Of a stretch of 48,225 nt of DNA, positions 1 through 48,225 are shown in pieces. Location: the NCBI GenBank assembly GCA_043818275.1, contig JBDRFY010000036.1:1-48225 (forward strand), in the 5' to 3' direction. The position numbers were made by a program, and so were the translations under genes. The number at the start of each line of letters is the position of its first letter. The first letter of the stretch is position 1. This DNA is from a bacterium. Lineage in GTDB: Bacteria > Babelota > Babeliae > Babelales > JAUWHS01. The notes below the pieces were generated by a model. It searched no databases, was not told the origin of the DNA, and saw nothing but the letters and a program-made list of their open reading frames with translations.

Positions 1-121
1 TTGTTATCTTAAATATTATGTTAATGAAAAATAAAAAATGGAAATTAATGGAACTCAATAGAAAATGTTGTATTTCTCGCTAAAAACAAAAAAATTAATT
101 AATTGACTTAAACACGATTGA

Positions 122-154
122 CTAATAACTTTCGTCCCTACGGGACTTGTCAAA
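122..154 (-). repeat. REP-like palindromic arm (partial), hairpin GTCCC-gta-GGGAC
   Basis: Reverse complement tttgacaagtcccgtagggacgaaagttattag nearly matches 38389-38422 and shares the gacaag-hairpin start of the transposase-flanking repeat. Confidence 0.75.
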
Positions 155-374
155 CAAATTAGCTAAAAACATTACAATACTGAATCTATTTATCAATTTC
201 AAAAAAGGTCGCAACTTGAGTTACGTAAAACAAGATGTTAACTTAAAAAATACTTAATTTCCAATGGGTATAGCTATAACCTTTTTTCTTTGATAAAATT
301 TGTTTTCTTACAAATTTATTAGAAATAATCCAGAAACGTTTGTTTAATTTTTTAAATTTAAGGATTAGTGGTAA

Positions 375-1928
375 ATGGATAAAAAATTTTTATTTGCGAT
401 GTTTCTTTCTTTTTTAACAGTTTGGGTTATTCAACAATATTTTCATAAACCTGAAGAAAAGGGAGTTCCCCAACAGGTTAATCCAGGCCAGTCTTACAAA
501 GTTCCAAGTCAGCAGGAACTGAATTTACCGTTAAATTTGGAAGTTGATTTTATAGACAAAAAAATTACTCAAAAAGAACAGGAAATTTTTGTTGAAACTG
601 ATTTATATGAAGCAACTTTTTCAAATTATGGCGCGGTACTATCAAGTTTGGATTTCAAACAATATTTAGATGGTTATAAAAAAACTTTAAAAACATTAAA
701 GAAACGAAATTTTTATGAAAGAGAACAGGCTGTATTTTTATTAGCATTGCAAGAAAAAACGCCATATTTTTATGATTTTGTAGGTAAACAGGATTTAGAA
801 GATCGAATTGTTGTTTCGTTTCAGGCTCATGCAGATGGCTGGTTAATCAAAAAAAATTATTTTCTTTATAAAAAAATTCATAAAATGGATCTGGAAATAG
901 AATTTGAAAAAAAAGGGAAAAGTGAAATTTCATATTTAAAGCCCAGATTATTTTTTGCAGCACCGCTTGTAACAGAGATTGAAGGAAATACTCAAACAGG
1001 TTTTTATTCAGATATTAATGGTAAAATTCATCTTGTTTCAAGTGGGCAAGAAAAAGATCAGGCCTGGGTTTCCCCACCGGTTTTCGGGGGACAGGATAAA
1101 TATTTTGCGCATTGTTTAATTAAAGATGAATCTTATTTTGTGCAACGTGGTTATTTTAAAACATTTAGCAACAATTTATTGTACTCTGTTTTAGAGGGAC
1201 CAAAAATTGAAGATAAACAAACCTATAAAATATCATTTTATTTAGGCCCCAAAACAGTTAATGATTTAAATGATGTTGATTCAAGATTAGAAGGTTTACT
1301 ATCTTTTGGCTGGTTTTCATGGTTGTGTTTGTTTTTTGTAAGATTATTAAACTGGTTTTATGATTTATTAGGCAATTATGGTTTAGCGATTATTTTTTTG
1401 ACTGTTTTATTAAAGATTCCTTTTTTGCCTGCGTTAATTTATTCAAAGAAAAAAATGGAACATTACAATAAGTATGAGCCTCAAATTAAAGCTATCAGAT
1501 TAAAATATAAAAATAATTTGGCGCTTCAGACTTCTGAACTTGCAAAATTTCATAAAGATCATAATTTATCTCAATTTACTGTTATGATAGGTTGTTTGCC
1601 GATGCTTTTGCAATTTCCAATATTAATTGCTTTTTATAAAGTTGTTGGTAATTCTTTAAATTTATATCAGGCGCCGTTTTTTGGTTGGATTACAGATTTG
1701 TCTGCAAAGGATCCTTACTACGTTTTGCCAGTCTTAATGGGTGTTACAATGTTTTGGTCTCAACGTCTGACTTCTGTAAAAGATGAAAGAACTAAAAATT
1801 TTATGATGTTTATGCCAATTATTACCACCGTAATTTTTTTAAATTTCCCTGCGGGGGTGGTTCTTTACTGGCTTGTAAATAATATTCTTACTGTGGCAGA
1901 AGAATTTTTAAGAAAAAAAATCGTATAA
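375..1928 (+). CDS. yidC: Membrane protein insertase YidC
   Basis: N-terminal TM, large periplasmic domain, GNYGLAII, GCLPMLLQFP, FGWITDLSAKDPYYVLP, PAGVVLYW motifs. Confidence 0.95.
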   Translation: MDKKFLFAMFLSFLTVWVIQQYFHKPEEKGVPQQVNPGQSYKVPSQQELNLPLNLEVDFIDKKITQKEQEIFVETDLYEATFSNYGAVLSSLDFKQYLDGYKKTLKTLKKRNFYEREQAVFLLALQEKTPYFYDFVGKQDLEDRIVVSFQAHADGWLIKKNYFLYKKIHKMDLEIEFEKKGKSEISYLKPRLFFAAPLVTEIEGNTQTGFYSDINGKIHLVSSGQEKDQAWVSPPVFGGQDKYFAHCLIKDESYFVQRGYFKTFSNNLLYSVLEGPKIEDKQTYKISFYLGPKTVNDLNDVDSRLEGLLSFGWFSWLCLFFVRLLNWFYDLLGNYGLAIIFLTVLLKIPFLPALIYSKKKMEHYNKYEPQIKAIRLKYKNNLALQTSELAKFHKDHNLSQFTVMIGCLPMLLQFPILIAFYKVVGNSLNLYQAPFFGWITDLSAKDPYYVLPVLMGVTMFWSQRLTSVKDERTKNFMMFMPIITTVIFLNFPAGVVLYWLVNNILTVAEEFLRKKIV

Positions 1929-1964
1929 ATTAAACGGGGCGCATTGCGCCCCGTTTAATTTTTT
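1927..1964 (+). terminator. Intrinsic terminator hairpin after yidC
   Basis: 16-bp perfect stem aaattaaacggggcgc/gcgccccgtttaattt followed by T run. Confidence 0.8.
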
Positions 1965-1973
1965 GGGAAAAAT

Positions 1974-2573
1974 ATGTTTAATGATTTGCCAAGCTTTCAA
2001 AGATTAATCAGGCAATTGCAACATGTTCCTTATTTGGCAACTAAAAATATTTATCGGATTGCCATTCATTTTTTAACAAGTAATCCAAAACAGTTGGATC
2101 AATTTTGTAATGCTATTTTGGAAGCAAAAAAAAATGTTAAATCATGTTCTGTTTGTTTTAACTGGACAGAAGGAAAAGAACGTTGCTCAATTTGTGAATC
2201 AGACAGAAGAGATAAAAGTACAATTTGTGTAGTTGAGACCTGGTATGATTTATTTGCCATTGAAAACGCAGGTGGATACAACGGAGTATATCATGTTTTG
2301 GGTGGAGCCCTTTGTCCACTTGAAGGAATTGGTCAGGACGATTTAAATATAGAAAGTTTAATTAAAAGAATTGATAAAAACGTAGAAGAAATTATAATGG
2401 CCACTAATCCAACACCTGAGGGGGAGGCAACAGCTAGTTTTATTTCATCAAAAGTGGATAAAAAGAATATAACAATTTCAAGGTTGGCTAGCGGCGTTCC
2501 AATTGGTTCAACTTTAGAGTATATGGATAGGGTTACAATTTATAAAGCTTTATCAGGTAGACGACCATTTTAA
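1974..2573 (+). CDS. recR: Recombination mediator RecR
   Basis: CSVC..CSIC zinc finger, ICVVE, YHVLGGALCPLEGIG, ATNPTPEGEATA, SRLASGVPIG TOPRIM motifs. Confidence 0.96.
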   Translation: MFNDLPSFQRLIRQLQHVPYLATKNIYRIAIHFLTSNPKQLDQFCNAILEAKKNVKSCSVCFNWTEGKERCSICESDRRDKSTICVVETWYDLFAIENAGGYNGVYHVLGGALCPLEGIGQDDLNIESLIKRIDKNVEEIIMATNPTPEGEATASFISSKVDKKNITISRLASGVPIGSTLEYMDRVTIYKALSGRRPF

Positions 2574-2687
2574 ATTAATGTTTCTATTTTCGGATTAATT
2601 TTAAATGCTGTTGTTACGCATGATTTTTATAAAAATAAGTGTTTTAAAATTGTGGTTTGAATTCTAAGCAAATATTGCGTGTAATTG

Positions 2688-2795
2688 GACAAGCCCTGAA
2701 AGGGCGAAATAGGTTAGCCCAGTGCAAAACGCAAAGCGTTGCAGCTCTGGGTAAAAAAGAATCATCCATGATTAAGTCCCGCAGCGGGGCGATAC
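2688..2795 (+). repeat. Left REP-like arm (hairpins GCCCT-gaa-AGGGC; ttagcccagtgc..gcagctctggg; aagtcccgcagcggggcga)
   Basis: Direct reading; inverted match to 3261-3371 and direct match to 48046-48190. Confidence 0.85.
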
Positions 2796-2810
2796 AATTT
2801 GCAGGGTTAC

Positions 2811-3260
2811 ATGAGTCATACATATTCAAGTATTTTTTTTCATATAGTTTGGTCAACTAAAAATCGCTTACCAAAGATAACAGATGTTTTTAAAGAAAAG
2901 TTATATGGTTATATTGGTGGAATTATTAAAAATGAAAGATGTGAACTTCTTGTAATTGGTGGCATGTCAGACCACATTCATATTCTGGTTCGAATTCCAG
3001 CTCAATATTCGGTTGCTAATTTAGTTTGCAAAATTAAATCTAATTCTTCTAAATTTATTAATCAATCTCATTCACAAATGAAATTTTTATGGCAAGCAGG
3101 TTATGGGGTATTTTCCGTAAGTTTATCAAAAGTTAATGTTGTAAAAAATTATATCATTAATCAGGAAATTCATCTCAAAAAATATTCCTTTATGGATGAA
3201 TTTTTAAAATTATTGAATAAACATGAAATTGAGCATGACAAAAAATATTTATTTAAATAA
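2811..3260 (+). CDS. tnpA: IS200/IS605-superfamily Y1 HUH transposase (TnpA/RAYT-like)
   Basis: FHIVWSTKNR, DHIH (HUH), WQAGY, catalytic YIxNQ; ATG at 2811 gives a typical MSHTYS start; no tnpB adjacent. Confidence 0.9.
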   Translation: MSHTYSSIFFHIVWSTKNRLPKITDVFKEKLYGYIGGIIKNERCELLVIGGMSDHIHILVRIPAQYSVANLVCKIKSNSSKFINQSHSQMKFLWQAGYGVFSVSLSKVNVVKNYIINQEIHLKKYSFMDEFLKLLNKHEIEHDKKYLFK

Positions 3261-3371
3261 GTGTCGCCCCGCAAGCGGGACTTGGTGGTGTGGTATATTT
3301 TATCCCCAGAGCTGCGCGATCAGAGATCGCTTGCACTGGGCTAACATTTGTCGCCCTTGTCAGGGCTTATC
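3261..3371 (-). repeat. Right REP-like arm
   Basis: Reverse complement gataagccctgacaagggcga..gttagcccagtgcaa..gcagctctggg..aagtcccgcttgcggggcgacac mirrors the left arm. Confidence 0.85.
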
Positions 3372-3481
3372 ATTTAAGAGATTAAGCTTTATTTTTAAAA
3401 ATCAGTTAAGGTTTCCTATTTTTTTATTAAGCGTTAAGGGAATACTCTTTAAGAATTTTATTCTTCGTTTAATTGGGTAAT

Positions 3482-5869
3482 ATGTTAATTCGGGCAGCTT
3501 TTGGGATATTTATTGTTCAGATATTGTTGATATTTTATTCTGTTTCCTCTCAATCAAATAATTTAAATAAATCTATAAGAGTTTTAAAGATCAATAGCAT
3601 TAAACAAAGAATTGAGAATTATAACAAAATAATATTTCAGGGTTCTGTTGATATTTTAATTGATAAAAATTTTCATATATGGGCGGATTTTGTCGAAGTT
3701 GATAAAGAGAAACAAATTTTAATTGCCAGAAGTAATCCAGGTAGTTTTATTGAAATAGAAAACAATGATTTTATAATTTTGGCAGAAAGTTTTTCGTTAG
3801 AACTTGATAATAAAAATGGTATTGCAAAAAATGTAAAGATTCATTTTGATGAAGGTTTTGTTTCTGCGCAAAAGGCAGAGAAAGTTGATAATAATTGGTA
3901 TTTGGATGAAATTCTTTTTACTCCATGTGATAAAATTCCACCACATTGGTCGATAACAGCAAAGCACGCAACGCTTTATGGTAATTATTTATTAAGAACT
4001 TCAGGAATAATTTTTAAAGCCGGTGATTTACCGATTTTTATATGGCCATATTTGGCTTTGCCGATTCAGGGAAAATCCCGTTCTGGTTTTTTGCTTCCCA
4101 AATTTTCTTATGATGATGATTTGGGCCCTGGTATTAACCAGGAATTTTATTGGTATCTTTCTAAACATTGTGATAGTACTTTTCGCTTTGACTGGAGGGA
4201 TAGAAAAGGATTAGTTTTTTCAGATCTTTTTAGATGGGCTAGAGGGGCAGAATCTTTTTCTGAGGTGAATGCGCAATATGCTATTGAGCGTGGTTCGTTT
4301 TTTCAAAGAAAAGATGAAGTTGTAAAAGGGACAACGAAGCATTATTGGATTACAGGAAAAGATTTTCGTCCGATTCCTGTTTCTTTTAGTAAAAAGGATA
4401 TATCAAACCTTTTGCGTGTAGATTTTGGAACAGATAAAAGAATAGGTTTTGAATTTTTTAATGAAACTGAATCAGTAGAAGATACTTTTAATAATTCTTT
4501 GTTTTGGCGACATTTTTCAGATTATGGTGTTTTAAAATTTACATGGTTTGATGGAAGTAAAAGTTGGCGTAAAAGATTTTTTGAAATGAGTGATAATGAA
4601 ATTAGAAATTTTTTAGGTCCGATTGCGTTTGAAGAGATTGCTCTTATAAAAAGGGATGTTTTTTCATGTAAAAAAGAATTGGAAGATAGAATTGAGGTTT
4701 GGAGGTTACCAAGATTTGAATTTAATTCCGCTTATAAAAATATTTTTAATTTTTTTTCTTACAGGCAAGATTTTTTTGTTGATAGAATAAGCTCCAGACA
4801 AATGGCAAAAGAACAAATCTTTTTTGAATCAAGGGTTGTGAAACAAAAAGATATTTTACCTTTGCAAAAAACGGATACGCTACGTTTTTTTTATCAGGGG
4901 GAGTTACAAAAAACAACTCGGGTTAAAGATCAATTGTTTAAATTTTTTGTAGAGCCGCAAATTCAGCTTAGATCTAAGGTTATGGATGAAAATGGTGATT
5001 TTTCATCGGTGAATTGTTTGCAGGGAAAAATTGGAAATGATGGGGCATATCGATTTTTTGCAAATTATGGAATTGAATGGGCTTTGCCCGAATATTTTTC
5101 ATCATCAAAAAATTTTGAATATTCCCGATATATACAACCACTTTTTAGATGGGATTTTGTACCTAAAATATTTCAGGATAATTGGTATCACGTTGATGAA
5201 TTTGATGAAATTTTTCCTAAAAACAGAATAGAATTTTGTTTTCGAAATAACTGGTATTGGCAGAATTTGGAAATGGATATTGATGTTTCACAGGGGTTTG
5301 ATTTTTACAATAGAGATGATTTTTTTTATTTGGACAGAGTTCCGCATCAAAAAAATTTGCTTCCATTTAAAATTGATTTTGGGCTAAATAGTGATGGTTT
5401 AAATATTTTTTTAAGTCAGGAATATGATTTGGGAAGTTTTAAATTATTGCAATCTCAAATTAATGCGCAGTTAAATGTCAGTAAGTTTAATTTATTTGTT
5501 GGTCTTTATTATCAAAATAGGGAATTGCAAAAAACAAGAAAACTTTTAAGTGATCTTCCACATTTTGTTTTTTTTGGCATTGATATACCAATTACTAAAC
5601 AGACCTCTTTTACTTACACAGGACATTTTTATTCAACAAAACAAAATACTTTTTTACCATTGGAAGGTATTGAACCATTGGTACATAAAATTTATTTGAA
5701 TTATTCCGGGCATTGTTGGGGTATGAATCTTGGTTTTGAAGAAAAGAATTACAGGCAATTTGGTAATTGGAAGAGTGAAAAAGCTTTTGTTTTAAGTATT
5801 AAATTAGAATCACTTGGTTCTTTCTCAAGAAAGTTTAAACGACCCGTTATGAGTCATTATGATTGGTAG
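3482..5869 (+). CDS. lptD: LPS-assembly protein LptD (OstA-like N-terminus plus beta-barrel)
   Basis: Signal-like N-terminus, FTPC..PPHWSITA motif, SRSGFLLP motif, aromatic beta-strand-rich C-terminus with HCWG, ~795 aa. Confidence 0.8.
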   Translation: MLIRAAFGIFIVQILLIFYSVSSQSNNLNKSIRVLKINSIKQRIENYNKIIFQGSVDILIDKNFHIWADFVEVDKEKQILIARSNPGSFIEIENNDFIILAESFSLELDNKNGIAKNVKIHFDEGFVSAQKAEKVDNNWYLDEILFTPCDKIPPHWSITAKHATLYGNYLLRTSGIIFKAGDLPIFIWPYLALPIQGKSRSGFLLPKFSYDDDLGPGINQEFYWYLSKHCDSTFRFDWRDRKGLVFSDLFRWARGAESFSEVNAQYAIERGSFFQRKDEVVKGTTKHYWITGKDFRPIPVSFSKKDISNLLRVDFGTDKRIGFEFFNETESVEDTFNNSLFWRHFSDYGVLKFTWFDGSKSWRKRFFEMSDNEIRNFLGPIAFEEIALIKRDVFSCKKELEDRIEVWRLPRFEFNSAYKNIFNFFSYRQDFFVDRISSRQMAKEQIFFESRVVKQKDILPLQKTDTLRFFYQGELQKTTRVKDQLFKFFVEPQIQLRSKVMDENGDFSSVNCLQGKIGNDGAYRFFANYGIEWALPEYFSSSKNFEYSRYIQPLFRWDFVPKIFQDNWYHVDEFDEIFPKNRIEFCFRNNWYWQNLEMDIDVSQGFDFYNRDDFFYLDRVPHQKNLLPFKIDFGLNSDGLNIFLSQEYDLGSFKLLQSQINAQLNVSKFNLFVGLYYQNRELQKTRKLLSDLPHFVFFGIDIPITKQTSFTYTGHFYSTKQNTFLPLEGIEPLVHKIYLNYSGHCWGMNLGFEEKNYRQFGNWKSEKAFVLSIKLESLGSFSRKFKRPVMSHYDW

Positions 5870-5896
5870 GGGTTTATTATAAAAAAAGGATTACCA

Positions 5897-7156
5897 ATGT
5901 TTAAAAATCGCAGAAAAAATTTAGTTAATATTTTAAAGCAACAATATCCGGAGATTTCAAAGGGTGTAATTTTATTGTTTGCGGATTTTGAAAATACAAA
6001 ATATAAATTTCGACAAGAAAGTTCCTTTTATTATTTAACCGGAATAACAGAACCTGCTTGTGTTCTTGCTATTTATTTTGATCAGGAAGGTATTGAAGAA
6101 ATTTTGTATTTACCAAATTATGGAGGTGTTAGGGAAAAATGGGTGACAACTTTTCTTGGCCCTGATGGTGAATCTGCAAAAATGCTTGGGGTTAATCAGA
6201 TTAAAAGTTTGGGTGAAGTTCAGAAAAGTTTTATTTTTGGAAAAAAATTTAGCAAAGAAAAATATTTAAATTTAATTGGTGATTTAAATCGAAAAATTAA
6301 CATCAAAACAACTCTTTTTGCGTTGATTGATGAAAGCGAAGATCAATATTTTGATCAAACAAGAATTTGTAAAAAATTGAATGATTTTTTTCCTGAAATT
6401 AAAACAATAAATATTATTTTATTTGTTGATGAAATGAGAAGAATTAAAAGCAAGCATGAAGTTGATTTAATTTACAACGCGATTCAGATTACAAGTTTGG
6501 CGCATGAGTCAGCGGCCAAAATTATAAAACAAAATCGAACAGAGATTGAAATTCAGGCAATGATAGAAGCTGTTTTTACAAAAATGGATGCAACTAGGGC
6601 GTTTCCAAGTATTGTTGCAACAGGAAAGAACACAACAGTTTTGCATTATTTTCCGCAAAATAAAAAGTTACAAAAAGGAGATCTTGTTTTAATTGATATA
6701 GGATCAGAATATAAATATTATGCTTCAGATCTTACGCGAACTTATCCGGTTGGTGGAAAGTTTAGCCAACGTCAAAAAGAAGTTTATGAAATAGTATTAC
6801 AAGCACAATCTTATGTTGAAAACATGGCAAAACCAGGAATGTTTATAAATAATCAAGATCAACCTGAAAAATCTTTGCAACACCAGGCAGTAGAATTTTT
6901 AGAACAAAAAGGGTTTGAAAAATATTTTTTCCATGGTATTGGTCATTATTTAGGTATTGATGTTCATGATGTTGGAAATGTAAAAGAACCTTTAATGCCT
7001 GGAGCTGTTTTTACAATTGAGCCAGGCATATATATTACTGAAGAAAATTTAGGAATAAGAATAGAAGACGATTATTTAATGACAGATCAGGGTGCTGTTT
7101 GTTTGAGTTATCAATTACCTAAAACGATTGAAGAAATTGAAGCATTGTTTAAATAA
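5897..7156 (+). CDS. pepP: Xaa-Pro aminopeptidase (aminopeptidase P, M24B)
   Basis: FRQESSFYYLTG, ASDLTRT, HGIGHYLGIDVHD, TIEPG, GIRIEDD. Confidence 0.92.
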   Translation: MFKNRRKNLVNILKQQYPEISKGVILLFADFENTKYKFRQESSFYYLTGITEPACVLAIYFDQEGIEEILYLPNYGGVREKWVTTFLGPDGESAKMLGVNQIKSLGEVQKSFIFGKKFSKEKYLNLIGDLNRKINIKTTLFALIDESEDQYFDQTRICKKLNDFFPEIKTINIILFVDEMRRIKSKHEVDLIYNAIQITSLAHESAAKIIKQNRTEIEIQAMIEAVFTKMDATRAFPSIVATGKNTTVLHYFPQNKKLQKGDLVLIDIGSEYKYYASDLTRTYPVGGKFSQRQKEVYEIVLQAQSYVENMAKPGMFINNQDQPEKSLQHQAVEFLEQKGFEKYFFHGIGHYLGIDVHDVGNVKEPLMPGAVFTIEPGIYITEENLGIRIEDDYLMTDQGAVCLSYQLPKTIEEIEALFK

Positions 7157-7160
7157 AAAA

Positions 7161-7970
7161 TTATAAATTTTTGATTTCAATAATTTTACCAACCCCTGCA
7201 TTTATATATTTTTTTTTGTATTGAGCAGAAAATAATTTTCTTGTTAAATCCCCGGAACAATGACAAGGTGCTACATATTTAATATTGAGATTTTTAAAAT
7301 GTTCAATTATTTTTTTTAGCTCAGTTTCGTTTTTATTTAATAAATGAAAACCACCTATTACTAGTAAAATATTATTTTCAATTAATTTGTTGGATTTTTC
7401 TATTATTTTTAAAATTCCAGGGTGTGCACATCCTACGATAACTAAATTACCTTTATCGGTTTTAATTATTAATGATTGTTCTTTAATTTCAGTACCCATT
7501 TCGCCAGTTGTTTTAACATTAGTGCAAATATTACAAGGGTTATCAACCTCAATTATTTTCGGTCCTTTTTCTTTTATTTCATTTTTGAATTGTTTTGGAA
7601 AAGATTTTGGAATGTATATAGTACAACTTGGATTGTTTTCAAGAAATTTATGCAAACCGCCAATGTGATCATAATGATTATGAGACAAAATTAGAAAGTC
7701 TATTTTTTTAGGATCTATTTTTAATTTTTTCATGTTTTCTAATAATAAGTCACCGTTTGCTCCTGTATCAAAAAGAATTGTGTGTTTTACTGTTTTTATT
7801 ATGCAACTAAATCCCCAAGATGTTTTTAATTCTTTGTTATAAGGATTATTATCATAAATAATAGTAATTACAGGAAAATAATCTTTTTGAGTAAATTTGT
7901 TTTTTAAAAGCATATTGATGCCTATGAAAAAAAATAATAATGATAAAATCAAAAAAAATAATTTTTTCAT
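7161..7970 (-). CDS. MBL-fold metallo-hydrolase (COG1237-like) with N-terminal membrane anchor
   Basis: LFDTG, SHNHYDHIGG (HxHxDH), GCAHPG, GGFHL, PCHCSG. Confidence 0.88.
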   Translation of the reverse strand: MKKLFFLILSLLFFFIGINMLLKNKFTQKDYFPVITIIYDNNPYNKELKTSWGFSCIIKTVKHTILFDTGANGDLLLENMKKLKIDPKKIDFLILSHNHYDHIGGLHKFLENNPSCTIYIPKSFPKQFKNEIKEKGPKIIEVDNPCNICTNVKTTGEMGTEIKEQSLIIKTDKGNLVIVGCAHPGILKIIEKSNKLIENNILLVIGGFHLLNKNETELKKIIEHFKNLNIKYVAPCHCSGDLTRKLFSAQYKKKYINAGVGKIIEIKNL

Positions 7971-8085
7971 GTTATAAAAAATTTTAATTGTTTAACTCCA
8001 AGATAAATTAACTTATAATGTGAAAAGTTATTTTAGCAAATTTAAATTTTATATCATCAAAAAAATGAGAGAAAGAAGGGACGTA

Positions 8086-9735
8086 ATGAATTATTTACTG
8101 GAGAGAGTGAAAAATCAAAAAACAAAATTTATTGTTGTTACTGGTGGAGTTTGTTCTTCGATTGGAAAAGGAGTTCTTACTTCTTCTTTGGGTGTACTTC
8201 TTAAAAATTCTGGATATTCAGTATCAGTTGTTAAATGGGATCCATATTTAAATGTTGATCCTGGAACGATGTCGCCATTAGTTCACGGAGAAGTTTTTGT
8301 AACTGAGGATGGTGCAGAAACTGATTTAGATTTGGGGCATTATGAAAGAGTTCTTGGTGTAAATTTAACAAAAGATTCTTCTGTTTCTTCGGGCCAGATT
8401 TTTAAAGAAATCCTTAATGGTGAGCGCAAAGGGAAATATCTGGGAAAATGTATACAATTTATTCCTCATGTTGTCGATGCAATTAAAAATCGGTTATTTA
8501 ATTTTTCTCTCAATCAAAAAAAAGATTTTATTTTAGTTGAAATTGGTGGAACAGTTGGTGATATGGAGGGGCAGGCCTTTTTGGAAGCTGTAAGACAAAT
8601 TAAAATGGAGATTGGAAGAAAAAGGGTTTTTCTTGCGCATTTAAGTTATGTTCCATACTTGCAGTGGACAGGTGAGGTAAAAACTAAACCAACGCAGCAT
8701 AGTGTTAGTGATTTAAAAAGATTTGGTTTAACTCCGGATAGTTTATTTTTACGTGCGGATAAAACAATATAAGAAAATGCTATTAAAAAACTTTCAGTGA
8801 TGTGTGAAATAGAAAAAGATTTAATTTTTCAGGTTTTGACATTTAAACCTGCATGGCAACTTTTTTTTGAATTAAATGAACAGGATGTTAATAAAAGAAT
8901 TCAGGAATGGTTTGGAATTAAAAAAATAAAAAATGCAAAATTAGGCAAATGGAAGCAGCTGCTTGATGTTATTAAAATTTCTAAAAAAGGAATTAAAGTT
9001 GGTCTTGTTGCGAAATATGTTGGAAATAATGATCCGTATATTAGTGTTGTACAGGCAATTAAATCTTCCGGTTATCATTATAAAAAAGATATAGAAATTA
9101 TTGTAATTGAAGCTGAAGGATTGGAGCTTGCGGGATATAACGGAAAATCGAATTCATGGAATCAATTAAAATCAGTTGACGGAATTATTATTCCTGGTGG
9201 TTTTGATATGCGAGGAGTTGAAGGAAAGATTTTTGCGGCACGTTATGCGCGTGAAAATAAAATTTCATATTTTGGACTTTGTTTGGGATTACAAATAATG
9301 TTAATCGAATTTGCGCGAAATGTTTTGCAGTTTAAAGGGGCTTCAAGTACCGAATTTGATAAAAATACAAAATATCCTGTAATAAGTTTGCTTGAAGAAC
9401 AAAAAGGAATAAAAGAAAAAGGCGGCACAATGCGCCTTGGCGCTTTTCCATGCACAATATTACCAGGAACTTTAGCCTTTAAGGCGTACAAGAAAAAATT
9501 AATTTATGAACGCCATCGTCACAGGTATGAATTTAATAATGAATTTAAAAAGGATTATGAAAAAAAAGGAACAGTTTTTTCAGGTATTTATAAAGAAAAG
9601 GATTTGGTTGAAATTGCGGAATTAAAAAATCATCCATTTATGCTTGGTACACAATTTCATCCGGAATTTAAATCTTCTCCTTTGCATTCACATCCATTGT
9701 TTGATTTGTTTATAAAAACTGTGATTAAAAAATAA
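8086..9735 (+). pseudogene. pyrG: CTP synthase interrupted by one in-frame TAA at 8770-8772 (nonsense mutation or sequence error)
   Basis: VTGGVCSSIGKG, DPYLNVDPGTMSP, KTKPTQHSV upstream; GLCLG, ERHRHRYE, QFHPEF downstream; both ORF pieces are in the same frame (..KTI*ENAIKKLSVMCE..). Confidence 0.85.
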
Positions 9736-9736
9736 A

Positions 9737-9766
9737 AAACACCCCGATAAATTTATCGGGGTGTTT
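9737..9766. terminator. Bidirectional terminator-like palindrome between convergent genes
   Basis: Perfect 30-nt palindrome aaacaccccgataaatttatcggggtgttt. Confidence 0.75.
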
Positions 9767-9787
9767 GAATTTAATTGAAATTATGTG

Positions 9788-10000
9788 TTATTCGGATTCA
9801 ATATCAGAATCTATTTCCATATCTACAGGTTCATTATCGGTTGCGTTTTCTTCAAATTCATCTTCTGTTTCTTCAAAAACTTCATAAAAGCCAATGTTAT
9901 TAGGATTATCATATGGGAACAACATGCTAATATCTTGTTCTTTTGATTGAGCATGTGTTATAAATCCCAATAATAATGCAATCGCTAATATTTTTTTCAT
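9788..10000 (-). CDS. Small secreted acidic hypothetical protein
   Basis: MKKILAIALLLGFITHA signal peptide, D/E-rich tail, ggga RBS upstream. Confidence 0.65.
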   Translation of the reverse strand: MKKILAIALLLGFITHAQSKEQDISMLFPYDNPNNIGFYEVFEETEDEFEENATDNEPVDMEIDSDIESE

Positions 10001-10017
10001 TTTTTTCCCATATTATT

Positions 10018-10563
10018 TTATTGATAGTTTTGGTTAAGAAAGTTTTGTATTTCATTATATTCTGGTAATTTATTTGTATATTCATTTCCCAGAGCATTTG
10101 CAAGAGTACAAAAAAGGGAAAAAAGGTGACTTAGGAAGTCTTCTTCATTTAATGGAGAAATAAAGATATGTTTACAAGATGTTAATAGATCTTCAAATGC
10201 TTTTATTAAACGTTCGGTTTTATTTTCTTCACTAAGGTTCGGTTGGTTTTTGATATATTTATATGCATTCCAAATATACTCAATTAAATCGAATGCTATT
10301 TTCTGCTTTTTTGGTAATTCATTATATCCTGGATTTTGTCGAATTTTTTGTTCTAATTCTTCTTGTTTTTTTTGAATTAATTCCAGGGATTCTTCAAAAG
10401 AAATTTGAGGAGCTAGAGGGGCTTCGTGATTTATATTTCTGTTATTTCTCCTTTGTTCTTCGCTACGATTTCCTTTTGAAGTTCCTCTAAGTAATCCAGC
10501 ATTTAAATTGAAATTTAAAATACAGAGCAATCCCGATAAAGTTATCACTAATAATTTTTTCAT
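10018..10563 (-). CDS. Secreted hypothetical protein, helical/coiled-coil
   Basis: MKKLLVITLSGLLCILNFNLNA signal peptide, aagga RBS. Confidence 0.7.
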   Translation of the reverse strand: MKKLLVITLSGLLCILNFNLNAGLLRGTSKGNRSEEQRRNNRNINHEAPLAPQISFEESLELIQKKQEELEQKIRQNPGYNELPKKQKIAFDLIEYIWNAYKYIKNQPNLSEENKTERLIKAFEDLLTSCKHIFISPLNEEDFLSHLFSLFCTLANALGNEYTNKLPEYNEIQNFLNQNYQ

Positions 10564-10721
10564 GATATTTCCTTCATTTATTTTTCACTTAATTGAAACA
10601 TTTATAAAACCAGTTTAAATTAATATTTTCCCATTGGCAAAAGGCTAAAGTCCAAAAACTTAAAAGGAATTAAAAAATAGCGTTTTTTTTATAAAAGTTC
10701 AGATTTGTGGCGTTTTTTTGT

Positions 10722-10750
10722 TTGACCAGCAGTGATTTTTGCTCTAAAAT
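10722..10750 (+). promoter_or_regulatory. Sigma70-type promoter of rplM
   Basis: TTGACC-17 nt-TAAAAT. Confidence 0.7.
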
Positions 10751-10757
10751 CATTAAA

Positions 10758-10787
10758 TCCTTTCATAAGTCCCCGTTTATTGAAGGA
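10758..10787 (+). promoter_or_regulatory. Putative L13 ribosomal leader hairpin
   Basis: Stem tcctttcataag/tttattgaagga with tccccg loop just after the predicted TSS; resembles the AAG-CCCCG motif recalled from rplM leaders. Confidence 0.5.
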
Positions 10788-10845
10788 AAAAATCTGAAAA
10801 TCTTATTAAAAAAGTAAAAAAAGTACTTTTTGGAGACTATTTAAA

Positions 10846-11274
10846 ATGGATATGAATAAATGTTTTTTCTTGAAAAAAGAAGACAGAACGCCTAAATGGC
10901 ATTTTATTGATGCAAAAGATATGGTTTTGGGGCGTTTGGCAACAAAAGCTACAAACATTTTACGTGGAAAAGATAAGGTTGAATTTAGTCCTCATGTTGA
11001 TTGTGGTGATTATGTTGTTATAACAAATTGTGAAAAAATTAAACTTACCGGTAATAAATTAGAAGATAAAATTTATCGCACACATTCTGGTTGGATGGGT
11101 GGAAAAAAAGAAAGAACAGCAAAAGAAGTTATGCAACGTGATCCCGCAAGAATAATTCAGCATGCGGTAAAAGGGATGCTTCCAAAAAATAAATTAAGCA
11201 GACAAATTATTAAAAAATTAAAGGTTTATGCCGGAAGTGAACATCCACACGAAGCACAAAAAAATACAAAATAA
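10846..11274 (+). CDS. rplM: 50S ribosomal protein uL13
   Basis: [43 protein letters not shown]. Confidence 0.97.
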
Positions 11275-11298
11275 TTAATGTTTAATTAGATTAATTAA

Positions 11299-11331
11299 AA
11301 AAATACCGCCGATTTTGTCGGCGGTATTTTT
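11299..11331 (+). terminator. Intrinsic terminator after rplM
   Basis: 14-bp stem aaaaataccgccga/tcggcggtattttt. Confidence 0.8.
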
Positions 11332-11353
11332 ACTAAGAAAAGAATAATAATAA

Positions 11354-12223
11354 ATGATAAAACAAAAAACGATAAAAAAAGAAGTTTCATTTTATGGAAT
11401 TGGGGTTCATTCTGGAAATCCTGTAAGCGTTAAGGTGAAGCCGGCTTACATTGATTCAGGGATTATTATCAAAAATAAAAATTTTCCAAATGATGATATT
11501 AAACTTGGTACTATTATTCCTGAAATAGCAATGCATGCGACAGTCATTAAAAATTCAAAATATTTTATAAGTACTATTGAACATTTAATTTCTGCAATCA
11601 TTTGGCTTGAAATTGATAATGTAATAATTGAAACGCAAGATCCAGAAATTCCTATTTTAGATGGAAGCGCTTTGCCGTTTGTACAGGGTTTGATTGATGC
11701 TCAGGTTATTGAGCAAGAATCAGATGTAAAATTTTTAACGCCTATTCAAAATTTACAATTTAAAGATGAAAATGATCGTTTAATCGAAATTATTCCTGCC
11801 AAAAAAGATGGTTTGGGAAATTTCGATAATAGTTTATACATCGAATATCAGATGAATTTTAATCATTATCTTGTTGGTGATTCAAAAATTGAAGCAAAAA
11901 TCACACCGGAATTTTTTGAAAAAAATATTGCTCCTGCACGAACATTTGGTTTTTTAAATCAGTTACCAGAATTAAAAAAATATGGTTTAGCCAAAGGTAC
12001 AAGTTTGGGAAATACAGTTGTTGTTGGAGATGATTTGTTAAATGATCAGCGTTTTGATAATGAATTTGCCAAACACAAACTTTTAGATTTTTTGGGGGAT
12101 ATTGGTCTTTTGGGTAAGCGATTAGCCGGTAAAGTTAAAGCTGTAAAGACAGGACATAGTTTTAACCGGTTGGTTGTTGAGCATTACATTAAAAATCCGG
12201 ATAAATGGAGAGAGATAAATTAA
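11354..12223 (+). CDS. lpxC: UDP-3-O-acyl-N-acetylglucosamine deacetylase
   Basis: KQKTI..GIGVHSG, STIEHL, EIPILDGSA, IAPARTFGF, HKLLDFLGD, KTGH. Confidence 0.93.
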   Translation: MIKQKTIKKEVSFYGIGVHSGNPVSVKVKPAYIDSGIIIKNKNFPNDDIKLGTIIPEIAMHATVIKNSKYFISTIEHLISAIIWLEIDNVIIETQDPEIPILDGSALPFVQGLIDAQVIEQESDVKFLTPIQNLQFKDENDRLIEIIPAKKDGLGNFDNSLYIEYQMNFNHYLVGDSKIEAKITPEFFEKNIAPARTFGFLNQLPELKKYGLAKGTSLGNTVVVGDDLLNDQRFDNEFAKHKLLDFLGDIGLLGKRLAGKVKAVKTGHSFNRLVVEHYIKNPDKWREIN

Positions 12224-12224
12224 A

Positions 12225-12258
12225 AAATAATGTGCAGCGTATGCGCCGCACATTATTT
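12225..12258. terminator. Bidirectional terminator between convergent lpxC and rseP
   Basis: Stem aaataatgtgcagcg/cgccgcacattattt (one mismatch). Confidence 0.7.
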
Positions 12259-13410
12259 CTACTTATATTTGTTATTAAAAATTGTCAGAATGTCTTTAAA
12301 CGATAAATATAAAATCAGAGAAATTAAGAAAATCCAGGATGCTAAATTAATTACTACCTTTATTATTTCAGGGATTTGCCTTCTTATTATTGCCTCAATC
12401 GTGACGAATAAAAATTGACCACCATCTAATGCGCCAATAGGCAAAAGGTTTATAATCGCAAGATTAATACTTATTATTGCCAAAAAAATTAAAAGAGTTG
12501 AAAAACCTTTTTGAGCTGTTTCAAAAGTTTTTGAAATGATCATTATTGGACCGCCAGCGCCCTTTAGTGATCTTTGTTTAATGAGCATCTTTAAACCATA
12601 AAACATTTGAACAATTAAATTATATGTTGAAATAGCTCCTCTTTTTAAAGATTCAAAAACTGGATATTTTTGATATTGTCCTTCGATTGTAGTTAATTCT
12701 GTTCCTATCATTGCGCCCAATGAGCCAATATTTTTTCCTCCTATTGTTTTTGATCCCAATATTAAGTCTATATTTTTAATTTTGCCGTCCCGCAACACAG
12801 ATAAAGTTATTTGTTTATCAGGATTGTCAGATAATTCTTTAAATACGACCGATTGCATTTGTTCAAACATTTCATCGGGATCAGAGCTAATTGTTTTTTT
12901 ATTAATACTTATAATTTTATCATTTTTTTCCAGACCATATTTTTCTGCGGCTGATTCTTTTACAACAGAATCTACAATTAAAGCACCTTTTGCTTTGGGA
13001 ATACCAACCATAAAAAGTGTTGATAAAATTAAATAAGCAAAAAGAATATTAAAAATTATTCCACCAAGAATCACAAATGCTTTTTGCCAATAGGGTCTGT
13101 TTGCAAATGATCGTTTACTGGTATCACGGGCAAATTTTTGTTCACCCTGACCAACTTCTGCCTGTCCGGCAATTTCAAGATATCCTCCAAGAGGAATCGC
13201 GGCTAACCTAAAATTAGTGTCGCCTATTTTTTTACTGAAAATTGTGGGTCCCATTCCTATTGAGAATGTTGGTGTGTGAATGCCAAAAATTTTACAAAAA
13301 ATAAAATGACCAAATTCATGAACGGTTATTAAAATACCAAAACCAATAATTGCCAGTAAAAAAGGTAAAAATTTATGGGTAAGTGTAAACATGTACGGTT
13401 GAATATTCAT
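12259..13410 (-). CDS. rseP: Site-2 (M50) membrane zinc metalloprotease RseP with PDZ domain
   Basis: HEFGH, FSIGMGP, IPLGGY, GGIIFN, PDZ-like SAAEKYGL, NLLPIGALDGG. Confidence 0.93.
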   Translation of the reverse strand: MNIQPYMFTLTHKFLPFLLAIIGFGILITVHEFGHFIFCKIFGIHTPTFSIGMGPTIFSKKIGDTNFRLAAIPLGGYLEIAGQAEVGQGEQKFARDTSKRSFANRPYWQKAFVILGGIIFNILFAYLILSTLFMVGIPKAKGALIVDSVVKESAAEKYGLEKNDKIISINKKTISSDPDEMFEQMQSVVFKELSDNPDKQITLSVLRDGKIKNIDLILGSKTIGGKNIGSLGAMIGTELTTIEGQYQKYPVFESLKRGAISTYNLIVQMFYGLKMLIKQRSLKGAGGPIMIISKTFETAQKGFSTLLIFLAIISINLAIINLLPIGALDGGQFLFVTIEAIIRRQIPEIIKVVINLASWIFLISLILYLSFKDILTIFNNKYK

Positions 13411-13434
13411 CTAAATCCTTAGGTTAAAAATTTT

Positions 13435-13459
13435 AGATCCTGAAGTAAATTCAGCATCT
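13435..13459 (+). repeat. Short palindromic element (gatcctgaa-rtaaa-ttcag type)
   Basis: Imperfect hairpin; 16/17 identity to 47951-47967. Confidence 0.5.
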
Positions 13460-13739
13460 GTTTTTTTAATAAAATAATATATAATTTCAAAAGTCGTAAC
13501 TCAGGTGATATGGTTTTTCAAATTTACTTGTAAAAATAAAGTAAAATCGTTTTCAAGTAAAGTTGTTTAAATCTTTAATAGATTTCAACCGGAGATATTG
13601 ATATGAATTTTTATAAAAAAAAATGCGGCATGTAATTATTTAAACTTAAAAAATTAGACTTAAAAAAAATGAATTGATTTTTTACGAATAGGTTAAGAAA
13701 ATTTAATTAAATTAATTTTTAATATAATACGGCTTTTTC

Positions 13740-13767
13740 TTGAAAAAAATAAAAAAAAGATTACAAT
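13740..13767 (+). promoter_or_regulatory. Putative sigma70 promoter of the ribosomal superoperon
   Basis: TTGAAA-16 nt-TACAAT ~185 nt upstream of rpsL ATG. Confidence 0.55.
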
Positions 13768-13950
13768 TATTCGAGTCGAACCACAGTTTAAACTTTTTCT
13801 ATATGGCTAAAATTTAGCGTCATATTGGCTATAATTAGCAGCCAGACTTACCGAGATTATGTGGTTGCCTTTGATGGGGACTTAAGCTATTTCTGTCGAA
13901 GGATGCAGAGAAGTTTTAAATATTTTTTATTTTTACCTGGGATTAAATAT

Positions 13951-14331
13951 ATGCCTACGATTAACCAATTAGTGCGTAGTAAACGCAAAAAAGTAGAAAA
14001 AATGACAGATTCTCCTGCGCTTAGTTCTTGTCCGCAGAGGCGTGGAATTTGTGTTCGTGTTTATACCGTAACACCAAAAAAACCTAATTCTGCATTACGT
14101 AAAGTAGCTCGTGTAAAGCTTACAACAGGAAAAGAAGTGACGGCATACATTCCCGGAGAAGGACATAATCTTCAAGAACACTCTGTTGTATTAGTTCGAG
14201 GAGGAAGGGTAAAAGATTTACCAGGTGTTAAATACCATATTATTCGTGGAGCATTGGATACAGGTGGCGTTGAGGGAAGAAAACAAAGTCGTTCTCTTTA
14301 TGGCGCAAAAAGAAAAAAGGGAGGTAATTAA
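13951..14331 (+). CDS. rpsL: 30S ribosomal protein uS12
   Basis: MPTINQL start at 13951, [20 protein letters not shown]. Confidence 0.98.
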
Positions 14332-14333
14332 TC

Positions 14334-14816
14334 ATGGCAAGAAGAAAGACCGTTGATCTTACAAGAGATATTGGCCTGGATCCAAGATTTAATTCTTTTC
14401 TTGTTCAAAAATTAATCAATTATGTTATGGAGCGTGGTAAAAAAAATACCGCAAGAAAAATTGTTTATGAAGCATTCGATATTTTAGTTAAAAAATCCAA
14501 TGGCGATGAAAAAAAAGGTTATGAACTTTTTGAGAAAGCTATTTCAAAAATAAAACCTTCTGTTGAAGTTAAGGCAAGACGTGTTGGTGGAAGTGTTTAT
14601 CAAATTCCGGTTGAAGTTCGTCCAAATAGAGCGTTAGCATTATCTTTGCGTTGGATTATTCAGTCAGCAGCTTCCAGGTCAGATAAAACTATGGGACAAC
14701 GGTTGGCTAATGAATTACTTGACGTAGTAGAAGGTAGGGGAAATGCAATTAAGAAAAAAACTGATGTGCACAGAATGGCTGAATCTAACAGAGCCTTTTC
14801 ACATTATGCATGGTAG
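14334..14816 (+). CDS. rpsG: 30S ribosomal protein uS7
   Basis: RRVGGSVYQIP, MAESNRAFSHY. Confidence 0.98.
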   Translation: MARRKTVDLTRDIGLDPRFNSFLVQKLINYVMERGKKNTARKIVYEAFDILVKKSNGDEKKGYELFEKAISKIKPSVEVKARRVGGSVYQIPVEVRPNRALALSLRWIIQSAASRSDKTMGQRLANELLDVVEGRGNAIKKKTDVHRMAESNRAFSHYAW

Positions 14817-14833
14817 GATAATTGGGGTAACTA

Positions 14834-16903
14834 ATGAGTAAGGATTTAAATAAGTTTAGAAATATAGGGATTATGGCTCACATTGATGCTGGTAAAACTA
14901 CAGTTACAGAGCGGGTTCTTTATTATACAGGTGTTTCTCATAAAATTGGTGAAGTCCATGAAGGTGAAGCTACAATGGATTGGATGGTTCAGGAACAGGA
15001 AAGAGGTATAACTATCACCTCTGCAGCAACAACCTGTTTTTGGAGAGATCACCAAATAAATATTATTGATACTCCCGGTCACGTGGATTTTACGATTGAA
15101 GTTGAACGTTCTTTACGTGTTTTGGATGGTACCGTTGCTGTTTTTTGTGGCGTTGGTGGCGTTGAACCACAATCTGAAACTGTTTGGCGTCAAGCTGATA
15201 AATATAAAGTTCCAAGAATCGCTTTTGTTAATAAGTTAGATAGAATTGGGGCGGATTATTTTGGAGTTATTAAAGAAGTTGATGAAAAGTTACATGGTAA
15301 ACCTTTGGCTATGCAAATTCCTGTTGGTGAGTCTGAAAATTTTAATGCCATAATAGATGTTTTACAAAAAAAAATGGCAACATTTGATCAAGAATCTTTG
15401 GGTTCCAAAGTTAATTATGAAGAAGTTCCTGCGGAATTTAATGATAAGATTGATGAACTTTATGAAAAAATTGTTGAAGTTGCATGTGATTTTGATGATG
15501 AATTAGCAGAAAAATATTTAGATGGTAAGGATTTAACGGTAGAAGAAATTAAAAGGGGGATAAGGCAAGGTGTTTTAAAACAGGAAATTACACCAATGTT
15601 TTGTGGCTCAGCTTTTAAAAATAAAGGTGTTCAACTTTTATTGGATGCTGTTGTTGATTATTTACCGTCACCTTTAGATGTTCCTCCAATTAAAGGAATA
15701 AATCCTGAAACAAATGAGATTGAAGAAAGAAAGGCTGATGTAAATGAGCCTTTTTGTGCTTTGGCATTCAAGATTATGACAGATCCATTTGTTGGTTCTT
15801 TAACATTTTCGCGTGTTTACTCCGGTTCACTTGATGCTGGTTCATATATTTATAATGCCTCAAAGGGGAAAAAAGAAAGAATTAGCCGTTTATTGAAAAT
15901 GCACGCAAATAAAAGAGAAGAAGTTAAATCTGCATCTGCTGGAGATATCGTTGGAGTTATTGGTGTTAGAGATGTTTCTACAGGAGATACTTTTTGTGAT
16001 GAAAAACATCCTATTCTTTTAGAATCGATCGAATCACCTGAGACTGTTGTAAGTGTGGCGATTGAGCCTAAGGCAAAAGGTGATTATGAAAAATTAGCCT
16101 TATCTTTGAAAAAAATGATGCAGGAGGATCCCTCATTCAGATTTACTTTTGACAATGAAACAAGTCAAACAGTTATTTCTGGTATGGGAGAGCTTCATTT
16201 GGAAATTATTGTTGATCGTCTTTTAAGAGAGCACAAGATTGAAACTTCTGTTGGTAAACTTCAAGTTGCATACAAAGAAACTATTCAGAAAATTGCAAAA
16301 GCTGAAGGAAAATTTATTCGTCAATCTGGTGGTCATGGTCAATATGGTCATGTCTGGTTAAGGGTTGAGCCTTTAGCGAGAGGGGAAGGATTTCAATTTG
16401 CAAGTGAAATTGTTGGAGGAACAATTCCCAGGGAATTTATTCCAGGCATTGAAAAGGGTGTAAAAGAAGCTTTAGGAAATGGAGTTATAGCTGGTTATCC
16501 TACCGTTGATGTTAAAGCAATTGTTTATGATGGATCATTTCATGATGTTGACTCTTCTGAAATTGCATTTAAAATAGCAGCTTCTATCGCTATGAAAGAA
16601 GCTTTATCTAATGCTTCTCCTGTATTGCTTGAACCTATTATGAAAGTTGAGGTTGTTACACCTGAAGAAAACATGGGAGATGTTATGGGAGATTTAAATT
16701 CCCGAAGAGGTAGAATTTTGGGCATGGAAATGAGAAAAGGTGTTCAGGTTATTGCAGCCGAGGTTCCCTTGGGTGAAATGTTTGGTTATGCAACTGAGCT
16801 GCGTTCAATGACAAAGGGTAGGGCTAGTTATACGATGCAATTTGAGGCATACAGAGAGGTGCCTAAAAATGTTCAGGAACAAATTGCAGAGGGTAAAAAA
16901 TAA
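14834..16903 (+). CDS. fusA: Elongation factor G
   Basis: [30 protein letters not shown]. Confidence 0.99.
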
Positions 16904-16955
16904 ATTGGAAATAATTATAGTTAAGTATTTTTGTAGTTGTTAGGAAGGAATTATA

Positions 16956-18146
16956 ATGGCAAAAGGTGTTTTTGAAAGAACGAAACCACACGTCAATGTT
17001 GGGACAATTGGTCACGTTGATCATGGTAAAACAACTTTGACGGCAGCTATAACTAAGGTTTTAGCTGAAAAAGGGGGAGCTGTATTTAAAGCATTTGATC
17101 AAATAGATAATGCTCCAGAAGAAAAAGAGAGAGGTATTACTATTGCAGCATCTCACGTTGAATATGAAACACCAAAACGTCACTATGCTCATGTTGACTG
17201 TCCTGGTCACGCTGATTATGTAAAAAATATGATAACGGGTGCGGCTCAAATGGATGGAGCAATTTTGGTTGTTTCTGCTGCTGATGGTCCAATGCCTCAA
17301 ACAAGAGAGCATATTCTTCTTGCAAGACAAGTTGGTGTTCCTGCAATTGTTGTTTATTTGAACAAGGTTGATATGGTTGATGATGAAAGTATGGTTGAAC
17401 TTGTTGAAGAAGAAGTAAGAGAACTTTTGTCCAAATATGGTTTTCCGGGAAATGATATTCCTATTATCAGAGGATCTGCATTGAAAGCTTTGGAAGGTGA
17501 CAAAAGTGAAATTGCAGAAGGATCTATTATAAAATTAATGGAAGCTGTTGATTCTTATATTCCAACTCCGGAAAGAGATAAAGATAAACCATTTTTAATG
17601 CCGATAGAAGATATATTTTCTATTGCAGGTCGTGGAACTGTTGTAACTGGTCGTGTTGAACAAGGTGTTGTTAGCATTGGTGAAGAAGTTGAAATAGTTG
17701 GTTTTAGAGATACAACAAAAACAACTGTGACCGGTATTGAGATGTTTAATAAGGAAATGAAACAGGCTCTTCCTGGTGATAATATTGGTTTGTTGCTTCG
17801 TGGTGTTAAAAAAGAAGATGTTGAACGAGGTCAGGTTATTGCAAAACCTGGTTCAATAACACCACATACAAAATTTAAAGCTAAAATTGTTACCTTGAAG
17901 AAAGAAGAAGGTGGAAGACATACCCCATTCTTCTCTGGTTATAGACCACAATTTTATTTTAGAACAACAGACGTTACGGGTAATCTTACTCTTCCAGAAG
18001 GAAGAGAAATGGTTATGCCTGGAGATGAGGTTGAGGTTACGGTAGAACTTGCTAGTCCTGTTGCTATGGATAAAGAACTTAAATTTGCTGTTCGTGAGGG
18101 CGGTAGAACTGTTGGTGCGGGTATTGTAACAGAAATTATAAAATAA
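16956..18146 (+). CDS. tuf: Elongation factor Tu
   Basis: [29 protein letters not shown]. Confidence 0.99.
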
Positions 18147-18169
18147 TTTCATAACGGGTCTGACTAATT

Positions 18170-18475
18170 ATGAAAAAACAAAGAATTCGTTTAACTTTGA
18201 AATCTTATGATCATCAACTTTTAGATAATGCAGTAAAGCAAATTGTTTTTGCAGTTAGAAGAACAGGGTCTAAAATTTTAGGCCCAATTCCTCTTCCTAA
18301 CAGAAAGAAAATTTATACTGTTTTGAGGTCTCCTCATGTTGATAAAAAGTCTCGAGAACAATTTGAGTTGATTACCCACAAGCGTGTTTTAGACATTATC
18401 TCTCCGGTGGAACAAACAATGGATGCTTTAATGAAATTAAATATTTCTGCTGGTGTTGATGTAGAAATTAGATAA
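18170..18475 (+). CDS. rpsJ: 30S ribosomal protein uS10
   Basis: [19 protein letters not shown]. Confidence 0.98.
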
Positions 18476-18490
18476 AAAAAGAGGCTTTGA

Positions 18491-19114
18491 ATGTTAAAAA
18501 AAATACTTGGCAGAAAAGTTGGTATGAGTCAGCTTTTTGATGAAAGTGGAAGAGTTACTCCAGTTACAGTTATAGATGTTGGAAATTGGTTTGTAACGCA
18601 AGTAAAGACAAAAGAAAAAGATGGATATGTTTCTTTACAGTTAGGTTTATTAAAAGATAAATACAAAAAAAAACCTTTTGATGTAAATTGGTTGAAAAAT
18701 AAAAAAAATTATTTTTTAAAACTACAAGAGGTTTCTATGGATGATCCCGTTGATTTAAAAGTGGCTCAGGAAGTGAAACTTGAAAATTCAAAAATAGAAG
18801 AAGGTTCAAAAATTGATGTGACCGGAATCAGTAGAGGTTTGGGTTTTCAGGGTGTTGTTAAAAGATGGGGTTTTGGAGGAGGACGGGCATCTCATGGATC
18901 AACTTTTCACAGAATACCAGGTGCGATAGGAAACGTTCGCTCTTGTGGATTTGTTATTAAGGGTAAAAAAATGCCTGGTCATATGGGGCACAGTAAAGTG
19001 ACAGTTAAAGGATTGAGAATTGCTCATGTGGACAAGCAGGATGGTTTTATTTTTATAAAAGGTGCTGTTCCTGGAAAAAAAGATTCTTTTGTATCAATCA
19101 GAATGCAAGGGTAG
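18491..19114 (+). CDS. rplC: 50S ribosomal protein uL3
   Basis: [26 protein letters not shown]. Confidence 0.98.
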
Positions 19115-19119
19115 GTTTT

Positions 19120-19761
19120 ATGGAAAAAGAGTTATTACTTTATACAGATAATGGTAAACAAGTTGACAAATTAAATATAAACATCGATGTAAATCAAAGA
19201 GAAGAAAGTCCAAAAACTTATTCTTGTGCAATAAGAAGATTGCGTCAAAATTGGCGCCAGGGAACAGTTGGTTGCAAGGATAGAAGTGAAGTTTCCTTTT
19301 CAAATAAAAAACCGTGGAAACAAAAAGGAACGGGAAGAGCGAGGGCTGGAACCGCGCGTTCTCCTCTGTGGCGTTCCGGTGGAGTTACATTTGGTCCTCA
19401 AGCAAGAGTAAGAATACTTGATATAAATAAGAAACAAGATAAGTTAGTTTTAAATAATATTTTCTTTTCAAAGTTAAATAAAAATGAATTGACTTGTATT
19501 GATTTTGCTTTGAAATCAGATAAACCAAGTACAAAAGAAGTTAGAGATTTCCTTAGGAATGCAAATCTTTATAACAAAAAAATTATTTTGTTTTTACCTT
19601 TTAACGATGAATTAAATTTTGCATCTTTTAGAAATCTTGCTAATGTTGATGTTTTATCCTTTGATCAGCCAAATGCTTTTGATTTAAGTAGCGGTAGACA
19701 TTGGGTTTTCCTTAAAAGAGATATAGATTTATTTAAAAATATGGTTGCAAAATGGAATTAA
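19120..19761 (+). CDS. rplD: 50S ribosomal protein uL4
   Basis: [14 protein letters not shown]; operon position. Confidence 0.97.
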
Positions 19762-20093
19762 GTATTTACGACGTTATTAAAAGAAGTATTACAACCCCAA
19801 AAAGTATTGATTTGCATAAGCGGCTTGGGCAATTAACTTTTGAGGTTAATAAAAAAGCAAACAAAATTATGGTTAAGCAAGCTGTAGAAAAAATTTGGGA
19901 TGTTAAGGTTGATAAGGTTCGGATTTTAAATATACAAGGTAAAACTAAAGAATTTGCTCGAAAAAGTTTTAAATCTCCTGGTTTAAAAAAAGCTATAGTT
20001 ACTTTGAAAAAAGGACAGACTGTAGAATTACCAAGTCATTTTGAGACTATGGGTGTTTCAGGGGGTAAAAGCGAGAGCTCAGAGGTAAAGTAA
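19752..20093 (+). CDS. rplW: 50S ribosomal protein uL23 (with ~20-aa C-terminal extension)
   Basis: TFEV..ANK..KQAVEK, KKAIVTL; operon position. Confidence 0.95.
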
Positions 20094-20094
20094 T

Positions 20095-20913
20095 ATGGCT
20101 GTAAAAACAAGAAGACCAATAACTTCATCTTTGCGAGGACAACAATTTCTCTTAAATACAGATTTAACCAAAAAGGATCCTGAAAAAAGATTAATTGTTC
20201 CTTTAAATAGGAAAAGTGGTCGAAATGCATATGGAAGAATTACGGTTCGTCATCGTGGTGGTGGAGCAAAGAGAAGATATAGAATAATAGATTTTGGCAG
20301 AATTTATAAAGATATTGAGGGTGTTGTTATTGCATTTGAATATGATCCAAATAGAAATGTACCAATTGCTTTAATTTCATATAAAAATGGATCAAAAGGT
20401 TACATTTTGAAACCGGCAGGGTTAAAGGTTGGGGATGTAGTTGTTTCTGGTGAAAATGTTGAAGCTAAGGTTGCAAACTGTACTTTATTAAAAAATATTC
20501 CGATAGGTTTTTTTGTTCATAATGTTGAATTGCAACCAGGGCAAGGTGGTAAGTTTGCCAGAAGCGCTGGAAATTCCGTGCAACTTGTAGCAAAAGAAGG
20601 TAATCTTGCTGTGTTAAAAATGCCTTCTGGTGAATTGAGGACTGTAAGCCTTGAAAGTAGGGCGACTGTGGGAGTTCTTGATAATGCGGATTATAAAAAT
20701 ATTACTTTAGGTAAAGCTGGCAGAACCCGACATTTGGGAATAAGACCAACTGTTAGAGGTATGGCGATGAATCCAATTGATCACCCGCATGGTGGAGGTG
20801 AAGGAAGATCTAAATCAGGATCACATCCAACTACACCTTGGGGTAAAGGCTGTAAAGGTACCAGGACTAGAAAACGTAAGAGTTCTGCTATTTTAAAGAG
20901 AAGAAAAAAATAA
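20095..20913 (+). CDS. rplB: 50S ribosomal protein uL2
   Basis: GRITVRHRGGG, EYDPNR, AMNPIDHPHGGGEG. Confidence 0.99.
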   Translation: MAVKTRRPITSSLRGQQFLLNTDLTKKDPEKRLIVPLNRKSGRNAYGRITVRHRGGGAKRRYRIIDFGRIYKDIEGVVIAFEYDPNRNVPIALISYKNGSKGYILKPAGLKVGDVVVSGENVEAKVANCTLLKNIPIGFFVHNVELQPGQGGKFARSAGNSVQLVAKEGNLAVLKMPSGELRTVSLESRATVGVLDNADYKNITLGKAGRTRHLGIRPTVRGMAMNPIDHPHGGGEGRSKSGSHPTTPWGKGCKGTRTRKRKSSAILKRRKK

Positions 20914-20936
20914 AAGATTTTTGAAGAAGGATAGTT

Positions 20937-21224
20937 ATGGCAAGGTCTGTGCGCAAGGGTCCTTATGTTGATGCAAAGTTAATGGAAAAAATAGAAAGAG
21001 TTAAGGCTTCTGGTAAAAGAGAAACGATAAAAACCTGGAAGCGCAATAGCATGGTTACACCTGATTTTGTAGGGCTTACCATAGCTGTTCACGATGGTAG
21101 AAAATTTGTTCCAGTTTTTATTACAGAAAATATGGTGGGACATGCTTTGGGAGAATTTGCTCCGACCAGAACGTTTAGATTACATAGTGGTCAGCGTAAA
21201 GCTGGAGCTGAAGAAAAACAATAG
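20937..21224 (+). CDS. rpsS: 30S ribosomal protein uS19
   Basis: [13 protein letters not shown]. Confidence 0.98.
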
Positions 21225-21249
21225 TAAATTATAATTAAGGTTTAAGATT

Positions 21250-21639
21250 ATGCTTATTGGTAAAGCTAAAAGTAAATATATACGAATATCTCCTTATAAA
21301 TTACGTCCGATTGTTGATGTGATTCGTGGAAAGCGAGTTGATGAAGCTTTAGCTTGGCTTGATACTTGTTCTATGAAAAAAATTGTTCCTATAAAGAAAA
21401 CGTTAATTTCAGCTTATTCTAATGCTAAAAATCTAAATCCTAAAACAGCTGAAATGGAAAGAATGTTTATCAAAGAGATTAAGATTGATCAGGGACCGGT
21501 TATTAAGTATTTCAAGCCCGCTGCAATGGGAAGAGCAGCAATTCAAAGAAAGCGATTAAGTCATTTGAATGTTGTTGTTTCTGCAAAAGAAGATAAGGGT
21601 GTGACTAGTAATAAAAAAATTGAAGTAAAAAATAAATAA
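21250..21639 (+). CDS. rplV: 50S ribosomal protein uL22
   Basis: RISPYK..IRGK, SAYSNA, PAAMGRA. Confidence 0.97.
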
Positions 21640-21658
21640 AAGAAAGACGAGGTGTGTT

Positions 21659-22282
21659 GTGGGACAAAAGGTTAACCCTTTATCTTTTAGACTAGGCATT
21701 TACGAGGATTGGAAAGCGCATTGGTTTGCTAAAAAGGGAAATTATGGCGATGAGTTAATTGAAGATTTTAACATTCGCCAATTTTTAAAAGAAAAATTAA
21801 ATAATCAGGATATAAGCAAAATTGTTATTGATAAAGCTGCTGAAAATATTCGTATTACCATTTTTTCTTCCAAGCCTGGTGTGATTATAGGAAAAAAAGG
21901 TGTAGGAATTGAGCAATTAAAAAAAGAGCTTTATTCTAAATTTAAAAAGAATGTTGATATTTCAGTTCAGGAATTAAAAAATCCTGAAACAAATGCAGCG
22001 CTTGTTGCTAAAAGTATTGCGGAACAACTGGAAAAACGGGCTAGTTTTAAAAGGGTTATGAAAAAAGCAGGATTTGCAGCTCTTAGATCTGGTGCAAAAG
22101 GTGTCAAGATTTGTTGTTCAGGTCGTTTAGGCGGAGCAGAAATCGCAAGATCTGAGTGGCTTAGACTTGGTTCAATTCCTCTCCACACCCTGAGAGCTAA
22201 TGTTGATTATTCCTTAGCAGAAGCTAAAACGACTTATGGAATTATAGGTGTTAAGGTTTGGGTTTGCATGGGTGAATATTAA
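21659..22282 (+). CDS. rpsC: 30S ribosomal protein uS3
   Basis: GTG start [24 protein letters not shown]. Confidence 0.98.
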
Positions 22283-22306
22283 TACTGAAATAGAAAGTGA
22301 ATAAAA

Positions 22307-22741
22307 ATGTTAATGCCTAAAAAAGTTAAATACAGGAAAGTTCAAAAGGGCCGAATTAAAGGTTTGGCTAAAGGTGGTAAAACTTTAGCTTTTGGTGATT
22401 TTGGTCTTCGTACTGTAGAATCCGGAAGGATTACGGCAAGACAAATTGAAGCCGTAAGGGTTTCGGTTAGCAGAAAGTTGAAAAAGGGCGGGGAATATTT
22501 TTTAAGAATGTTTCCAGATAAACCAGTTACTAAAAAACCGGCTGAAACACGAATGGGTAAAGGTAAAGGTAATCCTGAGTTTTGGGTTTGTGTAGCGAAA
22601 AGAGAAAAAATTCTTATTGAGGTAAAGGGAATTAGCAAGCAAGAGGCTAAACAGGTTTTGAAATCTGCTGGATATAAGTTACCGGTAAAAACCAAATTTG
22701 TTGAAAAAGAAAATTTAACGGCAGTTATTGTTTCTATTTAA
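22307..22741 (+). CDS. rplP: 50S ribosomal protein uL16
   Basis: KPAETRMGKGKG. Confidence 0.98.
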   Translation: MLMPKKVKYRKVQKGRIKGLAKGGKTLAFGDFGLRTVESGRITARQIEAVRVSVSRKLKKGGEYFLRMFPDKPVTKKPAETRMGKGKGNPEFWVCVAKREKILIEVKGISKQEAKQVLKSAGYKLPVKTKFVEKENLTAVIVSI

Positions 22742-22751
22742 GGTTTGAATT

Positions 22752-22961
22752 ATGAAGAAAATTAATTTTGAAAATGTGACAAAAAAAGACCTTTTAAAAG
22801 AGGCAAATAAGATAAAAAAAGAATTATTTAATTTGAGATTAAATTTGGCGGCAGGACAAGTTAAAGATTATTCACAATTTAAAAAAATGCGCAAAGAGGC
22901 TGCCAGAGCCTTGACAAATTTAAATAAAAAAGATTCACGGCAACAAGATATTAATGGGTAA
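22752..22961 (+). CDS. rpmC: 50S ribosomal protein uL29
   Basis: KELFNLR..GQ; position between rplP and rpsQ. Confidence 0.93.
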   Translation: MKKINFENVTKKDLLKEANKIKKELFNLRLNLAAGQVKDYSQFKKMRKEAARALTNLNKKDSRQQDING

Positions 22962-22985
22962 TGGCGGTTTGATTGAGGAATTATA

Positions 22986-23267
22986 ATGACAAAAAACGCA
23001 CAAACAAAACAAATTACAACTTCAAAAAATAGATTTTTTGAGGGAGAAGTTGTTTCAGATAAAATGAATAAAACTATTACAGTTAAAGTTTACCGAACTT
23101 TAAAACATCCTATTACGGGTAAAACAATTAAAAAATTTAAAAAATATAAATCACATGATGAAGCAAATATTGCTCATATAGGTGATTGGGTTAAAATTGC
23201 AGAGTGTCGTCCGCTGTCAAAATTTAAACATACTAAATTAGTTCAAATTTTAAGAAAAGTGGTTTAA
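22986..23267 (+). CDS. rpsQ: 30S ribosomal protein uS17
   Basis: GEVVSDKMNKT, ECRPLSK. Confidence 0.97.
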   Translation: MTKNAQTKQITTSKNRFFEGEVVSDKMNKTITVKVYRTLKHPITGKTIKKFKKYKSHDEANIAHIGDWVKIAECRPLSKFKHTKLVQILRKVV

Positions 23268-23276
23268 GGGGTTATT

Positions 23277-23645
23277 ATGATTCAAAAAGAGACGTTCCTT
23301 AATGTTGCGGATAATTCTGGAGCCAAAAAGGTTCAGGTTATTCACATTAAAGGAAGTACAAGAAAAAGATTTGCCAGGTTGGGAGATATAGTAAAAGTTG
23401 CAGTTAAAAATGCAATTCCTGGTGGTACTGTAAAGAAAAGCGATGTTGTTGATGCTGTAATTGTTAGAACGAGAAAAGAGATGCGACGTTCTGATGGTAG
23501 CTATATAAGATTTGATGATAACGCAGCTGTTTTGATAGGAAAAGATGGGATGCCTGTGGGGACCCGTATTTTTGGACCTATCGCAAGAGAAATTAGGGCG
23601 GGTGGTTTTTTAAAAATTATCTCTTTAGCTCCTGAAGTATTGTAA
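23277..23645 (+). CDS. rplN: 50S ribosomal protein uL14
   Basis: [22 protein letters not shown]. Confidence 0.98.
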
Positions 23646-23661
23646 GAGTGAGGTAGTTATT

Positions 23662-23976
23662 ATGCTAAGCAGAATAAAAAAAGATGATAAAGTTATTGTT
23701 TTACAGGGGAAAGACCGGGGTAAAGAGGGTTTAGTTATTGATGTTAACTCTAAAAAGGGTAAAGTATTAGTTAAGGGTGTTAATGTTGTTACTAAACATC
23801 GCAAAGCTCGTAAGAGTGGCGAAAAAAGTAAAATAGTTAAAGAGGAAAAATTTTTGCCTCTTTGTAAAGTTATGCCTTTTTGTACTTCTTGTAAAAAAGC
23901 TTGTAGAATTCAGGTGAAATTTATGGAAGAAGGCAAAAAGGTTAGGGTTTGTCATCGTTGCAAAGAAGCATTTTAG
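23662..23976 (+). CDS. rplX: 50S ribosomal protein uL24
   Basis: KOW motif VIVLQGKDRGKEG; C-terminal CxxC..CxxC. Confidence 0.96.
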   Translation: MLSRIKKDDKVIVLQGKDRGKEGLVIDVNSKKGKVLVKGVNVVTKHRKARKSGEKSKIVKEEKFLPLCKVMPFCTSCKKACRIQVKFMEEGKKVRVCHRCKEAF

Positions 23977-23993
23977 TTGATAAAGGTTTTGGC

Positions 23994-24536
23994 ATGGAAG
24001 TACGTTTAGAAAAAAAATATAAAACTGAATTTAAAACAGAATTAATGAAAACGTTGAATCTTAAAAATGTAATGGAAATCCCACGTATTGAAAAAATTGT
24101 AATTAACGCAGGCGTAAAAAATACAGGGGATAGCAAAGCAATTGGTCAAATTCAGGAGGTTATTAGTAAAATTGCTGGTCAGGCTGCTGTAAGGACCAAT
24201 GCAAAAAAGTCTGTTGCAGGTTTTAAAATCCGCGCTGGAATGCCTATAGGAGTCAAAGTTACTCTTCGTGGTAAAAATATGTATAATTTTTTAGATAAAT
24301 TTATAAATTCTACTTTACCATCGGTTCGAGACTTTCATGGAATTTCCAAAAAGTTTGATGGTAAAGAAAATTATAATATTGGTATTTCTGATTGGATGGT
24401 TTTTCCTGAAATTGATTATGATAATGTTGATAAAGTTCATGGTTTAAATATAACTATTCAAACTTCAGCTAATTCGGATGAAAAAGCGTTAGAGCTGTTA
24501 AAAGTTTTTAATATGCCTTTTAAAAAGATAATTTAA
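23994..24536 (+). CDS. rplE: 50S ribosomal protein uL5
   Basis: PRIEKIVIN, GFKIRAGMPIGVKVTLR; ATG at 23994. Confidence 0.97.
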   Translation: MEVRLEKKYKTEFKTELMKTLNLKNVMEIPRIEKIVINAGVKNTGDSKAIGQIQEVISKIAGQAAVRTNAKKSVAGFKIRAGMPIGVKVTLRGKNMYNFLDKFINSTLPSVRDFHGISKKFDGKENYNIGISDWMVFPEIDYDNVDKVHGLNITIQTSANSDEKALELLKVFNMPFKKII

Positions 24537-24548
24537 GGATTTTAATTT

Positions 24549-24734
24549 ATGGCAAGAAAAGCTTTGATTGAAAAATCTAAAAGAATCCCGCAGTTTTCAG
24601 TAAGAGCGAGAAATCGATGCAAGGTATGCGGAAGAGCCAGGGGGTATTTAAGTGATTTTTCTTTATGTAGAATTTGTTTTAGAAAATCAGCTTCAGATGG
24701 ATTGTTACCTGGAGTTAAGAAGGCTAGCTGGTAA
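24549..24734 (+). CDS. rpsN: 30S ribosomal protein uS14, zinc-binding (type Z)
   Basis: 61 aa, [19 protein letters not shown]. Confidence 0.97.
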
Positions 24735-24751
24735 TTTAGTAAAGGATAAAA

Positions 24752-25147
24752 ATGTCAATTGATACGATTAGTGATTTTTTAACTTCTATAAGAAACGCTT
24801 TAATGGTTTCAAAAAGATCTGTTGTGATTCCTTTTTCTAAAATGAAATTAGATATAGCCAAAGTTTTAAAGGAAGAAGGTTACATAAAGGATTATCAACA
24901 GATTGAAAAAGAATCAGGGCACAAGGACTTAGTGATTTTTTTGAAGTATGTACAAGGAAGATCTGCTATCAGTGAGATTAAAAGAATTAGTACTCCAGGA
25001 AGACGCTCTTATATTGGAATTAATAAAATGAAACGAATTGATGGTGGTTTGGGTGTTGCCATTCTTTCGACAAATAAAGGGATAATTACAGATTCTCAGG
25101 CGAGAAAATTTGTTGTAGGTGGAGAAGTTATTTGTCATATTAGGTGA
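24752..25147 (+). CDS. rpsH: 30S ribosomal protein uS8
   Basis: DTISDFLTSIRNA, RISTPGRR, GGEVIC. Confidence 0.97.
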   Translation: MSIDTISDFLTSIRNALMVSKRSVVIPFSKMKLDIAKVLKEEGYIKDYQQIEKESGHKDLVIFLKYVQGRSAISEIKRISTPGRRSYIGINKMKRIDGGLGVAILSTNKGIITDSQARKFVVGGEVICHIR

Positions 25148-25170
25148 TTTTGAGTGAAAAAGGAAATGAT

Positions 25171-25722
25171 ATGTCGAAGATAGGAAGAAAACTGATACCG
25201 ATTTCTACGGCAAAAGTTGAAATAAAAGGGAATGAGATTTTTATTGAGGGCCCAAAGGCTAAATACACTCACATTGTTCCTGATTCAATAAAGATTTCTT
25301 TAAAAGATAAATCTTTGCTTGTTTCAGTTAATGAAAAGCAATCCAAAAAAAATAATGAGCTTTGGGGGCTTCATCGTGCGTTAATAGCTAATAAAATCAA
25401 GGGTGTTGAAACAGGGTTTGAAAAAAAATTGAAAATAGTTGGTCTTGGTTTTAAGGCTGTGTTGAGTGGAAAAAAAATGACTTTTTCTTTGGGATATAGC
25501 CATAAAGTAGATTATCAATTACCTGAGGGTGTTGAAGTTTTAATTGATAAAACAGGGCAACAATTAACCCTTAAATCTTCAGATAAATTTTTATTGGGTA
25601 ATGCGTGTTCTGATATTAAGGCATTTAAAAGACCAGAGCCTTATAAGGGAACGGGTATAATGTTTGAAGATGAAGTTATTGTTAGAAAAGCTGGTAAAGC
25701 TAAGGCTGCGGCAGCAAGTTAA
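25171..25722 (+). CDS. rplF: 50S ribosomal protein uL6
   Basis: MSKIGRK start, LGYSH, PEPYKGTG. Confidence 0.97.
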   Translation: MSKIGRKLIPISTAKVEIKGNEIFIEGPKAKYTHIVPDSIKISLKDKSLLVSVNEKQSKKNNELWGLHRALIANKIKGVETGFEKKLKIVGLGFKAVLSGKKMTFSLGYSHKVDYQLPEGVEVLIDKTGQQLTLKSSDKFLLGNACSDIKAFKRPEPYKGTGIMFEDEVIVRKAGKAKAAAAS

Positions 25723-25765
25723 TATTAGTTGAATGTAAGAAATTTTGTTTTAAAGGGGTTCTACT

Positions 25766-26122
25766 GTGAGCTTGCAAAAAAAGTTGGCAAAGAAAAGAGC
25801 AAGAAGATCTTTTAGGGTAAAAAATAAACAGACCTCAAGAGGCGTTTTGCTTAGATTATCTGTTTATAGAAGTTTAAAACATATCTATGCCCAAATAATT
25901 GATGATGCTGCTCAAAAAACATTATTAACTTTTTCTTCTTTAATGCTTCAGGATAAATCTGGAGATAAAAAAGAAGTTGCAAAAAAAGTTGGATTGGAAT
26001 TGGGTAAAATTGCTCTTGATAAATCTATAGATCAGGTTTTGTTTGATCGTGGAAGATTTTTGTATCATGGAAGAATAAAAGCTTTGGCCGAAGGCGCGCG
26101 TCAGTCTGGGTTAAAGTTTTAG
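25766..26122 (+). CDS. rplR: 50S ribosomal protein uL18
   Basis: RLSVYRS..HIYAQIIDD, FDRG..YHGR. Confidence 0.97.
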   Translation: MSLQKKLAKKRARRSFRVKNKQTSRGVLLRLSVYRSLKHIYAQIIDDAAQKTLLTFSSLMLQDKSGDKKEVAKKVGLELGKIALDKSIDQVLFDRGRFLYHGRIKALAEGARQSGLKF

Positions 26123-26169
26123 TTTAAGTTTGATTAAAAGTTTTAAATTTATTTGGGAAGATTGTTAAT

Positions 26170-26700
26170 ATGACAGTTCCAGTTGAGAAAAAGAATCAAA
26201 AAGAAGAATATTTTGAAACAGTTTTAAATGTTCGTCGCGTTGCAAAAGTTATTAAAGGCGGACGAAGGTTTGCTTTTTCAGCTTTAGTTGTTGTTGGTGA
26301 TAGAAATGGAAGCGTTGGTTTTGCATTGGGAAAAAGTCGGGATGTTTCTTCTGCAATTTCTAAAGCTTTAAAGAGAGCCAAAAAAAGCATGATGACTTTT
26401 CCTATGTTTAAAACCACATTGCCATTTACTGTTAATGCAAAGCATTCAGCGAGTAAAGTACTTTTAAGAACAGCTTCTAAAGGTACAGGGCTTATTGCTG
26501 GAGGAGCTATTAGAGCTGTTATGGAGGCATTGGGTGTAAAAGATATTTTGTCAAAGACATTTGGTTCTCATAATCCTCATAATATTGTTAAAGCAACAAT
26601 AAAAGCTCTAAGTAAATTAAAATCAGGTAAAGAAATAGCTCAGATTAGAGGTAAAAGTTTGAAAGATATATTTGGAGAAAAAGAAGATGTTACAGCTTAA
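26170..26700 (+). CDS. rpsE: 30S ribosomal protein uS5
   Basis: RVAKVIKGGRRF, GTGLIAGG. Confidence 0.98.
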   Translation: MTVPVEKKNQKEEYFETVLNVRRVAKVIKGGRRFAFSALVVVGDRNGSVGFALGKSRDVSSAISKALKRAKKSMMTFPMFKTTLPFTVNAKHSASKVLLRTASKGTGLIAGGAIRAVMEALGVKDILSKTFGSHNPHNIVKATIKALSKLKSGKEIAQIRGKSLKDIFGEKEDVTA

Positions 26701-27139
26701 TGAATTAGCAAAGTTAAAAAAATCCCGCAAAAGAATTGGTAGAGGTGGTGAGCGTGGAGGGACTTCAGGAAAAGGGCATAAAGGACAAAAAGCAAGAACA
26801 GGTTCCGCTTCAGAACTGAGACCTTTTTTTGAAGGCGGTCAAATGCCTTTATCTCGTCGTCTACCGGTTCGTGGTTTTACAAATGCTTTTGCTAAAAAAG
26901 TAAAAATTATAAACATAAAAGATTTGGAAGCTAAATTTTCAGAAAATGAAATTGTTAATAAACAAACTTTGGTTAAAATGGGTTTAATCAAAGGAAAAGA
27001 TAATTATTTAATAAAAGTTTTAGGTAAGGGTGTTTTATCTAAACCTTTAACCGTGCAGGTTAATTCTATAAGCAAATCTGCTTTAAAAGCTATTGAGAAG
27101 GCTGGCGGAAATTTTTCTAGCCAACAACGAGGAGAATAG
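26687..27139 (+). CDS. rplO: 50S ribosomal protein uL15
   Basis: MLQLNEL start overlapping rpsE end, GKGHKGQKAR, FEGGQMPL. Confidence 0.97.
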   Translation: MLQLNELAKLKKSRKRIGRGGERGGTSGKGHKGQKARTGSASELRPFFEGGQMPLSRRLPVRGFTNAFAKKVKIINIKDLEAKFSENEIVNKQTLVKMGLIKGKDNYLIKVLGKGVLSKPLTVQVNSISKSALKAIEKAGGNFSSQQRGE

Positions 27140-27141
27140 TT

Positions 27142-28452
27142 GTGGTAGTGTTGCGTAATTTTAAAAATATTTTTTTAGTTACTGAATTAAGAAACAAGCT
27201 TATGTTTACACTTGGTGTTTTGGCTGTTTATCGTTTTGGTGTTCATATACCAATACCAGGAATCAATGTGTATGCATTAGGAAGTTTGTTTAAATCTAAT
27301 ATTGCAGGCGGCCTTTTATCTTATCTGGATCTTTTTGCAGGGGGAGCGTTAAGAAATTTTGCGATTTTTGCATTAGGAATCAGTCCATATATTAGTGCTT
27401 CTATTATGATGCAACTTTTAACAGTTATGATTCCTACTTTAGAGCAATTATCCAAAGAAGGTGAATATGGCCGAAGAATAATAAATCAGTATACGAGATA
27501 TTTAACATTAGGTGTCAGCCTTATTCAGGGTTTTGGTATTTCTGCGTATGTTGAAAGTAATCCTGGTTTAGTTCTTAATCCTGGTTGGAGTTTTAAGCTT
27601 ACTTCAACACTTATTTTGGTTGTTGGTTCAATGTTTGTTATGTGGCTGGGTGAACAGATAAATGCTCACGGAATTGGAAATGGAAGTTCGGTTATAATTT
27701 TTGCAGGTATTGTTGCAGGGTTACCTGATGCTATTATTAAATTGTCTAATTTTATTATGGAAGGTCAAACGGATCCGTTGCTCGCATTAGCCCTTCTTTT
27801 TGTAACATTACTTGTTATTGTTTGTGTTATTTTCCTTGAAAAAGGTGAAAGACGGGTACCGGTCCAATATGCAAAAAGAGTTATTGGTCATAAGGTTTAT
27901 GGCGGTCAAAGTTCTTATATTCCGTTAAAATTAAATCCATCAGGTGTTATTCCGGTAATTTTTGCAAGTTCTTTGTTAACCTTTCCTATGACAATAGTTG
28001 GTGCTTTATCCCGAAAATTTCCATCATTAACTATTCTTTCAGAATGGTTAAACATGGGCGCTTTGCACTATACTTTAATGGCTGCCTTGATTATATTTTT
28101 CTCCTTTTTTTATACGGCAGTGATATTTAATCCTGCAGAGTTAGCAGACAATATTAGGAAGTCTGGTGGTTTTATTCCGGGAATAAGACCAGGAAAAAGA
28201 ACATCAGAATTTTTCGATTATCTTTTGACCCGTATTGGTTTGCCTGGTTCAATTTATTTAGCTTTATTGGCGATTTTGCCAGGAATTTTAAGACAGATTA
28301 TGGGCTTTCCGATTATGTTTAGCGGAATTAGTCTTTTGATTGTTATTGGTGTTGCTATGGATACATCGGCACAAATTGAATCTCATTTGATTGAACGAAG
28401 ATATGAAGGATTTTTGTCTACAGGAAAACTAAAGGGCCGTTACGGTAGATAA
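27142..28452 (+). CDS. secY: Preprotein translocase subunit SecY
   Basis: LGISPYISASI, GIGNGSS, FIPGIRPG, multiple TM segments. Confidence 0.98.
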   Translation: MVVLRNFKNIFLVTELRNKLMFTLGVLAVYRFGVHIPIPGINVYALGSLFKSNIAGGLLSYLDLFAGGALRNFAIFALGISPYISASIMMQLLTVMIPTLEQLSKEGEYGRRIINQYTRYLTLGVSLIQGFGISAYVESNPGLVLNPGWSFKLTSTLILVVGSMFVMWLGEQINAHGIGNGSSVIIFAGIVAGLPDAIIKLSNFIMEGQTDPLLALALLFVTLLVIVCVIFLEKGERRVPVQYAKRVIGHKVYGGQSSYIPLKLNPSGVIPVIFASSLLTFPMTIVGALSRKFPSLTILSEWLNMGALHYTLMAALIIFFSFFYTAVIFNPAELADNIRKSGGFIPGIRPGKRTSEFFDYLLTRIGLPGSIYLALLAILPGILRQIMGFPIMFSGISLLIVIGVAMDTSAQIESHLIERRYEGFLSTGKLKGRYGR

Positions 28453-28454
28453 AA

Positions 28455-29135
28455 ATGATTAAAACAGATTTAGGCAAAACGATTATTTCTTTTTTTGGCC
28501 CTCCTGGTTCCGGTAAAGGAACCTTGGCTGAACGGCTTGTTAAGGAGCAGGATTATAAAATGTTGTCGACAGGTAATTTATGTAGACAGCATATAGCTCA
28601 AAAAACGGAATTTGGCCAAATGCTTAATGATTTTATTAAAAAAGGTGACCTTGTTCCTGATGAATTAATAACTGATATGGTTAAAGATTGGTTGAAATTA
28701 CAAGTTGGACAAAATAAACCAATTATTTTAGATGGTTATCCAAGAACCAAAAGACAAGCTGAACTGTTTTATAATGTGCTGAAAAATGAATTTCCTGAAT
28801 ATTTATATCGGGTAATTTTGATAAATTTACCGGAAGAAACAATAGTTAAACGGTTAGCGGGAAGACTGGTTTGTGAAAATAAGAAATGTCAGGCTGTTTA
28901 TAATGTTTCAATGTTGACGGAAAAAGATATTGAAGAATGTGAAAAATGTGGTGGAAAATTGATAAGACGGGATGATGATAAGGAAGAAGTTGTAAGGGCC
29001 AGGCTTAAAAATTATGTTGATTATAGTACTGAGATTTTAAATTATTATGAATCGGTTGGACAAAGAATAGAGTGTTTGAATATCGATAATTTGACCATTG
29101 ATGAAGTCTTTGAAAAATTTGAATCTGTTTTATAG
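28455..29135 (+). CDS. adk: Adenylate kinase (Cys-containing lid)
   Basis: GPPGSGKGT, LDGYPRT, lid CxxxxC..CxxC, RRDDD. Confidence 0.96.
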   Translation: MIKTDLGKTIISFFGPPGSGKGTLAERLVKEQDYKMLSTGNLCRQHIAQKTEFGQMLNDFIKKGDLVPDELITDMVKDWLKLQVGQNKPIILDGYPRTKRQAELFYNVLKNEFPEYLYRVILINLPEETIVKRLAGRLVCENKKCQAVYNVSMLTEKDIEECEKCGGKLIRRDDDKEEVVRARLKNYVDYSTEILNYYESVGQRIECLNIDNLTIDEVFEKFESVL

Positions 29136-29141
29136 CTGATT

Positions 29142-29891
29142 ATGATTATTATTAAAAATAAATTAGCTATAGATAAAATGAGAATTGCTGGTCATAGATT
29201 GGCCAAAATATTAAAAGATGTCAGTCTTTTTGTAAAACCAGGGGTTGATACGGCTACAATTGACTCTTTCATTGAACAGAATATGAAAAAAGCTGATCTT
29301 AAAACAATGTGCAAGGGATATCGCGGATATTGTCACGCAACCTGTATATCAATAAATGATGAAATTGTTCATGGGGTTCCAAGTCAAAAAGTAGTTTTAA
29401 AATCTGGAGATTTTGTTAAAATTGATGTAGTTGGATCTTATCAGGATTATTGCGCAGATATAACAAGATTTTATTTTGTTGATTCTGTTGGGGCTGAAGT
29501 TCAGTGTTTAGCTCAAACTGCCCAAAGGGCTCTTGATAAAGCAATTGAAATATCTCGTCCGGGAATTCATTTATCAGATTTATCCTCAGCAATTCAGAAA
29601 GTTGTTGAAGAGGCTGGTTTTAACGTTGTGAGAGATTTTGCCGGTCATGGCATTGGCAAAAATTTACATGAGCCACCAGATATTCCTAATTATGGAGAAG
29701 GGGGAAAGGGGCCAATTTTACGGTCTGGTATGACTTTGGCTATTGAACCGATGATTACCCAGGGTCATTGGGCTATAAAAATTGATAAAGATGGTTGGAC
29801 TGCAAGAACTGCGGATGGAAAATTATCTGCTCATGTTGAAGATACCATTGCGATAACAAGTGATGGGGCAGAAGTGTTAACTAGGCTATAG
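29142..29891 (+). CDS. map: Methionine aminopeptidase type I
   Basis: CISINDEIVHG, GHGIG..LHE, AIEPM, AHVEDT. Confidence 0.97.
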   Translation: MIIIKNKLAIDKMRIAGHRLAKILKDVSLFVKPGVDTATIDSFIEQNMKKADLKTMCKGYRGYCHATCISINDEIVHGVPSQKVVLKSGDFVKIDVVGSYQDYCADITRFYFVDSVGAEVQCLAQTAQRALDKAIEISRPGIHLSDLSSAIQKVVEEAGFNVVRDFAGHGIGKNLHEPPDIPNYGEGGKGPILRSGMTLAIEPMITQGHWAIKIDKDGWTARTADGKLSAHVEDTIAITSDGAEVLTRL

Positions 29892-29910
29892 CTTTAAGGA
29901 ATAAGTTGCT

Positions 29911-30135
29911 ATGAAAAAAAAAGAAGGCGTTATTGTTATAGATGGGATAGTAGAGAAAGCTTTGCCAAATGCAATGTTTCAGGTCAAACTTGAAGGTGGG
30001 CATACAGTTTTGGCACATGTTTCAGGCAAGATGCGGATGCATTATATTAAACTTTTGCCAGGGGATAAAGTTGCGGTTGAGTTATCTCCTTATGATTTGA
30101 CTAAGGGTAGGATTATTTCAAGGTATAAAATTTAA
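29911..30135 (+). CDS. infA: Translation initiation factor IF-1
   Basis: [23 protein letters not shown]. Confidence 0.98.
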
Positions 30136-30155
30136 AATTGTAAAGTGAATGAATC

Positions 30156-30272
30156 ATGAAAGTAAAAACATCTGTAAAAAAAATTTGCTCAGATTGTAAA
30201 ATTATAAAGCGTAAAGGTGTTGTAAGAGTTATTTGCAAAAAAAATCCCAGACACAAACAGCGTCAGGGATAA
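30156..30272 (+). CDS. rpmJ: 50S ribosomal protein bL36 (not in ORF track)
   Basis: Manual translation [38 protein letters not shown]. Confidence 0.97.
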
Positions 30273-30296
30273 GTTTTATCTGTAAGAAAGGTTTAA

Positions 30297-30686
30297 ATGG
30301 CTCGTATTGAAGGTGTAAATTTACCAAGAGAAAAGCGGATCGAATATGGGTTGACCTATATTTACGGAATAGGTTTGACCAGTGCTCAAAATATTCTTAA
30401 AACTACAAAAGTTAACCCTGATGTTAGAGTAAAAGATTTAACAGATGAACAAATTGCTGCAATTCAAAGAGAAATTTCTCGTGAATATAAAGTTGAGGGT
30501 GATCTAAGAAAAGAAGTAACTTTAAATATTAAGCGCCTGCAGGAAATTGGTTCTTATCGTGGATTGCGTCACAAAAGATCTTTGCCTGTACGTGGGCAGA
30601 GAACGAAAACTAACGCCAGAACCCGTAAAGGACCAAGAAAAGCTGGCAGTGCGATTTCTCTTAAAAAAGCACCAACTAAGAAGTAA
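30297..30686 (+). CDS. rpsM: 30S ribosomal protein uS13
   Basis: [25 protein letters not shown]. Confidence 0.98.
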
Positions 30687-30701
30687 AAGGTAAAAAAAAA
30701 T

Positions 30702-31088
30702 ATGGCTTACAAGAAAAAAAGTAAGAAAAAAAATCTAAAAAATGTTGATACTGTATTGGCACATGTTAAATCTACTTTTAATAATACCGTAGTTTCGATT
30801 ACAAATATGCAGGGAGATGTATTATTAAGAGGTAGTTCAGGGCAATTGGGATTTAAGGGGGCGCGAAAAGGAACTCCTTTTGCAGCCACACAAATAGCTA
30901 CAAAATTGGCAAAAGATATGGTTGGATTGGGAGTTAGGGCCATGGAAGTTAATTTACAGGGACCGGGATCAGGAAGAGATTCTGTTGTAAGAGCCTTTCA
31001 GTCTTCAGGTTTAAATGTTTCTGTTTTAAGAGATGTAACTCCTTTGCCTCATAATGGTTGCCGTCCTGCTAAGAAACGTAGAGTTTAA
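30702..31088 (+). CDS. rpsK: 30S ribosomal protein uS11
   Basis: STFNNT, DVTPLPHNGCRP. Confidence 0.98.
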   Translation: MAYKKKSKKKNLKNVDTVLAHVKSTFNNTVVSITNMQGDVLLRGSSGQLGFKGARKGTPFAATQIATKLAKDMVGLGVRAMEVNLQGPGSGRDSVVRAFQSSGLNVSVLRDVTPLPHNGCRPAKKRRV

Positions 31089-31138
31089 TTTAATTTGTAA
31101 ACAAGAAAAATCTTGTTGAAAAGAGGTAGAATAGTTTT

Positions 31139-31777
31139 ATGACAAATTCCATTGAAGCTTGTAGGAAATGCCGACAAGTTGGTGAAAAATTATTTTTAAA
31201 AGGCACAAAATGTCGTACGGCTAAATGTCCGATAGAAAATAGATTAACATCTCCTGGTCAGCATGGAAAAAAGGCAGGTACTAAAAAATTATCTGAATAT
31301 GGAAAGCAGTTAAGAGAAAAACAAAAAGTTAAAATGATGTATGGTTCTTTAGAACGTCAATTTAGAAGATTTTTTGATATAGCTGTAAAACAAAAAGGTG
31401 TTACTGGCGAGGTTTTATTAAGTTTACTTGAGCGTCGCCTGGATAATGTTGTGTATCGTTTAAAAATGGCTTTTTCCCGTAGACAGGCCCGTCAAATGAT
31501 TGTGCATGGTTCTGTATTGGTAAATGGAAAGATAGTTACCTCTCCTTCTTCTGTTGTTAAACAAAACGATGTAATTTCATTATCTGAAAAAGTTTTGAAT
31601 AATAAAGAGTTTATGTCAAAAGTAGTTGATAAAAGAATTAATATGGGAATTAGAGTTCCTGAATGGTTGGAGCTAAACAAAAAAGAATATAAAGGTGTTA
31701 TTTTGCGTGATCCTGAAAAAATGGATATTGCGGCTCCAATTGAAGAACATTTAATTGTTGAATTGTATTCTAAATAA
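31139..31777 (+). CDS. rpsD: 30S ribosomal protein uS4 (Cys-containing form)
   Basis: CRKCR, SEYGKQLREKQK, LERRLDNVVYR, IVELYSK. Confidence 0.98.
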   Translation: MTNSIEACRKCRQVGEKLFLKGTKCRTAKCPIENRLTSPGQHGKKAGTKKLSEYGKQLREKQKVKMMYGSLERQFRRFFDIAVKQKGVTGEVLLSLLERRLDNVVYRLKMAFSRRQARQMIVHGSVLVNGKIVTSPSSVVKQNDVISLSEKVLNNKEFMSKVVDKRINMGIRVPEWLELNKKEYKGVILRDPEKMDIAAPIEEHLIVELYSK

Positions 31778-31798
31778 AAATAAAAAAATTTAATTTTT

Positions 31799-32875
31799 AT
31801 GGGGGCTTACCAGATGCAGGAAAAAATGATTTACAAACCATTGAATTTACCTAAGTTAAGTTGGAACAAAAAATTATCAACAGATACATTTGGAGAATTA
31901 ATAGTTGAACCTTTGGAACCTGGTTTTGGTCTCACTTTAGGTAATGCTTTAAGAAGATCAATTCTTTCTTCAATCGAAGGATCTGCTGTAACATCTGTAA
32001 TAATCAAGGGCGTTAATAATGAATTTGCATCAGTTAAAGGTGTTATTGAAGATGTTTTAAATGTTTTATTAAATATTAAAAATATAGTTATTAAGAATAA
32101 AACCGGTCACCCTGGCAAAATGCATCTTTTTTATAAGGGTGAAGGTGTTGCAAAAGTTGCAGATATAAAAGCAGATGAACATTTAGAATTAATAAATAAA
32201 GAACATATAATTGCTCATCTTGCGGTAGATGGAGAATTGGAAATAGAGTTTTTTATAGAATCTGGTCGGGGGTATCAGGCTGCGGCATGGCCTCAAGGTG
32301 ATTCTTTGCAAAAAGATGACAGAATTTATCTGGACGCAATGTTTTCTCCTGTTCGAAGAGTTGAATATCACATAGAAAAAACTCGTGTTGGAAAAGAAAT
32401 TGATTACGATAAACTTTTTTTAACAATACAAACAAATGGTTCTATCGCGCCTCAGGATGTTGTTCATTATGCTACATCAGTTTTGAGAACCCAATTAGAA
32501 CATTTCTTGTCTGCGACAGAAATTCCTTTCAATGAAATTTCAAAGCAGGAAGATGAAACAGGTGAAGAAGAAAGTGCTAGTGATGTTGATGGACCAACAA
32601 AAGGATTACCTGTTGATTTATTTTTAAAGCCAATAGAAGAACTGGAATTTTCTGTGCGCGCGCATAACTGTTTAATTGGCGCAGGAATTAAACGTGTTAT
32701 AGATTTGGTTAATTTAACAGAAGATGATGTTTTAAAAATTAAAAACTTTGGTCGCAAATCATTACGTGAAGTTAAAGAGATTTTAAACGCTTTCGGATTA
32801 CATTTAGGCATGAATGTTAAAGAATTGGATTTGAAAAAAGTTTTGAAAGAAAAAGAGGATAAATTAAAATCATGA
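31799..32875 (+). CDS. rpoA: DNA-directed RNA polymerase subunit alpha (start may be 31814)
   Basis: EPLEPGFGLTLGNALRR, FSVRAHNCL, NFGRKSL. Confidence 0.98.
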   Translation: MGAYQMQEKMIYKPLNLPKLSWNKKLSTDTFGELIVEPLEPGFGLTLGNALRRSILSSIEGSAVTSVIIKGVNNEFASVKGVIEDVLNVLLNIKNIVIKNKTGHPGKMHLFYKGEGVAKVADIKADEHLELINKEHIIAHLAVDGELEIEFFIESGRGYQAAAWPQGDSLQKDDRIYLDAMFSPVRRVEYHIEKTRVGKEIDYDKLFLTIQTNGSIAPQDVVHYATSVLRTQLEHFLSATEIPFNEISKQEDETGEEESASDVDGPTKGLPVDLFLKPIEELEFSVRAHNCLIGAGIKRVIDLVNLTEDDVLKIKNFGRKSLREVKEILNAFGLHLGMNVKELDLKKVLKEKEDKLKS

Positions 32876-33228
32876 AGCATCAAAGTGGAAGAAAAAAATT
32901 AAATAAAAGACCGGCTCATAAAAAAGCCATGATAAGAAATCAGGTTATCCATTTGATTAATTATGGTTTTTTACAAACAACAAAAGCCAGAGTTAAAGAG
33001 GTGCAAAAAACTGCTGAAAAGCTTGTAACAATTGCAAAAAAGGGTTCAGATTTTAATGTGATTCGCAGAATAAAACAAGAACTACCTTATAATGCAGCAA
33101 TGGTTGAAAAACTTATTAAAGAAATTGCGCCAAAATATGTTCAACGACCTGGTGGATATACAAAAGTTATTCCTTTAGGTCAGCGTCAAAGTGACACTGC
33201 TAAAATTGCCCGTTTAGAGTGGGTTTAA
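32872..33228 (+). CDS. rplQ: 50S ribosomal protein bL17
   Basis: MKHQSGRKKL, TTKARVKE, RPGGYT. Confidence 0.97.
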   Translation: MKHQSGRKKLNKRPAHKKAMIRNQVIHLINYGFLQTTKARVKEVQKTAEKLVTIAKKGSDFNVIRRIKQELPYNAAMVEKLIKEIAPKYVQRPGGYTKVIPLGQRQSDTAKIARLEWV

Positions 33229-33241
33229 TTTTAAAATAAAT

Positions 33242-33274
33242 GGCGTCGATAAAATCGGCGCCTTCTCTTTTTTT
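33242..33274 (+). terminator. Terminator ending the ribosomal superoperon
   Basis: ggcgtcgat-aaa-atcggcgcc hairpin followed by pyrimidine/T run. Confidence 0.7.
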
Positions 33275-33280
33275 GTCATT

Positions 33281-33311
33281 TCTTTACAAATATAATTGTT
33301 CTGACTAAAAT
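33281..33311 (+). promoter_or_regulatory. Promoter with imperfect palindromic operator (copy 1)
   Basis: TTTACA-17 nt-TAAAAT; 27/31 identical to 36311-36341. Confidence 0.7.
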
Positions 33312-33391
33312 TTCTTCATGTGTAATGTTTTAATAATCGTTTGTTTTTATTGGAGAGTTTTTTTGTAGTATTTACAAAAAGGGAGAATAGG

Positions 33392-35185
33392 ATGCTTAAA
33401 AAATTTTTTCTGATCATATTTTTTCTGGGAATTTTTTCAACGACATTTCTTGTAGCTGATGATGAATTCAATCCCCAATTTCGTAGTAATTTAAGACCGG
33501 TAACAGCTTTGCAAATTCAGCGGGCAAAAGAAGAAGGCATTGATGTATCAGATTTTTTGCATGAGATCGCGATTACTCAACCAATTCTGCCGCAACCAAA
33601 ACCAACAAATGTAGATCCACAAAGACCCTCTTTTATTTCTAAACCAAGTAGGCCTGTTTCCAGACCAAATTCACAGGATACTTTTAGAAATATTGAAGAA
33701 GGAGATTTGCGTACTTTTATAATTCCGGAAGATCTTCAGGGTTTAAAATTATTAGACAATTTGGATGATTATACACGCTATGAAGACCAGACGATGGATT
33801 TTAATAATGTAGCCGAGAACGATGCTTTATCAAATGTTCGAGCTATCAATTTTAGTTTGAGCCCAATTTCCGGCGTTAATATGGTAATAACAAATGGAGC
33901 TGTTTTGGTTCAGGGTTCTGATGATATCGAAATTAAAAAAGATTTTCATGTTATTAATGTTATCGGAAAAGAAAATAGATTTCAGGTTACAAAAAAAATA
34001 ACAGTCGATGGTGATGGAATTGATTCCGGATTATTTTTGGCAGAAGGCGCAGAATTAATTTTTGAATTTATAAATGATGGCTCAACCGTTCCTGAAGTTT
34101 ATTTCAAGCCAAATTTTTTAATGAATTTACCTAAAAATGCAATTTTAAGATTTGAGGGTGAAGGAGTTGTTACATTTGGAGATGCTTCACGAATTAATTT
34201 AAATGGTGACAGAACTGCAAATCCAAAAGAAATTGTAACTTTTGCGAATAAACCGGTAATAAGAATTACAACAAGATCTATTGTCACTGTAGAAACTGGC
34301 GGAAAAGCAAATATCAGTGGAATTGGAACAGTAGAAATTACAAATGGCGCAAGTATAGTAATTGATGATGCAGGGCAGTTAGTTTTGGGTGAAAATTTAG
34401 CAACAGCATTTAATAATGGATATAAATATACTGAATTGAATATTCCAAATGAGACTACAGGTGTTTATTACGATTTAGCTGATGTAAAAAGAATGTATTT
34501 TGTAAATAGTTCAAGCGCCATGTTGGATATTAAAATTAAAGATTCTGGTTTAATAGAATTATCAAATTCAGGAATTCTTTCTGTTGGTTATTTAAAATCA
34601 ACATTAGAATTTATTCAGGGCGGAATGTTGGCTATTAGAAATGGCGGAAAATTTGAAATTAATCTTGATGATAGCAATGTAGCAGAAGGTCTTTTAAGCG
34701 TATTTCATTTTGGTCCGGGATCAAAACTTGCAATTGATGAAACCGGAAAATTATCAATGGCCGCCAATTATTATAATTCATTGATGTCAGACGCTTCCGG
34801 TCATACATTAGAATTTTTTGTAGACTGGACAGCAAAAGATGCTGCATCGCAAGGTGATGGACTTGTTGGATTTATTGATCGTACAGGTTCAAACAACAGA
34901 AGTTTTACAGGTAAATTTATTCCCTCTAATGCAATTTACAGAAACTCGGATGAACAAATTGAATTGTTGGCAGAAAAGTTGGTTAATACGAATTCAGGTC
35001 TTGCGGTAACAATTGTTTATACCGATGAAAATAATTTTTCCAAATTCAGAACAATGAATGGAGTTTCAGTTCAAATTCAGAGCGGTTATACCGTTATCAG
35101 TGATAATGCTACAACCGGAGCCGTAACTTTGAAAAATTCTGCAGGTAAAACGTTGAAATATGATGCAAATGGTAATCAAATTTAA
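33392..35185 (+). CDS. Large secreted hypothetical protein, predicted beta-helix-like passenger
   Basis: agggag RBS, signal peptide MLKKFFLIIFFLGIFSTTFLVA, Pro-rich linker, G/N/I/V-rich beta-repeat composition. Confidence 0.75.
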   Translation: MLKKFFLIIFFLGIFSTTFLVADDEFNPQFRSNLRPVTALQIQRAKEEGIDVSDFLHEIAITQPILPQPKPTNVDPQRPSFISKPSRPVSRPNSQDTFRNIEEGDLRTFIIPEDLQGLKLLDNLDDYTRYEDQTMDFNNVAENDALSNVRAINFSLSPISGVNMVITNGAVLVQGSDDIEIKKDFHVINVIGKENRFQVTKKITVDGDGIDSGLFLAEGAELIFEFINDGSTVPEVYFKPNFLMNLPKNAILRFEGEGVVTFGDASRINLNGDRTANPKEIVTFANKPVIRITTRSIVTVETGGKANISGIGTVEITNGASIVIDDAGQLVLGENLATAFNNGYKYTELNIPNETTGVYYDLADVKRMYFVNSSSAMLDIKIKDSGLIELSNSGILSVGYLKSTLEFIQGGMLAIRNGGKFEINLDDSNVAEGLLSVFHFGPGSKLAIDETGKLSMAANYYNSLMSDASGHTLEFFVDWTAKDAASQGDGLVGFIDRTGSNNRSFTGKFIPSNAIYRNSDEQIELLAEKLVNTNSGLAVTIVYTDENNFSKFRTMNGVSVQIQSGYTVISDNATTGAVTLKNSAGKTLKYDANGNQI

Positions 35186-35196
35186 TAAGTAAAATT

Positions 35197-35243
35197 GAAA
35201 TAAAAAAGGCCGGGAGTTTTAAATGCCCGGCCTTTTTTATTTC
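35197..35243. terminator. Intrinsic terminator
   Basis: 18-bp stem gaaataaaaaaggccggg/cccggccttttttatttc. Confidence 0.85.
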
Positions 35244-35318
35244 TAAAAACTTGAACTAATTTGTTTTTTATTTTTATATCTAATCCTATTAAATAACTTT
35301 TTTAATAAAAGGACCACA

Positions 35319-36278
35319 ATGAAATGTAAAAATTGTGTTGGTTCAGGTAATGTTGCAATTATTGGGGCGGGCAATGTTGGAAGTACCGCGGCTTTTACAA
35401 TAATGCTTGATGGTATTGCCAATAAAATTACATTAATTGATATAAATAAACAAAAAGCTGATGGAGAAAAATTAGATTTATGTCATGGTATGCAATTTAC
35501 AAAAAAATTAATTGAAATAGAAGCGGGCGATTCTTTTGAATTGGTTTGCGATGCTGAAGTTATTGTAATTTGCGCTGGCGTTGCTCAAAAAAAGGGGGAG
35601 AAAAGAACAGACATTCTTGAAAAAAATGTAAAAGTATTTAAACAAATTATTCCGGAAATAAAAAAATATAATCAGGAAGCAATTTTGTTGGTCATTACAA
35701 ACCCCGTTGATATTTTAACATACATAACGTATAAACTTTCAGGTTTTGATAAATATAGGGTTTTTAGTTCAGGAACAGTTTTGGATACCGCGCGATTACG
35801 TTTTTTACTTGGAAAACATTTTAAAGTTAGCCCAAAAGATATTTCCGCGTATGTTTTGGGGGAACATGGAGATACAGAGTTTGTTTGGTGGAGCAAAGCT
35901 GAAATTGGTGGTGTTTCGCTTGAAAAATTTAATGGTTATTCCAAAAAAGTTTTAGATGAAATTTATTTGCGGGTTAAAAATTCAGCCGAAGAAATTATAA
36001 GTAAAAAAGGAATGACAAATTATGCTATCGGATTAGTTATTTCAAAAATTGTCCGGTCAATCTTACTGGATCAGTCCAGAGTTTTTACAGTTTCCACCGT
36101 GCTTAATGATTATTTAGGTGCGGATGAAGTGTGCTTAAGTATTCCAACAATTGTAAGACGTGGTGGTATTTACAGACAACTTGCGATTGATTTAAATCCG
36201 GACGAAAAGGAACAATTTAAATTGGGATCGGATAAAATTAAGCAATTTATTAATCTGGCTGAGAAATTTTTAGATTGA
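35319..36278 (+). CDS. ldh: L-lactate dehydrogenase (LDH/MDH family)
   Basis: GAGNVG, AGVAQKKGEKR loop with Gln typical of LDH, TNPVD, GTVLDTARLR, GEHGD. Confidence 0.88.
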   Translation: MKCKNCVGSGNVAIIGAGNVGSTAAFTIMLDGIANKITLIDINKQKADGEKLDLCHGMQFTKKLIEIEAGDSFELVCDAEVIVICAGVAQKKGEKRTDILEKNVKVFKQIIPEIKKYNQEAILLVITNPVDILTYITYKLSGFDKYRVFSSGTVLDTARLRFLLGKHFKVSPKDISAYVLGEHGDTEFVWWSKAEIGGVSLEKFNGYSKKVLDEIYLRVKNSAEEIISKKGMTNYAIGLVISKIVRSILLDQSRVFTVSTVLNDYLGADEVCLSIPTIVRRGGIYRQLAIDLNPDEKEQFKLGSDKIKQFINLAEKFLD

Positions 36279-36310
36279 TACTTTCATATTGTTGAGCTAA
36301 AAGCTCAAAC

Positions 36311-36341
36311 TCTTTACAAATATATTTGTACGGATTAAAAT
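36311..36341 (+). promoter_or_regulatory. Promoter with perfect 16-bp palindromic operator (copy 2)
   Basis: TTTACA-17 nt-TAAAAT overlapping tacaaatatatttgta (36315-36330). Confidence 0.7.
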
Positions 36342-36410
36342 CAGTTTTGCATATATTTAAAAATTGCAAAATATTCTTCAGCACAGAGCTTTAAATCAAA
36401 AGGGAGAAGG

Positions 36411-38363
36411 ATGAGAGGAAAGTTTCTGCGCAATATAATTCTTTTTTTAGTGGCCGCTAATTTTACTGGATTAATTTCAGGAATAGAATTTAGCAGTCAG
36501 GATTCAACTATTAAAGTTTTTTCCGGTTCTTCTTTTTATAATAATTCCAGTGGGTTAATTATTGATGGAACCTTAGTTCAAAAAACAGGTGGTAGTTTAC
36601 TTGGAAATTCTATTGCTTTTTCCGAAGGCGTTTTTAAACCAGATTCTACTTCTAATGGAGATATAGCTTTAGATGGAATTGGAGATGTGATTTTGAATGG
36701 TTACACCTCATTATCCAGTTCCTGGGTATTTTCTGGAACCAATAGAATTAATGGTAATGGAAATGTATTGGATTTGTCTTCCGGTGGAATGTTGGTGTTG
36801 TTGCCATGGTCAAACCTTTCTTTGACCGATATTTTTATTAGTGGTCTAGGGGATACTGGCGGAAAAGGAAAGATATTATTTTTTGATAATAATGGAAAAG
36901 TTATTTTAAGTAACGCGGATGTTAAAGTTGATAATGATGTGACATATACACTTGGAAGTTTTTATGTTGATGGTCCTTCAACAATGTTTCTTGCGGATAA
37001 AAATATAATATTTAACACAAACGCTACTTTGACTGTCGATGGAGTTACTTTGTGGAAAGATCCGTTGGATGCTTTAAGTTCGGGTGATATTTTATTTGGT
37101 TCAAGTTTAAATCTGGATTTAGTTTCAAATGGTACAATAAAAACATTTGTTTCAGGCGCTGATGTATCAAATATTCAATCACTGGTTGTTCAGAATAGTA
37201 ACGCGATTGTAACCTGTTGTGAAAATCCATTGATTGGAAATATTTCAACAAATATAACCCTGGATAAAAGTCATTTTATTAATCCAAACGAACAAATTGT
37301 TATAACTGAAAATGTTACAATCAACGGTCAGGGAAGCATTGCGTATTTTGCGGGAAAAGATAAACCTGTTGGACCTCAATTCGTTGTTATGCCCGGTAAA
37401 ACAGTTACATTAAATAACATAAAATTAATTGGAATTGTTTCTGACACATTTTCCATGATGACTGATTCATCTCAAATTATTGTTGGACAAAATGTGGTGT
37501 TTGGTTTGGATGAAAATGTTACATTTACACGAGGTAAATTTCAGATTACCGGTCAAAGTGTATTTAATATTTTGGGAATTGGTGGACAAAAAACTTTGAA
37601 ATTTGCTCCGGGTGATCCGACAAATACTCCAATGTTTAATCTTGGTTTTGGTACACTTGCATTGCAAGATATTGAACTTACCGGACTTGAATATTTCACT
37701 TATCAAACGTCAGGTAATGTTACAGGCGCGCTTGGTCTGGTTGGAAATACGGCGGTTAATATTGAAAAATCTAACAACATGGTTTTTTATATTGAAAGTC
37801 TGGATAACACGTTCAGGTTGCTGGAAAATAATTTGTGGTTTAACGGATTTTTAAATTATGCCCAAACAGGAGATAATGCTTTGCATTTTGATTTTGTTCT
37901 GCGTTCGCCAGTTGAATCTTTGGACGCAAAAGCTCAACTTCAAAGTGGAAAAGTTCCTGTTATAAATTTTGCGACTAATTTTATTTATCTAACATCATCA
38001 AACGGAATAGCGCGAATAATTTTTGATGATGCAAGCGTTAAAATATATAACCAGGCAAATGCATTTGTCGTGATTGAAAATTCATATCTTGGAGCAAATA
38101 AATTACAAGTATCAGGAGATCCAATTTGGGACGCATCAAGTGAAACGGCAAAAAACAGATTTGCGGTTGAAGCAATTGAATTAGAAGCTGTCGGCTTTAC
38201 AAGTGACATTATTCCTGAATTTGGTATTCCAATTATTGTTGATTCTGGACATCACAGATCAATTTTTGATATTCGTTCTATTATTAGTGAAAAAGATTTA
38301 TTAAATTTTTTGAATAAGCAAGATAGGCCTAAATCTGCATTGCAACTGGAGCAGGAAGAGTAA
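36411..38363 (+). CDS. Large secreted hypothetical protein, predicted beta-helix domains, possibly C-terminally truncated
   Basis: agggag RBS, signal peptide, two INGxG-initiated beta-rich modules separated by a QNSNAIV linker. Confidence 0.75.
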   Translation: MRGKFLRNIILFLVAANFTGLISGIEFSSQDSTIKVFSGSSFYNNSSGLIIDGTLVQKTGGSLLGNSIAFSEGVFKPDSTSNGDIALDGIGDVILNGYTSLSSSWVFSGTNRINGNGNVLDLSSGGMLVLLPWSNLSLTDIFISGLGDTGGKGKILFFDNNGKVILSNADVKVDNDVTYTLGSFYVDGPSTMFLADKNIIFNTNATLTVDGVTLWKDPLDALSSGDILFGSSLNLDLVSNGTIKTFVSGADVSNIQSLVVQNSNAIVTCCENPLIGNISTNITLDKSHFINPNEQIVITENVTINGQGSIAYFAGKDKPVGPQFVVMPGKTVTLNNIKLIGIVSDTFSMMTDSSQIIVGQNVVFGLDENVTFTRGKFQITGQSVFNILGIGGQKTLKFAPGDPTNTPMFNLGFGTLALQDIELTGLEYFTYQTSGNVTGALGLVGNTAVNIEKSNNMVFYIESLDNTFRLLENNLWFNGFLNYAQTGDNALHFDFVLRSPVESLDAKAQLQSGKVPVINFATNFIYLTSSNGIARIIFDDASVKIYNQANAFVVIENSYLGANKLQVSGDPIWDASSETAKNRFAVEAIELEAVGFTSDIIPEFGIPIIVDSGHHRSIFDIRSIISEKDLLNFLNKQDRPKSALQLEQEE

Positions 38364-38388
38364 GGTGGATGATAATCTTTGAATTTAA

Positions 38389-38443
38389 TTTGACAAGTCC
38401 TATGAGGGACGAAAGTAATTAGCCTTGGGTTTTAACCCGTGGT
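38389..38443 (+). repeat. REP-like single arm
   Basis: tttgacaagtcc..gggacgaaagt matches 122-154; gggttttaacccgtggt matches 44655-44671. Confidence 0.8.
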
Positions 38444-38495
38444 AGTAATGTTTGGGTTGTTGTTTAATTAAACAGGGAGAAAAAAAGGATAGAGT

Positions 38496-40322
38496 ATGAA
38501 AATGAAAAAAATTTTATTGACCGTTGTTGTCGCGGCAGTTTCTTTTGGCAACGCAGTTTTTGCTTTTGATTACGACATGGATGAAATGAATGAGAATGAA
38601 AAAGTCGCGTGGTTCTGGACAAAAAAAGACGAAGATAAAGCAAAAGTAAAACAGGAAAAAAAAGAAAAAAAACAAACTGCAAAAGCAGAAAAGAAAGCGG
38701 AAAAAACAAAAGAGAAAAAGACAAAAAAAGTTCAAAAAGAAAAGAAGAAAGAGAAAAAACAAAAGAAACAGGAAGTTAAAAAAGAAAAGAAAGTAGAAAA
38801 GAAACAAGTTAAAAAGGTAAAAAAAGAGAAAAAGAAAGAGGCAAAAGTAGAAAAAGGCGAAACTTGCCCACTTAAATATACCGATGAAGACGCCGTTGAT
38901 AAGTATGTGGCAATCTGGGAAGAAGATTTAGCCAATTATCAAAGCGATTCCAGAACGCAACGCAATAATCTGATTGCCGCCTGGAAACAAAATCGCAAAA
39001 TGGCAGTTGATAAAGAATATACCGATGGAAAATACGCCGATTTATATAAACTTCCAACCTGGCCATTCGAAGCATTATTTGCGGAACATAGTTCATTATT
39101 AAACGTAAAAGAAGTATTTACGTATCAAACATCCGCTTACGGATCAAATGGAACAAAATTTGATTTATCAAAAAACATTTTTGGCGAAGATCCTGTAAGA
39201 TTGCGTGATATTTTGCTTGCATTTAAATTGATCGCAAATTGTGTGGTTGATGATAATAATTTAGACGATATTCTTTCTTATGGAAGTATTCTTTCTCTGG
39301 GATGGTTGCCAGAAAACGATTATATTAATTTAATAGCAGAATCTGATGAATATAGAACTTCAATTAATTATTCCCGTTATATTGTAGATGATCAGGTTTT
39401 AATTGGTTTTGAAATTCCTGTTGTTTATAAAAAACATTATTTAAAAACCTCTTTTTATAAATATGAATTAGGTAAAGATGAGCATCATACAGCTTTAAAT
39501 TTATTTTTGGTCGAAGGCTCTTTTCAAACAGCGTTTGAAAAAGTTCTCAATTTAAAAGATCTCAACTACAATCAAAAACACAGTGTTACCGGCCTTGGCG
39601 ACATTAATTTATTTATGAATTGCAACATTAGATCCAGATTCTTTGAAAAAGCAAATTGGGGATTCAAGCTTCAACTTCCAACATCAAAAGATCCTGACAA
39701 AACAAAACTTTGGGCTCCGGAATTGGGTGAAGAATTTGTTAAATTTTCGTTGCACGCGGCTATGCTTTGGGGAATCAGGGATTGGTTTAATCCTCACTTT
39801 TTAATTCAGGGAACTTATGCCGCAAGCGCCAATGTTGACAGAAGAATTCCACGCAAAATTAAGCATACCGCTTCAGCAACCCATGATGCGGATTTTAAAG
39901 CTGACGATATGTTGCTTGGTCAATATGTTAAAGAAAATGAACATTCAACATTTGCCGAATGGGATACAACTGTAAAAGGTATGGCTGATGAATCAAGGAA
40001 AGTTTCGCTGCAACCTGGACCGGAAATATTTGTAAGAATCGGCAACATTTTTGAAAAAGTATTATTCCGCCGCGCGTTCCTTGATCTTTACTACGATTTC
40101 AGAGCAAAATTTGAAGACAGCGCTTCAGGATTGGCGGAAGATGATTACAACTTAAGATTAATCGAACAGGGAACAAATCAGATTGAAAATAATATCGGGT
40201 TGAATTTAAGTTATCAGTTTGATTATCATACAAGATTGCAACTTGGCGGCAGATACGGTTTTGCCGGACGCAATGTTCCTCAAAATATGCAACTTTCATG
40301 TAATCTTGGCATAGAATTTTAA
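38496..40322 (+). CDS. Putative outer-membrane beta-barrel protein with Lys/Glu-rich low-complexity N-terminal region
   Basis: Signal peptide ending AVFA, ~80-aa K/E-rich tract, amphipathic strands and terminal ..CNLGIEF beta-signal-like Phe. Confidence 0.65.
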   Translation: MKMKKILLTVVVAAVSFGNAVFAFDYDMDEMNENEKVAWFWTKKDEDKAKVKQEKKEKKQTAKAEKKAEKTKEKKTKKVQKEKKKEKKQKKQEVKKEKKVEKKQVKKVKKEKKKEAKVEKGETCPLKYTDEDAVDKYVAIWEEDLANYQSDSRTQRNNLIAAWKQNRKMAVDKEYTDGKYADLYKLPTWPFEALFAEHSSLLNVKEVFTYQTSAYGSNGTKFDLSKNIFGEDPVRLRDILLAFKLIANCVVDDNNLDDILSYGSILSLGWLPENDYINLIAESDEYRTSINYSRYIVDDQVLIGFEIPVVYKKHYLKTSFYKYELGKDEHHTALNLFLVEGSFQTAFEKVLNLKDLNYNQKHSVTGLGDINLFMNCNIRSRFFEKANWGFKLQLPTSKDPDKTKLWAPELGEEFVKFSLHAAMLWGIRDWFNPHFLIQGTYAASANVDRRIPRKIKHTASATHDADFKADDMLLGQYVKENEHSTFAEWDTTVKGMADESRKVSLQPGPEIFVRIGNIFEKVLFRRAFLDLYYDFRAKFEDSASGLAEDDYNLRLIEQGTNQIENNIGLNLSYQFDYHTRLQLGGRYGFAGRNVPQNMQLSCNLGIEF

Positions 40323-40343
40323 TTAACTAATTTTTAATAATTT

Positions 40344-40372
40344 AGGCGGGAGTTTTTCTCCCGCCTTTTTTT
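40344..40372. terminator. Intrinsic terminator between convergent genes
   Basis: aggcgggag/ctcccgcct stem plus T run. Confidence 0.85.
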
Positions 40373-40414
40373 GTTATAGAATTTTCTTTTTTTATAAATG
40401 AATTTTATATTTTT

Positions 40415-41584
40415 TTAAATAAAATCTCGCGCCAGGTCTTTCCAGGAAAGAACCGATCCTGCGGATCGTTTTTGATTTTGTTCGCCGCCATAAATAACAA
40501 TTGGTTTTTTATCACCGTTTATTTGTTTTTGAAACCAGGAAACTGTATCGAAAAAACTGCTATTCATTGTTTCTGAGGATTTTATTTCAACGGGTATAGT
40601 TTTCCCGCCTGATTCTATGATTAAATCAATTTCATTTTTATTAGAATCTCTAAAAAATGTGAGAGTATATTGAAGTCCTTGAGCGTTAAAATTTTTAATT
40701 AGATCAACAATTATCATGTTTTCAAAAAGAGCTCCATAGATTGTTCTTTTTTTAATAATTGTTTCCAGTTCAACTCCCATAATTGAAGCAGCCAGACCAA
40801 CATCATAAAAATATAATTTAGGTGATTTTGTAATTCGTTTTCCAAGGTTGTCATGATAAGAGGGTAATAAAAATAAAACAAAACTTGTTTCAAGAAGTGA
40901 AAGCCAACTTTTTGCCGTGCTTACGCTAATCCCGCAATTTGAAGACAGGTCCGAAAAATTTAGAGTTGTTCCAATTCGCAAGGCGCATAATTGCATGAAT
41001 TTTTTGAATATAAGTATGTTATCAATATTTCTAATGCTTCGTATGTCACGTTCGACATAAGTTGATATATAATTTTCATAATAAATTTTAGCATCGATTT
41101 GCGGTTGATAAACTCGCGGATAAAAACCTTTATATATTTGATCTTCTGTTTTTTTACACAATAAATTAGCAGTCTTTAATTCTTTGATTGATAAAGGTAA
41201 AAGCTTATAAAAATATACTCTGCCGGATAATGATTCACTTATTTTTTCATGCAATAAAAAATTTTGAGAACCTGACAATATGTAATATCCAGGCCGTGGA
41301 TTTTTATCAACTTCAACTTTTAACTGCGAAAAAAGATTTGGCGCATATTGCGCCTCGTCAATTATCACTCCTATTTCATTTTTGTAGCTATTTAAAAAAC
41401 CTTTGGGATCTTTGTTGGCAAAATCAAAAATTTCAGCATCCTGCATATCCAGATAAACATAATCGCTAAATATTTTTTTAATAAGGGTACTTTTTCCGGA
41501 TTGTCTTGGGCCGGTAATTGCTATGATTGGTATTTGCTTAGCCCCCATTTTAATTATTTTGCTTAAATCTCTTTCTATAAACAT
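40415..41584 (-). CDS. AAA_14 ATPase with C-terminal DUF4143 (PD-(D/E)xK-like) domain
   Basis: GPRQSGKS Walker A, IIDEAQ Walker B, LSGS, ESLSGR, PKLYFYDVG, EIDLI..PVEIK; aaggtg RBS before ATG at 41584. Confidence 0.9.
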   Translation of the reverse strand: MFIERDLSKIIKMGAKQIPIIAITGPRQSGKSTLIKKIFSDYVYLDMQDAEIFDFANKDPKGFLNSYKNEIGVIIDEAQYAPNLFSQLKVEVDKNPRPGYYILSGSQNFLLHEKISESLSGRVYFYKLLPLSIKELKTANLLCKKTEDQIYKGFYPRVYQPQIDAKIYYENYISTYVERDIRSIRNIDNILIFKKFMQLCALRIGTTLNFSDLSSNCGISVSTAKSWLSLLETSFVLFLLPSYHDNLGKRITKSPKLYFYDVGLAASIMGVELETIIKKRTIYGALFENMIIVDLIKNFNAQGLQYTLTFFRDSNKNEIDLIIESGGKTIPVEIKSSETMNSSFFDTVSWFQKQINGDKKPIVIYGGEQNQKRSAGSVLSWKDLARDFI

Positions 41585-41601
41585 AAAAAACACCTTAATT
41601 T

Positions 41602-41643
41602 ATGAAAATCGCAACATATACTACATGAAAATCATAACATATA
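41602..41643. repeat. Tandem 19-nt direct repeat (period 23) upstream of the AAA ATPase
   Basis: atgaaaatcgcaacatata (41602-41620) and atgaaaatcataacatata (41625-41643), 17/19 identical. Confidence 0.75.
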
Positions 41644-41791
41644 TAATGTTTTTTTTGAAAAGGTTATTAAAAATTATTAAAAAATAAGGTTAATGCTTTT
41701 TTTAATAATTTTTTGAAAAATAAATCAGTTAATGTATGCTTTATATCTTATTAATCATAAAAAAATAAAAATTTTGGGGTGTGGTTTTTCA

Positions 41792-44560
41792 ATGGGAAAA
41801 GATTCTATAAAAATTACTGGCGCAAAAGAACATAATCTGAAATCTATAAATGTGGAAATTCCAAAAGAAAAATTGGTTGTAATTACCGGGCCGTCCGGTT
41901 CCGGTAAAAGTTCGCTTGCGCTTGATACTCTTTATGCCGAGGGAAAGAGAAGGTATGTCGAATCATTGTCTTCATACGCGCGACAATTTTTGGGTATTGC
42001 AAAAAAACCAAATGTTGAAAAAATTGATGGACTTTGCCCAGCAATTGCGATTGAGCAAAAAACTGTTGGATATAATCCAAGATCAACTGTTGGAACAATT
42101 ACCGAAATTTACGATTACTTACGAGTTCTTTACGCAAGAATTGGTATTCCTCATTGTCCGGAGTGTGGCCAGGAAATAAGCGCGCAATCTCCTGATAGTA
42201 TGACGGAAATGATTTTGCAAAAGTTTACAAATAAACTTGTAACAATTGTTGCTCCAATTGCTATTCAAAAAAAAGGTGAATTCGCAGTTCAGTTAAAAAA
42301 AATATTTGAAGATGGTTTTTACCGCTTTTTAATTGATGGAAAAAATTACCGGTTTGAAAATTTAAAACAAATTGAAGAACTGGATTTATTTAAAACATAT
42401 AAACATGATATTTATGTTTTGATTGATAATTTTAAAATTGAAAAAGAAGAAGCTGCGCGTTTGCAGGAAGCGATTGAAAAAGCTTTTAAACTTAGCGGTG
42501 GGCTGTGCGGGGTGTTGTCTGATGATATAAAAAAACCGATATTGTATTCCTCGCTTCGAGTTTGCCTGAAATGTGTTCGATCTTTTCCGGAACTTGAACC
42601 ACGATTTTTTTCTTTTAATTCTCCGATCGGCGCTTGTCCAAATTGTCATGGTCTTGGTTTTATTCAGGAATGGCCTTGGGAAAAAAGTGATCCAAATTAT
42701 TGGAAAACAAAATATCCGGATCATTTTGGAAGATACGCGAAAGAGACAAAATGTGAATATTGTGATGGAAAAAGATTGCGGGAAGAAGCTCTTTGCGTAA
42801 CGGTTGGAAATAAAAATATTTATGATGCAACAACTTTATCAATAAAAGAGACGTTACATTTTTTTGAAGATTTGTATTACAATTCTGATCATGATTTTAA
42901 ACAGGTTAACTCTATTCGGAAAAACCCTTCGAGACATGAAATTTTTCGCTCTGCTCATAATTTAACTCCTCAGGGCGAACGGCAGAGTGATTGTGATCTA
43001 AAAAATTTTAAAAATAAAAAAACCGTTCGCCCTGAGGAGCGTGACAAAACTTTAGATTTGGAGCGCGTCTCGAAGGGTTATTCCGAATTATTATCTTCTG
43101 AGCATTATAAAATTGCTGAAACATTGTTACGTGAAATTATTAGCAGATTAACTTTTTTAAATAATGTTGGTCTTTCTTATTTAACGTTGTCCAGAACAGC
43201 AAGAACATTATCTGGTGGTGAAGGGCAACGAATTCGTTTAGCCACACAAATTGGTTCTTCTTTAAGTGGAGTTTTATATATTCTTGATGAACCAAGTATC
43301 GGTTTGCATCAACGTGATAATGACAGACTTATAAAAACTTTAAAACTTTTGCGTGATCAGGGAAATACCGTTTTAGTTGTTGAACATGATATGGATACAA
43401 TCAGACAGGCAGATTATCTGGTTGATATGGGACCGGCGGCAGGTATTTTGGGTGGTCAAATAACAGCGGTAGGTGTTCCTCATGTTGTTGCTCAAAATAA
43501 AAATTCATTAACCGGAAATTATCTTTCGGGCGAAAAAAAAATAGAAATTCCTGAGCACAGAAGAAAACCGTATAATTTTTTACAAATTAAAAATGCAACA
43601 GCAAATAATTTAAAAAATGTTGATGTTGATATTCCGCTTGGTGTTTTTGTTGCGGTTAGTGGAGTTTCCGGATCGGGAAAAAGTAGTCTTGTTATGCAAA
43701 CATTGGCTCCAACTTTGCAAAATTATTTCAGTAAAGGTTATGCAATTTCTCCTTATCTTGATGAATTAATAGGTGTTAATCTGTTAAAAAATTTTGTAGT
43801 TGTTGATCAGAGTCCAATCGGAAGAACTCCAAGATCAAATCCAGCAACTTACCTTGGAATTTTTGATGAAATTAGAGCTCTTTACGCAAGTTTGCCCGAA
43901 AGTAAGGCGAGAGGTTATGCCCAGGGACGGTTTAGTTTTAACGTTCGCGAGGGCAGATGTCACAAATGTGATGGGGATGGAATAATAAAAGTATCAATGC
44001 ATTTTCTTGAAGATGTCGAAATGGTTTGCAAAATGTGTAATGGTCAGCGTTATGATCAGCAAACATTGCAAATTAAATTTAAAAATAAAAATATCGCGGA
44101 CATTTTGGATATGACTGTTTACGAAGCGGTTGATTTTTTTGCGGCCTATCCAAGAATAAAAAAACGTTTGGATTTGTTGTGTGAAGTTGGTCTTGATTAC
44201 ATAAAACTTGGCCAATCAGCAAAAACATTTTCCGGTGGAGAAGCGCAACGCATAAAACTTGTTAACGAACTTGCAAAACGCGGAAAAAATACAATTTATA
44301 TTCTGGATGAACCTACAACCGGTTTGCATTCCGATGATGTTAAAAAGTTGTTGCAGGTGTTAAATAAACTTGTTGACAGAGATAATACAGTGTTGATTAT
44401 TGAACATAATCTGGATGTTTTAAAATCAGCAGATTACATTATTGATATTGGTCCTGAAGGCGGTGATGAAGGCGGTTTTATTATTTGCGCGGGACGTCCG
44501 GAAAAAATTGCAAAAAATAAAGATAGTCATACGGGAAAATATTTAAAAACCGTTTTGTAA
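41792..44560 (+). CDS. uvrA: Excinuclease ABC subunit A with in-frame palindromic insert and shortened insertion domain
   Basis: GAKEHNLK, GPSGSGKSSL, LSGGEGQRIRLA, LDEPSIGLH, GVSGSGKS, FSGGEAQRIKL, zinc fingers. Confidence 0.96.
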   Translation: MGKDSIKITGAKEHNLKSINVEIPKEKLVVITGPSGSGKSSLALDTLYAEGKRRYVESLSSYARQFLGIAKKPNVEKIDGLCPAIAIEQKTVGYNPRSTVGTITEIYDYLRVLYARIGIPHCPECGQEISAQSPDSMTEMILQKFTNKLVTIVAPIAIQKKGEFAVQLKKIFEDGFYRFLIDGKNYRFENLKQIEELDLFKTYKHDIYVLIDNFKIEKEEAARLQEAIEKAFKLSGGLCGVLSDDIKKPILYSSLRVCLKCVRSFPELEPRFFSFNSPIGACPNCHGLGFIQEWPWEKSDPNYWKTKYPDHFGRYAKETKCEYCDGKRLREEALCVTVGNKNIYDATTLSIKETLHFFEDLYYNSDHDFKQVNSIRKNPSRHEIFRSAHNLTPQGERQSDCDLKNFKNKKTVRPEERDKTLDLERVSKGYSELLSSEHYKIAETLLREIISRLTFLNNVGLSYLTLSRTARTLSGGEGQRIRLATQIGSSLSGVLYILDEPSIGLHQRDNDRLIKTLKLLRDQGNTVLVVEHDMDTIRQADYLVDMGPAAGILGGQITAVGVPHVVAQNKNSLTGNYLSGEKKIEIPEHRRKPYNFLQIKNATANNLKNVDVDIPLGVFVAVSGVSGSGKSSLVMQTLAPTLQNYFSKGYAISPYLDELIGVNLLKNFVVVDQSPIGRTPRSNPATYLGIFDEIRALYASLPESKARGYAQGRFSFNVREGRCHKCDGDGIIKVSMHFLEDVEMVCKMCNGQRYDQQTLQIKFKNKNIADILDMTVYEAVDFFAAYPRIKKRLDLLCEVGLDYIKLGQSAKTFSGGEAQRIKLVNELAKRGKNTIYILDEPTTGLHSDDVKKLLQVLNKLVDRDNTVLIIEHNLDVLKSADYIIDIGPEGGDEGGFIICAGRPEKIAKNKDSHTGKYLKTVL
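42914..43088. repeat. Palindromic element inserted in frame inside uvrA
   Basis: Outer IR 42914-42935/43067-43088 (21/22) and inner IR 42966-42982/43023-43039 (17/17). Confidence 0.9.
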
Positions 44561-44623
44561 ATTGCTATAATTTTTAATTAGATTATTTAACCCAAGTTGC
44601 TACTTTTGAAATTTATATAAATA

Positions 44624-44820
44624 AACCCTGGTAAGGGTTATAGTTAATAGCTTCGGGTTTTAACCCGTGGTATTGATAAAGAATATATTGCCACCCCATT
44701 TTATGGAGGTGGCAGAAATTAAAAAAATTCTTTCGTACCATAAAATGGCACGATATTATGTGATTAAATTCTAAACCACGGGTTAAAACCCGAGGCTATT
44801 AACTTTAGCCCCAAAGGGGC
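44624..44820. mobile_element. Non-autonomous REPIN/MITE-like doublet (two inverted arms)
   Basis: IR 44642-44671/44775-44804 (29/30), terminal hairpins aaccct-ggta-agggtt and gcccc-aaa-ggggc, central ccattttatgg/ccataaaatgg. Confidence 0.8.
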
Positions 44821-44878
44821 AATAATAAATAAGTTTCAATTAACGTTACATTATTTCTATTCATTTTAAGGTAAAAAT

Positions 44879-45199
44879 ATGATTTCAAAAAAACTAATAA
44901 CCGAAATTAAAGAAAAATTGGTTTCCGTTTATGATCCGTTAGAGATTTATCTGTTTGGCTCATATGTCTGGGGTAATCCAGATGAAGAAAGCGATTTGGA
45001 TTTTTTGATAGTTGTTTCTGAATCTAATGAAAAAAGTTACAAACGAGCTATTCCTGCAAGTTATGCATTAAAAAAGATTTTGGCTCCTGTTGATATTATT
45101 GTATATACCAAAGAAGAATTTGATTATAAATTGAAGCAAAAATCAACTCTTTGTTTTAAGATTCAAAATGACGGCAAAAAGCTTTACGCCAGATCATAA
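44879..45199 (+). CDS. Minimal nucleotidyltransferase (MNT, Pol-beta superfamily)
   Basis: IYLFGS..G..ESDLDFLIV, VDIIV, 106 aa. Confidence 0.88.
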   Translation: MISKKLITEIKEKLVSVYDPLEIYLFGSYVWGNPDEESDLDFLIVVSESNEKSYKRAIPASYALKKILAPVDIIVYTKEEFDYKLKQKSTLCFKIQNDGKKLYARS

Positions 45200-45256
45200 A
45201 ATTCAAAAAAATATTTTTTGACCTATTTTTCCCTCTTTCTTAAATTATTTTTTTTT

Positions 45257-45283
45257 CCGCTCATCCTGAGCGAAGTCGAAGGG
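45257..45283 (+). repeat. Compact copy of the uvrA-insert repeat family
   Basis: ccgctcatcctgag-cgaag-tcgaaggg vs uvrA right arm ccgttcgccctgag..tcgaaggg. Confidence 0.65.
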
Positions 45284-45288
45284 AAATT

Positions 45289-45316
45289 TTGCAATTATTT
45301 TCTTAATTGCTATAAT
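45289..45316 (+). promoter_or_regulatory. Putative extended -10 promoter
   Basis: TTGCAA-16 nt-TATAAT with TGn extension, upstream of 45375. Confidence 0.55.
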
Positions 45317-45374
45317 TCCTAAACTAATCTTTTTGGCAGGGGGTCTTTATTAAATAAATTTTGTTGAGGGAATT

Positions 45375-46862
45375 ATGAATTTTTCTAAAAAAAAGTTGTT
45401 AATTGTTTTGTTTTTTATTTCTATTATGTCTTTTTCTCATTCTAAAAATCCTGATTATGATATGTTCGATTCTTACAGTCGGTTTGATCGTTTGGCAGAA
45501 TTAAAAGGCATGAAGATTATTGCGCGTGTAAAAAATGCGCAAGCATTACAAGATATGTTAACTAAAACAAAAGATGCTCAAGATAAAATTGAAGCACGTA
45601 TTGCAGAACTTGAAAAAGATGGAGGTGGGAAAATTAAGCTTGATGATAAAATTGAAAGCTTAAAAGCCAAGCATTTTTCCTTAGATCTTGATATAAAAAG
45701 ACTCGCAAAAGACCAAGAAGGACAAAATAAGATTGTAGACCAAAATGGTGGTGCAGGCAAAGATGAGACGTTGGGAAAACTCAGTGAAATTGTCAGCAAG
45801 GCATCTGGCTTTGAAAAAGAGATAAAAGAAAAAGAAAGAGAACTAAATAAATTAAATGAAGAAATAGAAAAATTAAGTAAACGAAAAAATGATGGAGAAG
45901 TATTTTATCAGGTGCAAGATGATGAAAGTTTAAGAAAAGAGCTGGATGGTTTAATGGAAACTAAAAAATATCAGGGCAAAATTTTAAAAGATTTAAAAAT
46001 TGCTTTGGGACAAGCGTTGAAAAAGCCTGGAATGGGTGATGTTGTTATGAAGGGAATTGCTGGAAAAGATGCCGGAGATTCGTTAGATGAGATTATTATA
46101 GGCGAAGGGGAAAGTGGTTGGTCAGAAGAAGGGAAATTGATGTTAAAAGGCGCCGGATACGGTATTTTATTTCGAACATCAAATTCTGTTGGAAAGGAAT
46201 TAGGGAATAGCATTGATCAAATGGTTAAAGGTAGTTTTAATTCCAGTACGGGCGTTATTATTCATTTTTTCAGATATTTAAATAATTTAATTTTACATGG
46301 CGGCAATGTTCCGTTTGAGATTTATGAAGTTGATATTTGGAAATCGTTGGTTGTAAACGATATGCGAAGTATGGAAAAAATGTTAAAAGAAGGCGGAAAA
46401 GATGCATCCAGAAGTCGCGATATGATTGCGCGTGAAATGGATGAGGATGATGAAGAAAAACCAACGGAAAAACAAATTAGATTAATATGGAAAGATTTTT
46501 CAGACGCGTTTGCGGAAGAATGTATGCAAATGGTTGAAGAGATTAAGCAAAGAAAGAAATATTATAAAAAATCGGATTTAATTGTTTTTTATTCAACTCA
46601 ATTGCAAAAAAGATTGCTTGGTTTGGCGCAATTAGTATTAAAAATGAACTCATTAAAAGATTTTTCAACGTTGGGTGAAATTAATACTGTTTTCCCATCT
46701 TTGACTAAAAATGTTGAAAAACTTTTCGTTGTTCTTACAAATCAGATAAAAGCTTCTCAATTTTCTTTTGATAAAAATAAAAAATTATCATCTTCTTTGG
46801 GTAGCAGCAGTTATTCTCCTGGTGATGGTTATAATGATTATCCACATTCCGCTGAATTTTAG
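45375..46862 (+). CDS. Secreted coiled-coil hypothetical protein
   Basis: gaggg RBS, signal peptide, long K/E heptad-rich region, Ser-rich tail. Confidence 0.75.
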   Translation: MNFSKKKLLIVLFFISIMSFSHSKNPDYDMFDSYSRFDRLAELKGMKIIARVKNAQALQDMLTKTKDAQDKIEARIAELEKDGGGKIKLDDKIESLKAKHFSLDLDIKRLAKDQEGQNKIVDQNGGAGKDETLGKLSEIVSKASGFEKEIKEKERELNKLNEEIEKLSKRKNDGEVFYQVQDDESLRKELDGLMETKKYQGKILKDLKIALGQALKKPGMGDVVMKGIAGKDAGDSLDEIIIGEGESGWSEEGKLMLKGAGYGILFRTSNSVGKELGNSIDQMVKGSFNSSTGVIIHFFRYLNNLILHGGNVPFEIYEVDIWKSLVVNDMRSMEKMLKEGGKDASRSRDMIAREMDEDDEEKPTEKQIRLIWKDFSDAFAEECMQMVEEIKQRKKYYKKSDLIVFYSTQLQKRLLGLAQLVLKMNSLKDFSTLGEINTVFPSLTKNVEKLFVVLTNQIKASQFSFDKNKKLSSSLGSSSYSPGDGYNDYPHSAEF

Positions 46863-46876
46863 ATTAATGAGCTGAT

Positions 46877-47905
46877 ATGAAATTTAGAATAATTTTTTTA
46901 ATTTTAAATTTATTTATTTTCTTTAATACTGTTACAGCAAATGTTGGCGTAGATTCATCGGGGATTAATTCATCTGATTTGTTTGAGCCTTCATTTGTTA
47001 AAGATAATTCTTTAATTCAGTTGGAATATCCGGATATAAAAAGAATTTTGGAGTTGGCTAAATCTTTTGAATCAAAATCGGTAAGAGTCAGGCATTTAAA
47101 AAATACGGCGATTAGTTTAGGCGCTTTGTCGGTTTTAACTTTAATTGGTTATAAAATTTATAAAGATAATTTTATTGCGAATGTTTCAGCAAATAAATCT
47201 GATGAAGAACATTCCAGTTCTTCGACAACCGGTAACAAAAAAGAAAAAAGTGAATTTACACAAAGTGATTATTGGTCAGAGAAAATAAATGACAGGCTTG
47301 ACAAGAGAACAATATCCTTTTGGGGAAAAGAAGCAATTCGTAAAGGAATTTATTTAGGTGGAATTACCTCTCTTGTTGGTATAATTTCTACGTCTACGGA
47401 GTTAACGAGTCAATTTGTAAGAAGCGTGATTGGGGATTTAATTGAATCTGGCAGTATGCAAAACACATTTTTGACATTAAAAGACGCGTTAGTTTTTTAT
47501 TTAAACTGGATGGCTGAATTGTTACATGATTTAGCGGATACAGAAATTAAAAACGCTGCTTCTTTTACAAGTTATTCAGGATTGATAGATGGAATTTTTG
47601 TTTGGGTTCATGGTCTTGAAAATTTTTTAGCGCTAGTGTTATCTCGAGCCAGAATAGAATTTGGAAATAATAGTCTTAAATATCGTTCAATTTTGGCGGA
47701 GCAAAAACAAGTGTTGGAAAAAACAAATCTGTTTATAAATTCATTGCAAGAAGATATGAGTGATTGGGATGAAAATGGAATTTGTAAAATATCTGATAAA
47801 ACGTTTAAATATTTAAGAAGTTTGACGGCCCAAATTTTGAAATTTAGCCAAAATATGCAGTTGCTTTTGTATAAAGGGTCTGTGGGAATTGCAAAGTCGG
47901 TTTGA
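46877..47905 (+). CDS. Secreted/membrane hypothetical protein
   Basis: Signal peptide ending VTA, two internal hydrophobic helices; 14 nt downstream of previous gene. Confidence 0.72.
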   Translation: MKFRIIFLILNLFIFFNTVTANVGVDSSGINSSDLFEPSFVKDNSLIQLEYPDIKRILELAKSFESKSVRVRHLKNTAISLGALSVLTLIGYKIYKDNFIANVSANKSDEEHSSSSTTGNKKEKSEFTQSDYWSEKINDRLDKRTISFWGKEAIRKGIYLGGITSLVGIISTSTELTSQFVRSVIGDLIESGSMQNTFLTLKDALVFYLNWMAELLHDLADTEIKNAASFTSYSGLIDGIFVWVHGLENFLALVLSRARIEFGNNSLKYRSILAEQKQVLEKTNLFINSLQEDMSDWDENGICKISDKTFKYLRSLTAQILKFSQNMQLLLYKGSVGIAKSV

Positions 47906-48042
47906 GAAAATATTTGTTTCTAAAAATTGTGAATAGTTTAGCTGAGAGTGGATCCTGAAATAAATTCCAACTGTCCGAAGTGATTTGAAGAAACAGAATT
48001 AAAAGGCTTATCTTTGACTTTGTTTATCAATTTAATAATGAC

Positions 48043-48225
48043 TTTGACAAGCCCTGAAAGGGCGGCTTTTGTTAGCCCAGGGTAAGAAAATTCTTGTCCG
48101 CCGAAGTACCGCTATTTGCGGTACGAAGGTGGATAATTTTCGCAACCCTGGGAAAAAGATTAAAATAAAAATTTAGCCCCGTAGGGGCGGCACATAAAAA
48201 TGATTTTGAAAATTTATGTGCCGCC
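48043..48225 (+). mobile_element. REPIN-like element of the transposase-flanking family, truncated by window end, with nested hairpin
   Basis: gacaagccctgaaagggcg identical to 2688-2706; gttagcccag..gcaaccctggg; agccccgtaggggcgg; inverted half begins (ggcggcacataaa/tttatgtgccgcc). Confidence 0.85.

What the first reader, a model, noticed from the sequence alone, without database searches (positions are those of the whole stretch)
42914..43088. Palindromic selfish element translated in frame inside UvrA
Seen: two nested inverted repeats, attcggaaaaacccttcgagac/gtctcgaagggttattccgaat (21/22) and ctcctcagggcgaacgg/ccgttcgccctgaggag (17/17), form a ~175-nt rod inside uvrA without breaking the frame. 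They account for most of ~60 extra residues (..IRKNPSRHE..TPQGERQ..TVRPEERD..RVSKGYSE..) between FFEDL and the IAETLLREI helix, where UvrA normally has only a short linker. Known: in-frame palindromic inserts in conserved proteins are described for Rickettsia palindromic elements and a few other host-associated lineages. Inference: a similar system that creates protein sequence from repeats operates here with its own repeat family; a compact intergenic relative lies at 45257.
Basis: partly seen in the sequence, partly recalled or inferred. Interest (0 to 1): 0.85.

Follow-up and report, generated by a model that had tools for sequence, protein, structure and literature searches.

The report
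Selfish hairpin pair inside UvrA loop
Two mirror-image copies of a short hairpin repeat that is scattered through this bacterium's genome sit in frame inside the DNA-repair gene uvrA and add 68 codons that likely form a harmless floppy loop; the same loop has been lengthened by repeats in three related bacteria, and the repeat is likely spread by a small nuclease whose gene it brackets.

Summary
Confirmed. Both inverted repeats are present, and the insert is 204 nt (42884-43087, 68 codons, stop-free only in the uvrA frame) relative to the same-genus ortholog. The host is a Dependentiae/Babeliales genome. The 175-nt rod is not the mobile unit. It is two inverted copies of a 25-60 nt hairpin, of which the genome holds 107; 35 lie in 30 ORFs, five of six tested with clean empty sites in relatives. 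Genes are under-used (33% against 80% expected). uvrA is under purifying selection (dN/dS 0.10) and the insert is predicted disordered. The same linker carries one unit-like peptide in a more distant relative and a different repeat in two other genomes. The unit brackets small GIY-YIG nuclease genes here and in several phyla, in a group apart from those flanked by the published Ssn motif; mobilisation is inferred. Intragenic REP dimers in uvrA are published (PMC3733652), and this scan noted the family earlier in glmS, ppd and the nuclease cassette. No reads cover the insert.

The parts
41732..44560 (+). uvrA ORF, 942 aa from the first ATG (922 aa as called in the protein collection); Walker, signature and zinc-cysteine motifs present; only full uvrA found in the genome
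   Evidence: dN/dS 0.10 against G001 over 847 codons
42884..43087 (+). 204-nt in-frame insert (residues 385-452), boundaries +/-3 nt against the same-genus ortholog
   Evidence: stop-free in the uvrA frame, 3-12 stops in each of the other five frames
42884..42913 (+). AT-rich left part of the insert (30% GC); partly resembles the flank of a family copy on contig C27; also holds an 11/13 direct match to the right host flank that is not significant
   Evidence: 81% over 48 nt to C27; null P = 0.06
42914..42935 (+). outer left arm: family 5' extension plus the CCCTTCGAGAC half of unit 1
42925..42982 (+). hairpin unit 1, same strand as uvrA, with a decayed 30-nt loop; encodes residues 398-417
42983..43022 (+). 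40-nt AT-rich spacer (17.5% GC) between the two units; the end loop of the rod
43023..43077 (-). hairpin unit 2, opposite strand; encodes residues 431-449; closest copy on contig C89 (87.7% over 57 nt); a matching peptide sits at the same site in protein P0002
43067..43088 (-). outer right arm (unit 2 half plus family extension)
45257..45283 (-). single minimal unit of the same family, intergenic

Best explanation
The uvrA gene carries a 204-base in-frame insert built from two inverted copies of a 25-60 base hairpin repeat that is dispersed through the genome; the copies likely arrived as separate single-unit insertions, were likely copied by the small GIY-YIG nuclease whose gene the same hairpins bracket, and are likely tolerated because they lengthen a linker that is predicted to be a disordered surface loop of a working UvrA. 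Shown: the anatomy, the family census, the empty sites, the nuclease association and selection on uvrA. Inferred steps: (1) the nuclease recognises and nicks the hairpin in single-stranded DNA, by analogy with SsnA; (2) host repair then pastes a unit, with some AT-rich flank, at a new place; (3) selection removes most copies that land in genes and keeps stop-free, frame-preserving ones in loops; (4) the long rod is a by-product of two copies facing each other. Odds: real repeat-derived in-frame insert 0.9; translated into a functional UvrA 0.8; two separate unit events 0.65; GIY-YIG as mobiliser 0.55.
For: Empty site: none of 29 orthologs aligned has the insert. Of the 150 rows listed from a search of 261 genomes, 143 have the canonical 216-nt segment. 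Family: 107 units against 0 in each of 3 shuffles; 35 of 107 lie in 30 ORFs of 150 aa or more, among them GluRS, MutL, AlaRS, PheT, Pth, GlmS, LeuRS, iPGM. Unit-sized inserts of about 7-17 aa with clean empty sites in G001 and 3-4 outgroups for 5 of 6 genes tested. Genes are depleted: 35 of 107 against 80% of random windows, p = 9e-27. Open frame: 0.8% of shuffles of the insert and 2.2% of shuffles of its non-arm bases are stop-free. dN/dS 0.10; uvrB and a uvrC-sized GIY-YIG ORF are present. Model: pLDDT under 50 at model residues 376-431 (396-451 in the 942-aa numbering), mean 85.3, and it matches solved UvrA (TM 0.80-0.85 for the top two). Separate events: no full-length copy elsewhere, and the two units have different best matches, C27 and C89; the tags-inward layout is the minority, 6 of 25 close pairs, and this is the only close pair inside one ORF; P0002 carries one unit-like peptide only. 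Nuclease: 2 of 6 small GIY-YIG genes in the genome are bracketed by inverted units, and 0 of 6 Y1 transposase matches have a unit within 600 nt. In the order, 13 of 24 related nuclease loci have units on both sides and 21 of 24 on at least one, against 0 of 6 loci of the other nuclease group. Among GTDB loci at 47% identity or more, 21 of 37 on both sides and 32 of 37 on at least one; 0 of 37 control windows; 0 of 14 low-identity loci. Gene-less dimers in the genome share their ends with the C75 nuclease cassette.
Against: No RNA or proteome data. Low pLDDT also follows from having almost no aligned rows there, so disorder is not proven. Six of 17 repeat-bearing genomes had no nuclease of this group at E <= 1e-15, three of them with 17 or more copies, and 4 of 15 nuclease-bearing genomes had no exact-pattern copy (Fisher p = 0.003, but kin are not independent). 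Eight of the 37 GTDB loci come from one genome. GIY-YIG enzymes cut but are not known to join DNA (own knowledge), and PMC11893778 shows cleavage, not mobilisation. The MutL site was ambiguous. The nuclease clade has weak support (92/72, 86 columns).
Confidence: 0.7

Rival explanations
1. The 175-204 nt rod moved as one REPIN- or MITE-like dimer in a single event.
For: The outer arms agree at 21 of 22 nt, including 8 nt beyond the core. REP dimers are common and some are intragenic (PMC3733652). 17 tags-outward dimers exist in this genome.
Against: No second full copy. The layout is the reverse of the conserved mobile-looking dimers. The 8-nt extension is a general feature of this subfamily. 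P0002 has one unit-like peptide only.
Confidence: 0.12
2. The paired arms are kept because the rod works as an RNA element in uvrA mRNA (a nuclease cleavage site or ribosome pause) that tunes UvrA levels.
For: Strong fold, z = -8.8. The 7 differences between unit 2 and its closest copy all fall between the arms (alignment). PMC3733652 speculates that inserts in repair genes are not fortuitous. The same linker is occupied in four lineages.
Against: The arms are simply the family consensus, so their match needs no selection. Most orthologs have no insert. The other occupied sites hold a single unit or a different repeat and could not form this rod. No covariation test was possible with one sequence.
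Confidence: 0.08
3. Assembly artefact: repeat-mediated misjoin or foreign sequence inside a metagenome contig.
For: Fragmented assembly (92 contigs, 4.2% contamination); no read support could be tested.
Against: Both flanks are collinear with the ortholog and in frame. The loops and spacer are unique, not copies of another locus. An independently assembled protein, seen on 3 contigs, has the same repeat peptide at the same site. 30 ORFs show the same behaviour.
Confidence: 0.04
4. The units are spread by a Y1 (RAYT-like) transposase or by host recombination, and the GIY-YIG gene is a passenger or a guard.
For: Six Y1 transposase matches in the genome. Y1 enzymes are the known REP movers (PMC3733652). 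Some repeat-rich genomes lack a detected nuclease.
Against: No unit lies within 600 nt of any Y1 match, and four of them have other palindromes beside them. The unit-nuclease link holds across phyla.
Confidence: 0.2

Closest known systems
Intragenic GTAG/CGTC REP singles and dimers (Di Nocera et al. 2013, PMC3733652; parts 1-5 of 8 read, figures and supplements not seen)
   Same: Short tagged hairpins, single or paired, mostly intergenic, some in frame in genes. The paper reports REP dimers in uvrA of Thioalkalivibrio and Opitutus terrae and REPs in uvrB of R. conorii.
   Different: The tag reads CCGYTCRY rather than CGTC or GTAG, the stem is bulged with a variable 2-45 nt loop, and there is no CCA tail. 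The pair encodes 68 aa against 20-30 aa for the dimers reported. The paper names no Dependentiae in the parts read and found no enzyme for CGTC repeats.
Rickettsia palindromic elements (RPE; Ogata et al. 2000 and 2002, seen only as summarised in PMC10969869 passages; the 2002 paper was not held)
   Same: Palindromic repeats translated in frame inside housekeeping proteins of a small AT-rich genome; a third of the copies are intragenic here, nearly half there.
   Different: RPE-1 is a single ~150-bp unit with one conserved peptide. Here the unit is 25-60 nt, is read on both strands and in several frames, and the long palindrome is a pair of units. No sequence comparison with RPEs was run.
Ssn nucleases with NTS/SRM hairpins (SsnA, cd10448; Chenal et al. 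2025, PMC11893778; parts 1-2 of 11 and searched passages read)
   Same: A ~90-aa single-domain GIY-YIG gene flanked on both sides by its own hairpin, which is also scattered through the genome; enriched in symbionts.
   Different: The published SRM pattern has 0 hits in this genome. The nucleases beside this unit group apart from a well-supported clade (100/97) whose members lie beside SRM or CGTC-type hairpins. The passages searched do not mention in-frame copies. SsnA itself was not compared.
REPIN / RAYT systems (search listing and abstracts only; described in PMC3733652)
   Same: Inverted hairpin doublets with ~100-nt spacers and an enzyme gene framed by the same hairpins.
   Different: The framed gene is a GIY-YIG nuclease, not a Y1 transposase; no unit lies near the six Y1 matches.

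Membership tests
RPE-like intragenic palindromic repeats (works-like class) | Multi-copy palindromic repeat dispersed in the genome | tested here: met
   107 units against 0 in 3 shuffles
RPE-like intragenic palindromic repeats (works-like class) | In-frame copies in conserved genes with empty sites in orthologs | tested here: met
   uvrA and 5 of 6 other genes tested
RPE-like intragenic palindromic repeats (works-like class) | Host fold preserved, insert in a surface loop | tested here: inconclusive
   Model fits UvrA and the insert has pLDDT under 50, but alignment depth there is near zero
RPE-like intragenic palindromic repeats (works-like class) | Insert retained in mRNA and protein | not testable with these tools
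   No RNA holder listed; indirect support from the open frame
Rickettsia RPE-1 to RPE-10 (membership) | Sequence homology to an RPE family | not tested
   No RPE sequences were fetched; no Rfam family matched the insert
CGTC-tagged REPs | Terminal CGTC (TGTC/CCTC) tag, 8-9 bp stem, 4-5 nt loop, CCA tail | tested here: not met
Locus L051 shows an intermediate form.
Ssn / SRM system | Small single-domain GIY-YIG gene flanked on both sides by the repeat | tested here: met
Ssn / SRM system | Repeat fits the SRM degenerate motif | tested here: not met
   0 hits in the genome
Ssn / SRM system | Nuclease belongs to the cd10448 clade | tested here: inconclusive
   No CDD library here and SsnA not in the tree; groups apart from SRM-flanked proteins with weak support for its own clade
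Ssn / SRM system | Site-specific cleavage of single-stranded DNA at the hairpin | not testable with these tools
   needs biochemistry
REPIN / RAYT | Repeat flanks a Y1 tyrosine transposase gene | tested here: not met
   0 of 6 Y1 matches with a unit within 600 nt
MITE | Whole element multi-copy with terminal inverted repeats and a target-site duplication | tested here: not met
   No second full copy; duplication test inconclusive, 11/13, P = 0.06

The most novel reading that the evidence does not exclude
A clade of small GIY-YIG nucleases, apart from Ssn, mobilises its own hairpin family across many phyla and so writes new loops into proteins. One UvrA linker in Babeliales is a recurrent landing and retention site for unrelated repeat families, where inserts are gained, grow by a second copy and are lost again.
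Probability: 0.35. Interest if true: 0.7.

Novelty: new variant of a known kind. Interest (0 to 1): 0.42.

Why it matters
The event itself is known: repeats in frame in uvrA were published in 2013. Two things add value. First, the repeat has a candidate enzyme in the same genome, whereas in-frame palindromes of the RPE/CGTC type long had none; this makes 'what moves protein-coding palindromes' testable with one 91-aa protein and short oligonucleotides. Second, one linker of UvrA holds a natural series (empty, +3 aa, +13, +32, +40, +71 aa) from at least two repeat families. That series can separate tolerance from targeting in the reported excess of repeats in repair genes, and it marks a site where UvrA likely accepts large inserts.

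Tried and rejected
Read support: one DNA run with a 9% share, no RNA holder listed; laying it gave no cover of most of the insert, so it says nothing either way. A metagenome scan for the right junction found 0. Rfam: no match to the insert. Target-site duplication: not significant. Y1 transposases as partner: no units nearby. SRM motif: no hits. Ten genomes with weak scores for the linker segment were checked for more inserts: none at this linker; some were broken or cut off, and G212 has an insert elsewhere in the segment. NCBIfam gave no family for the nucleases. L152 turned out to be an ordinary UvrA. No complex prediction was run, as no protein-protein binding is claimed. Literature searches for a description of this family in Dependentiae/Babeliales, or of this nuclease-repeat pair, listed nothing on point; I judged most listings by title and abstract start only, and subscription journals are mostly not held.

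Full report
Observation. The window is contig C36 of a 1.33-Mb, 92-contig, 30.8% GC genome. Named homologs of its UvrA are Candidatus Dependentiae / Babeliales. uvrA is one ORF, 41732-44560 (+), above the NCBIfam cut-offs. Both inverted repeats are as described, 21/22 and 17/17, and the region folds far better than shuffles (z = -8.8 as RNA, -8.3 as DNA).

Empty site. None of the 29 orthologs aligned has the insert: 68 extra residues against the same-genus genome G001 and 71 against the other 28. A search of 261 genomes of the order matched 238. Of the 150 rows listed, 143 have the canonical 216-nt segment, five have 222-228 nt, one has 255 nt and one (this genome) is split. 236 further matches were not listed, and inserts lower the score, so inserts are under-counted. 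The insert is 42884-43087 (204 nt, +/-3). It is stop-free only in the uvrA frame; 0.8% of whole shuffles and 2.2% of non-arm shuffles are stop-free. uvrA has dN/dS 0.10 against G001 (847 codons, dS about 1.1). It is the only full uvrA found; uvrB is present, and so is a 567-aa GIY-YIG ORF that I take to be uvrC from its size.

What the rod is made of. It is two copies of one unit, YCCTTCGA-(variable loop)-CTCAGGRYGARCG: unit 1 at 42925-42982 (+) and unit 2 at 43023-43077 (-), with their CCG tags facing inward across a 40-nt AT-rich spacer. A stricter pattern found 76 units; allowing one mismatch per half gave 107, against 0 in each of three block-shuffled genomes. 35 of the 107 lie in 30 ORFs of 150 aa or more, on both strands and in several frames. 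I scanned 21 proteins from 20 fetched regions; Pfam named 17, among them GluRS, MutL, AlaRS, PheT, Pth, GlmS, LeuRS and iPGM. For six of these I aligned G001 and three or four outgroups: five show a unit-sized insert of about 7-17 aa with a clean empty site, and MutL is ambiguous. Random windows fall inside such ORFs 80% of the time, so the units avoid genes (p = 9e-27). Of 25 close pairs, 17 have tags outward, 6 inward and 2 in tandem; the uvrA pair is the only one inside a single ORF. The whole insert has no second copy, and its units have different best matches, on C27 and C89. I infer two separate unit events. A possible target duplication (11/13) is not significant (P = 0.06).

History of the site. 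Protein P0002 (78% identical, one sequence seen on three contigs) has 32 extra residues at the same linker, with a peptide matching unit 2 and the same four-residue distance to the host helix. In the UvrA tree P0002 is outside the pair formed by this protein and the G001 protein (100/99), and G001 keeps three extra residues there. Either unit 2 is ancestral, was lost in G001 and was joined by unit 1 here, or the site was hit twice; G001's clean empty sites in other genes favour recent gains, its three extra residues favour a loss. Without the DNA of P0002 this is open, and its repeat origin rests on the peptide alone. In another family, G149 (+40 aa) and G150 (+13 aa) carry a different repeat at the same linker, in opposite orientations, while G147 of the same genus is empty and G148 has +3 aa. 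That second repeat had 7 hits in seven fetched stretches of those two genomes and none in this genome. The linker has therefore been occupied at least three times independently.

Structure. AlphaFold2 on a 71-row alignment gives mean pLDDT 85.3, with one long low-confidence stretch, model residues 376-431, between two helices. Foldseek returns solved UvrA. The low score is expected for a stretch with almost no aligned rows, so disorder is predicted, not shown.

Candidate mover. Two of six small GIY-YIG genes in the genome are framed by inverted units; none of six Y1 transposase matches has a unit within 600 nt. With a looser pattern (two mismatches in the right half), 13 of 24 related nuclease loci in the order are framed on both sides and 21 of 24 on at least one, against 0 of 6 loci of a second nuclease group; two of those six match the SRM motif and the rest show CGTC-type hairpins by eye. 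Among 55 GTDB loci, 51 had both flanks long enough: of the 37 at 47% identity or more, 21 were framed on both sides and 32 on at least one, with 0 of 37 in control windows and 0 of the 14 below 47%; eight of the 37 are from one genome. They span Pseudomonadota, Nitrospirota and Chloroflexota. Gene-less dimers with 100-110 nt spacers share their ends with the C75 cassette (nine shown, compared by eye). Repeat and nuclease co-occur in 11 of 41 genomes, nuclease alone in 4, repeat alone in 6 (Fisher p = 0.003, kin not independent). G001 has no exact copy and an unframed, partial nuclease match. Mobilisation itself is inferred by analogy with SsnA, which binds and cuts its hairpin as single-stranded DNA; that paper raises mobility only as a hypothesis (PMC11893778).

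Comparison with what is known. PMC3733652 (parts 1-5 of 8 read; figures and supplements not seen, and its table of intragenic copies could bear on novelty) already reports REP dimers in uvrA of Thioalkalivibrio and Opitutus and notes an excess in repair genes. RPEs were seen only through review passages (PMC10969869). The finding works like these. It fails the CGTC description and the SRM motif, so I do not file it as a member of either. Searches listed no description of this family in Dependentiae or of this nuclease-repeat pair. This scan's own earlier notes report the same family in glmS, ppd and the nuclease cassette of this genome, and in-frame hairpins in uvrA in many other genomes. They are unchecked AI notes; I had found the nuclease link before reading them and checked glmS afterwards.

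Verdict. A real, in-frame, repeat-derived insert; a known kind of event in a variant with a candidate GIY-YIG mover and a repeatedly occupied UvrA linker. Not shown: read support, expression, enzyme activity, any function of the new peptide. Interest 0.42.

Noticed in passing
window 41732-44560 (UvrA residues 316-329): This UvrA lacks about 90 residues of the insertion (DNA-binding) domain: residues 316-329 stand against 308-412 of chain 2r6f_A, and PF17755 is absent here and in the Babeliales-like hits P0002-P0019 but present in most 930-960 aa hits. PMC3025350 (passages) reports that E. coli UvrA without this domain loses damage discrimination in global repair more than in transcription-coupled repair. 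The repeat insert is at another site and does not replace it.
   Followed up: partly
window 44635-44676 and 44770-44811: A second palindrome family (42-nt arms, 88%) just downstream of uvrA; the same sequence lies beside the Y1 transposase genes on contigs C59 and C60.
   Followed up: partly
window 2799-3260, with 2685-2727 and 48043-48085: IS200/RAYT-like Y1 transposase framed by its own palindromes, with a related copy at the far end of the window that weakly matches Rfam Acido-Lenti-1 below the gathering score.
   Followed up: no
window 44879-45199: Small nucleotidyltransferase resembling MntA antitoxins, below the cut-off; no partner gene was looked for.
   Followed up: no
window 38617-38854: Lysine/glutamate-rich low-complexity repeat in the 608-aa ORF 38496-40322 of no known family.
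   Followed up: no
G000 C50:67836, C18:26387, C21:10479, C6:11653 (L033-L036): Four further small GIY-YIG genes of a separate clade, without this unit; by eye several lie just downstream of tRNA-like sequence and other hairpins.
   Followed up: no
L267 (G212) and UvrA frames of G024, G040, G022, G038, G056 (907-981 aa): Other Babeliales UvrA frames are longer than usual; G212 has a 22-aa insert in the neighbouring beta-hairpin. The others were not examined for repeat inserts.
   Followed up: no
L241 (G171:C69): Two inverted partial copies of the same uvrA segment face each other on one short contig, possibly an assembly artefact.
   Followed up: no
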